A stretch of 63,219 bases of DNA, filler included, from Octopus bimaculoides (taxonomy: Eukaryota), in NCBI RefSeq assembly GCF_001194135.2. It is 7 parts of 7 records of this genome, joined end to end, with 100 filler letters (N's around TTAATTAATTAA, not from the genome) between each part and the next. Parts side by side here need not be neighbours in the genome. Positions count along the whole stretch, not along the records: positions 50,256 to 55,731 come from NC_069007.1; 6 more parts are not named here. One strand, given 5' to 3'. Made by a program: the position numbers and the translations under genes. Of this stretch, positions 1 to 63,219 are shown piece by piece (position 1 is the first letter of the stretch; each line of letters begins with the position of its first letter). The notes beneath the pieces were generated by a model that worked only from the letters and a program-made list of their open reading frames with translations, did not search any database and had not been told where the DNA came from.

Positions 1-2421
1 ATATATATAGATATATAGATATCGACTTTAAATAGAGCTCAAAACTGATCCATTGACAATACTTTATTATACTACTACTAATAATAATAATGAAAATGAC
101 CTATGAATATTTCGATGCAATATCCAGAACGATTCATACATATTATAAAATATTATAAAATATGGGATACCACATCTCCTCGGGGCCTTATTATTATTGT
201 TATTATTATTAATAATATGCAGACAATAAAAATAGAAAACATACATACATACTAACATGCATGCATACATACATACATACATACATACACCATACATACG
301 CACATATGCACACACAGGCACACACACATGCGTATCAACATTAATTATTTCAAATTATCGTGTATTGTCAGTTGAAACAATTCTAGTATATGACTAGTAC
401 TTATTTAATTGGTTTGCGGCAGGCTGAAAGTTCTATGTTTTAATTTTAACTGATAATGTAAGTATTTCTCTGATATACATTAAAGACTGTTGCGTAATTC
501 AGCAAAAACGGTTCGAACGCACTCGTTCCACTGACAAGAAAATGCAGCGAAATCTTCTTTATATTACATCCAAACTATATTAAAATTGAATGTCAGTTCT
601 GGTTACCTACTACATAAAAATAAAGACCAAAATGATGGTGCGATCACAGCTTAGATGTATTTGATCGTTGGTCGATGAATAATTTCAAGTGTGTAATTTT
701 AGGAGAGTTTACTCTATTAGGAGCGCATTTACTAACAAATATCAACCTTTAGATGCTTAAGCTTGTCACAAGCCGCATCCATTTCACTGCTCTATGAGAA
801 GCTGGAAACACTTTAGAAAGTGCTTTACTACTTCATTATCTTATAAATATAACAAAATACTGCAAGATGATTAGTTACCTGATTCACAATGTTTACCAGT
901 TCCCTAAATTGGTGACATGACTGGTTTCTAACTTTCGAGCAAGACAACAATTTTAGGTAGCTAGTGCATCCTTCTTAATTAACTCCAGAACACAACTGGC
1001 GCTTGTTTTATTATTTTCTGAGTACTGAAAGCGAATTCTGAACTCAGAACCTTAAAAGTATTAAGGCAGTGCCAACCTAAATGCTAATAATTGTCTCTAC
1101 TATCATCTTAACACCATATTGTCAATGGTACAATTACATAAATTCTTGAAGTGTTAATTTCTCTATGGATACACTATCAGTTTACCAGATGTATCATTTT
1201 CAGAAATATTAGTATTTCTTCAAAACGCTAGGTGATAGAAACATAAAACCTAATTTGTTGCCCATTCTGCGACATAAGTAGGTGATAAAAAAAATGATTC
1301 ATTGACGTATGTATCACTTTTACAACTTTACACTTATAAATGGTTTAATAACGAAGATGTTATTCTTCTATTTAGAATCCGATACTTAATCTGAAAAACA
1401 ATCTTGCGTTCCTTTATGAGTTTATTTCTAATAATTTGATATGAATGTTATATTTGTGAGAAAATTTACGCTTTGTGTCAGGTTTCGTGAGGCCACGCGT
1501 GCTTTACGATTAAACTACCGTAAATTTCCCGAGGCTAAGAAAACTGTTAAGCCAATATATTAGTTAAGTTTATTTAGCAGTCGAAGTACTGATGATTTAG
1601 TACACATCATAATAGGACTCCTACACAACGAAGAATTATCTCCATTGTATAAATTACTTGCCGTGAAAGGTAACACAATTTAATCGTACCTTTTAAGGTA
1701 ACCGTGGTAAATTTGAAACTATAAATACGATTAAGTACTAATACTTAGTTAATATTTGATCACACTGAATGAAATATTGATTATTATTTTTATGTTTACT
1801 GTAAGTAGGTTAGTTTGCAATATGGCAGCGATGGATGAATGAGATTGTAGTGCGTCAAATTAAATCCCGTGTTTCGGTCGTTATTTTCCAATTCAAATTA
1901 AGGAGACTAGACTTCGATTTCCATCTCTTCAGGTTCTAATAAGTTAACACTTCTACTTGCTTTATTTTAACCACAACAGATATTGACCTTGTACCTATGT
2001 TACGAAGAGATACAGTCAACTGAAATGGATACAAGGTAATCAATTATTTCTACTTGACGTATATGTGTTGGACACAAAGACGTAGCGAATCACATATGCC
2101 ACTACTTTGTTGTTATTTTTAATTCCATTTACTGGCAGTCACAGTAAATATTACTAAACGGACGAAGTTATTACGAAATAGAGATTATAAAGTAATCAAT
2201 AAGTCACTTAAAAGACTGGAGAAAAGCGAATGAAAATATAATACGTTGTCTTATAAGTAGAGAAATAAAAATAGAAGGATGAAAATAGCGAGCCCATAAT
2301 ACAAATTCCAGTGCTAACTTTATCTTATACTAATACGAACTGATTAAAATGTCACATCTGAAATGTAATAAAATCAACGTATTCGTTATAACTGACTTGA
2401 GAATATCGAGTACATACTCTT

Positions 2422-2535
<114 letters not shown>

Positions 2536-3914
2536 CAGCAGATAACTTTTCAATCAAGAATACAAGAAATGATCATTGTTAGAGTTCGGGGTGGAAATTA
2601 TATCATAACCTTGATAAATAAATGTAGGAAAATATCAGCTATATATCAATGCGATGTAATTAATTCAAACTTCTCTCTTTCACGTTCTTTTTCTCCTTTT
2701 CTATCACATTCAAATCGTCTCCCAGTTTGTAACTCTACCTATTTCCCCACATTTTTTACTGTACATCACTAAACATATCTATCAAGATATACTGTAAACA
2801 GTAACGAAGTTGAGTGAGTGAGAGAGAACAGAAAAAGAAAAAAAGAGATAGATGCGGTGAACTATAATAGTTAATTTGAAAGTGAAGTTGGTATAAAAAT
2901 AAAAATAAATGTCCATGATAAATGCGGGAAATTAATTCATTAAGAATGTAATTTCATATATTTTACAATGGGTAGTTTACAAAATTAATATACGATAGCA
3001 ATGGAAATGAGCTACAAGAGTAAATAGACACCCCAAATTCCATCATGCTACAATAATTACTAATATTTTCTTCAAAACATTTCGAAGATATCTCAGAAGA
3101 CAGATGGTATTAGCGCAGGTGATCATTTAACAACGAAACACCCTCACAAGCATCATCTGTTGATTTGGCAACGATATATGTCAATGAAGGGAAAAGTTTT
3201 CTAAACATAAAGTATTAAATCCTGTATATTGAAAAATATCCTGGGCGTCCGAAATAAATTCTACTATGATTTGTGTCTCCTTTCTTGAAGAACAGCTTGA
3301 TATTTTGGTGAACAGCTAACGGCGTTGGAGAGCATAAAGATTAACGTTGAAAATGAGAAACTTTTAGCTGACATGGAGAAATGGAAGTCATCTTCATATC
3401 GGAAAAGAGTTACCTGAATCATGATGATTCATGACAGGTATCAAAATGACTGTTTCTCAGTGCTCTATAAACACTGTAAATGCTGTTACATGACATGGAC
3501 ATCTGCCCTGGTAACTACACAGCTGGTATCAGCACGAAGAAATGCAGCAGGTGTTCTGACCTCGTCTACTCGCTGGAATACAACCACCAACTGCAGGACA
3601 AAGTGATCGAAGATTCGAGCAAGCGAATGCGGACTTTGGCGAGTGAGATGATTGTTGGAGTCACCATCATGAAGCTGACCATGAATGACGGTCTTGGGGC
3701 CATGATGGAAGCTGATGACGGCTAATTTGAGCGAACTGTTATTTCCCAGCTACAATCTAGTGGATATCATTTAACTTTGTAAAAATACTGTTATTTTTTG
3801 ATGGGATATTGTTTTGTTTTCCTTTTATGCAAACTGTCAAATTTAGCTCAAACACACTGTAATTCTCCAGCAGGTTATGATATTGAAAGATCTTGTTAGG
3901 TTCATCGACAGCCG

Positions 3915-4404
3915 TAGTTGACGTAGATGTTCATGAAATTATGGAAATTGAGAGGCTTGGTACGTCGATCCCTCATTCCTGAAATGAAATAATTTTCGAC
4001 CTTAAAATAGTGGGAGTGTGGAATTTATCTGGAGCTGCCGATACCTCCATCAAACTCCGCCGCTGATATTGGTGCGTGATATGAAGAATTACAAACAGTG
4101 ATATCCCGTATGAAGCAGCTCCCTCGAATCCAAGATCAAATGGTAATCCCATCAGACATCCCATCGTCTCTGGATAATCCCACTGGTTCTACAGTTTTAA
4201 AATATTTTCTATTACTAGAACTCGTGCAATTACACGTATTTCAGTGTAGCACGCGAAGCGACTAGAATATAGTTGACGTAGATGTTCATGAAATTATGGA
4301 AATTGAGAGGCTTGGTACATCGATCCCTCATTCCTGAAATGAAATAATTTTCGACTTTAAAATAGTGGGAATGTGGAATTTATCTGGAGCTACCGATACC
4401 TCCA
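3915..4404. repeat. 135-bp direct repeat pair (3915-4049 and 4270-4404)
   Basis: Both copies run tagttgacgtagatg...gatacctcca; I count 4 transition differences; 220-bp unique spacer. Confidence 0.95.
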
Positions 4405-6477
4405 CAGGCAAAGCGTCGACCCAACACGCAAAACGTTACTCGTAGAAAGTAAGTGACACCTTCAATGTTGAATTGATAGATTAAAAAGAGAGTCGAAAAT
4501 ACGCTTCGACTCTACATTGTCTCAAAGTTAATTTACCCTGCTCTAGGGTTCATCAGAGTCTAAGCTTACTCCAGAGTAGTAGAAGAGTTACATTCACTAC
4601 CTCGTGGTAGTTAGTCCCTGCTAAATAAAAGAAAATGGTGTCTACCATTAATGGGCAAGCATGAAAGGAAAAATTTATCAGAGAAAGGGCACGTATGTAA
4701 ACCTGGAGACCGAGTTATTTGAGTGACGTGGCTTGATTAAAGGAATTTGGTGAAAACTTAGCATCGTGCAAACTTTTGATTTCCTTATAAACTAAGCCGT
4801 TAAACCGTATCAATGATGATAAGAATCCAATTGAAAATCTAACTCTAACACTATATATTAACTTAGTGATTAACAAAAAAAAATCAGTTACCTGAGTAAC
4901 AACGAGAAGTGAAGATTTAAAGGAGAGATTTGATGTAGTGTATTTTGCCGTGAAGTTTTAATTTCTAATCTGATTCATAAAGACAAAACACCAGTACATA
5001 TTTAATTCCACCTACTGTCCTTCATTGAAAACAAACTAGAATAACTGCCAATACATTTAATTAAACTGATAGTTCTCAGATTTATATATTTTTTCTCAAG
5101 TGATATATCATACTTCTTTTATAAACCGATAATTCATTTATTAACTTGAAGTTAACACTGCGTTTTTTATTTTAGCTCCTTATCATATTTTCGATTTTGG
5201 AAAGGAAGACAGATGTTGGTGAGATTTATCCTCAAGCGTATATTATCGACCATAACACCCCATCCTTTACCAACGTGCCTCTTCAGTACCTATCACACGT
5301 TCTCAACAACTACCGTCCCTTATCAGCCATAGCCATACCGTTATATTCTTCACTTCAGTACCGAGATAGTCATCACAGTTCATTACAGCGATTACATTTG
5401 CGTTGAAAGTCATCAGTTTACTGATGCCTAGTAAATCTAGCATTATCTCCGCTTATTGTTTAATGCACAGTACAGTGATATTGATTCGTAATAATACATC
5501 TCCTATGAAGAGGTAGATGCCTCTTATCTGCCAGTCAATACGAATGCGTTTTTGAATACGAGTTAACAGCCTACCAATAACATCAGAAACATTACTAATT
5601 CATGTTTTGTTCTTTTAAAGTTAGAGGATAGTTCTTATAAGAAATAAAATTTATGTGATTTGTTTCTACTACAGTTTAGATAAGACGAATCTAGTCTTGA
5701 AATTTGATATACAAAGCCCAGTTTCTACAAACGGAATATCGAAAAGTGTCGGAAGCTTGACGTCCTTTTGACACTAAATATGGAAATTAATTCAAAGATC
5801 ACTATAACAGCTGGTACACAGCTGCACCGGGTTGATATTAATCATGATTACCCAACAGAGTAATTACAGTATATTACTTTGAAAGGCTTGTTGATAATGA
5901 GTTTGCATAAAAAAATGTGATTATCAGTAATCTGTTATTAAATAGACATGAAGCCAGAGACATTTTGACGTGGGTGGAATTGTAAGCTGAATTCTTGCTC
6001 CGAAATTTCAGTAAACATAGCAAAATAGACTACAGGTTCTGTTCAGCTAGAACTTCATATCTAACATACAGTGATCTTGAATCAGTACCTAGTGCATTAT
6101 CAGCGATTATTCCTTCCACCATTGAAAGCAAAACTGACATGCCAAGATTGAAACCCAGTAATACAGCTTTACACTTTGGCTACCATAATGTGTAGGTGTA
6201 AGTCTATACAATTTATAATATCAACTCCGTTGTAATTTTACAGTATAGAATTTCTTGTCAACGGGATAGCCTATGCATAATTACTCAATATGCTAGAAAT
6301 ATTAATCAAACCACCCTGAAATAAGATTATACCATATTAAAAAGAAAAACAAATTGGATAATTTTGTTCTTGATATACTCATCTGGATCACCTGGGTCGG
6401 CCAGGCTGTCTGGGGCTGAGTCTGCTCCGCCGACCACAGCATTTGTTTCATTCCCCCCGTGCTCGTGCCATTTTCTT

Positions 6478-7513
6478 CTATGTTATTCTAAACATTTTTC
6501 TTAAATCGTCTTCCCACCTGATTGGAGGTCTTCCGAGTGGTTTCTTCCGTTCGCGCGGATACCACTCGACAACTGCACGGATCCAACGATTGTCTATGGA
6601 CCTTGCGACATAGCCGGCCAATCGTAGCTTTGCGTGGTGGTATTCTGCGACGACTTCCTTCATTCCAGTTCTATTCCCGATCTCCTCATTCCGGATGTGA
6701 TCTCTTAGCGAGATTCCCAACATCGATCTCTCCATGGATCTCTGCGCCTTAAGTAGATGTTCTTCTCTCTTTGTCAAAATCCAAATCTCACATGCGTGTA
6801 GCATTGCAGGCAAAACAGTGCTGTTGAAGAGATTGGCGAGAGTTGCCTTTTCTAGGTTTGCTTTCAGAACATCCTTCACCGAGTTGAATGCTTTCCATCC
6901 TACTCTTACTCTTTCCGAGATCTCATTCTTCATTGTGTGCTTTACAATCATTTCTTGACCGATATACACATAGCTGCTCACCACTTCTATTTCATCATCC
7001 TCGACTATTAAGCGTCCGATCGGTACGCCCTTAGACCGCATTCACTTGGTTTTCGTACGGTTGATCTTCAGGCCAGCCGCCGAACCTCTGAAATCCAGTT
7101 CGTCCAGTATGTTCTGCAGCTGATCGGTGCTCTCCGCTATCAGCGCTATGTCATCATCGAACCTTAAATGGGCGAACAGTTCTCTATTTATCCTTATGCC
7201 TCCGTCCCAGTTCATGTTTCGCATGACCATCTCAAGACACACCGTGAAAAGCTTAGGAGAGATGATGTCTCCTTGATTGACACCCTTCTCTACCGTAACA
7301 TTCACTGGTGAAGATAACAGGACCACATTTGTTGTGCACTCGGTATTTGCCTCCATGAGGAGGGTGACATACTACGTTGTCACACCTTGTTTCCTGAGAA
7401 CTTGCAGTGCTGCGTTGATTTCGACGCTGCCAAAAGTTTTCTCGTAATCAATAAACGCAACGTACATAGGCAGCCAGTAAACTTCCTCTCTTTTATTCAA
7501 GCAACTGCGTTAG
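6478..7513 (-). pseudogene. RTE reverse transcriptase, 3' half (stops/frameshifts)
   Basis: YWLPMYVAFIDYEKTFGSV, KGVNQGDIISPKLF, HLRFDDDI (decayed FADD), YVYIGQ, WYPRERKKPLGRPPIRWEDDL. Confidence 0.93.
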
Positions 7514-7939
7514 TATATGGCGAGGTTAGTCATTTTCCTTGGCGGCTTTTTGCAATCTGAGATTCTGAGTAGACTCCCGTTGCTCAGATTATGTCCCGGC
7601 GCCGTGGAGCGGTCCGACCGACGCACAGGGTACTAAGGCCCATTTCCTAATGCTGTTTTAGTCCTGCTGGCTAAGCGGACAGACTACTGGTTGCTTTTTC
7701 GTTTGAGGTGTGCTCCTGTAGTCTCGTATTCTTTTGATCCCCAAGATATTTTTGTTGCATAAACGTTGAATACTCATGAGTCCCTCTGACCTTTGACGGG
7801 TCTTGTTTTTTGTCCCACAGGGTGTCCAACAAACACCCTTCTCATCAAGCAAACTCTGTGGGGTTGTCAGTTTAGTCGCTGATGACCCGACCGTGCACCA
7901 GGTTATACTAGGTTACGTTACCAGTAACGCTCGAGAGCG

Positions 7940-9029
7940 ACTTGGGTCGCCCCGAACGCAAGGGACCGAAATGAGATCGATTACAACGTGGTCGATAAAA
8001 AGCGTATTCTACAAGATGTCTATGTAGTTGCACCGTTCATCAAAGGAAGTGACCACCGCCTTGTGAGGGCGAAGATTGTGTTGGATGAGTGAAGGGAGAA
8101 AAACTGCTGCAGTTAACGTCGAGGGAACAACGTGTGAAGGTTGTGAAGGGAGAACAGCTGAGAGAAGCCATCGGGAAAGGATCTTGAGATCAGCTTGAGG
8201 AAATAGACGACGACAATGAGACACTGATCCAGAAGTTGAATAAAAGCTTGAGGAGTACAAAGGTCGTGGTTCCGAATGAGACAGGAAGGATCTCAGAGTA
8301 GACAACGAAACTGGTAGAAAAGCGGAGAAACATGAATAGAGATGGAGAACACCTGGTAGAATATTCTTTTCTCTGTAAGACAATAAGAGGATGCCTCGTG
8401 AATGACTTCGAGAGGTACAGAAGAGAGAAGGTCCTGAAGACAGCACAAGAGCGGAAGAGCCTCAAAAAATGCGAAAGGGAGATGATATTTTATAGAACGG
8501 AGGTAACAACGCTGAAGAACAAGGACGGTAATGCAGTGACCGATAGAACAGGTATGGAAGAAGTCTGAAAATCCTTCTACAAAAAACCTCTTTAAATCGA
8601 GAGCAGTGGTCGCGCCTCTGTCGTTGGAAAGTGGAAAAAGAAAGTACCATTTATTCATAACAGTGAAGTCGAGAGAGCCCTCAATCTTCTGAAGAGAGGA
8701 AAAGTACCGGGTAAGCCATGGTATAATATCTGAAATGCTGCAGGCCAGCGGAGAGCAGCAATGCAAAATCTTTGTTCTACGCTTCAAACGTTACCTAGAG
8801 GAAGGTTTAATACTTTCCGAATGTAAGGAGTTAAATACAACCCCACTGTACAAGAAGGGCAATAAGGAAGATTTTATGAACTAGCATCCCATCTGCCTCA
8901 TGTCTCATGTTTAGAAGTTGTTCACGAAGATAATTGCTGAACGGTTATCTCAACAATTGGATGAACAACAGCCAAGGGAACAGGAGGGGTTCAGAATGAA
9001 GTACAACATTATAGAACATATATTTACTC
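7940..9029 (+). pseudogene. RTE APE endonuclease C-terminus through RT N-terminal half (degenerate)
   Basis: TWVAPNARDRNEIDY...GSDHRLVRAKI (APE), then KVPG...PLYKKGNKED...PICLMSHV*KLFTKII...QPREQEGFR...HIFTL (RT). Confidence 0.92.
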
Positions 9030-9713
9030 TCTTAGATATACTGTGTCAAAAATATCATGAGATGGGTATAACTAGGTATAAAACAACAACATCTGGGCGA
9101 GAGGTGGGTAATATTTTGTTGTATCTTGAGACATATTTTGAGACGAATCTCACTAGAAGCATCATTATTTTATTATTAGTGTTCGATTAGGTATGACCTA
9201 GTTCCAAGAAATTGATTATACGTTACAAGCTACAAGAGCGGTTTGCTTGAAACAATCAATCACCAAGCTAAATGATTCTTTATATTATTATTTCGTTCTA
9301 TTTTGAATGACTTAGCATTGCACCTAACAAGCTTTTATGGAATCAGTTCTTCAAATGTAGCAGGGGCGTGTTAATCTGACATGTACTGACCTTCTAAAAT
9401 TTTACAATATATCTAGTCCAAAGGAATCATTGTTAGCTGGTTTAGAAAGTTGTTTTAAGAATTATTTTATTCCTGAAGTACATAGAAACATGTACGATAA
9501 GCAACGGATAAAATCTACTGTAATAATACTCTTGTGTCTTTCTCCGTCACAATATGTAAATGAGAAAGGAAGGGGTGATAGATGAATAAGGAAGGGAGGG
9601 GTGATGACAAAACTTGGTAGTGGGATAATGGAAATTCTACAGAGAAAAGAAATCAAACAGTTTTCAACTCTGTGTGAGTATATGCTTGTGTATGTAAAAG
9701 AGAAGTATGTGAA

Positions 9714-9756
<43 letters not shown>

Positions 9757-10228
9757 NNNNNNNNNNNNNNNNNNNNNNNNNNNNNNNNNNNNAATAGAAG
9801 TGGGATGGTGAACATTCAACGCTGAAGAGAAAATTCAAACAGCGTTTCAACTCTGTGTGAGTATATGTGCTTATGTGCGTACGTGTACAAGGGAAGTATG
9901 TGAATGTTTGTATCTGTGGATCAGCATTCTTTCAGTAACAAACGACAATCGATGTCACCTCTGAAAAGACAACAACTAGATAACATTGACAGGTGTATTA
10001 ATTTGATTTACCTCCATATTCTATCCTATATTCTATCACGGTCAATTTTATGTGGCCTTAAGTTGTACAAGAAGGAAGGAAAACAAACTTTAAAATTCTT
10101 TTGAAGGAAACAAGCAGTCAAGGGATGTTAGTTGGAGAGAAATTTTTCACCAAAAATTTGGTAATAAAAGAATTATTAAACTAAAAACTTGGTTTTGTAC
10201 CTTATTTATATTTAAAATACTTCAATTA

Positions 10229-10260
10229 GCCGTCATTTTTGACGGCACGCGGCCAGCTAG
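10229..10260 (+). mobile_element. Helitron-type 3' terminus
   Basis: Perfect 7-bp hairpin GCCGTCA-TTTT-TGACGGC, 10-nt spacer, then CTAG followed by T. 5' end not located. Confidence 0.6.
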
Positions 10261-12510
10261 TAGAATAATAACGAAGGACATATTTTATATAAGAACTCAT
10301 ATTGTGATATCTCACACAGATAAGTCTATACAACTGCCAAATATGACTTAAGAATATATTTGTTACCAGCCAGCTGTATACATCATTTAATTCGTTAATT
10401 AATTAATTAATTAACAAGTGCTTGTAAAATAAGAGTATAGATTGTAATATTGCAGAATGTAGTTAACCTAAAACAGTATATTGATATAACATCTATTTTA
10501 AACTGGCAATTTATATGCTCTTCTCAATTTCAAGATGAAATACTCCTCACCCCGAGCGGATAAATCTTTCGCCTTTTACTATAAAATTAAACATGGAATC
10601 ACGTTGAATACCACTTTAATCGATACGTTATGTGTTTCATGCAATGAGAAAGGATAACAGATTCGGAGAAGTCTTTTTCCGAAATGATCTCTTTTTGGAA
10701 ATTGAGGGATGAGATATTGTTGAATGAGTGGAATATGCACTATAATTCTCGTGTATATTTTCTTAAAGTGTAAAAGGTTAAACAACAAAATCGATTATGG
10801 GCTGATCTGGACAAAGCAGCTGACTTTAAGACCTTCCTAGTGATATGAAAATACTGTTTGGTATATTTGCATTTTTCCCAAGATAACTATAATGGTTCCA
10901 AAAGATTGAACTAAAGATTTCAACCTTAAGCTGCTAAGGTAATGATTCCTATCTCAGTAATCAATACTTCACAACTAAACATATCCCATCAAAAGAAATA
11001 CTTGAATATAAAATTTCATGGCCTAAATCAAATCTCTATGTGATATAAAATATTAATGCACACACACACTGTATATCTACATTTATACACATGCATACAC
11101 ACAGAGACACATATAAAGTAAGTGAGGGAAGAAAAGAACTTCGTTCTTCATACTGCTTGATAAAATGTATGCTTTAGATCCACTCATATACTGTATTATC
11201 TATTGACAAATAATGTTAGTTCTTTTTATTGTTATTGCTATTATCGGCAACTTCTATTTAAAATATAGGAACAAAACCTTCAATTTGGGGAGAGGGAGAA
11301 TGTTTAGTTTATTAAATCGATCGTAGTATTTCACTGATTTTGTTTTTTATTTTATTGTCTCACGGAAAATAAAAGGCAACTTTGATGTCAGCTAAAACTG
11401 AACTTAGAAAGTAATTATTTATAACAAATTCTAATGTACCTTGTCCACCACTATAACGATTCTGTCTTAACCCGCTTTCGAGCAAGTAGTTAAGTTTCAT
11501 TACGTTCTCAGGGCAAACTTCGTTGAAATGTTTGCCTTATATCAATAATGAGACGGATACTATAACGTATCAGTTAAGTATTGGTGGCATGTAATCGATT
11601 TTCCTTTCCGCAAAACAATTGTGGCCTCGGGCCTACCTTAGAAATCAGTATGGACGATAATATTGTTTTAGCCGGGAATGGTAAGAAATTAAAAAACGAT
11701 CGGTAGAGCAACGAACAAAGTAATTAAAAATTGGCATAACTTGGATTCTGATTTCAAATCAAGCTCATATCATTTTCACACCTAACCCATCAAGGTTCGA
11801 TAAATTCAGTATCAGTGAAATGCGGTGGTTGATTTATTTGATTCTGGTCCTTCCACTACAATTATAGGACTCGTTCCAAAGTAGAAAAATCAATATAATG
11901 TTATTATCGCCAGCATTGTATATTTATTTTGTAAGACTGGTATTTTCATCGATTATAATTTTTACAGTTTTTTTATATTAATTTTCCTGCAGATTTTAAA
12001 GTGTTTGTCCATATATCTACATACGTTCGTACACACATACCTTGGTACACCCGTATGTTTATTATTCTAAAACATTTATTTGAAATATTTTCCTATATTG
12101 TAAGTATCGTATATATTTTTATTTTCAGCATTGTGAGTAAGTGAAAAAAATACAAAACAAAAAAGACAAAATAGATATTGATTTTTTTTTAATTGTTTAG
12201 CTTCGTTTTCAGATCTTCAGATTTTTTACATACAATCCTCAACTCTACTCAATTTAAGGCTATTTTAAAGAGCAACTTTTGCTATTGATAATTACAGTCC
12301 AACGTATTAATAACGGTGCTCTTTCTCCTTCTCTCTCTCTCTCTTTTGCTTGTTGGAGTTATCTACTAAGATGTATTAGTTCTAATTTGACCGATTAAAT
12401 GCCGTCCAGTCTTTAGTCTCGTCCGTTTACGTTCTGATTCGAAGAACCTATGAAATTGACATTATCGAAGAACTACCAATTATATAAAAAACTTGGTTAT
12501 ACCTCTTCTA

Positions 12511-13455
12511 TCATAAAATTTGTGGCCTTGTGATGAAATCACAAAAGGCTGTTTTTGCATCTTCTTCAGATTTGAAGTTTTTTCCTTGCAAAAAGTAGTT
12601 TAATTCCTGGAAAACGTGATAGTCAGTTAATGCATGGTCTGGTGAATATGGTGGATAACAGTGTACTTCCAAGTTCAGTTCCTGTAACTTGAGTAGCGTT
12701 CTTCGTGCAACATGTGGTCGATCATTTTCGTGCAAGAGAATTGGCCTATCTCTATTGACCAATCTCGGTTGTTTAATTGCAGGTTCACTCATCATTTCAT
12801 CCAATTGGTTGAGGTATACATTCGCTGTAATTGACTTACTAGGTCTCATGAAACTGCAGTGGATGACACTAGTGTTGGACCACCAAACAGACGCTGCTAG
12901 CTTTTTTTGGTGAATACTCTTTTTTGAATTATGTTTTGGCACTTCGTCTCTATACAACCACTGTACAGAACGCTTGCTATTGTTGAAAATAATCCATTTT
13001 TCATCACACGTAACAATACTATGCAAAGATGGTTCGCTTTTATGCCGTGACCGTAAAGAACAGCATGTTTCAAGACGACGTGTCATTTGATGCTCGTTCA
13101 GTTCGTGTGGTACCCACTTGCCCAGCTTCTTTACTTTGCTGGTTAGATTCAGATGGTTCGATACAGTTGCAATCGAAATGTCATACATTGCTGCTAACTC
13201 ACGCGTAGTTTGAGATCTATCCGTTTTCACTACACTTTCCATCTCTTCATTATGCACCTTGGTCTCACATCTACCACAAAGATGATTTTCAAGAGTAAAG
13301 TCACCACTCCGGATTTTCTCAACCATCGACGAACAGTGTGCTCATTCGCCACATCTTCACCAAACCCCTCATTGATGTTTTGAGCTGTCTCGGATGCATT
13401 GGTTCAACAACGGAATTCATATTCATAAACAACACGAATTGTTTTATCTCTCCAT
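12511..13455 (-). pseudogene. mariner (DD34D-type) transposase, frameshifted and 3'-truncated
   Basis: ATG at 13455 (..IRVVYEYEF); WVPHEL, IVTCDEKW, decayed HDNARPH (HENDRPH) and YSPDHALTDYHVF motifs in ORF 12511..13326. Confidence 0.95.
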
Positions 13456-13480
13456 GGATTCACAAAAATTGATTTACAAG

Positions 13481-13620
<140 letters not shown>

Positions 13621-13641
13621 TATATATATATATATATATAA

Positions 13642-13726
13642 ATATGCACTATACTAGTGCTCCATACTTATGTGTTATCTTCAAACGTTTATACCTACAT
13701 ACGTACTGTGGCACTAATGTTCTCTC

Positions 13727-13760
<34 letters not shown>

Positions 13761-13852
13761 TATATATATGCACTATACTAGTGCTTCATTCTTATGTGTT
13801 ATCTTTAAACATTTATACCAATATACGTGCTCTGGCACTAATGTTCTCTCAA
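13642..13852. repeat. About 87-bp local tandem duplication separated by (CA)n
   Basis: atatgcactatactagtgct...gcactaatgttctctcaa at 13642-13728 and 13766-13852. Confidence 0.9.
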
Positions 13853-16800
13853 ATTAGTCTTAAGTTTTATTTATGAAAGTTGAATTGTCTTTAGAAGGAA
13901 TATTGCCAGTATTTTTTGTAACGTTGGCGGTTGTGGTAGGAGCGAACATTTGATTGAATCAACTTAAGAATATTGATTTATATCGTTACCAAGAGCCACA
14001 CATTTTTTAAAGAAAGAATATGTTTTTTTGAATCGACCATACCATATTATGACACTCTAAAAAACAGAGTCAACTTCGGCGAGCCTTTACCAATTAGCTT
14101 AACAGAATTCAATTTCTTTAATGGGTAGGACGATCATATTTGTGTTTGTCACCGGGTTCACATATTCATTTGAAGGTTTGATCCACCGTTAGGGGATATT
14201 GCTGTTCTTTAAAAGATTGAGTCAATGAATTGATCCTCTCGAAACATATCAGGAAAGAATATGTCACAAGTGTTACAATCAGAAACAGTGGGATATATGA
14301 AGTTATGACCATCATTCTTCTGCCTAGGATATTCATAACATATAGAAAATCTAAGTAAATTTTTTCAATAGGCGCGTTCTGAACTTGGCTTCTGGATAGA
14401 GTAGTTATAGCATTCATTGAAAATATCAATGGTTTCGTTCTTATAAAGACGCAACTTTAAGATTTAGAGGGACAAATCTATGTATAGTATATTGAATTAT
14501 CCATTTCATTGACTATGTTGGGTTATAAGCAATATATTCTAATTTCAACATAAGAAATTGAAGGACGGCCTAGCTGTTCTAAAATCATCGACTCCCTTCT
14601 GAATATGTATGGATTTCTTTTCATATTTCATGAAATGTTTTTAAAGGCAGAAGAAACCTTTCGTCAATTGAATCGATCTTGATAAATCACTTACATTTAT
14701 GTTTTTGGATTTTGAATAATAAGAGAATATCCATAATACATGAAAAAAAAATGATAGTTTGAGCCGGTAACAGTAAATATATTGGAAAATTTGATAAATT
14801 CAATGTTTTGGAAAATGGTAAATCCCCATAAACTGCAGTGTAATTTAAACTGAAAATTTAAGAAAATCTAACCTAAAGGCATTTTATCTAATATTTTTCT
14901 GTCTTTCTCGTTATCATTATCTGTTCCAGATGTAATACATGTGTTTTTCTAATGATCGAATAGTGAATAGTTTTATCACTACGGTGTGTATTATCAAACC
15001 ATGAGGAAAAGATATGGTTCCAATGCAGTTAAAACAAAATGAAATACAATAAAACAAAAAAAAACACTTATCCGATATTTTCTATTTCACTCTATCAGCA
15101 CCTGTTCTTTGAAGCAATAAATGATAATTATTTTTTGCCATGCCACTCAAGATCCGACCAATTTCCGATAATCCATTCGACATGGATAATAGTAGCATCA
15201 GTATATTGAACAAATCAAGAATCAAAATGGAATTTCCGGTGCGAATTACAGGAATGGACCAATACGGAAAGACATTTTGTAAAGAACAAGTAAAGAGCAA
15301 TAACCCTCACTTGTCTTTATGATTCATATTGTGGCTTGGGAAAGTGTTACGGAACGAGTGGGTTATAGTAATATACGTAAATACGCTTAAGATACATGGA
15401 TGTTAGGAAAATGTTTGAACTTTTTAATCTGTAATCAATAAAGATGTGCATTTATTAACTTTCACTTTAGAGTCTCCATAAGATTTCTGTACATTTGCTA
15501 TTTGAGTTTTTCTACTGCACAAAGATTGATTATTCTTATTGCTACGGTGTATATTATCAAAGATCGCACGTGCTTATTCCCAGTTCCAGCATATCAAGAC
15601 ACTTCCAAGTCACGTCAGACATATTTCATGCTATATGATATTGTAAATTGATTTCTGTGTTTCCCTCTTTATCAATTTCATTAAATAGCAACATTCAAAA
15701 TAAAAACACTTTTTATCGAAAATTTTAATATTTAATTCTAAAATAACACGATCTTATCAATTTATTTATGTATTTATTCCTTTATTTACTTATTTCTTTA
15801 TTTGATTATGTTTTTAGTATATTTTTTTAAATTCATACTTAAAAACTAGTAAAGTTTGTTGGAGGCACAATGATATCAGAATTTATCATTCTTCCTTTTC
15901 CTTCTCTTATAAATGAAATGTCATGTCTTCAACATTTATTGCATTAATGCAATATTGCTGTTTTAACTGTTGTTATCGTTGTTCTTAGTGCTATGAACAC
16001 CCATTGTTATTACTGTTTGTAACAGTACCAGTATGTCATTACTTGTTCTCTACAGCAGTATACACCATGGACGTGTTTATTTGCGGCGACGTGACCAAAA
16101 CAAAACAAAGGCAAACGAATAAAAGATTATCAATAATATAAATGTAAACAATAACAAAAACAAACGAACAAACAAACTAGGATAATAATTGAAATTTAAA
16201 TTTTTTTAATTGCCTCTAGTGGACCATGCTCTCTTCAGAGACAGTTATTGCCAGGAAAATTTAACCTCTGTAACCTCATTTTCCCCCAAAACTTTACTGT
16301 TAATACAATTATCGTTTCTCTAAAATAATACACACACACACGCCGCACACACATATATACATATAATATATACGTGTGTGTTTGTGAGTGTGCGTGTTTG
16401 TGAGTGTGTGTGTATGTGCATGTGTGTGTTTGTGCATAGAAAGTTATGCATGGATACATATCTCACAAGATAGGACCTGCGTAAATATATTACACCTCAC
16501 CTCGAAAACTATGACTTTGTAATTCAGGACTAAATCAGTAAGAGACATAATGATGTCTCTAAATCTAATTGTGATAGAAAATGTTGATTCTGCTAACTTT
16601 AAAAAAATGTTCGCACGATACTGTCTTCCTACATAATAAGACATTGCTGATAATCCATCAACAATGGTATACATAGGAAGTATAGTCTTGGCGGTCATGC
16701 CAACGGTACAGCAGTATCTGTACCAGAATGTATCCACATATTTTAAAATGACTACTTGTGGAACATTTCAATAAAAAAGCTATATTTCAATAAAACACCA

Positions 16801-17854
16801 ATAAAATGGTAGAATTATAATAAACCATATATTGTTGTATGTATCAGGGAGCAAAAGTCACGGAATGTTATTGACTCCAGCAATATGAATGTGAATGTTG
16901 CTTCAAAGTCTTTTTGTGGAATAAAATCTGAGGAGGAATAATGGGAAACTTTTAGGCTATAGATTTTAATTTTATCCCTACCACAACAGGTGCACAAGGC
17001 TGTATAGCAACTGGTTTGTATAGAAGCCTAAACATGCTCGATCTCTTCAAGAAAGAATGAAGCAAGCAGATTCACAGCTTCAAATAAAATCGATTAGCGA
17101 TATCGTAAAAAAATTGATAAAAATTCCCTGAGGTTTGTAGGCCTAGCACTACACACGGTAGTCTGTACATATGGAAAACAGATACACATAAATAACAATG
17201 AATCTTACAACTGCACAGTAAAGTGACATCCAAACCCAATGCGTAAGTGAAAGTTTATCCTCATATACGTAGACACATATGTATACAAGCATACATATAT
17301 TCCTGTATACTACAATCCTCCAGCTGTAATTGAAAGAAGAATGATTGTCTCTGATGTTATAAATTAAAAAAAAAAAAATTCCCTGTCAACTCTCTGTGCT
17401 TCTCTATATTTTTCACCAAGTCTATTCAAAATATATACAATGCTGAGAAAAAAATGACTAGATTTAATCAAACTATTTGATGGTGATACATAGATAAAAT
17501 TTCGCCACAAGAAATGTTCATATTCAACAGTTGAATATAGAAATAAAAACCGTTCCCCAAATTCCAAACCGATGCATCAATGGTCTCTCTATCTCCCATG
17601 ATCCACAAAATTAGTGCTAGGTATTGATGAAACTGTAAACTATACCAAACAAAGGTCCAAAGAACAAAGGATATTATGTCAGACTAAACAGTATATAACA
17701 GTCTGCACTTCCTTATGAAAGCAAGACAATACCGCACCATGCATTTGTAGGACAAGTACTGATACCAAATTGCTGATAAGACATAATACATGGAATTAGA
17801 AGCTGCCTAAAATGTCATCCCACTGTGACAAGATGTGGCCGCTAAATTTATATA

Positions 17855-19045
17855 TTAGTTTGAGTAAAAAGTAAGCAACGTTTTGAACCATAGAGAATTC
17901 GTACCGGAGTTTTGCAGAGTTTTGCATTTTTTAAAATCATTTTTTGCAATTGTCTGATAATACAGACATAGACTTAAGTAAATGCATCAATAAATTAACA
18001 TCTGTTACGATCATCTGAAATGGAACTGTCAAAGCGTGATATTCGAGCAATTTTGTTATTCAACTTCAAAAAAGGACGTAAAGCAGCTGAAACTGCTCGC
18101 GGAAATGATCAGCGAGTGGTCAGCTCGAAAATGGTTTAAACAATTTCGCAGTGGAGACCTGAGCCCATCGTGAGCCCATCTGCCATCGATGACGGTCAGT
18201 TAAAGACTGTCATTGAGAAAGATCCACGAAATACTACTCAAGAACTGGCAAAAGAACTTCAAGTTAGCCAGAAAACTGCCTAAAACCATTTGCATGCAAT
18301 CGGAAAATCCAAAAAGCTCGACAAATTCGTACCACACGATTTTATTGAAAATCAGAAAATGCGCAGATATGAAATTTGCTCGTCGCTTCTTCTCCGTAAC
18401 CAGACCCATCCATTTCTCGACCATATGAAACGTAGATTCTGTACAATAATATAAAAAAACTTCTTCGCAGTGGTTGGACCAAAAGGAAGCACCGAAAACC
18501 TTCCCTAAACCCGAGCTCTTCAATAAGAATGTTATGGTAACTGTTTGGTGGTGTACTGATGGACTCATCCACTATAACTTCTTAAAACCCGGAAAAACCA
18601 TTACTGCAAAAACACACTGCCGTGAAATTGCCAAAGTGAACGAAAAACTGCTACTTCTCCGTCTTAGACTGGTCAACAAAGGAGGACCAATCATTATTCA
18701 TGACAATGCTCGACCACACGTTTCACTAATGATGCTCCAGAAATTGAGGAACTTGGTTATGATGTTCTTCTCCACCCAACGTATTCCCCAGATCTTTCTC
18801 CTACTGACTACCACTTTTTCAAGTACCTTGATGGTTTCCTGCGAATGAAGGAGTTAAAAAATCAAACCGTTGCTGAAAGTGCATTCAAGAAGTTCATCAG
18901 CTCGAGAACTTCAGATATTTATGTTACCAGAATAAACAAATTTGTAACTCGTTGGCAAAAATGTGTTGATTGTAATAGTAGTTACTTTGATGAATACAAT
19001 TTCCGCATTGTCGAAATATATTGTGATGAATTTCTGCTATCCGTA
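17855..19045 (+). mobile_element. mariner transposon, degenerate; 5' ITR present, 3' ITR not seen
   Basis: TA + TTAGTTTGAGTAAAAAGTAA ITR-like sequence. ATG 18020 MELSKRDIRAILLFNFKKG; FVPHD, HDNARPH, YSPDLSPTDYHFF (frameshifted), WQKCVDCNSSYFD at about 18990. Confidence 0.93.
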
Positions 19046-21117
19046 AAATAAATAACGATAGAATAAATATAAACTACACCTTTATTGTTGAATACACGCA
19101 TATCAACATATGGAAAATTGGTGGAACATTCCTATGAAAACTTTTACCAACTGAAAACTTTATAGAACTGATTTAGTTATTTGAGAGAGAAAAGAAAAAC
19201 AACATTCATAGCTATAGAGGCTAGATGCATTGGGGATGTAAACATCTCTTCCAAAATCAGCTAAAGGTGGAATATTAATGAACAACTTCGAAATTTGCAA
19301 ATCCTCTACCTTATATACAAATTCACATTTCTACCAATAATTATTATTTATGTTAGTAAATTTCAAGTGACAGTCTGGAGTAGCTAGGATATAAAATTTT
19401 CTGTCTTTATGCATTGGGAAATCATTTAGTAGTAATGTTAATACTAAGGTAGTTGTTTCTTTGTGTCGCTTCAAGACGCTTCCATTGTGCTTGTGGTTTA
19501 ATGACCGGATACAGGTTACATGTTGTGCTAGGTTGACTATAGAGATTTATGGTATGTAGAATACTTTTTACGATTTGTTTTTCAGATTTAGCATGGCTAA
19601 AAATGAATTCTGGATAGTGAAGAGTTGACGTCTAAATTCTCTGCATTTCTGTCTGCACTGGTTCTTATGGTACTTTATAGTTGATGTTCCTTGAATACCT
19701 TCTTGCTATCTGGGTTGTGAGAAAGAGCAAGATCAGTATTGCTGTAACATGAGATGAATAAGCTGCAGTGGTTGGACAATGTGCTACTAGAATTGTGAAC
19801 GGGTGCCTCGAGGTTGAATTGGGATACAAAACGAGAGGGCTATGCTATTAGCTAGTAGCATGTGTTTCCCATGTGCGTATCGTCCCGGAATGTGACGAAA
19901 AATAGTCACATACTACACATGACATCTTGTGTAGGGATGAAAGTCAGAGTTTGGGAATTCGTTTTGTTTGTGGTGTGGTGTGTGAAGCAGTTGGTTGTTT
20001 TGCGGGGGATTTTCAGTTGGATTAATTTGGGCAGTGGCTTTGAGAGCGTGGGTCGAAAATGGCGTCATGATTTCTGTGCTAGTTGAATGTTAGCTGGCAT
20101 AGTTTTATATTAAGATGGTAAATGAAAGGGCGGATTTTTCTCCTTGATAGTGGAGGTGGTAGTTACAGCACCGGCAGTGATAGATGATCATGAGTGTAGA
20201 GATCTGGTTGCCATTTGTGATGGTTGGGTACATGCAGTAGTAGAAAGATAGATAGTGATGAAGTAGTGGAGGTCATTGTTTTCTTCGGGATATCGTAGAC
20301 TCTTGTCCTTCTTCTGTTGTTGCTGCTGATGAAAGACTTTCGAAATTTGATTTAGTTTCTTATCAATTTGTCTTGCTGATTGATTATTGAAAATGGGGCG
20401 GTTTCTACAGCAATGTCATTGAAACAGGACACGCGTGTAGACTATCTCGGAAGGAGTACAATCAAGTATTAACTAGAATATCAATTACTCTCCCTGTTCT
20501 TTTATAGAAATAGAATTTGTCCACGTTGATAATGGAATTCAAAGTAATATTTGCGGATTGTATTCCACTGTTTATTGTTTCATTCTCAAAAATTTCGTTG
20601 CTAAATTGATTTTTTTGCATAAAAAGTACCTGAAAGCAATTCAGTTTTACATATTTTTTAAGTATTTCTTTCTGTGGGAATCAGAGAGAATATTTGTCTG
20701 TAGTTCAATAGTAAATATCTGGTAGTTGATATATTGTTTGGTTTCTTATTTGTGCAAAAATGAACTTGAATGGTTGTTCAATAGTTTTGAGAGTTGTGTA
20801 AGTATGTGTGCGTTTGAATATAGGAAATTTTGTAAATAAAATATTGCACACTTATCAAAAAACTCAAAATTTCCAGTTTCGAAATGGAAAATATATTAAG
20901 TATTCAGTCAACTGAATCCATCTGACTTGCTCTGCTGACCTGCAATGCTACAATTAAAAGAAAAAGAAAACGAACAAATTATACAGCAAGTTCATTATTA
21001 CGTATATTCAGTAAATATTTTGTGCGTTTAGAAATGGAAGGTGACAGCTTGGCTTAGGACCAGTGTGTGTATGTGTGTGTGCGTGCGCGCGCGCTTTTGC
21101 GCATAGACACACACAGA

Positions 21118-21490
21118 CGGTTACATTTTATTTCCTCCCATTTAGGATTGCAGGTGAAAGTGACAAAAAGATCTGGTTTTCCATATGTCCTGACATATGT
21201 TATAGCATCTTGTGTTCGTTCGTGCATATATTGAGGACCACCTGTCAATGATGATGGGAGGATTATAATTTGCCCCATGTTTTGAATATCACCATCTCTC
21301 CTCAGAGCAACTTGGAGATGAACATAATTTATATCCCTTAACGTTTTTTGATTGTTACGAATGTACAGGAGATGCTGACTCTTAACATTAGCATATATAT
21401 CAACCAGGTATTCCTGTAAGAGATCACATTACGTGTGTATTTGATTTGAATCTTCTAGTCTTAACATCAGCTGGTAAGAGAACGCAGTTG
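21118..21490 (-). pseudogene. Helitron RepHel fragment (helitron_like_N to Rep motif I)
   Basis: CDLLQEYLVDIYANVKSQHLLYIRNNQKTLR...GQIIILPSSLTGGPQYMHERTQDAITYVRTYGKPDLFVTFTCNPKWEEI matches the Helitron consensus ILPSSFxGSPRYM...GKPDLFITFTCNPxW. Confidence 0.93.
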
Positions 21491-22866
21491 TTCGTTCAAC
21501 GTCCAGGCTGCAACTAAACTAAACCCTTCAGAAAGCGGCACGTTTCACTGTTGGGTGGGAGTCACATACATATACTAAGACAGACACACAGAGACATGCA
21601 TTCACGCACACCTCAGACCTATCTCTGTTCCTCTATGTGTCTGATTCTGTCTTTAGATGTGTGTATGTATGTATGTGTGTGTGTGTCAGTCGTCACAAAA
21701 ATGTATGTATACTGACAGACACACACTCACACACACATACTTCTCAGTCATCGGCCTAACGTACGTAACGAACGCGCAAACATGAACACACAGAGAAAAT
21801 GTGACGTCGTGATGGTGATGGTATAAAACGTCGTTTACGATAGCTGACTTAGAGAAAGATTATAATAAATTTTTTTTGTAAAGCAAATATATAAATGAAA
21901 AAGTTTATTTGGTAACCGAATGATTACTGAATATATATTGATACCTCATACGTCAAAATCCACAACTCAGTTTTCGAATCTGTAAGAAACATACGCATAC
22001 ACACATACACATACACAAACGCGCACACACATAGAGACTCTCTTTTATATATTAAGATATATATATATGAATATGTGCGTGTTGCGCGCTTGTGTATGTG
22101 TGCGTATGTATGTATATGTGTGTGAGTGTATTTATGTCTACATGTATGCCCTCACATACACACACAAACATAACATACACATATTCTGTGTGAAATTTCC
22201 AGTGGCGTGAAAGTCGAATCACGAGACAATCTCGCATATTCAATTTCAATGAAAAATATATCTTTTACGACGTATATCGAACACACCTTTCTGAATCGTA
22301 CAAAATATTGTATATGTATCTATAAGGCGGTTCCTCGGTATGGCTGCAGTCTAATGACTGAAACAAGCAAACAAATAAAAGAATAAACGCACAATACGCA
22401 TATACGTGGTTTCTCTGTCTCTCTCTCTCTCTCAAAGACACACAGTCGTATATATTTGGACACAATACTGACCGGAAAGTAAAAATATCCCTAGTCGGCT
22501 TTGAAAATCAGAATACAGATACGAAATGAGATACAGCAAATGTAACAAGATAGATATAGTGATATATGAGTTCACCTCTACAGATTTTGAATTTGTCAGA
22601 TTAAGCGCATTTACTCATGTAGCATAGCAAACAGGTTTTTTAAAAAAATTCTTCTCTTTCGCATAAAGAAAATAAACGATTACAATTTATTTCAACCTAC
22701 TATATTAATAATTTTTCTTTAAGAGCCTGTTAGATAATGGCAGAGAATACATACATATGTATATATNNNNNNNNNNNNNNNNNNNNNNNNNNNNNNNNNN
22801 NNNNNNNNNNTTAATTAATTAANNNNNNNNNNNNNNNNNNNNNNNNNNNNNNNNNNNNNNNNNNNN

Positions 22867-22939
<73 letters not shown>

Positions 22940-22943
<4 letters not shown>

Positions 22944-23118
22944 TTATTTGCTCCCCGTCCCTCGCATCACCGCTTGACAACCAGTGTTGTTGTGTTTACG
23001 ACAGAATAAGTACTAGGCTTAAAAGATAAGCCCTGGCGTCGATTTGTTCGAATAAAACACTTCAAGGCGGTGCTCCAGCATGACCGCAGTCAAATGACTA
23101 AAACAAGTTAAAGAATAT
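22940..23118 (+). mobile_element. SINE-like interspersed repeat, internally deleted
   Basis: Tail ggcggtgctccagcatgaccgcagtcaaatgactaaaacaag; related tail fragment at about 22325-22385. Family recalled as Octopus-type. Confidence 0.65.
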
Positions 23119-23119
23119 G

Positions 23120-23255
23120 TAGCTGGCACTGTAGGTTACAACGACGTGTGTTCAAGATAAACCTGATCAACGGAACAGCCTGTCTATGAAATTAACGCGT
23201 AGTGATTGAGCACTCCACCGACACGCGTGCCCTTAACGTAGTTCTCAGGAAGAGT
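23120..23255 (-). mobile_element. SINE 3' fragment, same family as 42490-42782
   Basis: gctggcact...gaaattaacgcgtagtgattgagcactccac...cttaacgtagttctcagg aligns by eye to 42490-42620. Confidence 0.75.
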
Positions 23256-23284
23256 AACCATGAAATTAACCACACTCTCTATAC

Positions 23285-23487
23285 CAGTGGTTTTCTGCCG
23301 GGGTCCACATGGCCCTTTGGGGTCCATATGACCCTTTGGAGGTCCATACAAGCAAATTAGTAAAATAGGGTTCACGGTAGTGTTTTATGGATCCATGAAG
23401 AAGTTTTGCTTTGGATGTATTTATTGTCAGAAACAGCTGGGTTTCTTGCTCTGACATTTTCCATAAATATATACATACACGCGCGCG

Positions 23488-23527
<40 letters not shown>

Positions 23528-23879
23528 ATATAGTAAAGGCTCATGGCTTAGTGGTTAGAGTATTTGGCTCGTGATCGTAAAGTTTTAAGTTCGATTTCTA
23601 ACAGTGCACTGTGTCCGTCAGCAAGACACTTTATTTCACGTTTTTCCAGTCCACACAGTTGGCAAAAATGTGTTGTACTTGTAATTCAAAGGTCTACCTT
23701 GTCACATTCGGCACCACGATGCATATGTTCAGCCTATAACAAGTGAATGTGTGGTAAACAAAATAGGAATTTTGAAAGAAGTATTTATAAAATTAATTTT
23801 TAAACAGCGAATGGCTAGGGAGGGAGTCCATCATAAAATAGTAATAACAAACCGACCAAAAAATTGTTGAGAACCACTG
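23285..23879. mobile_element. hAT (Charlie/Buster-like) MITE with nested SINE and (CA)n
   Basis: TIRs CAGTGGTTTTCTGCC / TGTTGAGAACCACTG; 8-bp flanks CTCTATAC / ATCTAGAC (6/8 match). Confidence 0.75.
23538..23712 (+). mobile_element. tRNA-derived SINE 5' part nested in hAT MITE
   Basis: A-box TGGCTTAGTGG and B-box-like AAGTTCGATTTC; body matches the reverse complement of 42620-42782. Confidence 0.75.
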
Positions 23880-23887
23880 ATCTAGAC

Positions 23888-24060
23888 TAGTGTTCCGCAA
23901 CCGGTACACCACGACACACTGGTGTGCCGCGAGACGATGCTAGGTGTGCCGCAGTGTAACCTGAATATAATTTGCTCCCTACACTTTTAGTTATACTTTT
24001 AGTTCAGGTGTGCCGCCGAATTTTGAAAAGAATACAAGTGCAAAAGGTTGCGGAGCACTG
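23888..24060. mobile_element. hAT MITE (173 bp)
   Basis: TIRs TAGTGTTCCGCAACC / GGTTGCGGAGCACTG; 8-bp TSD ATCTAGAC (23880-23887) / ATGTAGAC (24061-24068). Confidence 0.85.
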
Positions 24061-24309
24061 ATGTAGACTCTATCGATTCTAAGGTAAGTTGTCGGTGTAT
24101 TTATTGTGAGAGATTGAGAACAACTTTGTCTTTACAGTTACGATCCAATATAGATCTAATATAAATTTAGGCCAAAACACAACCTTATTCTTAGATGTAA
24201 AGGTATCTATGCACAATGAAATTTAGTGTCTCTATAGATACATAATATTTGCAGTTAAATCTTTTCTGAGATAAGCTTTTAGATTTTCACTCAATTTCAA
24301 GTAAGGAAA

Positions 24310-24378
<69 letters not shown>

Positions 24379-24878
24379 NNNNNNNNNNNNNNNNNNNNNN
24401 NNNNNNNNNNNNNNNNNNNNNNNNNNNNNNNNNNNNNNNNNNNNNNNNNNNNNNNNNNNNNNNNNNNNNNNNNNNNNNNNNNNNNNNNNNNNNNNNNNNN
24501 NNNNNNNNNNNNNNNNNNNNNNNNNNNNNNNNNNNNNNNNNNNNNNNNNNNNNNNNNNNNNNNNNNNNNNNNNNNNNNNNNNNNNNNNNNNNNNNNNNNN
24601 NNNNNNNNNNNNNNNNNNNNNNNNNNNNNNNNNNNNNNNNNNNNNNNNNNNNNNNNNNNNNNNNNNNNNNNNNNNNNNNNNNNNNNNNNNNNNNNNNNNN
24701 NNNNNNNNNNNNNNNNNNNNNNNNNNNNNNNNNNNNNNNNNNNNNNNNNNNNNNNNNNNNNNNNNNNNNNNNNNNNNNNNNNNNNNNNNNNNNNNNNNNN
24801 NNNNNNNNNNNNNNNNNNNNNNNNNNNNNNNNNNNNNNNNNNNNNNNNNNNNNNNNNNNNNNNNNNNNNNNNNNNNNN

Positions 24879-25033
24879 CATACTTTAAGAAATTATTATT
24901 TCTTATATTTAATTGTTTATGTTATGATTTTATTTACTCCATGTACCCACATGGGGATTAACACATACTTTAAGAAATTATTATTTCTTATATTTAATTG
25001 TTTATGTTATGATTTTATTTACTCCATGTACCC
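24879..25033. repeat. 70-bp identical direct repeat, 85-bp period, next to a gap
   Basis: catactttaag...ccatgtaccca at 24879-24948 and 24964-25033; may be an assembly overlap. Confidence 0.85.
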
Positions 25034-25139
25034 AGACCTTGTGGACACCCTGTATGTGACTAAGATTACAACACCCACCACCACCACCACCACCACCACA
25101 ACCACCACCATCACTACTACTACTACTACTACGCTAGTG

Positions 25140-25405
25140 CATACTAATTTACTTAGCAGCGATGTTATCTTGAAATTTGATGATTACAAGTCTCCCAAAA
25201 TCTCAAGAATCTGTGTTGGAATTTTTGTAGAATATATGACGGTACTTTTCTGCCGGTCGACAATGCGAGTTTCAACTCCAATCTCTTTTAGTCTTTTAGG
25301 AAGCATTTTGGATGTTGTGCCCAGTGCACCAATTACTACAAGAAATAACTGTTGTCTTGGTCTTCCACAGTTTCTTCAATTCCTTGGCTAAATCCTGATA
25401 TTTCA
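25140..25405 (-). mobile_element. RLE-type LINE 3' fragment
   Basis: Frameshifted KYQDLAKELKKLWKT...VIGALGTTSKMLPKRLKEIGVETRIVDRQKST; ends in (TAG)n on the minus strand. Confidence 0.75.
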
Positions 25406-26245
25406 CATTTGTTTTTTTATCTTTTTATTTTTATTTTTTTTTTTTTGGCAATCTCTTTGCTGTCGAGTCAGCTACCACAGGGAATTGCAAAATCTATGAT
25501 CTTACAGTGTTTGTGTATTTTCATCCTCTAAGTCAATACATAAAACATCAAGAATCTTGTCAAACATTGTAGCAACCCACTCACTTGAATTAAACTGAAA
25601 ATTCAATTCAATTATCATTCTTCCATATGAGAAAGCATATTCATTCCTATGCATACATATGCGTATGATTTTATTCCTGTGATTATGTATTGCATACAGT
25701 AAAATAAAAATAGTTAGTGGGCTGTATATCTCATATTTTATTTGGCAACAACTAAATATGCTTTAAGTATAGCAATATCTTTTGTTTCACTCAATGCTAT
25801 GGTAATTCATAAAAAAACAAAACATGGCGTTATTTATTTCATAAGTAATTTTTTGGTTGTTATTTCTTGTTCTCTGCGTTTGTCTTTCTTTCATTTCTGA
25901 TATTTTTTTATTATCTCTTATCTATGTAATCTCTATGTTATCTATTTTCTTGTCTGTCTTCAGCTTTTGGGCGACATATAAAAAAAAACTCTGTGTCTAC
26001 ACTGAGTATGTACATATGTATCAATAATGATTNNNNNNNNNNNNNNNNNNNNNNNNNNNNNNNNNNNNNNNNNNNNNNNNNNNNNNNNNNNNNNNNNNNN
26101 NNNNNNNNNNNNNNNNNNNNNNNNNNNNNNNNNNNNNNNNNNNNNNNNNNNNNNNNNNNNNNNNNNNNNNNNNNNNNNNNNNNNNNNNNNNNNNNNNNNN
26201 NNNNNNNNNNNNNNNNNNNNNNNNNNNNNNNNNNNNNNNNNNNNN

Positions 26246-26292
<47 letters not shown>

Positions 26293-26479
26293 TGCATATA
26301 AATACATACATACGTACATAAATATGTATTATGCATCTATGGTGGTTGTGCTGGTGGGGTATAGTTGATTCGATTGATGCCAGTACTTACGTGTGGTTTC
26401 TTTGTTTTTATCATTCCCCGAAAAAAAAAATATGGAGGGTAAAAATTATTCGCGGCGAAATTTCAATGCAGTCTGCTTA

Positions 26480-27140
26480 ACAATTCTGACACTATTTCTG
26501 TTGAAATACACTGCCTTTGTTTCAAATAATTTTAGAAATAATGAAGAATTTGGTAAAATAACATCTTCAGTATTATGCTGGTGTTTGGAACATAAACCAC
26601 CATAAAATTTTGATAGATTTTAATTTACATTACTTTAACCCTTGTTTTACCATATTTGTATTGAATACATTGTTCTTGTTTCGATTAATTTAGGAAATAT
26701 TAAAGAATTCAGTTAAAGAATTTTGTCATTATTTGGCTGCTGCTCGGAACATAAATTAACATGAAAGAAGGCTTTCATTTAGATCGCTTTAACCCTTTTG
26801 TCACTATATTTCTGCTTTAATACACAGCATTAGTTTCAATTATTTTCGAAAATAAGGAAGAATTTTGTAAAATATCTTTGTCATTATTAGACTGGTGCGT
26901 GGAACATGGACTAGCATAAAATTTTGATTGATTTTAATTTACATCATTTTAACCCTTTTGTTACCATTGAAATGCATTGACCTTATTTCAATTAATTGTG
27001 AAAATACTGAAAAATTTTTTTAAATAACTTTCTCGTTATTAAGCTAGTCTTCGGAACATAAATTAACATGAAATTTTTTTTCTGAAAGGTTTTCATTTAA
27101 ATCATTTCAAAACAGAAAGCGTGTCATAAAAGATGGGTTG
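26480..27140. repeat. Tandem array of about 4 diverged 155-160-bp units
   Basis: Units start TTAACCCTT at 26635, 26789 and 26949 (a decayed unit near 26480); each has a gaagaattt(t/g)gtaaaata-like segment and ggaacat. Confidence 0.85.
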
Positions 27141-27250
27141 ACGTCAAAATGTTTGCTCTACTATTTCTGCTCATCTACCGATTTATGTTAATAATAATTT
27201 TTAATACAGGTGGCAGGCCACAAAAGTTTCATTTTTATTTATTTATTATT

Positions 27251-27599
<349 letters not shown>

Positions 27600-27957
27600 G
27601 GGCGGTGATTCCGCCGTGGTCGACTTTGCCTTTCATCCTTTCGGGGTCGACAAATTAAGTACCAGTCAAGTACTGGGGTCGATGTGATCGATTTAGCCCC
27701 TTCCCACAAATTTCAGGCCTTGTGCCTATAGAAGAAAGGATTATTAGGTTGGTGAGCTGGCAGACACATTAGCACGCCGAATAAAATGCTTAGCGGCATT
27801 TCGTCCGTCTTCACGTTCTGAGTTCAACTTGTGCCGAGGCCGACTTTGCCTTTCATCCTTTCGGGATTGATAAAATAAACACCAGGTAAACACAGTGATC
27901 GATATAATTGACTTACCCCTCCCCAAAATTGCTGGCCTTGTGCTAAAATTTCAAATC
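27600..27957 (+). mobile_element. Two adjacent copies of an abundant SINE-like family (27600-27745, 27746-27957)
   Basis: Shared core gactttgcctttcatcctttcggg; same family at 28571-28786, 33093-33292 and 33784-34018. Confidence 0.85.
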
Positions 27958-28124
27958 ATCATTCAACCACATGGTTTCGGGCTCCCACGTTGATGGAATG
28001 GCATCATCAGTCTTCAATTTTCACGTTTACAACTGGCAAAAAGAAAAAAGGAAGTTAAAAGAGAGAAAAAAGAATAGAAACGAAATGGAAAACGAAGAAG
28101 AATATTTAATCAAACCCTCATCAG

Positions 28125-28206
28125 ACGGGTAGTTATGATGGGTATAATGGGCTTCGTATATTTTACCCTAGTGTCACTTTGATGGCATGCACTGCTCTCT
28201 CACTCG
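28125..28206 (+). mobile_element. SINE-like 3' fragment shared with 59361-59553
   Basis: gatgggtataatgggcttcgtatattttaccctagtgtcactttgatggcatgcactgctctctcactc recurs near 59487-59553. Confidence 0.7.
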
Positions 28207-28480
28207 TCTTCCTTTTTCTATTTTTTCTTTCTTTCTGCTTGTTATAAAACTTAAAAACTGATGATGTCATTCCATCAACGAATGGACGCTGGTTAGTCTC
28301 GTTCATAGTTTACGTTTAGATTTCTGAAATTTTGAATTTTAATCACCTTTTGCTTTGAACTTGAGAAAGACAGATGTACTGTCGAAATATTGTTCGACGA
28401 ATAAAATATCTATACAATCGAATCGCGCTCTTCGTTTTGACTATTTACCTTCGTGAAGAGTTATGTCAATCCTTTTTAAA

Positions 28481-28483
<3 letters not shown>

Positions 28484-28570
<87 letters not shown>
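28484..28570. repeat. (AAT)n microsatellite
   Basis: Pure AAT run at the 3' tail of the minus-strand SINE. Confidence 0.97.
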
Positions 28571-28571
<1 letters not shown>

Positions 28572-28786
28572 CCCCTTCTTCTACAGACTGAAGGAATGAA
28601 ATTTTGGGGCGGAGTCTCGTTGAATATGTCGACTAGCCCTCGCTCAACGGTATTTATTTTATCGACCCTGAAAATATGAAAGGCAAAGTCGGATTCGGCG
28701 TTATTTGAACTCAGAAAATAAAGAAGCGGAAGATATGTTGCTGAGCATTTTGTCCGAGACTAACGATTCTGTCAATACACTGCCCT
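28571..28786 (-). mobile_element. SINE-like repeat, diverged copy of the 27600 family
   Basis: atcgaccctgaaaatatgaaaggcaaagtcgg is the reverse complement of the family core. Confidence 0.75.
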
Positions 28787-29765
28787 GTCGTTCAGCGTCA
28801 ATAATAACTAAAGATTTAATTTAATCCTTTTTTCAGTTCTAATCCTTTTTTCAGTTCCTTAGGACGTGATCTGAGAAAGTGAAGATTATAGTTTGTTTGA
28901 AGTCATAATCTTTCAGCAATTCATTAAGGGTTCTGGCATGGTCATGTCGTTAAGAAATTCACTTCATAACTACCTGTTTTTAGAATCGATCTCTCTGTGC
29001 GACACATAAATTGTTTTCTGCCATATCCTTAGACCCACCAAAGTCTTGCGAGTGACGTTTGGCAGACAGAAACTACGTGGAATTTGTTCCTGTTTTTGGA
29101 TGTGTGGATGAGTGACTTTATCCACCACCCGCTTTAACAAGGCTACCTGTACGTGAGGTACCTTTTAGTTGAGTCCGCACTGCTGCAATGGGCGTTAATA
29201 AAGTGTTTTTCAATGGAGTTAAAAAATATTTTTTTAAAGGGGGTGAACTGTTTTTTTTTTCTTCTTTAACGGGGTTACACAGAAACTTTCAACAGAGATA
29301 AGCAGTCATAATGGCCATTCAGGGACTTTTCTTTTACCTAGAACTTTCGAATGCCCCCTTCCTTTGATTATTAAGTCGATAGGGTGTGGCTTCAGGGAGA
29401 TTTAGCAGCTATTTCTAGCTGGTCGGACTAACGTGAGAGCACTGCATCGGCTCGTTCGTTACTTAGTAGCAATTGTTGTATGTCTTAATATCAATCCTAA
29501 CAATCTAATACTTCTGTCTATCCCTAGAGTTAATCTTAATCCGATTAAGATACATAAGTATATATTGAATTAATCTGCGAGTTCAGCTGCTCTTGTTTAA
29601 TCCCTCTCCAGTAAAATCCATCCGTTCAGACAGGCACTAAGTGGGTCAATGGAGAGAGGATGAAAGAGTGATGGTTAGAGACTGGAGATAGAAAGAAAGA
29701 GGGAGTTTGTATGAGCGGTACCGATATACGTATATATAGAGGGAGAGAGACAGAGAGAAAAAGTG

Positions 29766-29817
<52 letters not shown>

Positions 29818-29949
29818 GTGTGTGTGTGTGTGTATAAAAGGAGAATGAGTCGCTATACGCTTGTGCATGTGTTTGCAAGTGTGTATGCAGGTAGATGTGC
29901 AAGAGAAAACGAAACAGCATGCGCGTGTGTTTATGTGCCTGTGTTATGA

Positions 29950-29993
<44 letters not shown>

Positions 29994-30523
29994 NNNNNNN
30001 NNNNNNNNNNNNNNNNNNNNNNNNNNNNNNNNNNNNNNNNNNNNNNNNNNNNNNNNNNNNNNNNNNNNNNNNNNNNNNNNNNNNNNNNNNNNNNNNNNNN
30101 NNNNNNNNNNNNNNNNNNNNNNNNNNNNNNNNNNNNNNNNNNNNNNNNNNNNNNNNNNNNNNNNNNNNNNNNNNNNNNNNNNNNNNNNNNNNNNNNNNNN
30201 NNNNNNNNNNNNNNNNNNNNNNNNNNNNNNNNNNNNNNNNNNNNNNNNNNNNNNNNNNNNNNNNNNNNNNNNNNNNNNNNNNNNNNNNNNNNNNNNNNTG
30301 TGTGTGTGTGTGTGTGTGTGTGTGTATTTATATATCTATGTTTTAAATGCAACTAACCACAATAGTGAAACGTGCATAGGGAACAAATGATATATGCTTG
30401 TGCTTGGTTCAATTATTATATAAATAAATATTAGGTAATTTTAAATAATTACATGTTGATAAAGCAAGATAGATTAGTAAAAGGAGGAGGTCTCATAGCA
30501 TACATGAAATCGTGCATTTAGAA

Positions 30524-30736
30524 CAGGGGTCGAGGAATTCTTTTAACCAATAACCTCAGAATATATTCATTTACGCCGACGTTACCCACTTGATTCGAAA
30601 GGAAGAAAATCGTAGATAACAAGGAACACTGTGTTTTTTTATTTATTTTACTTATGTCTAATGAGTCCTCATTACCCACAAGAATTTAATTTTTACCCCC
30701 CACTTTGGGTAATTTAACCCGGTTCGCCAACCCCTG
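30524..30736. mobile_element. hAT MITE (213 bp)
   Basis: TIRs CAGGGGTCGAGGAA / TTCGCCAACCCCTG; perfect 8-bp TSD ATTTAGAA (30516-30523, 30737-30744). Confidence 0.92.
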
Positions 30737-31134
30737 ATTTAGAACATGGAACCACAACAATAACATGGCCATTGCTACATACTGAACAAACTAGACGATC
30801 ACTCGAAATTTTGGGACGTCGGACAAATCCTAATATAACTTAAACAAAATTACATAATCCAATTAAAAACCCGAAATCACAATAATGAAGTGAGAAGGAG
30901 AAGTCACGTTCGCCTCAGAGAAGGATGGAATTTAGGGTTGAACGAGAGCTGTGGTGTCATATGACTTAAAGAATTTCGCATGGAACATTTTTAAAATATG
31001 CTAGATAACAGGTTTACTCAATGACGTTCATGATAATTATACAATAAATTTCTTATATTGCAAGTTCATTATTTTTTAACTGCATTTTTCAGTTTGAGTA
31101 AAGAAAGTGATGGCTTGAAGAAATTGTAGAAAAA

Positions 31135-31620
31135 TTTGTTGAAGAGGGCTGGAAAAGTGGTGCACCATTGTAAGGCTAGGAGAAGAGTGTGCACTTTGCA
31201 GAGCTAAGAAAAGGATATGAAAATTGTAATACTGTGAGAAATTGGCGCATATTGTAAGGATAAAAGAAGGGGTTGCAAAATGTAATGCTGAGGAAAGATG
31301 TTGCATATTGTAGGGCTGAAAGAAGAGGGCACACTTTGTAGAGCTAAGAAAAGGAGATACAAATTGTAATGCTGTGAGAAATTGGCGCACATTGTAAGGA
31401 TAAAAGAAGGGTTGCAAATTGTAATGTTGAGGAAAGATGTTGCATATTGTAGGGCTGAAAGAAAAGGGCACACTTTGTAGAACTAAGAAAAGGAGGTGCA
31501 CGTTGTAGTACTGGGAGAAGGTGAAACACATTGTAGAGCTAAGAAAAAGGAGCACACATTGTACCGCTGAGAGAAGGTGACGCAGATTGTAGGGTTAGGA
31601 AAAGGTGACGCTCACCGTAG
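31135..31620. repeat. 28-bp minisatellite with a 140-bp (5-unit) higher-order repeat
   Basis: TTGTA recurs every 28 bp for about 17 units; aaattgtaat(a/g)ctgtgagaaattggcgca at 31221 and 31361. Confidence 0.92.
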
Positions 31621-32028
31621 ACCTGGGTTTTGGAGCTAAATAACTAACACCAGTATTGGCCACCAATTTTTGAAAGAAAATGTATTGCAATCTAATCATA
31701 TGTGTGAAATATTTTTTTCTAAATTTATGTTCAGCATTTGAATGTATTTTATAACTATTGTAGTCACAAATATCTTGAATAGATTTAGTTGCTATCTGTA
31801 TGTATGTATGAACATATCTTTGTAGACATGAGATCAGTGTCTAAAAATATATTACACACACATTTACTATGTAATTATGTATGTGAACATATTTCAATTG
31901 CATCTTGTTTCTGTTTTTTGTTTTTTTGTTGTTTTTTTTTAGTTTTTCGTGTGACCTGTAAGATCTGCTAGTTTATGATGTGAGACAAGAGTTGATCCAA
32001 TATTTTATTATTTAATAATACTATTTCT

Positions 32029-32190
32029 GGAGGCGTAATGGCCCAGTGATTAGGGCAGCGGACTCGCGGTTTCGATTCCAAGACCGGGCGTTGTGAGTGT
32101 TCTTCCTGTTTCTTGAGAAACGCTGCGATGGACTGGCGTCCCGTCCAGCTGGGGGGAACACATACGCCATAGAAACCGGGAAACCGGGCC
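32029..32190 (+). mobile_element. tRNA-derived SINE, internally deleted
   Basis: A-box TGGCCCAGTGA, B-box GGTTTCGATTCC, core gatggactggcgtcccgtccag. Confidence 0.7.
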
Positions 32191-32266
32191 CAAAGAAAGA
32201 AGAATACTATTTCTAAATAGTATTACTATTTTGTAATATCATTACCTAATAGTAATACTATTCAGA

Positions 32267-32310
<44 letters not shown>

Positions 32311-33092
32311 TAAATAATAATAGTTGTAATACTAGTTACTACTTAAATAAACAGTAATTAACAATTAACCAAGTAACTGGATGAAAAAAATGTTTGATTG
32401 TTCAGAATCAAGGCTGACCTGGTGTTAAGCAACATTGCTAAAAATGTAAATGTCGAAAACAAAAATAGAAATAAAAAATTTATACGCAAAAACCTACAGA
32501 ACATTTGGAGGAAAAAAAACAGATTTTCTTCAATAATCATTGTCAAAACATTTGTACTTCTTGCCTTCCGTATTTTCTGAGATCTCGGAGCAGAGANNNN
32601 NNNNNNNNNNNNNNNNNNNNNCAAAAGATTGGTGACAAACTCTTTCGATGGTTTTATATGTTGGAAGGAGTGAATAATAATTCACGATGTTTAGACTCTC
32701 AGGTTAGTTCTGCTCACGAAAACCTTTAGTCAAAGCGTTCGAGCTATGACATCCCATCAATTTGTTTACTGACTCATCGGTCCGGCGGAATAGTTTGACT
32801 GGGGAAGCACACATCGTCTAAAATGAGTCGGTGTTCTCCGATGACGAAAAACAACAGTGATCAAATATTCACGCTCGAATCTACCAGTTCATGCCTGTTT
32901 GTAACAGGCACGATTCATTGATGAAAGGGGATTCTGAGACATTGTAGTGTCTCATCGGTCAAACCTTATCGAACCGCTTTAAGTTGTATTTAAAGAAGTT
33001 GGTAAGGTTTTGCTTGTTTGATTAGTTTGAGAAAAAAAGAAAAAAACAACTAGCTTCAGGCACTAAGCTTTTTATAATATTACCTCTAACAT

Positions 33093-33292
33093 GCGGCGGC
33101 TAGCTGGCAGAATCGTTAGCACGCCGGGTGAAATGCTTAGCAGGATTTCGTCTGGGTTCAAATTTCGCCGAGGTGGACTTGGCCTTTCATCCTTTCGAGG
33201 TCGATAAAATAAGTACCAGTTGCGTACTAGGGTCGATCTAATCAACTGATCCCCTCCGCCAAAATTTCCGGCCTTGCGCCTATAGTAGAAAG
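33093..33292 (+). mobile_element. SINE-like repeat (27600 family)
   Basis: ggcggctagctggcagaatcgttagcacgccggg...ggcctttcatcctttcgaggtcgat. Confidence 0.85.
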
Positions 33293-33783
33293 TTCATTTT
33301 CATTCAACTTCAAGTGTTTTATTTCTGAATGTTTATATTGTTCTGAAGGTACAGTATGACTAAATGATTAAAAAGCTCTATTTGAAAATTCGAGATCATA
33401 GGTTCGATCCCACCGCGTGGCATCTATGGCCGATGCCATTTTCTTTGGTTTCTGGTCGACCCATACCCTGGTCAGAATACAATTGACTAGACGGAAAGCG
33501 AATAGAAATCTATCGAATGGAATGTCACTGTCATTCAAAAGGTACTTTACCTGCAAATTACGTCAAAGGTGCACGTGTCGGTGGAATGCTCCACGTTAAT
33601 TCAAAGGGCAGCTAATTCAGTCGGTCAAACAACTCATCGACGAACGACGGAGAGCCACCACTCTACAAAAGTTGTCACTACATAATTACCGACTAAATTC
33701 GAACTAAAGATTTATTTCCAAACAATTTCTCGATATTTAAAGGTGTGGTACCCTCTGTTTTGTTGTTGTTGTTTTATACAATA

Positions 33784-34018
33784 TCTTATTTCTTTACTGC
33801 CCACAAGGGGCTACACACAGAGGGGACATACAAGGACAGACAAACGGATGAAGTCGATTATATCGACTCCAGTGCGTCACTGGTACTTAATTTATCGACC
33901 CCGAAAGGATGAAAAGCAAAGTCGACCTGGGCGGAATTTGAACTCAGAATGTAACGGCAGACGAAATACCGCCAAGCATTTCGCCCGGCGTGCTAACGCT
34001 TCTGCCAGCTCGCCGCCT
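33784..34018 (-). mobile_element. SINE-like repeat (27600 family), apparently full-length, well preserved
   Basis: Reverse complement runs ggcggcgagctggcagaagcgttagcacgccgggcgaaatgc...cttgtgggcagtaaagaaataag. Confidence 0.88.
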
Positions 34019-34416
34019 TGTTTTATATAATATCTGTTTTGATAATGTCTTTAAAGAAACAACAAAGAAACGACAACAAAACAAACCTATCCAAATAGAT
34101 TGATTAAAGAGTGGGAATGAGTCGAGTCCTTCCAGTGTCTCCTCTTCATANNNNNNNNNNNNNNNNNNNNNNNNNNNNNNNNNNNNNNNNNNNNTTAATT
34201 AATTAANNNNNNNNNNNNNNNNNNNNNNNNNNNNNNNNNNNNNNNNNNNNTCCTGGAAATGTGCCACACAGGGCAGATTTCCGTTGCAAAAACTTGCACC
34301 AGAGAGTCTATAAGTTGTTATACAACTTTCTATATAAAATAAACTTTACAAACAAACTTTTTAAAACACGAAAAAGGCAAAACGTACGGAGCCGACACGT
34401 CTACCGTCTGTCCATA

Positions 34417-34417
34417 G

Positions 34418-34480
<63 letters not shown>
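34417..34480. repeat. (GATA)n microsatellite
   Basis: Pure GATA run. Confidence 0.97.
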
Positions 34481-34705
34481 AAGTCTCTTACGTGTGTAAG
34501 ATTTTATTCTGGAAGTCTTTTAAGGTCTTATTTTATTTCTCCCATTTATGATAGTTTTTTTTTCTTTTCCAGTGCATATTTGCCTTGTTTGTTAGTCCTT
34601 CATGTAGATACGATGACCGTATTCTCTACAAACTACATGCAAGCCCTCTTTTGTTCTTTTCGGGTCTGAATGTGGGATATGTATATGCGTGCGGGTGTGT
34701 GTGAT

Positions 34706-34838
34706 GGGTTTCTTTCAGTTTCCATCTAGCAAATCAACTCAGAAGGCTTTGGTCGGCCCGAGGCTATAGTAGAAGACACTTGTTCAAGGTGCCACGCAGT
34801 GGGACTGAACACGGAAATTTAGTTGGGAAGCTATCTTA
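34706..34838 (-). mobile_element. tRNA-head SINE family 2
   Basis: Reverse complement gttcagtcccactgcgtggcaccttgaacaagtgtcttctactatagcctcgggccgaccaaagcc; related copies at 41716-41880, 42051-42200 and 48606-48750. Confidence 0.8.
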
Positions 34839-37800
34839 TTATTATTATTATTACTACAGGAACATAGAGTGCATTGAAGTAGCAGAACTTTTAGACCGTC
34901 GAACAAATTGTGTTCCAGTGTTTTGTTAAGGCGTTTTATGTTCTATGTTTAAAACCGTTTGAAGTAACACTAACTTTCCTATCATCCGTGTCGAATTAAA
35001 TAATGCACCAATCAATTTCTAGTGTTGACTGCTTCCTTTTCATCAAATTCCTTATTGTCTACTTTTGTTAAAAATATTGTAACCAAAAAGAAGAAGAAAA
35101 GAAAGAAAAAGGTTGATAAAATGTATTTTTATCCCTTTATATTCTGATAAAATTCCCCCACTATGACCAATTTCTCCTTTTTAGAATTCATAAAAACAGA
35201 ATATTTGGTGTGTCATTTCAATAGATACCATGCTAAAATACTTATGCTACCAAAATATAGCCATGTGTCAATGCAAGATAGCCATGTGTTAATTATTACA
35301 AAAGACGGTAGGGTAGTGGTTGGCAGATGGAGTGTCCAGAAAAGAGGATATGTCTTGATGCATAAGTGGATTTAGATGTATAGGAGCTTCTAGATACTAG
35401 ATTAGTTTTTTAAGAGATTAGTTTCGGAGATTAAATACATCATCCCAAAATATACAAATAAATTACTTTATTTGTAATTTCAACATTTTAGAATGAAACC
35501 AAATGCTAAAAAAATATTTGTACGGTATTTCAAAATCGTTAATAACTCACCTCCATTACTCCAAAGTTCATTAGCGAAAACTGGCACTTATTAAATTATA
35601 CACGATTTCAGTCTCCATTATTTTTGGTGTCTCTAGAAACGATTTGTAATGTTGACGTGTGTGATTCTACAAACATCAAGAGACAATAAATTGCTATAAC
35701 TTTTTCAGAAGGTCTGTTAGCTAAGTCAAGAACTCAATGAGAAGATTTACATCAATTAAAAGTACCATCACAAAACTTTACAAACAGTATGTTGACCAAA
35801 CATATAGGTTATTAGTGGTTCTTATTTGCACGTAGATATTTATAAAGAGAGCCATAGATTCCCATTTATTATGATTGTAGAGTAACAAACAAATAGTCGA
35901 CATTTGGTATCGATTTGGCGATGTCGTACTGTTTTATGGCTGCCTCGTGATAGCTCAGCTTACGTAGGCGTAAATAGGTACGACAAGTAGGCGTCGCTTA
36001 CTGTTATATGCTATGAAAGAGCAATACAATCAAAAAGTGTTATATAAGTTTGCAGTTATACGTTGAAATACTTTAATGAGTGTATATCCTAGCTGGGGTC
36101 GGTTCTTTTAAAATAACTTTCTCTAGATACGCTAGAGTAAAACTAAATTATCAGGTCATAACTCACAAAATATTTATAAAATTATAGTGGAATGGTGAAA
36201 TCTATTCATTGATTTTATGTATATGCGATTAGTTTATGTAAATTTAAGACTAAATCTTTCCATTACAATTCCTGACAAGTTAAACTTAATGTGAATTCTA
36301 GTGTTGGACTCTGCTTCTAAAGAACCGGCTTTCGATCAATTTGTAAACAACTTCTCTTCAAGCGTGAAGTTATTTCAAATTTTAATAGCTTCGGCGTCAA
36401 AGACAATTATTATGGGGAGCAAGTATTCTCATTAGGTCAATTGCATTTCACAATAACAGTTGTAGTTAAGGAAGGATGAGTCTGTAACCTTCTAAGTCTG
36501 TTAATGTCAGAGAAAATGAGAAACTATTAATTTAGAATTAACTACTGTCACGTCCTTAAATGGAAATGGTAAGCTTCTGGAAAACAAAGTTTCTGATTCG
36601 CTTGTTCTTGTAGATGCTTTTATTGTTCATATGTAGAAGGGGGTCTAACAGACTGGTGACTAAAGGTTATCTTGCCATGACCATCCTATCGTTTGCGTGG
36701 CATTTCTAGTATTACATTCTCCATGACTGTTCGTTATTGAAGGAGGAGGTATATGAATTATGTGTGATTTAGCAGCTATATATAGCGTATAAATAGGTGC
36801 AGTACAGCCGAATGTTTAAGAAGTACTTTTCGCAAGTATAAGGCCCCGGGTTCGATTCTATTGTGCAACAACTTAGGCTAATATAATTGCTTTCAGCTTC
36901 GGGTTGGCCCTTAACTTGCGATTGAAATCGGTAGATGAAAACTCTCTAGAAGACTGTTGAGTGGATTGTACCAGCCATTGAAAATGTGTGGCCTCATCAT
37001 ACACTGTCTCACGCTAACTCTACATTAATTGTGCATGTATATGTGGAACGCTTACTGTTTTGATAGTATACGATCAAAGAAGCAACAAAATAAAATACCA
37101 GTCAGGATTTGGGTTTGCTTGTAAATATATGTATGGCCGTGCGTCCTTCTTATGGATACTAGAAAACAAAGTAACTCCCAGCAATCTAAATCTGTTGAAA
37201 TCTCTCATTGTTGTACGCCGTAAATTCCTATGAAAAATAAAATACGATCGTTTTTGTCGTTAGAATATTTCGTAATTATTGAAAGGTGTAGAGTAGTTGA
37301 TTAGAAAAAGAATCCAATAATCCCTCGCCATATTGCGGTTCACCTATCACAGTTTGTTATTTAAGCTTACGTCGATTCCTATGTGGTGTTGTATTGCATT
37401 TATAATAAAATGAATATAAGCACATTATAAAACAATAATAATAAAATATACAGTACTGTTTTTGATGCACGGATTTTTATCAATCGCCGGGTGGTGGAGA
37501 AGTAACACCCGCGATAGTCTCGGGATTACTGTATTACGTCTCTATCTAAATTAACTTTTGCAATTTTAAACTAGTTGCATCAAATATCTCTTGCACGGAG
37601 TTATTCATTTATTATAGTACGGTAAGGTACGACTTAAACTTCTAATAATATATTCTGGATACTCTAATAATAAATATATAATAATATCAATAATATATTA
37701 TAATATAAATAATATAACATACCTGCATAAACATGAAGGAATTTGGAAAGCTCAAGACAGCATGTGTAAAAAAAGGCATCATTCAAATTACACTAGTAAT

Positions 37801-37854
37801 GCATTTACAAAGTGTCTATAACCAACACATTTAGTACTGAACAGCATAGTACTA

Positions 37855-38046
37855 CGAGGGTTATTAAAATTTTCCTGGCTTTAAGGGTGTCGAGAAAAGC
37901 CTGGTTGGAGGCCCAACCTTCAGAAAAACGTTTACACGGTTTAAAAAAAAACTGAAGGACTTCTGCAATAAGAGTGAAATATATTGAACAAACTCATAAT
38001 TAACTGATCCTCTTCTATTTTCTGTTACCCAAACAGTAGCCCCTCA
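37855..38046 (+). mobile_element. Non-autonomous mariner deletion derivative (192 bp)
   Basis: TA|CGAGGGGTTATT...AGTAGCCCCTCA|TA termini; residual transposase C-terminus (KKLKDFCNK). Confidence 0.7.
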
Positions 38047-38394
38047 TATATGAGATGTAATACATCAGAATGACGTAAACGGTGTTATTTCTAGGTAAAC
38101 AATGGTGAAGTGTTCCATACAATAAGAGTGGCTCTCAATGCAATTAAGGATTTGCCGTGCATGTCTTTTTCACCACGAAAACTGACATTCTGAAATGTGT
38201 ACATTCGTCTATAATTAGGCCGGTTGTTACCATAACCGATCTGGACACGGCGCTGGAAAACAATTCAAAACTTATATTACCCTACCTTTGTTTGCAGAGG
38301 TAATATGGTTAAATGCTAATTCTTCTATCGAAAAATGGCCTCAACGTTTGCGGAGAGGACTAGTCAGTTACATATGCAACTCCAGTGCTTGGCT

Positions 38395-39235
38395 GGGATG
38401 TTTCTGATTTGACGGGCAACACTTTTCATTAATGTTTTATGTAGTGTTTTTGGTACCGAAACAATTTCAAACTTCGTATATTTTGTGTTATAGAACAGAT
38501 AAAAATTTTTGTATTCGAAGTTATTTCATGTAAAAAATTGTCGTATTTCGGTAATTTCAACCAATCACTGACTTCTGTTGAGGTGAAAACAATTACTGCC
38601 GTGGAATGTAAACAACGGTGTCATGGGATCTTTTCCTTGAATAAAATTAGTGCCGTTGTTTGTCAACAACAACTATCCGTGTTACTGTTATTTATGACAT
38701 CGTTCGTGCGTTTGTACTGGTTTTAGCTTTAGGGTTTTAGGGTTAGGGTTCGGGTTTTAGAGTTAGGTTTAGTTTTAGGATTACGGTTAGGGTCATGATT
38801 ATTTTTGTCATAACCTCACTCATATCCCTAACCCTAAACCTAAAACCCTATAACTCATAACCATAACCCTAACCCTGACCCCAACCCTAACCCTAAAACT
38901 CTAACCCTAACTCTAAAACCCGAACCCTAACCCTAAAACCTTAAACCCCTACTAGGGAATAATGATATAATTAAACAGGGAATAACACTCTTGACACCGG
39001 CAAAAATTATTGTTTATAAAAGCAGCAGTAACTGTATTCAGCTGAATAGACGTCAGTAATTGATTGAAATTACAGAAATACGACAACTTTAACATGTAAT
39101 AACTTGCAATATATAAATTTTTGTTAAGAAAGCTAAGAAAAAAGATGTTTTATATGACACATTCTACCAGTATCCCAAGTTTGAAAGTGGTTTCGTTAAG
39201 AAAACAAGTGTTGCCCGTCAAATCAGAAAGATCCC
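38395..39235. mobile_element. Foldback/TIR element with internal head-to-head telomere-like repeats
   Basis: TIRs GGGATGTTTCTGATTTGACGGGCAACACTT / AAGTGTTGCCCGTCAAATCAGAAAGATCCC; about 200-bp imperfect arms; 6-bp TSD TTGGCT (38389-38394, 39236-39241). Confidence 0.88.
38718..38950. repeat. Interstitial degenerate (TTAGGG)n followed by (CCCTAA)n
   Basis: TTAGGG/TTTTAGGG/TTCGGG variants to about 38795, then CCCTAA-type repeats from about 38825 to 38950; the variant order is mirrored. Confidence 0.95.
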
Positions 39236-39733
39236 TTGGCTGCTACGTATTTTATTGGCCCCGAAACAGGTTTATCAGTAAAGTTGGCTAAGTTATAATT
39301 TGAAGTTAGAACGTAAATACTGATAACAATTTTCTGTGGAATTGCTAACGAGTCTACCAGCCCGCCAACCAACTGATCAACAAATATTTCAATAGGCAGG
39401 CAACTACTGACCTGCCGTGTCTAGTATGATAAAATTGTGCTAAATTCTGATTCGCTACTAAAATGTACTGGGTAATGAAGGTGATGATTGACTTCGAGTG
39501 TTCTATTTACTACAATAATACTTCCCAAACTATATTTAGTTAAACTAATTTGCCAACAGCATTATTTGAGTTAACGAAACACGCATCAATTACACACAGT
39601 AAATCCGCTTGGCACAACTGCGGCGTGTAGCTTACTCTCTCTCTCGCTTTCCCTCCCACCCTTTCTTCTCTCCTTTTTTCTCTCTCTTTATCTTTCAATT
39701 TCTCTCTCTTTATCTTTCACTTTCTATCTCTCC

Positions 39734-39773
<40 letters not shown>

Positions 39774-40495
39774 NNNNNNNNNNNNNNNNNNNNNNNNNNN
39801 NNNNNNNNNNNNNNNNNNNNNNNNNNNNNNNNNNNNNNNNNNNNNNNNNNNNNNNNNNNNNNNNNNNNNNNNNNNNNNNNNNNNNNNNNNNNNNNNNNNN
39901 NNNNNNNNNNNNNNNNNNNNNNNNNNNNNNNNNNNNNNNNNNNNNNNNNNNNNNNNNNNNNNNNNNNNNNNNNNNNNNNNNNNNNNNNNNNNNNNNNNNN
40001 NNNNNNNNNNNNNNNNNNNNNNNNNNNNNNNNNNNNNNNNNNNNNNNNNNNNNNNNNNNNNNNNNNNNNNNNNNNNNNNNNNNNNNNNNNNNNNNNNNNN
40101 NNNNNNNNNNNNNNNNNNNNNNNNNNNNNNNNNNNNNNNNNNNNNNNNNNNNNNNNNNNNNNNNNNNNNNNNNNNNNNNNNNNNNNNNNNNNNNNNNNNN
40201 NNNNNNNNNNNNNNNNNNNNNNNNNNNNNNNNNNNNNNNNNNNNNNNNNNNNNNNNNNNNNNNNNNNNNNNNNNNNNNNNNNNNNNNNNNNNNNNNNNNN
40301 NNNNNNNNNNNNNNNNNNNNNNNNNNNNNNNNNNNNNNNNNNNNNNNNNNNNNNNNNNNNNNNNNNNNNNNNNNNNNNNNNNNNNNNNNNNNNNNNNNNN
40401 NNNNNNNNNNNNNNNNNNNNNNNNNNNNNNNNNNNNNNNNNNNNNNNNNNNNNNNNNNNNNNNNNNNNNNNNNNNNNNNNNNNNNNNNNNNNNNN

Positions 40496-40540
<45 letters not shown>

Positions 40541-41715
40541 ACAAATGGTACAGACGGACAATGAAATATATACGAATTTTTTTGTTGCTCACAACGATCG
40601 CTTCGACCCATCTTGCATCAATTTCGCGGGTGGGAATCTGTACAACAGGTTGTGGTGCATCTCTCGCTGCAGATGTGTCTCCTCTGATGATGTTATAGGG
40701 GGCAACTCGTTAAATAAACCCCGTTTCGCTCAGTTTTAATATAGAACGTTTTTATTGATAGTGAAGCGAGGCCGTTGGGCAGGAATGGCTTGGTACAGAT
40801 TCTGTTGTGATGTTGCTGACACATTTCGTTAGTAGTAAGTCAAAGACAGGGTGTGAATAAGAAAAATATGATAAATAAGAGAAATGAAACGTACAATAAA
40901 GAACAAAAATTATATGCGTCAGTATATACCTAGAATTAATTCCGCACCCACTTATGTGCTTTTGTGTATACAAACACTCTCTCAGGTTTGATGGATACCG
41001 GTATAAAACGTGAAAGAACTATTTGCCAGTACTCCACCGCGATGCGTAGGTAAGGTATTATGAGGGTGTCGTCTCCTGAGTGTAATACTGCAGCGAAACC
41101 GGCGAACATCCAAAACACATATCCATCTTTGATGGATACCTCAAGATACAAAATGACAAGTAGCTAAAATGAAATTAGTGTGTTGCAGTACTAATTCGCA
41201 TAAGCTATCTGCACCTGTGACATTTCAAATGATAAACTGTTCAAAAAAGAAAGTAAATTGCACAAGCAAATAGTAAATATATTAGTAGATATCATTATAA
41301 AATAAACTGCCGACAATCAGATTTAAAAAATCAGATTATACAAGCACGTACGCTATCTTGCGTTAAATATTGATTACTTCACAGCAGGAAAGAAGAAAGA
41401 CTGAAGGCAATAATCTTTGTTTTTAATTAAAGTGTTGTAATATAGTGGTTAGTCATACCAATCTCTATATTGATGAAGAGATGATGGTTTACGGTAGTTG
41501 AATATTTTTCTTCGATAATTAATGGGTAACGTAGTATAAAACTAGACGTCAGTTTAGTACAATGTCGATCGTTGATTCAATTCACGGCATGACTATGTCG
41601 TTTGTCATTTTTTTTTTTTCATTTTGAGACTATTAGCTGCAAACATATATGCCAACATTTTACACATATGCACACGCACACACACACACACGTACACACA
41701 CACACACACACAAAA

Positions 41716-41880
41716 AGACATGTATATGGTTCTGTAGTAAAAAATTTGCTTTTCAACCACGTAGTTCTGGATTCAGTCCCAGTGCGTGGAACTTTCGGCA
41801 AGTCTTTTACAATAGCGTCGATCCAACCGTAGCCTCGTAGGTGTATTTGGTAGACAGAAACGGAACGAAGCCCGTCGTGC
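41716..41880 (+). mobile_element. tRNA-head SINE family 2
   Basis: ggattcagtcccagtgcgtgg...ggtagacagaaacggaacgaagcccgtcg. Confidence 0.78.
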
Positions 41881-42050
41881 ATATGCATACTTACATATGA
41901 ATATATATATATATATATATATANNNNNNNNNNNNNNNNNNNNNNNNNNNNNNNNNNNNNNNNNNNNTTAATTAATTAANNNNNNNNNNNNNNNNNNNNN
42001 NNNNNNNNNNNNNNNNNNNNNNNATATATATATATATATATATATATATA

Positions 42051-42200
42051 AGGCTTGCGGTACAGTTGATGTCTACCAAATTCCACTAAGAAAATACTAC
42101 ATAACCCAGGACTATGGCACAAGACGCTAGCCCAAAATGTCGCTTTGGGGATCGAACCCAAAACTCTGCGGTTGTGAATCATCAAACTTTATAATAACCA
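42051..42200 (-). mobile_element. tRNA-head SINE family 2, diverged
   Basis: Reverse complement has B-box GGGTTCGATCCC and ggaatttggtagac. Confidence 0.65.
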
Positions 42201-42489
42201 ACCTTCAGATTTAAGTTCATATAATCCTTATCTATTTTAATTTCGCATCTTCTCTCTGTTATGTCAGACTTATGTTCTACGTCTTTAGTAAATGTATATA
42301 CGATGTTTCATCTTTGTAGAAAAGAATAAGTATATTTATAATTTGAAGTCTTTTTGTTAGGGACACAAAAAGTATGTCACCAGCCGTCAAAGACTGACAA
42401 ACATTTACTGCTGCAGGCTACCTATTATTTATATCAACTTTACAAATAATGAACCAGTAAGGTATCGCGTACGCGTTTGCTCGACATCG

Positions 42490-42782
42490 TTACTGGCTCT
42501 CCGTCGGTTACGACGACGATTCCAGTTGATGAGATCAATCGAACAGCTTGCTCGTGAAATTTACGTGCAAGTGGCTGAGTACTCCACAGAGAGGGGTACT
42601 CTTGACGTAGTTCTCAGGGAGATTCAGCGTGACACAAGTACTACTCATTTTTGGCAGTTGGGTGGAGTGGAGCAACGTGAAATAAAGTGTCTTGCTCAAG
42701 AACATATCGCGCTGCCAGGAATCGAACTCACGACCTTACGATCGTGAGTCGAAAGCACTAACCATTAAGCCACGCGCCTCCA
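42490..42782 (-). mobile_element. tRNA-derived SINE family 3
   Basis: Reverse complement starts ggaggcgcgTGGCTTAATGGttagtgctttcgactcacgatcgtaaggtcgtGAGTTCGATTCC (A and B boxes). Confidence 0.88.
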
Positions 42783-43712
42783 CGCTCGATATCCTAAAAT
42801 AACAGTACAGCAGTCATCCAACTATTGACTAAGAAGAACGAACCATGTACATGATATAGCGGTAATCAGCATTCTTTGGAATACGTGGTTGCCTCACTAC
42901 TATAGCTACAGCATCTGAATGATCAGACGCACATTAGTGTCTGCGAAATTTTCGAGTAATGCATACATATATGCCATATACCTTTAATACATACATACAT
43001 ACATACATCATACATACATCATACATACATACATACATGCAGGCAAGCATGCATACATGCATACATATTTGTATTAACGGATTTGAATTACTTAAAGTTT
43101 CACAGAAGTGGAAAAAAGAAACCTGATCTTTTATGCTTATGGGATGGTATTAACAACTAATGGTTTAAATCTGGAGATTCAGTGAAGTGTGAAAAACACT
43201 CCTGGTCATTTGGATGCATGGTTCTGAGTAACAAAACTTCCATGACTTCTAGATAAGGCTAGTTACAAACGGATACATTATAAGCTTTGATTTCATAGGG
43301 TAATTCAGATCACGTAATTAGATCCCTAGCTGCTAGCCGCTGACTGGTCTTGGTAGCTTGAAGATAGGTGTGTTAAGACATTATACACACCTGCATAATT
43401 TCAAACCATACTTATACAATGTCTCAATACACCTGTAAAATTTTGTATTACACAAATGTGCCACGATACTTATGTGTGACACAGAACTAATGAATTACTG
43501 CATCTGACTCTATACAGAAATTACAGTGGTTCTTCCCGGATCCAGAACGGAATCTTGAATATATTTGAAATCTTCACTTATTCACCAAACGGATCAGTAA
43601 CTTATTCCAGTTACCCATCTTGTTTTTATGCCGTTGCATTTTCCAAGTCACATAATTATTTCTAGGTTAATCATTAAAAAAATTTCTCCCTGCATTGGGC
43701 ATGTTAACACTA

Positions 43713-43756
<44 letters not shown>

Positions 43757-44454
43757 CTCTGTCTGTCTATTTATCTATCTATTTATCTCTTTATTTATCT
43801 ATCCATCTGTCTGTCTGTTTGCCTGTCTGTTAATCTACCTCCTCTCTCTCTCTGTTTCTCTNNNNNNNNNNNNNNNNNNNNNNNNNNNNNNNNNNNNNNN
43901 NNNNNNNNNNNNNNNNNNNNNNNNNNNNNNNNNNNNNNNNNNNNNNNNNNNNNNNNNNNNNNNNNNNNNNNNNNNNNNNNNNNNNNNNNNNNNNNNNNNN
44001 NNNNNNNNNNNNNNNNNNNNNNNNNNNNNNNNNNNNNNNNNNNNNNNNNNNNNNNNNNNNNNNNNNNNNNNNNNNNNNNNNNNNNNNNNNNNNNNNNNNN
44101 NNNNNNNNNNNNNNNNNNNNNNNNNNNNNNNNNNNNNNNNNNNNNNNNNNNNNNNNNNNNNNNNNNNNNNNTCACCTGTCTAATTACTTCGTTATTAATA
44201 CTTCCTCCTATACTAAACTCGTCAACGCAAACTTGACTATTGTTTGTTTGCTTTATATTTGTTACACATGCCGATGGCGCCTCTGAGTCACTAAAACATT
44301 ATTTGTTTCAATAAAATCAAATAATACGAAACGAGAGCTTATTGTAAGGACCAAAGTTATTGACAGCAGTAAAAACACAAATGTTCTGTATTTGATTGTC
44401 TTGATTTCGTTCTATAACAACAACAACAACAATAACAATAACAATAACAATAAC

Positions 44455-44519
<65 letters not shown>

Positions 44520-44944
44520 AATATAGAGCAAAATAAATTTTAAAATTAAAAATTTGGAAAAAAGAAAAGAAAACAGTGATAATTAGTAAGTTATTGTTCC
44601 ATCGAAATGATTTTGAAATGTCACCAAATTCTAGTTATTTGTTTTGTGACAGTGAATGGTATTGAGGTAAAACAATAGAATTATTATTATTGTTCATTCG
44701 GATTTGGCATATTTCAATACTGTGCCACTACAAAAACAATAACAACTGGAACAATAACACCAACAATAACAATGATAACAGCAGAAGTAAGAGTGAAACG
44801 CATACATGCGTACAAAACATACATACACATATATACATAAATGCTTGCATACATTCACATATACGCGCACAATTCTTTCTGTCATATCTACTCTCCTATA
44901 GTAAATGAGCCAACACCATCCTATGAATAGGACTATGTGTATAT

Positions 44945-44980
<36 letters not shown>

Positions 44981-44986
44981 ATGTGC

Positions 44987-45169
44987 GTATGCGAGTGTGT
45001 ATCTGTACACATAAAAACACAAATACATACGCATGTGTGTGTAGAATTTATACATACACACACACACACATATGCATATATATGCATATGTGTGTGTAGT
45101 CTGTATAAATTCTACACACACATGCGTATGTATTTGTGTTTTTATGTGTACAGATACACACTCGCATAC
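44987..45169. repeat. Near-perfect 183-bp palindrome (67-bp perfect arms)
   Basis: 44987-45053 is the exact reverse complement of 45103-45169; the spacer is itself largely palindromic. Confidence 0.95.
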
Positions 45170-45603
45170 ACATATGCAAACATAAATACTCACACACACT
45201 CATACGTGCATTTATACATGCATACATACGTGTGTGTGCATGCGTGTGTGTATGTGTGTGTGTTGGTGTGTATGACAGCATTTTTGTCCACGGCGACAGC
45301 GTCGACAACGACAACGACAACACCACCACCATCACCGCCGCCGCCGCCACCATCATCAACTACCTACGTTTAATTGCTTCTAATTAAAGACTGTGATGAA
45401 GGAAGCCAACATCATTTCCATTAAATAGATTATTATTTCAAAGACCAACAAGTAGTTCGCAGAATTGGAAGTATGTGTGTGTGAAAGGAAGAGTGTGTTT
45501 GTATGTGTTTGTATATGTGTATGTGTTAATATGTGTGTATATGCCTGTGTTTGTGTGTGTAATTCTGTGTTTGTTTGTAAATGTGTGTACATGTTTGTAT
45601 GTA

Positions 45604-45661
<58 letters not shown>

Positions 45662-46429
45662 NNNNNNNNNNNNNNNNNNNNNNNNNNNNNNNNNNNNNNN
45701 NNNNNNNNNNNNNNNNNNNNNNNNNNNNNNNNNNNNNNNNNNNNNNNNNNNNNNNNNNNNNNNNNNNNNNNNNNNNNNNNNNNNNNNNNNNNNNNNNNNN
45801 NNNNNNNNNNNNNNNNNNNNNNNNNNNNNNNNNNNNNNNNNNNNNNNNNNNNNNNNNNNNNNNNNNNNNNNNNNNNNNNNNNNNNNNNNNNNNNNNNNNN
45901 NNNNNNNNNNNNNNNNNNNNNNNNNNNNNNNNNNNNNNNNNNNNNNNNNNNNNNNNNNNNNNNNNNNNNNNNNNNNNNNNNNNNNNNNNNNNNNNNNNNN
46001 NNNNNNNNNNNNNNNNNNNNNNNNNNNNNNNNNNNNNNNNNNNNNNNNNNNNNNNNNNNNNNNNNNNNNNNNNNNNNNNNNNNNNNNNNNNNNNNNNNNN
46101 NNNNNNNNNNNNNNNNNNNNNNNNNNNNNNNNNNNNNNNNNNNNNNNNNNNNNNNNNNNNNNNNNNNNNNNNNNNNNNNNNNNNNNNNNNNNNNNNNNNN
46201 NNNNNNNNNNNNNNNNNNNNNNNNNNNNNNNNNNNNNNNNNNNNNNNNNNNNNNNNNNNNNNNNNNNNNNNNNNNNNNNNNNNNNNNNNNNNNNNNNNNN
46301 NNNNNNNNNNNNNNNNNNNNNNNNNNNNNNNNNNNNNNNNNNNNNNNNNNNNNNNNNNNNNNNNNNNNNNNNNNNNNNNNNNNNNNNNNNNNNNNNNNNN
46401 NNNNNNNNNNNNNNNNNNNNNNNNNNNNA

Positions 46430-48183
46430 CATTGCCTTTATGTCACTCGTAGAGGTAGCCTTCTCCACTACATTGTCCTCCCCTGGGGAACCAATCTCTT
46501 CCACTGCATCTGAATACTGCTGCTTCTGAAGCTGCAGGAGTTCATCTGTCGTCAGCTCCTCTGAGTGCCCCCTCGACGAGATCGTTAATGTCCCCATCGT
46601 CAACCTCGATGCCCGTGGACTTGCCAAGAAACACTATCTCCTCGACTACAAGTGTCTCAGACTTCAGTCTCTTTCGGATACGCAGTCAGGCCACAGTTTC
46701 CTCCATGCAGAATTCAGTGTTCTTTCCGTTACACCCTGCCAAGTCATATAAATGATTTTCAGGCAGTTAACAATGTTCTAGTGCTCCTGCCAAAACTCAC
46801 GAAGGGTTAGATTTTTATTTTCGGTAACTTCAAAGCACCGATGAAACAGGTCTTTGGTGTACAGGTTTTAAAAATTAGAAATCACCTCTTTGTCTATTGA
46901 CTGCAAGATAGGGGTGGTGTTGCGTGAAAGGTGCAGAACTTGTATGAATTTAAATTCGTCCAGGATAATATCTTTGAGGTTAGGAAGGTGAGCAGGAGCA
47001 TTGTCGAGGATGAGGAGGGCCTTGAGAGGGAGATCGTTCTCCAGAAGGTACTTTTCACTGCTGGTCCGAAGACAAGGTTGACACACTCAGTGAGGAATTG
47101 CCTGGTGACACAGGCTTTAACGTTTGCCCTCCACATGATCTGCATCTTCTTCAGGATTTTGTGCGACTTGAACGCTCCTGGGTTTTTGGAATGATAGACA
47201 AGGAGCGGCTTAATTTTCAAGTCTCCACCTTGCATTGACACAAAGGGCGAAAGTTAGACTATCTTTCATAGACTTGTGACCTGGCATTTTCTTCTCCTCT
47301 GCAGTTATGTAGGTTCTTCTGGGCATTTTCCCCCCAAAAGGCCAGTTTCATCACAGTTGAATACCTGTTCTGGGATGTACCCCCTCGGCTGCGATGAGCT
47401 GACGGAATTCACGCACGAAATCCTCAGCTGCCTGCGTGTCAGAACTCGCTGCTTCTCCATACGTGACGATGCTATGAACACCAGTCCACTTCTTGAAATT
47501 ATCGAACCGAGATTGACCTCACATGCTTCTGCTGATGTCTTCTGCGTCGATGTTCCAGGGTTCTGCTTTAAGAGGTCCCCATACAGCGCTCCTGCTTTCT
47601 CGCAGATGATGGTCTCCGTAATCGTATCCCCTGCGAATTGCTTCTCGTTGATCCACAAGAGAAGTAATTTTTCCATCTCTTCGTGGACAGATGTGCGTTG
47701 CTTGGCGAGCCTCGAGACAACCTTTGATGTTGTAACGGCCTTGATCTCGTCCTTTTTCTTCAGGATGGTGCAGACCATCAACGTACTACGGTCGAATTGA
47801 CGTGCTATGTCCAATACACGCACACTCGTGTTTATCAATGATTTCATTCAGCTTTCTCTTCTTCTCAGCACTGTCCTTTGCGCTAACCTTCTTAGGACCC
47901 ATGACTAACACAACTAATTATTATAAAATAATAGTCAAAATCGCACAAAACAACAACAACAACAACAACAAAACACTGGGAGAAACACAATAGGGATGCT
48001 GTCACAACGACATAAACACGCGAACTGAGCGAGCGGAGGCTGCACTTGTTGGGAGAGCGTGTGCGAGTTCAGCGCCGACTAGCGGTCGCTTGTATGGAAT
48101 TCGCTCGTATGCGGATTTCCACTCGTACTTCAAACCAAAAATTCCCTCAAACAATGGTGCTCTCATACTGCGAGGTTCTACTG
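46430..48183 (-). mobile_element. Tigger/pogo DNA transposon, degenerate; 3' end lost in gap
   Basis: TA|CAGTAGAACCTCG terminus at 48183; ATG 47902 MGPKKVSAKD; CENP-B-like HTH (EMEKLLLLWINEKQ), QVFNCDETGL, LLILDNAPAH, and the TIGD1-like tail SEELTTDELLQL. Confidence 0.95.
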
Positions 48184-48605
48184 TATGTAAATGCATATGT
48201 GTGTATGTCTTTATAAATGTGAGTGTGTGTAAGTGTGGGTTATAATTTCCTTGTTGGTATATTGGTCACGTTGTGATACTCATTCTAATCTAATCCAAGT
48301 CGACTGTGTGTTCCACCCCTTCCTGGGACACCTGTCATTTACTTGACAGTTCCCTGCCTGTTCCCTACCTAACTCTTTCTTCTACATCCCAACGCCATCA
48401 AAATATGTGAACTTAAATCGAAATTAAGAAACCAAAATTCTCAAAGACCAGCGCAGAGGACTACAGAATCAACAGAACGATGAACGATGTATTCTGTAGC
48501 ATATATTTAGCTCTCTTCAGGTTCTGAGCTCAATTCTAGCCGTGTCGACTTTATCTTTTATCTCTCCTCGGTCGATGATATAAAACATAAAGTAAGATTA
48601 ATAAT

Positions 48606-48750
48606 AGGCGCTGGAGTGAATGTGTGGTAAGAAGCTTGCTTCCCAACCACATGTTTCTGGGTTTAGCCCCATTGCGTGGCACCTTAGGTGCCCTTTACTA
48701 TACCCTCGGGCCGGCCAAAGCCTTGAGGGAGGATTTGGTTGACAGAAGCT
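48606..48750 (+). mobile_element. tRNA-head SINE family 2
   Basis: gtgtggtaagaagcttgcttcccaaccacatg...ttgcgtggcacc...ccctcgggccggccaaagcc. Confidence 0.8.
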
Positions 48751-49333
48751 CGTCACACACACACACACACACACACGTGGTTACCCACCCTGCTAGAAAT
48801 AACTACCAAATCTCTCTCATAGCACATTCTAATGTCTTAAAAAAAGGACACGTTAGATAATATAGGCTTGAATTCCCTGCATGTAAGGAAAAGACAGGAT
48901 GATCATACACAGCTGTAAAATTTACGACCATAGATAAGTTTTGCTTGATCGAGGTTGACTTAAGGCGAAACGACAACAACAACAACAATTTCTTGATGAA
49001 GACGCGTCAGTCAGTTGATCTGTTAAAAATGGCAGCCAAATATATTTCATATCACGTTCTAAAAAAAAAAAAAAGGACACATTTTGGATGGTGTAGAGTT
49101 AGATACACTATGTCTGCAATAGTAGAAACTTTTATTTAAAAAAGTTAAAATAAGAAAAAAACGAAAGGTGAGGTTGTCATGGCTGAAATATATTTTTGAT
49201 CCTCTACTTGCTGAATGAGAGTTGACCTGGGATCAAACAACCAAAAGTGCAACAACAGCATAACCACCACGTTGCCACCACTACCACCTTCACCATCATC
49301 ATCACCAGCAGCAACACGGGCTCCATCAACTAT

Positions 49334-49365
<32 letters not shown>

Positions 49366-50099
49366 ATACTAATACTATTACTGCTGCTGCATCTCCTCAT
49401 CTCTTTCACCTCTCCTCCTTCTCCTGCTCCTCCTCTTCCTCCTCCCACCATCACCTCCACCATACTACTACTACTACTACTACTAGACTAGAAGTTTAAA
49501 ATGTTTTGTGAGTCTCTGTGTATGTATGCGTGTGTGCATGTGCGCGCGTGCGCGATGGTGTGCGATCGCGTAGAATCTCCAACTTTGGTTCAATGAGTAC
49601 ATTGGTGTTTATCAATTTAAGAAATTAACCAATTTAATGTATTAGTAAATTTCCTACCAGTTATTATTAACCTGTCAAAGTAAACAGCAGTATGTAAATT
49701 AGCTGGGTCATTATGCGTGAACTAAACGATTCATCTTTTTGCGTTTAAGCTATCAACTACTTTCCATTCTTTCCGCCAACACGTTACACATACAATGTTG
49801 AAGTTAAATGAACTTTGACGATGATTAATAATCTTGGACCGATACTATACACTGTCTGTTCGTCACCTATGTCCACTTTCCTCCCCACCACCTCACCTCT
49901 CTCTCTCTCTTTGTTCTATTTTATAGCTGAAGTCCTATGCTTCGTTTTATAGCTAAAGTATATACGACTTTAAATGCCCACACATGCGCGCACACTCACA
50001 CTGACGCACAGACATACGGAAGTCGTACACAGACACACAGATGCACACAGACACACAAGCAGGCGCGGACACAGATGCACACACACGTACAAGACGTAT

Positions 50100-50155
<56 letters not shown>

Positions 50156-50255
50156 NNNNNNNNNNNNNNNNNNNNNNNNNNNNNNNNNNNNNNNNNNNNT
50201 TAATTAATTAANNNNNNNNNNNNNNNNNNNNNNNNNNNNNNNNNNNNNNNNNNNN

Positions 50256-50314
<59 letters not shown>

Positions 50315-50414
50315 CATGCATATATGTCTCTGTGCATGCATATGTATGTATATATATATGTGTGTGTGTGTATACATATATAAATATACATACACATACA
50401 TACACACACATATA

Positions 50415-50475
<61 letters not shown>

Positions 50476-50839
50476 GATTAAAATACATTTCATATTCAAA
50501 CTTATATAGAATCCACAGACGTAATTATATATACTTATATATAATTTCTCATAAAACTTTTGTATACAAAATATAATATCCATAAATCATAAAAATATTT
50601 TACGAAATGTAAGCTTTAATGATTATACATCATAATTCATGGATATAATTGATATTTTCAAGAGAACACATTTGTATCCATATATAGTAATCTTATTAAT
50701 ATCAGTATTCATCGCAATGTTTTAATTTCCTATAAATAATATTTAAACTTCTATTTTATACTAAATGTAATTGTTTAATCTTAATATTTTATATTTAATC
50801 ACGAATACAGTTTCTTATGAACTCACTTTCTTGTTGCAG

Positions 50840-50911
50840 AGAGCTGGGTGAAAATAATATCACGAATATTGATATAGGAATCATGCAAACGTTTAACCAT
50901 TTAAAGAGATT
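50840..50911 (+). CDS. LRR exon A (72 bp, phase 2-2): (L)ELGENNITNIDIGIMQTFNHLKR(L)
   Basis: ttcttgttgcag acceptor, gtaagt donor, exactly 72 bp, open frame, fits the LxLxxNxIxxI...L LRR pattern. Confidence 0.85.
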
Positions 50912-51068
50912 GTAAGTCTTTTTGATACTATTTCATTCATTGTATATTTCAAAAATTATCCCTTAATTTTATGTTTTGAGTTAAACCTAATTGTTTAGCC
51001 TTAATATTTTATATTTTGTTACAAATCTACTCCATTCAATTTCTTATGAACTCACTTTTATGTTGCAG

Positions 51069-51140
51069 AAATCTAAGTTATAATAAAATCCAGACTCTTA
51101 AAAAGGGCTTCTTCCAGGGGCTTACCGTTTTAGAGGAATT
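51069..51140 (+). CDS. LRR exon B (72 bp, phase 2-2): (L)NLSYNKIQTLKKGFFQGLTVLEE(L)
   Basis: ttatgttgcag acceptor, gtaagt donor, exactly 72 bp, typical-class LRR consensus LxLSxNxIxxLxxGxFxGLxxLxxL. Confidence 0.92.
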
Positions 51141-51197
51141 GTAAGTAGGATCAATCAGTCTTGTTGATACTATTCATTCACGATGTATTTTATTCCC

Positions 51198-51257
<60 letters not shown>

Positions 51258-51559
51258 TGTCTCACTATATCATTCTCACTCTTTTATGCTCTATATATGT
51301 ACGTGGGTATGTGAACGTAAAGATATATGCATGTCTGTCTGTACGTGTGTGCGTGTGTGACAGTGTGTGTGTATGTGTCATAGTGTGTGAGTGTGTCAGC
51401 ATGCTTATGCAATTCTAGCTGTAAATCTTTTACAATGGTTTAGTTCTAGAGTAGCTCTGATTGTATAAAACTGACCAAGTTTTTGCCAACCATGACATTC
51501 ATATCTAATTGTACATTTAGGACTACATTATTTGTAAGTATACAGGGCTTTTACATTTG

Positions 51560-51850
51560 AATTGTAAGGAATTTAGCTACTTTTCAGATAATTTAACTTA
51601 TCCTAAAACAGAACGTTTTGTAAAAGGAAATGGTTTTGATCTATGCCTTCCTCCTACCTGAATCTTTGTGGCTCAGCCCCGTGACCATGGTATGTTACGG
51701 TCATTGAAACTTAAAAACAGGTCAGAGTTCATGCAGCACTTTCTTCTTGTACTAAATAATGTGAGTCATCCTATGGATTTCATAAAGGAAATTAACTTAA
51801 AGGGTACGATGTGGTCATTAACCTCTGCTAAGGACTGCCTGGGATAAAAT
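51560..51850 (+). pseudogene. pogo/Tigger DDE transposase C-terminal fragment (intronic)
   Basis: SDNLTYP...LCLPPT*IFVAQPRDHGMLRSLKLK...DFIKEINLKGTMW resembles LDNxPAHP...FLPPNTTSxxQPxDxGII. Confidence 0.6.
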
Positions 51851-52009
51851 AGACAAAAAAAAAAAAACACTTCAAGGTGGCTGGCACAAACTGAGGTCAA
51901 CTATAATGTTTGAAGATAAGGATAACGAACCAGACTTTACTAGATTCAGGATTTTTAGTCAAAAGAAATTACCAGGCGACTTGAGTAGAGTATGATAGGT
52001 GTATGACTA

Positions 52010-52250
52010 ACCCAGAGTGACGTACCAGAGATGACATAAGGAAACCTAAAAGACTGGATGAACTGGAAGCATCCAAATTAGTCTTGTGGAACCTACTTCA
52101 TGGTGTTGTAAGAAGAGGAAAACGTCACAATTACATCGACAACTTGATCGCAGACATTGGCCTGGAATATATCCAGGACCTCGAGGCAGTGATGAAGGAC
52201 CGAGAAGTATGAAAGGTGGAATTTGTTGCAGCGGTTCGGGTTGGAATCTG
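52010..52250 (+). mobile_element. RTE LINE 3' fragment (intronic)
   Basis: EASKLVLWNLLHGVVRRGKRHNYIDNLIADIGLEYIQDLEAVMKDREV matches the RTE C-terminal pattern LVLWxPxHGxxxRGRPxxTYID. Confidence 0.75.
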
Positions 52251-52399
52251 ACCATAGGATCTCAGGCCTGCTCTTCCAGACGAATGGAGCAGAGCTACGC
52301 ACTCTTGTGATGGACAGATAACCGAGATGCTACGTCTGTGTAGTGACTGACCATAGCGATCTTAGCGTTCTGCCTACACAATCGAAGTAAGTGGAGAAG

Positions 52400-54430
52400 A
52401 GGCACCAACTACCATTAAAACCATCGCTGCTACAAAAACAAAGCAACTGTGGCAAAAACAAAAATAAAATAAAGACGTATCGTAAAAATCTACAACACTA
52501 ATAGCAGTAACAGAGGTGGCGAAGATGTTTGCAACAGTAGCAACATCTTCAGCATGGCCGCCAACAGCAGCAGCAGCAGCAGCAGCACCTCGAGCATCTT
52601 CAGCAACCTAAGCCACCACTCAGAGAAAATCCCAGTCCAACTATCTCTCCCCCTTTGTACATGCTCAAAAACAGACAGGCACACATACACTGAGACATGC
52701 CATTGTTTCCATCCGGACTGGAACTTTCCAACTAGACAACCTTATCTTGCAGCTGAGGAGGAGGAACCTTGGGAATCAAGGATACAAAAAAAAAAGTCAA
52801 AAATAAAAATGCATACAAATGACTCCCAATACAAAAATCAAAGCTATTCCAAACACTTCCAATCCAACAACAACTTACACACCATCACCACCATTACCTC
52901 CAGTATCAGCAACAAAAAGAAAACACCCAAGCATAACAACAACAAGAACACCACCAGCGGACAAACACACAACAATTTGACCTAAGCAAACGACTCCACT
53001 CAAATATACAAAAGGATTTAACACCTACCTTTATGTTAGTTTGAAAAGAATCTAATTCATAGCACAAATGGGAGACAGAAATGAAGGGAGAACTATTAAT
53101 CAAAGCCAAGATCTCGTGCTAAAATGTTATAAGATAATGAGAGGCGTGGAGGCTGCTTTAGTCAATGCCACTAACAGGATTGTGAAAGATTTCCTCAAGA
53201 ACCCCCAAGCAGGCATGGAATCGAATGATCCTGTTCGTCATACAATATAATCGCTAAGGTAGGTGATCCTTTCCCCTTTTTCTTCTTTCCAACCATTATG
53301 GCATCTCTGAGTGCAGGATGTGGAAATGCTCGTGACATGAGATGGGCCTGGAAGTAGGTCACCTGTTCAATGACTTCAGGTCACTGAGCACGGATGTGGT
53401 AGCTATCAGCGAGACCAAGATTTCCGACAAACGTTGTTTCACGGCCACTTTTGGACAAATTTGAGATCTATGCGTCTTTTAATCGGCCTGGAATGAATAA
53501 CAGAGTGGTGGTGTTGTTTAGAGATAAGTCCACGCTTCCTGGACCTGGCGGGTAAGTTGGTAGTTTTGGACCTTGGCAGTAGCGAAAGTAGTGCCTTCAG
53601 ACTAGTGGCTATCTAGTGACTCCGAGATGGGCAAGGCAGCCAGACTTCTACAGGTGTTTAGAGGTGTCCCTGGGAATGCCTCGCTCAATAGTTTTTGTAG
53701 GCAACTGGAATGCCTTCTTGAATGCACGTTTGGATTGAGAAGTGCAAACTGATAAGAGAGGAATGTACAGAAGCGTCGCAAGTCTGCTCAGTCTTTTTCA
53801 GCTGATTGACCGGTCCCATCTGGATTTCTCGAATGTGTCTACGTGCACATAGGCAAATAGCATCGGATCATCCAGATTGTAGCTTTTGTAGGCTAACTGA
53901 AGGAATAGCATATCCTGTCCACAGTTCAAAGTAGCTGGCTACACAGACCACAAATTTGGAATATGATAGGTTCCATATGCAGGGTCCAAGACACTGTAAG
54001 CTGAATGCGTCTTTCCCAACGTGCCAAGTTTTCAGAGACGCTAAGTACGAAGGTTGCATTGTTAGAGCTAGGCACGTACTCTAAGACACATGGAAACGAA
54101 AGTCGATGGGCCTGAGTGGAAGAGGCGCAACGTAGTAACAGTTCCACAATTTGGTATTTGACAGACTGGGAAGGCCAATTGCAACTCGAACCCAAGTAGA
54201 TGTGTGCAGAATCACAGTGACTTTTTGCTGAACTGGACGGGCGCATGCTGGATCGGAGACGGGGGTGGATTTTATCTCCAGTCTCGACGGCTTGCCGCAG
54301 CTCTCAGCAAGGGATGTGGAGTTCTGTGAATTTCCAATAACAGCCGATGACATACATGATGCGATGACTTCGAGCTTTACTTTCATATACCAGACTTGTT
54401 TGGTGATCTTTTGATGAATAGAATTGATAT
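52400..54430 (+). mobile_element. L1/Tx1-like LINE fragment (ORF1 tail plus degenerate APE domain)
   Basis: From about 53300: decayed GCGNAR, DVVAISETK, VVVLFR, FRLVAI, GNWNA and GYWKFN-like motifs; low-complexity CAG/ACC stretch upstream. Confidence 0.7.
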
Positions 54431-54612
54431 TTTCAGCACACACACTTGTATCCATACATGATAATTTTATTAACCTTATTAACATCAATATTGCAGTGTT
54501 TTATTTCCAGTAAATATAATTCAATCTTCTATTTTATGTTAAACCCAATTGGTTATTAATCTGCTCATTTTTATATTATGAACTCATTTTTACGAACTCA
54601 TTTTTGTTACAG

Positions 54613-54684
54613 AAATTTAGGACATAATGAAATCACTACTATTGAAGAAGGAAGTTTTGAGAATCTTTTCCGGTTAAAAAAGTT
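54613..54684 (+). CDS. LRR exon C (72 bp, phase 2-2): (L)NLGHNEITTIEEGSFENLFRLKK(L)
   Basis: tttttgttacag acceptor, gtaagt donor, exactly 72 bp, typical-class LRR; junction TT+A gives Leu. Confidence 0.92.
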
Positions 54685-55831
54685 GTAAGTTGGATCAGTC
54701 TTGTTGACACCCTTTTCATTGACGATATCTAAATATTTAATGTTTCCCCTTCTCCTCCTATCTCCATCAGTCTGTCTCTTTGGCTGTCAGTCTCTTTGTA
54801 TGTTATATTTGCACACACACATATACGTCATATCTATGCGCCTGTATATATGCTCATAGGAATGTGGTTCTGTAAGTTGTGTGTAAGGAGGTGTGCGTGT
54901 GTGTGTGTTTGAGAGAGCATATGTGTATACGGAGGTGTCTGTCTGTTTTCTTGTGCGCGTATATATGTATGTATATGTGTAAGAGTGTGAATTGGGGTGA
55001 GAGTCTAGTGTATCTGCTACATCTTAACCATGTTTTCGTCATCCTCTTTTTCTCCTCATTCTTTTCTTTCTTCTTTTCCTATTCTTTTTCGTTCTCGCTC
55101 TTCTCCAATATTATCGCCGTCATCTTTAACTATAGTACTACATGATAAGTCTTCCCCTATTTCATTATCAATGATCCGCTGTTGGGCGACGCCCCTTAGT
55201 TATCAGCCAACATCTTGTTTTCCTTTACCAAACCTCATGATTTTATGACTATACCAACTATGATTTCTGTCTGCTCTCTCAGCCCTACCCCTAACAGAAA
55301 ATGCCCTTTATTCTCTCAGCCTTAGATATACAAGTTTTGATAAACTAGTCTATAAATTAAAACTGACCCCATAAAAAACAAATAAAATTAGTGACAGGCA
55401 AAATCTTCTTGACAATTTATTTATCAACTTCTATGTTATAGTAGAGGCAACATGTTCTTTGTTTATCTCCTTAACTTCTTGGAGATTTTAGGTATAATTA
55501 TACTAATGTGTCCATCTGTTCTAATTTAATTAAATTCTATGTCTTTGTGCAGCTGAGGATTGTTCTGCATTTTAAATTGACGTAATGATTACATTGTTCA
55601 ATTAAATGGAGTTGCATGAAACTGCATTACCTCTGCATTACCTCTGCATGAGTTGCATGAAACAGCATGAAACTACATTACCTCTGGATATCCTTGTTGC
55701 TTATTTTGATTTTAATCACCTTACTTTGAAANNNNNNNNNNNNNNNNNNNNNNNNNNNNNNNNNNNNNNNNNNNNTTAATTAATTAANNNNNNNNNNNNN
55801 NNNNNNNNNNNNNNNNNNNNNNNNNNNNNNN

Positions 55832-56186
55832 AAGACGAAAACAATACCTACTGTCATAGGTGCCCTGGGAATGACAGCGAAACGGGCTGATTACTACCTA
55901 GCTCAGATACCAGGAAACCCCAAAATGGCTGAAGTTCAAAAGATAGTGCTCATGGGAACTGCCCATATCCTACGTAAAATACTGTCTATGTGATTTCAAA
56001 TTTTAAAACAAACACATAATTTTCTTATGGTTTCTTAAACATTCACTAGAACAAAACTGTACAAATCCAAATATATGGTACCCTAGGCATAACACCTACA
56101 TGAACTTCTAACTTGTTGTCTCTTGAGATCTCTGGATGAGACTTGGATCCAACTTGTACAAATGCAAAACAAAAGTCAAACATAAA
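55832..56186 (+). mobile_element. R4/Dong-like LINE 3' end, subfamily A
   Basis: KTKTIPTVIGALGMTAKRADYYLAQIPGNPKMAEVQKIVLMGTAHILRKILSM*, then 3' UTR, then (TAA)n. Confidence 0.9.
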
Positions 56187-56205
56187 ATAATAATAATAAT
56201 AATAA

Positions 56206-58984
56206 GGATCTGTCAATCTTTAACGAAACTAGCAGACAATCAAGACTACTAAGCAAAATGAAGAGAAGAAAAATACTACATAAATACAAAATTACAGAAC
56301 AAGCTATACCTAAGGTAAAAGAACAGTTAAAGCAAGATATCCTCACTAAAGCACAAAGAATCTGCCTGTATGAGAAATGCCAACATTTCTTTGGACAAAA
56401 CAAACAGTTCACCTCCAACTCCAAAAGATTCCACCAAGCACGTGGCAAAAAAAAAATAGAGATCAATGCATCACCAACAGCAGAAAAAGTGGAAGAATTT
56501 TGGAAAGAAATATAGTCAGCAAAGGAACAACCTCAGCAAAGGTCTATCAAAACAACGAACACAGCATCTGAACAACTCTGGACCCCTATAACAACTGAAG
56601 AGGTCACCCAGACACCGCAAAAACTAAGCAACTGGAAGGCACCCGGGCATGGCAAGATGCCCAGCTTCTAGTTAAAATACTTAACAGGAACACATAAAAA
56701 GCTGGCTGAGAAATTTAATGGAATACTAGTAGAGCTAGAGACAATGCCTGAATGGCTCATGGAAGGGAAAGCTATCCTAATTCCAAAATCTATTGAAATG
56801 GCAAACCCACAAATTTACAGACCAAGAACTTGTCTCCTTACAATTTACAAAGCCTTCACTGCAATAATATCACAGAGAATGGGCAAGAATCTGGAAGAAA
56901 ACAACCTGTTTCCAGAAGAGCAGAAGGGATGCTGCAAGGGTTCATATGGCTGTAAAGATCAGCTACTGATCAATAAAGCCATAACTGAAGACAGTCTCAG
57001 AAAGAAGAATGGTCTGAGTGTGGCCTGGATCGACTACCGAAAGGCTTTTGATAGCGTTCCCCACACATGGATCCTAGAAACACTTGCCATAAACAAGGCA
57101 GCACCAATAATCATAAAATATATAATACATTCCATGAATAAATTGCAGACAGTGTTAGAGCTCCAAACAAAAGAGGGACTCATAAAAACCAAAGCCATCC
57201 CCATTAGAAGAGGAACATTCCAGGGAGACACACTCTCTCCACTCCTTTTCTGCTTGGCACTGACACTTTTATCTGACATGCTAAACAGAACTGGATGTGG
57301 ATACGATTGTTACAGCAAAATAATCAGCCACCTCTTATAGATGGATGATCTAAAACTGTACACTACAAATGATAAACAACTGGCAATGTTACTATAGACA
57401 GCACATGAACTAACCAAAGAAATAAGCATGAAATTTGGCTCAGAAAAATGTGCCAAAGCAACCTTGAAAAGAGGAAAACTAGTTCAGAGTTAGCAACATC
57501 ACACTAGATAAAGCAAATGAAATAAGAGAATTAGACCAAAGCCTGACATACAAATACTTAGGAATCAATGAACTAGATACAATACAAAGCACACAAATGA
57601 AAGAGAAAATACAAAAAGAAATACTATAGACAAGTTAGATTAATACTGAAAACAGTGCTAAATGTGAAAAACAAGATAATAGGTTTTAACACTCTAGCCA
57701 TCCCAGTTGTAAGTTACAGCTACAATATTCTTCACTGGACTCTAAATGGACTAATCAAAATAGAGAGGAAAACGAGAAAAATAATGACAGGATTTAGCAT
57801 GCACCACCCAAAATATGACATAGAAAGGTTATATATACAATGTATCAAAGGTGGTAGAGGACTTATATGACTAGAAAACTATTATAAAATAACCAGCATA
57901 GGACTGTAAAAATACCTACTTCAGAAGCAAGCAAAACTAATACAAATAGCTACAAAATACAAATGAAACAAAAAGCTGTTTTCAGTCTTTAAGGAAGCTG
58001 ACAAATACAAAAAGAAAGTCATGGTACTTAACAACTATGAAGAAAAAGAAGAAACAATGAAGGCTGTAAAACAACCGAAATCCAAACTAAAACTGGAACA
58101 GCAACGGACCATGATAAAACGATGGCAAGAAATGCTCCTTCGTGGCAATTACTGGGCTAAACTAAAGACAGAAGAAATAGACAGAGAAAGATCCCAGCAA
58201 TGGTTGAGAAGCTCAGGACTCAAAGCAGAGACTGAAGGATTTTTAATTGCTGCACAAGATCAAAGCCTCCCCACCAGAAATTACTAAAAACGTGTAATAT
58301 AAAAAAACACAACAAATAATTGCAAAATATGTGGAGATGGACAAGAAACAATGAACCATTTTATCTTTGGCTGCCCAGTCCTGGCTAAGAAGCAATATAT
58401 TCACAGACACGACAGAGTTGGGACCTACATACACTGGAAGCTATGCCAACATTATGGAATAACAACAGAAAAAAGATGGTATAGGCACACGCCAGAAAAG
58501 GTCACAGAAAGTGAGAAAGCAACCATATATGCCAATACACACAGATAGAGAAATTAAGGCCAATAGGCTGGATATAGTTGTTAGAGATCACCAAGAAAAA
58601 AAAAAATGCTTTCTAATTGATGTATCAATACCAACAGATGACAACGTTTCCCTAAAAGAAATGGAGAAACCTTCAAAATACAAAGACCTGGAAATAGAGG
58701 TAACTCGAAGTGGAATCTAAAAACAGAAACAATTCCTATCATAGTAGGTGCCTTAGGTATAATAAAAAAATATTCAGACAAATACATAACAAAAACACCA
58801 GGACTTACAAATATATATAACATACAGAAAATTGCACTACTGGGTACTGCACACATTCTACGCAAAACACTTTCAATACAGTAAACATAAGAGCACCACA
58901 GCAAACCACAGCACATACCCAAGGCACACAGAGCTGCGCTCAGTAGTGAAGTGAAAGCACGTTATAAAAATAAAACTACTGAAC
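56206..58984 (+). mobile_element. R4/Dong-like RLE LINE, subfamily B, 5'-truncated, degenerate RT-CCHC-RLE ORF (stop at 58882-58884)
   Basis: AWIDYRKAFDSVPH, RGTFQGDTLSPLLF, L*MDDLKL (decayed YMDD), CKICGDGQETMNHFIFGC zinc knuckle, RHDRV, RLDIVV...LIDVSIP, KYKDL (PD-(D/E)xK); (TAA)n on both sides. Confidence 0.96.
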
Positions 58985-59101
58985 AATAATAATAATAGAA
59001 CNNNNNNNNNNNNNNNNNNNNNNNNNNNNNNNNNNNNNNNNNNNNTTAATTAATTAANNNNNNNNNNNNNNNNNNNNNNNNNNNNNNNNNNNNNNNNNNN
59101 N

Positions 59102-59284
59102 TAAAGCAAACACATAATTTTCTTATGGTTTCTTAAACATTCACTTGAACAAAACTGTACAAATCCAAATATATGGTACCCTAGGCATAACACCTACATG
59201 AACTTCTAACTTGTTGTCTCTTGAGGTCTCTGGGTGAGACTTGGATCCAACTTGTACAAATGCAAAACAAAAGTCAAACATAAA
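59102..59284 (+). mobile_element. R4/Dong-like 3' UTR, second copy of subfamily A
   Basis: Near-identical to about 56010-56186 and followed by (TAA)n. Confidence 0.9.
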
Positions 59285-59305
59285 ATAATAATAATAATCA
59301 TAATC

Positions 59306-59352
<47 letters not shown>

Positions 59353-59360
59353 CATCATAA

Positions 59361-59553
59361 TAGACTAACTGAGGGACCTGCGCCCCACCTGCAAGGTCAT
59401 GCGCGTTGTTTATTCTTGATATGAAATCCCCATATCGCGCACATATGGTTATGATGTATGTGCCTGGTGATGCATGTGCCTCATGATGGGCATATTGGGC
59501 TTCGTATACTTGTACCCAGTGTCACTTTGATAGCATGCGCTGCTCTCTCACTC
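59361..59553 (+). mobile_element. SINE-like fragment between (TAA)n tracts
   Basis: 3' part matches 28125-28206. Confidence 0.65.
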
Positions 59554-59572
59554 AATAATGATGACAATGATG

Positions 59573-59652
<80 letters not shown>

Positions 59653-59657
<5 letters not shown>

Positions 59658-59824
59658 TAACATACAGAAAATTTCACTACTGGGCACTGCACACATCCTA
59701 CGCAAAACACTTTCAATACAGTAACCATAAGAGCACCACAGCAAACCACAGCACATACCCAAGGCGCACAGAGCTGTGCTCGGTGGTGAAGTGGAAGCAC
59801 GTTATAAAAATAAAACTACTGAAC
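59653..59824 (+). mobile_element. R4/Dong-like short 3' fragment, second copy of subfamily B
   Basis: YNIQKISLLGTAHILRKTLSIQ* plus 3' UTR, homologous to 58815-58984; embedded in (TAA)n. Confidence 0.9.
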
Positions 59825-60787
59825 AATAATAATAATAATAATAATAACGATAATTTATATTGATTTTATTCCTATTGTTGTGAATGATGATGATGTAGCT
59901 GTGAGTTTTATGAATTTATTAAAGAGAATACAATCACATGATTGACAGTCAATAGTAAATTCAGTAAATATTAGAAAAAGCGAGTAAACAGTAATAACCC
60001 TTTATGTTAAAAAGACCTCTCCAAGGGAAGCTACATTGTAAAACATTCCTATCTTTAATTTGTTCATACAGAGCTGTACTGCCGTCGTCGTTGTTGCGTA
60101 TTTTGTATACTGCAAAATTCGTTTCTCAAGCAATTCACCAATCAAAAATAATAGTTTGAAAATAAATAAATAAATAAATACGATCGTTTGAAAATTTCAT
60201 ATATGTAAATGACGGTAAAAGAAACACAATGATTACACAATGGGATTTACTTTGAAAAATACTCCTAACTTTGCAGGCAGGTTGTATGTTGATGTGTGTT
60301 TGTGTTCCTTTTTAAATGTATACAAATATGATACAAAACACGGAAAACAGTTTTTTTTTTTTTGATCTGTGTTTGCTAGTATTTTCCGGAAATGATTGAA
60401 AGACGCAACGTTGCATTCCAGATATGCATATACATATNNNNNNNNNNNNNNNNNNNNNNNNNNNNNNNNNNNNNNNNNNNNNNNNNNNNNNNNNNNNNNN
60501 NNNNNNNNNNNNNNNNNNNNNNNNNNNNNNNNNNNNNNNNNNNNNNNNNNNNNNNNNNNNNNNNNNNNNNNNNNNNNNNNNNNNNNNNNNNNNNNNNNNN
60601 NNNNNNNNNNNNNNNNNNNNNNNNNNNNNNNNNNNNNNNNNNNNNNNNNNNNNNNNNNNNNNNNNNNNNNNNNNNNNNNNNNNNNNNNNNNNNNNNNNNN
60701 NNNNNNNNNNNNNNNNNNNNNNNNNNNNNNNNNNNNNNNNNNNNNNNNNNNNNNNNNNNNNNNNNNNNNNNNNNNNNNNNNNNNNNN

Positions 60788-60843
<56 letters not shown>

Positions 60844-61382
60844 TACATACACAGAAAAAAATAACATATACATATGTATATACATACATATTCCATATGT
60901 ATGTACACACATACACACACATACACCCACACACACGTCCACACACAAACGCACACCGGCATGTGTATATACACAAATGTGAATAAAGCAAGGCTTATTT
61001 TGTTTTATATTCCTAGAGGAGAATACGCGCAGTTATCTGTACATGAAACTGACTGTGCTAAATCACTTGTTACGTTTATAGAGTTACAATTATCACATAC
61101 ATATATGTGTGTACGCGGATGTGTGTGTGCTATGTGCATATGCGTATGTATCTGTACGCATTCAAGCACACATATATTTACTGACATATATACTAACATA
61201 TTTATATGCACATTACATATGTATGCATATGTGTGTGTATTTTTTTTTTTATTACTAATCAGTAGAAGTTTCAAAAATCTATATTATTCACATTAAATTT
61301 TTTGTTTTCCTGTTTGTATCACCATACCTCTCGCTCACTCTTCCTCTCTCTCCCACTCTCCCTTTCTCTCTACATACATACA

Positions 61383-61450
<68 letters not shown>

Positions 61451-61491
61451 CATATATAGAAGCATGTATCATATATATATATATATATATA

Positions 61492-61936
61492 CTAGGTGAA
61501 AGGTAACTCCCTATTTCAAAATACTTATAAATTATTTAGTAATTGTAATTTTTTACTCAAATTTTTTTGTGCTTGTTTTTTAAAGTTTGAGCAGTTAATC
61601 TGTCATCGTATTGCTCTTGTTCATGAATGGCTGAATGCCCTTTTCCCCGGGAGATGGGTCGTTGTAGCCCGTACGAGTGGCAAACCAGGAGTCCCGACTT
61701 AACACTCTTTTGCGATGCAAGTTATGCCTTGCATCCCACAAGAGTACCTGGTGAAATCAGAAGGCGCAATTCATGGGCGACTCAAGAACGTGGTGGCGGC
61801 ATCTGGAGCCCAATCGAATTTTAAATAAGACCTCATACTAAAAGCTTTCCTCTCATATTCATTTTTTTCTGTAAAAATTTCAATTAATAAATAATTTATA
61901 AGTATTTCAATAGGCAGTTACTTTTCAACCACCCTA
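61492..61936 (+). mobile_element. Internally deleted Tc1/mariner-superfamily element (DD41D/rosa-like motifs)
   Basis: About 45-bp TIRs (..aaaggtaactccctatttcaaaatacttataaattattta and its inverse at the right end) in TA context; HEWLNALFPGRW...EWQTRSPDLT resembles FPxRWIGR...WPPRSPDLTPLD. Confidence 0.72.
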
Positions 61937-62204
61937 TATATATAAATATAAATATATATATGTGTACACACACACACACTAGTATCATAACACGATTTCA
62001 TTCGGATCTCCTCGGGCCACATTTTAAAGATGAGGAATTTTGCCCTAGAGGGCTTTCAATTGAGCAACCTCAAAGTTGCCATGCAAACGCCCCAGTAATT
62101 TTAACATAGGTGTGCAAATTTTCAGGTCAATCCGACCTCATTTACTAACACTTTTGCCTGCACAACTGCCTGTGAAACAACGTCTGCCCTTTTCACAAAT
62201 ATAT

Positions 62205-62459
62205 AGTAGATACATATGGTTCACTTCCTGCGCTGGCAACCCTTCGCCAATGAAGAAGAGGTCGAAGCTTCAGTGAAGACATTCTTCAGGTCAAAGGACA
62301 AGAATTGGTATCAACGTGGGATCAAAGAACTGGCAGAAAGGTGGCTTCAAATGATGGAACACGATGGCCTCTACTTTGAATGCTAGGCTGCTTTTATTGT
62401 AACTTCACGAATACAGCAAACAAGTTACCAAATACTGCAAAACTTTTGAATCAACGCAA
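62205..62459 (+). mobile_element. mariner 3' fragment with 3' ITR
   Basis: PFANEEEVEASVKTFFRSKDKNWYQRGIKELAERWLQMMEHDGLYFEC*, then ctgcaaaacttttgaatcaacgcaa|ta. Confidence 0.85.
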
Positions 62460-62608
62460 TATATACACACACACATATATAAATATACATATACATACAT
62501 ATTTATTAATTTCTTTAAAAAAAACTACATAAAGTATGAAAATAAAGTAAATGAAATTCAGTTTTTTTATATGTATTTTTTATACGTATTAATATAAATA
62601 TGCATATG

Positions 62609-62610
<2 letters not shown>

Positions 62611-62693
<83 letters not shown>
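62611..62693. repeat. (TG)n microsatellite
   Basis: Pure TG run. Confidence 0.97.
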
Positions 62694-62699
<6 letters not shown>

Positions 62700-62902
62700 G
62701 CGCGTGCGTGTGTGTGTATTAACATGTGCTTATAGTTTTGTGTAAGTGTGCAGAAAGTGTACAGCTAATAAAATATATTTCGACGTCAGGTTCATTTGCA
62801 CTGAAACGAAGAAAGCAAATTTATGGATTCTTGCTTTTTTAAACTTAAATTCAACATAAACTTCCATCAATAATGTAGGGAAACATATAAGTAAAAGATA
62901 AA

Positions 62903-62957
<55 letters not shown>

Positions 62958-63219
62958 AGTCACCCAGAAATATCATTTCATAAATATGTGTACATATAAA
63001 ATATATAGACATATCCATTCACGTATATATGTGTACATATATACATACAAACATATATATATATATATGTATATATATATGTCCATATATACATGCACAC
63101 GCACACATATCGTATGTATACATATATTTACACACACACGCATGCACACACACATGCACATGCACACACAAACGCGCGCACACACTCACGCACACACACA
63201 GACATATATATATATATAT

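What the first reader, a model, noticed from the sequence alone, without database searches (positions are those of the whole stretch)
50700..54730. Hidden LRR gene built from tandemly duplicated single-repeat exon cassettes
Seen: three exact 72-bp exons with AG/GTAAGT sites, all phase 2-2. Every junction gives TT+A = Leu, so any cassette can be skipped, added or swapped in frame. The flanking introns are homologous across all three units for about 100-150 bp upstream (ttctattttat...aattg...t(c)ttatgaactca...cag) and about 35 bp downstream (cagtcttgttga(t/c)ac...ttcatt). Established: one-LRR-per-exon genes include relaxin-type and other LRR GPCRs. Inference: a receptor ectodomain growing by exon-module duplication, a substrate for combinatorial splicing or cassette shuffling. 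The rest of the gene lies outside the window or in the gaps.
Basis: partly seen in the sequence, partly recalled or inferred. Interest (0 to 1): 0.8.

Follow-up and report, generated by a model that had tools for sequence, protein, structure and literature searches.

The report
Three spliced single-repeat LRR exons
The piece holds three consecutive, always-included 72-base exons of an expressed leucine-rich-repeat gene that grew by copying an exon-plus-intron unit; this gene layout is well known, and no cassette skipping or shuffling was seen.

Summary
Exons 50840-50911, 51069-51140 and 54613-54684 (+ strand) are each exactly 72 nt, run AG|exon|GTAAGT and sit in phase 2. Each encodes one 24-residue LRR.

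Spliced RNA contigs from 9 runs in 4 studies use exactly these sites. The longest are about 2.57 kb. All join E1-E2-E3, and no other joint was found. A further LRR exon follows outside the piece.

The intron flanks are homologous (69-87% identity, z 4-13) and are more alike than the exons (58-62%). The same flanks lie next to at least 8 other LRR exons on other contigs of the same genome. Exon-unit duplication is therefore supported.

Combinatorial splicing is not supported, and no docking/selector-type RNA pairing was found. An LGR or relaxin-receptor identity cannot be tested: the rest of the transcript is out of reach, and the 92 known residues match IGFALS, LRIG1, TLR13, LGR4 and VLR about equally.

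Against a sister species the exons change about as fast as distal intron, with 10 non-synonymous and 2 synonymous changes.

One-LRR-per-exon, same-phase architecture is already described for Slit, LGR, NLR and Tetrahymena genes. Verdict: an ordinary member of a known kind. The one modest curiosity is that the flanks are better conserved than the exon cores.

The parts
50840..50911 (+). Exon E1: 72 nt, phase 2-2, one 24-residue LRR ((L)ELGENNITNIDIGIMQTFNHLKR(L))
   Evidence: Sequence and translation. RNA contigs start this block at 50840 and join 50911>51069. It lies at nt 211-276 of the transcript contigs.
50912..51068 (+). Intron 1: 157 nt, GTAAGT...TGCAG. It consists almost entirely of a downstream-flank copy followed by an upstream-flank copy.
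   Evidence: Joint 'skips 157, GT..AG' in 9 RNA runs. Alignment. Its fold is no more stable than shuffled sequence (z +0.5).
51069..51140 (+). Exon E2: 72 nt, phase 2-2, one LRR ((L)NLSYNKIQTLKKGFFQGLTVLEE(L))
51141..54612 (+). Intron 2: 3472 nt, enlarged by microsatellites and repeat or transposon-like sequence
   Evidence: Joint 'skips 3472, GT..AG' in 8 RNA runs. Tandem repeats. Multi-copy depth.
54613..54684 (+). Exon E3: 72 nt, phase 2-2, one LRR ((L)NLGHNEITTIEEGSFENLFRLKK(L)). The transcript continues into a further LRR exon (…YLNGNALQYI) that is not in the piece.
   Evidence: Loose end behind 54687. The next exon is absent from the piece.
50636..50839 (+). Upstream intron flank of unit 1, homologous to 54411-54612 (unit 3) and in its 3' ~125 nt to 50945-51068 (unit 2). 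It contains a YTNAY branch-point-like CTCAC and a polypyrimidine tract.
   Evidence: (families D7, D9, D10, D12)
54411..54612 (+). Upstream intron flank of unit 3. It includes a 14-nt tandem duplication of the branch-point segment at 54576-54605.
51141..51185 (+). Downstream intron flank of unit 2 (GTAAGTAGGATCAATCAGTCTTGTTGATAC...TTCATTCACGAT). It is homologous to 54685-54730 and 50912-50950.
   Evidence: (D13). The same motif follows other LRR exon ends on at least 6 other contigs.
54685..54730 (+). Downstream intron flank of unit 3
51836..54202 (.). 2367-bp block inside intron 2 that is present in this species but absent from three related species. It contains multi-copy segments and a decayed endonuclease-like reading frame (about 53330-53960, + strand). 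It is not part of the coding gene.
   Evidence: Contigs of X13 and X15 run 51353-51835 and then straight on from 54203. Depth is 45-250x single copy at 52064-52239 and 53824-53999. Weak Exo_endo_phos match, E=0.007, 16.6 bits, below the 24.5-bit cut-off.

Best explanation
These are three consecutive, constitutively spliced exons near the 5' end of an expressed mRNA of about 2.6 kb. The mRNA encodes a protein with an N-terminal array of 'typical' 24-residue extracellular-type leucine-rich repeats.

Each exon encodes exactly one repeat. The intron always splits the codon of the second Leu of LxxLxLxxN after its second base (TT|A or TT|G).

The array grew by tandem duplication of an exon-plus-intron unit: at least 200 nt of upstream intron, the 72-nt exon and about 45 nt of downstream intron. 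Unequal crossing-over is the presumed mechanism. The flanks still align, and the same flanks border at least 8 further LRR exons elsewhere in the genome, either later exons of this gene or paralogues.

Since then the exon cores have diverged more than the flanks. They evolve at about the neutral rate between species and keep only the scaffold residues (L, N, I/L, F).

The splice signals are strong and uniform (GTAAGT donors, CTCAC branch-point-like motif, T-rich tract, CAG), and all three exons are included in every assembled transcript.

Shown: the exons, phase, splicing, expression, flank homology, additional cassettes, and the flank-versus-exon contrast. Inferred: unequal crossing-over as the mechanism, the secreted or membrane location, and the reason why flanks stay more alike than exons.
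For: - Exon anatomy and translation. LRR_8 E=3e-27.
- Best solved-structure matches are all extracellular LRR ectodomains: IGFALS, LRIG1, TLR13, LGR4, VLR, LRRC32.
- Spliced contigs in 9 RNA runs from 4 studies carry identical joints 50911>51069 and 51140>54613. Contig lengths are 2572, 2571, 2485 and 2419 nt. E1 sits at nt 211-276 and about 2.0-2.1 kb follows E3.
- The next exon starts GTATCTCAACGG..., giving L-YLNGNALQYI, another LRR in the same phase.
- Flank homology: z 4-13 against shuffles. Unit 1 versus unit 3: flanks 168/193 identical against exon 44/71, Fisher p=1.7e-5.
- Other contigs of the same genome match the flanks and continue into LRR-coding sequence in the same frame, for example ...NKIKTIEN...NIENGTFQDL...DKGSFQDLSNLKK and ...NFQNLTKLEK. 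One 2-kb contig carries two such cassettes about 1 kb apart.
- The same three exons are intact in related species, with no gaps or stops.
Against: - The full transcript could not be read, so the domain architecture, the total repeat number and even a signal peptide are not established.
- Between species the exons show no purifying selection: 12/216 substitutions, 10 non-synonymous and 2 synonymous, against 22/378 in distal intron. This would also fit a decaying gene, although it is expressed, correctly spliced and open in all species seen.
- Simple duplication followed by neutral drift does not by itself explain flanks that are less diverged than synonymous sites of E1-E3 and E2-E3 (pS 0.68 against 0.13-0.26; only about 13 synonymous sites).
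- Contigs cannot exclude low-level exon skipping.
- No predicted protein containing these 73 residues exists in the 5.8-billion-protein collection.
Confidence: 0.85

Rival explanations
1. The gene is specifically an LGR-type (glycoprotein-hormone, LGR4-6 or relaxin-type) LRR-containing GPCR, and these exons encode its hormone-binding ectodomain.
For: The one-LRR-per-exon, phase-2 layout is the classical layout of LGR genes (own knowledge; RXFP1 has 18 exons with exon-skipping variants, PMC7196478). LGR4 and LGR5 are among the better solved-structure matches (E 3e-33 to 1e-23). A 2.6-kb mRNA could just hold a type-A receptor of about 700 residues.
Against: IGFALS, LRIG1 and TLR13 score higher than any LGR, and VLR, LRRC32, LRRTM and TLR3 score similarly, so the similarity is generic. 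Only 211-276 nt precede E1, leaving little room for LDLa modules. A 17-LRR type-B receptor would need more than 2.8 kb of coding sequence. Hormone receptors are normally under strong purifying selection, whereas here 10 of 12 exon substitutions against a sister species are non-synonymous. No 7TM sequence could be examined.
Confidence: 0.12
2. The cassettes are a substrate for regulated combinatorial or mutually exclusive splicing (Dscam-like or NLRP3-like), with the conserved intron flanks acting as regulatory elements.
For: Skipping any cassette keeps the frame (72 nt, phase 2-2). The flanks are more conserved than the exons. In-frame LRR exon skipping is known in NLRP3, Slit and RXFP1 (PMC6642158, PMC7196478).
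Against: All spliced contigs in 9 RNA runs contain E1-E2-E3, and no alternative joint was reported. All three donors are perfect GTAAGT and the acceptors are near-identical, which favours constitutive use. There is no excess complementarity between downstream and upstream flanks (z +0.2 to +1.4), and intron 1 has no stable structure (z +0.5).
Confidence: 0.06
3. The flanks are kept alike by ongoing gene conversion or unequal exchange among cassettes (concerted evolution), while selection for different binding surfaces removes conversions that reach the exon cores. The locus would then be a germline-diversifying recognition gene or gene family.
For: Flanks are 80-87% identical against exons at 58-62%. 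Synonymous differences in E1-E3 and E2-E3 (pS 0.68) far exceed flank divergence. Between species the flanks are only mildly slower than distal intron (19/546 against 22/378, p=0.10), so strong purifying selection on the flanks is not evident. Paralogous contigs match the flanks and exon edges at 80% or more and lose the match inside the exon. dN is about equal to or above dS between species.
Against: The numbers are very small: about 13 synonymous sites per pair and 12 exon substitutions. E1-E2 shows pS 0.26, similar to flank divergence, which fits plain duplication. Splice-proximal constraint, AT-rich composition and alignment choice inflate flank identity. No conversion tract was demonstrated.
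Confidence: 0.3
4. The gene is a decaying or non-functional transcribed locus. The exons drift neutrally and the LRR pattern is a remnant.
For: The exon substitution rate is about the same as in distal intron, and the non-synonymous to synonymous ratio matches site proportions (10:2 against 167:40 sites). No predicted protein was found in a very large collection.
Against: The frame is open, the length is exactly conserved and all six splice sites are intact in four species. Scaffold residues are kept in every repeat. The locus is expressed at contig depth 5-60 in 9 runs with precise splicing.
Confidence: 0.08

Closest known systems
Human and mouse LRR gene families with strict exonic modularity: Slit1-3 (72-bp single-LRR exons), NLRs including NLRP3, LRRC37 (Hoss et al. 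2019, PMC6642158, which cites Little et al. 2002 on Slit)
   Same: Each short exon encodes a whole LRR module. All introns are in the same phase, so any exon can be removed or added in frame. This has been explicitly discussed as a precondition for alternative splicing. The 72-nt single-LRR exon size of Slit is from my own knowledge of Little et al. 2002.
   Different: Here no alternative use of the modules is seen. NLR modules are 171 nt and of the RI class. A Slit mRNA is much longer than 2.6 kb. Membership in any of these families is untested.
LGR / glycoprotein-hormone / relaxin receptor genes (e.g. RXFP1: 18 exons, many exon-skipping variants; PMC7196478)
   Same: LRR ectodomain encoded one repeat per exon with same-phase introns (own knowledge). 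LGR4 and LGR5 are among the sequence matches.
   Different: No 7TM or LDLa evidence. The similarity is no better than to IGFALS, LRIG1 or TLR13. Evolution is fast here. The short 5' region argues against relaxin-type LDLa modules.
Tetrahymena LRR genes with arrays of exactly 90-bp exons (Xiong et al. 2019, PMC6564038)
   Same: Arrays of equal-length LRR exons. More than 98% of the introns are phase 2, giving a 'junction amino acid'. The proposed origin is clonal expansion of an exon-intron unit by unequal crossing-over, and the genes evolve rapidly.
   Different: Exon length is 90 nt there and 72 nt here. That is a ciliate with tiny introns and thousands of copies. Here at least 11 cassettes were detected, and the introns range from 157 nt to more than 3 kb.
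Dscam-type mutually exclusive exon clusters and lamprey VLR cassette assembly
   Same: Tandem homologous cassettes that could in principle generate receptor diversity.
   Different: The defining features are absent. There is no alternative inclusion and no docking/selector complementarity. Unlike VLR donor cassettes, these cassettes have canonical splice sites and are all spliced into one mRNA, with the same germline order wherever a spanning contig was laid.

Membership tests
LRR superfamily, 'typical' 24-residue extracellular class (Pfam LRR_8 / LRR_1) | Tandem repeats with LxxLxLxxNxL...F..L consensus and a 24-residue period | tested here: met
   Three repeats in the piece plus a fourth in the transcript loose end. 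LRR_8 E=3.2e-27, 94.5 bits against a cut-off of 27.
Genes with single-LRR exon modularity (Slit / LGR / NLR-like architecture) | Each repeat on its own exon, with equal exon length and identical intron phase | tested here: met
   72 nt each and phase 2-2. Boundaries confirmed by RNA joints.
LGR-type LRR-containing GPCR | Rhodopsin-type 7TM domain C-terminal to the LRR ectodomain | not testable with these tools
   The rest of the transcript lies outside the piece. Only 30-nt loose ends are returned.
LGR-type LRR-containing GPCR | LRR sequence specifically closest to LGRs | tested here: inconclusive
   LGR4 scores E 3e-33, but IGFALS (2e-37), LRIG1 (5e-35) and TLR13 (9e-35) score higher.
Relaxin-type (type C) LGR | N-terminal LDLa module(s) before the LRRs | tested here: inconclusive
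   Only 211-276 nt of transcript precede E1. That leaves room for a UTR, a signal peptide and at most one small module. The sequence could not be read.
Alternatively spliced cassette array (Dscam-like, or NLRP3-like exon skipping) | Transcripts that differ in which cassettes are included | tested here: not met
   Nine RNA runs give a single joint pattern, E1-E2-E3. Limitation: the data are assembled contigs, and the raw-read runs had no coverage.
Alternatively spliced cassette array (Dscam-like) | Competing intronic RNA pairings (docking and selector sites) | tested here: not met
   Duplex energies between downstream and upstream flanks are no better than for shuffled sequence (z +0.2 to +1.4). 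Intron 1 fold z is +0.5.
Tandem exon-unit duplication arrays (as in Tetrahymena 90-bp LRR exons) | Homology extends from the exon into both flanking introns, and further copies exist in the genome | tested here: met
   Flank identity 69-87%, z 4-13. At least 8 other contigs carry flank plus LRR exon.
VLR-type somatically assembled LRR cassettes | Cassettes without splice sites that are copied into an incomplete germline gene, with DNA differing between cells or individuals | tested here: not met
   Canonical GT-AG sites are used in RNA. The arrangement is the same in DNA contigs of X9 and X2 and in related species.

The most novel reading that the evidence does not exclude
The locus belongs to a fast-evolving invertebrate LRR recognition gene or gene family. 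In it, recombination or gene conversion keeps the intron flanks of all cassettes alike, which preserves the capacity for unequal exchange and cassette gain or loss. Selection meanwhile drives the 72-nt exon cores apart. This would be germline diversification of a binding surface by exon-cassette dynamics. The evidence does not exclude it: flanks are more alike than exon synonymous sites, dN is at or above dS between species, and at least 11 cassettes share flanks. None of these observations is statistically strong.
Probability: 0.2. Interest if true: 0.5.

Novelty: new member of a known kind. Interest (0 to 1): 0.2.

Why it matters
As it stands the finding matters little. It documents one more LRR gene whose repeats map one-to-one onto same-phase exons. 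It also gives clean evidence, in the form of surviving intron homology, that such arrays grow by duplicating exon-intron units.

It would matter more if the full locus confirmed two things: that the flanks are homogenised while the exon cores diversify, and that the protein is a rapidly evolving recognition receptor. That would be a compact animal example of cassette-level evolution of a binding surface. It could be tested with data that already exist, namely the genome scaffold, sister-species assemblies and the 2.57-kb transcripts.

Tried and rejected
**Searches that led nowhere**
- The search for homologous proteins with the 73-residue spliced peptide found only 3 word-sharing candidates and none significant. 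The gene product or close orthologues are therefore not in that collection.
- I did not submit a single-exon query or a 3-row profile. Ranking by summed score would be dominated by giant LRR proteins and could not identify the gene.
- The look-up of encoding contigs on two long intronic ORFs, tried to obtain a longer scaffold, found nothing on record.
- PDB and Pfam searches confirm an LRR only and cannot assign a family.
- Rfam and tRNA scans gave only sub-threshold miRNA or snoRNA 'hits' on (AT)n/(AC)n microsatellites and no tRNA. I rejected these as artefacts.
- A six-frame regex scan for further LRR exons in the piece found none. The previous and next exons of the transcript are not in the piece.

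**RNA and read-level checks**
- Raw-read RNA runs X24 and X25 had essentially no reads on the exons at 6% sampling, so rare isoforms could not be quantified.
- Duplex and fold tests for intron-bridging or competing structures were negative.

**Rate and identity tests**
- Cross-species rate contrasts are not significant (p 0.22, 0.10, 1.0): exon versus flank, flank versus distal intron, and exon versus distal intron.

**Other points**
Individual-level comparison at E1-E2 therefore rests on X9 and on the index.
- I considered that the flank similarity might come from a high-copy mobile element. I rejected this because depth over the units is about single-copy to a few-fold, and the alignments run continuously through the splice sites into LRR-coding sequence.

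Full report
**1. What is in the sequence**

The piece (50256-55731) is AT-rich (GC 0.21-0.47) and full of microsatellites. Each is exactly 72 nt. Each is preceded by ...TTG TT(G/A) CAG and followed by GTAAGT. Each begins with A and ends with TT.

Read in phase 2, the blocks give:
- (L)ELGENNITNIDIGIMQTFNHLKR(L)
- (L)NLSYNKIQTLKKGFFQGLTVLEE(L)
- (L)NLGHNEITTIEEGSFENLFRLKK(L)

These are three perfect 24-residue 'typical' leucine-rich repeats. The intron falls inside the codon of the second Leu of LxxLxLxxN. Pfam LRR_8 matches at E=3e-27. The exons are equal in length but not in sequence: they share only 42-43 of 72 bases. No further LRR-like exon is present on either strand of the piece.

**2. 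The exons are real and constitutive**

Assembled RNA contigs from nine runs of the same species come from four studies: X17, X18, X19, X20, X29 and X39-X42. They join 50911 to 51069 (skipping 157 nt, GT..AG). In eight of the nine runs they also join 51140 to 54613 (skipping 3472 nt, GT..AG). The contigs match the exons without a single mismatch.

The longest contigs are 2572, 2571, 2485 and 2419 nt. E1 starts at nt 211-276 of them, and about 2.0-2.1 kb follow E3.

The 30-nt loose ends show two things:
- The preceding exon ends ...ATIMRVFKY + TT.
- The following exon begins GTATCTCAACGG..., which reads (L)YLNGNALQYI. This is a fourth LRR in the same phase.

Neither neighbouring exon lies in the piece.

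No run shows any other joint involving these exons. Two raw-read RNA runs sampled at 6% had no coverage. Rare skipping therefore cannot be excluded, but there is no positive evidence for it.

**3. The cassettes are duplicated exon-intron units**

Flank identity between the three units, compared with shuffled sequence:

| Segment | Identity | z against shuffles |
|---|---|---|
| 120 nt upstream of the exon | 74-77% | 7.6-13 |
| Same, minus the last 25 nt (branch point, tract, AG) | 69-74% | 4.8-8.6 |
| 45 nt downstream of the exon | 72-80% | 5.9-13 |

Units 1 and 3 align continuously over 50636-50917 and 54411-54690 (212/264 identical). This shows a unit of at least about 320 nt. Intron 1 is just a downstream flank followed by an upstream flank.

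The flanks are not a high-copy mobile element. Depth over the units in DNA contigs is about single-copy to a few-fold.

They do recur, however. At least eight other contigs of the same genome match a flank at 80-97% and then run on into LRR-coding sequence in the same frame and phase. Examples are ...HNKIKTIEN...NIENGTFQDL...DNNNITNAG...DKGSFQDLSNLKK|GTAAGT and ...NFQNLTKLEK|GTAAGT. One 2-kb contig carries two such exon ends about 1 kb apart. These are further exons of this gene, or paralogues, or both.

Growth of the solenoid by tandem duplication of an exon-intron module is therefore well supported. Unequal crossing-over as the mechanism is inference.

**4. An oddity: flanks are more alike than exons**

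Exon identity is 58-62%, whereas flank identity is 69-87%. For unit 1 against unit 3 the counts are 44/71 (exon) against 168/193 (flanks), Fisher p=1.7e-5. The other comparisons give p=0.01-0.04.

Paralogous contigs behave the same way. The 80%-or-better match covers the flank and the conserved exon edge, then breaks inside the exon.

Nei-Gojobori counts:

| Pair | pS | pN |
|---|---|---|
| E1-E2 | 0.26 | 0.46 |
| E1-E3 | 0.68 | 0.38 |
| E2-E3 | 0.68 | 0.37 |

Only about 13 synonymous sites are available per pair, so these numbers are indicative only.

Against a related species (organism D, about 94% identical, no gaps in exons) I counted the following substitutions:
- 12/216 in the exons, of which 10 are non-synonymous and 2 synonymous. 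The changes are M>L and R>E in E1; Y>H, K>R, T>I, L>I, F>S and G>R in E2; and T>N in E3.
- 19/546 in the flanks.
- about 22/378 in distal intron.

None of these contrasts is significant (p 0.22, 0.10, 1.0).

I draw three conclusions:
- The exons are under little or no net purifying selection.
- The flanks are at most mildly constrained between species.
- The flank-over-exon similarity among cassettes needs something beyond plain duplication and drift. The candidates are splice-proximal constraint, diversifying selection on the variable positions, or homogenisation of the flanks by gene conversion or unequal exchange.

I rank the last as a live but unproven idea (about 0.3).

A splicing-regulatory RNA structure is not supported. 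Downstream and upstream flanks are no more complementary than shuffled sequence, and intron 1 has no unusual fold.

**5. What gene it is**

This could not be settled:
- The 92 known residues match IGFALS, LRIG1, TLR13, LGR4, VLR, LRRC32, LRRTM, LRRC15, TLR3 and LGR5 at comparable scores.
- The large protein collection holds nothing sharing enough words with the spliced peptide.
- The exhaustive search tool refuses spliced sequences.
- Look-ups meant to recover a longer scaffold failed.

What can be said is that the LRR array starts within about 80 codons of the mRNA 5' end, and the whole mRNA is about 2.6 kb. This fits a secreted or membrane LRR protein of at most about 700 residues. It leaves little room for LDLa modules and is too short for a 17-LRR type-B LGR. 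The fast amino-acid evolution is also unlike a hormone receptor. I put the LGR reading at about 0.12.

**6. Surroundings**

Intron 2 (3472 nt) begins with a (CTTT)15 run and GT-rich repeats. It contains a 2367-bp block, 51836-54202, that contigs of three related species lack: they run from 51835 straight to 54203. The block holds segments present at 45-250 times single-copy depth. A decayed + strand frame within it gives a weak, sub-threshold Exo_endo_phos match when stitched across frameshifts (E=0.007). It is most simply a recent LINE-like insertion, or a deletion in the other lineage.

The 3' end of the piece (about 55230-55731) is a very high-copy repeat. Rfam hits are microsatellite artefacts, and no tRNA was found.

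**7. Comparison with what is known**

- Strict exon modularity of LRR domains, with short single-module exons in one phase that allow in-frame skipping, has been described for several human families including Slit and the NLRs. It was explicitly discussed there as a precondition for alternative splicing (PMC6642158, which cites Little et al. 2002).
- LGR genes such as RXFP1 have many exons and many exon-skipping variants (PMC7196478). That glycoprotein-hormone receptor genes carry one LRR per same-phase exon is my own knowledge.
- Tetrahymena has arrays of exactly 90-bp, phase-2 LRR exons with a 'junction amino acid', explained by clonal expansion of exon-intron units (PMC6564038).

The present locus works like these and is a new member of that kind. 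It fails the defining tests for Dscam-like alternative arrays and for VLR-like cassette assembly.

**8. Verdict**

- Observation: confirmed.
- Interpretation: partly supported. Module duplication, yes. Combinatorial splicing, no. LGR identity, undetermined.
- Novelty: new member of a known kind.
- Interest: 0.2.

The only feature worth a follow-up is that the flanks are better conserved than the exon cores.

Noticed in passing
window 51836-54202: A 2367-bp block inside intron 2 is present in this species (also in X9 and X2 contigs). It is absent from contigs of three related species, which join 51835 directly to 54203. It contains multi-copy segments (52064-52239 at about 250x, 53824-53999 at about 45x single copy). 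It also holds a decayed + strand endonuclease-like frame (about 53330-53960; Exo_endo_phos E=0.007, below the cut-off). No target-site duplication was evident.
   Followed up: partly
window 55230-55731 (especially 55408-55731): Very high-copy dispersed repeat. Contig depth is thousands of times single copy in all four species and it is abundant in RNA contigs. It has an internal 41-nt tandem duplication (55609-55686), and many copies show a 49-nt deletion joint, 55622>55672. It looks SINE-like, but no tRNA or Rfam match was found.
   Followed up: partly
window 54576-54605 (and 54564-54582): The branch-point and pyrimidine segment upstream of E3 is tandemly duplicated: TTA(T/C)GAACTCATTT appears twice. 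Organism C lacks 19 nt here. So the 3' splice region of this cassette is length-polymorphic between species without affecting exon use in this species.
   Followed up: no
window 52581-52879: RNA reads and contigs (X17, X24, X25, X40) show a 'joint' 52581>52879 with ACAACA inserted and non-canonical GC..AC ends. The region is CAG/CAA-rich low complexity. This is most likely cross-mapping of a transcript from another copy of the repeat, not splicing at this locus.
   Followed up: no
window 50935 to about 50970 (intron 1): In X29, X39 and X40 an RNA contig from elsewhere matches a short stretch of intron 1 starting at 50935. Its loose end is TTTAAAAATGACTGCTAAGTAAGATTTAGA, and depth is about 100 in X39 and X40. 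Its origin is unknown. It may be a paralogous cassette flank retained in another transcript.
   Followed up: no
window 50256-50480, 51198-51258, 51290-51400, 54860-54990: (AT)n, (AC)n, (CTTT)15 and GT-rich imperfect microsatellites. They give sub-threshold Rfam 'miRNA' hits (mir-297, mir-466 and others, all far below gathering scores) that are composition artefacts.
   Followed up: yes
window 50600-51200: DNA runs X1-X4 and X6 are reported by the word index to hold all sampled words of 50480-51200. Yet no full-length contig from them was laid on this stretch, only short paralogous pieces. X9 gave a 700-nt contig (50511-51210, 5 differences). This is probably a tool or filter effect near the flanking microsatellites.
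   Followed up: no
window 54371-54413: A short segment just upstream of the unit-3 flank is multi-copy, about 25-400x single copy in four species, with consistent loose ends on both sides. It is a fragment of another dispersed repeat abutting the cassette homology.
   Followed up: no
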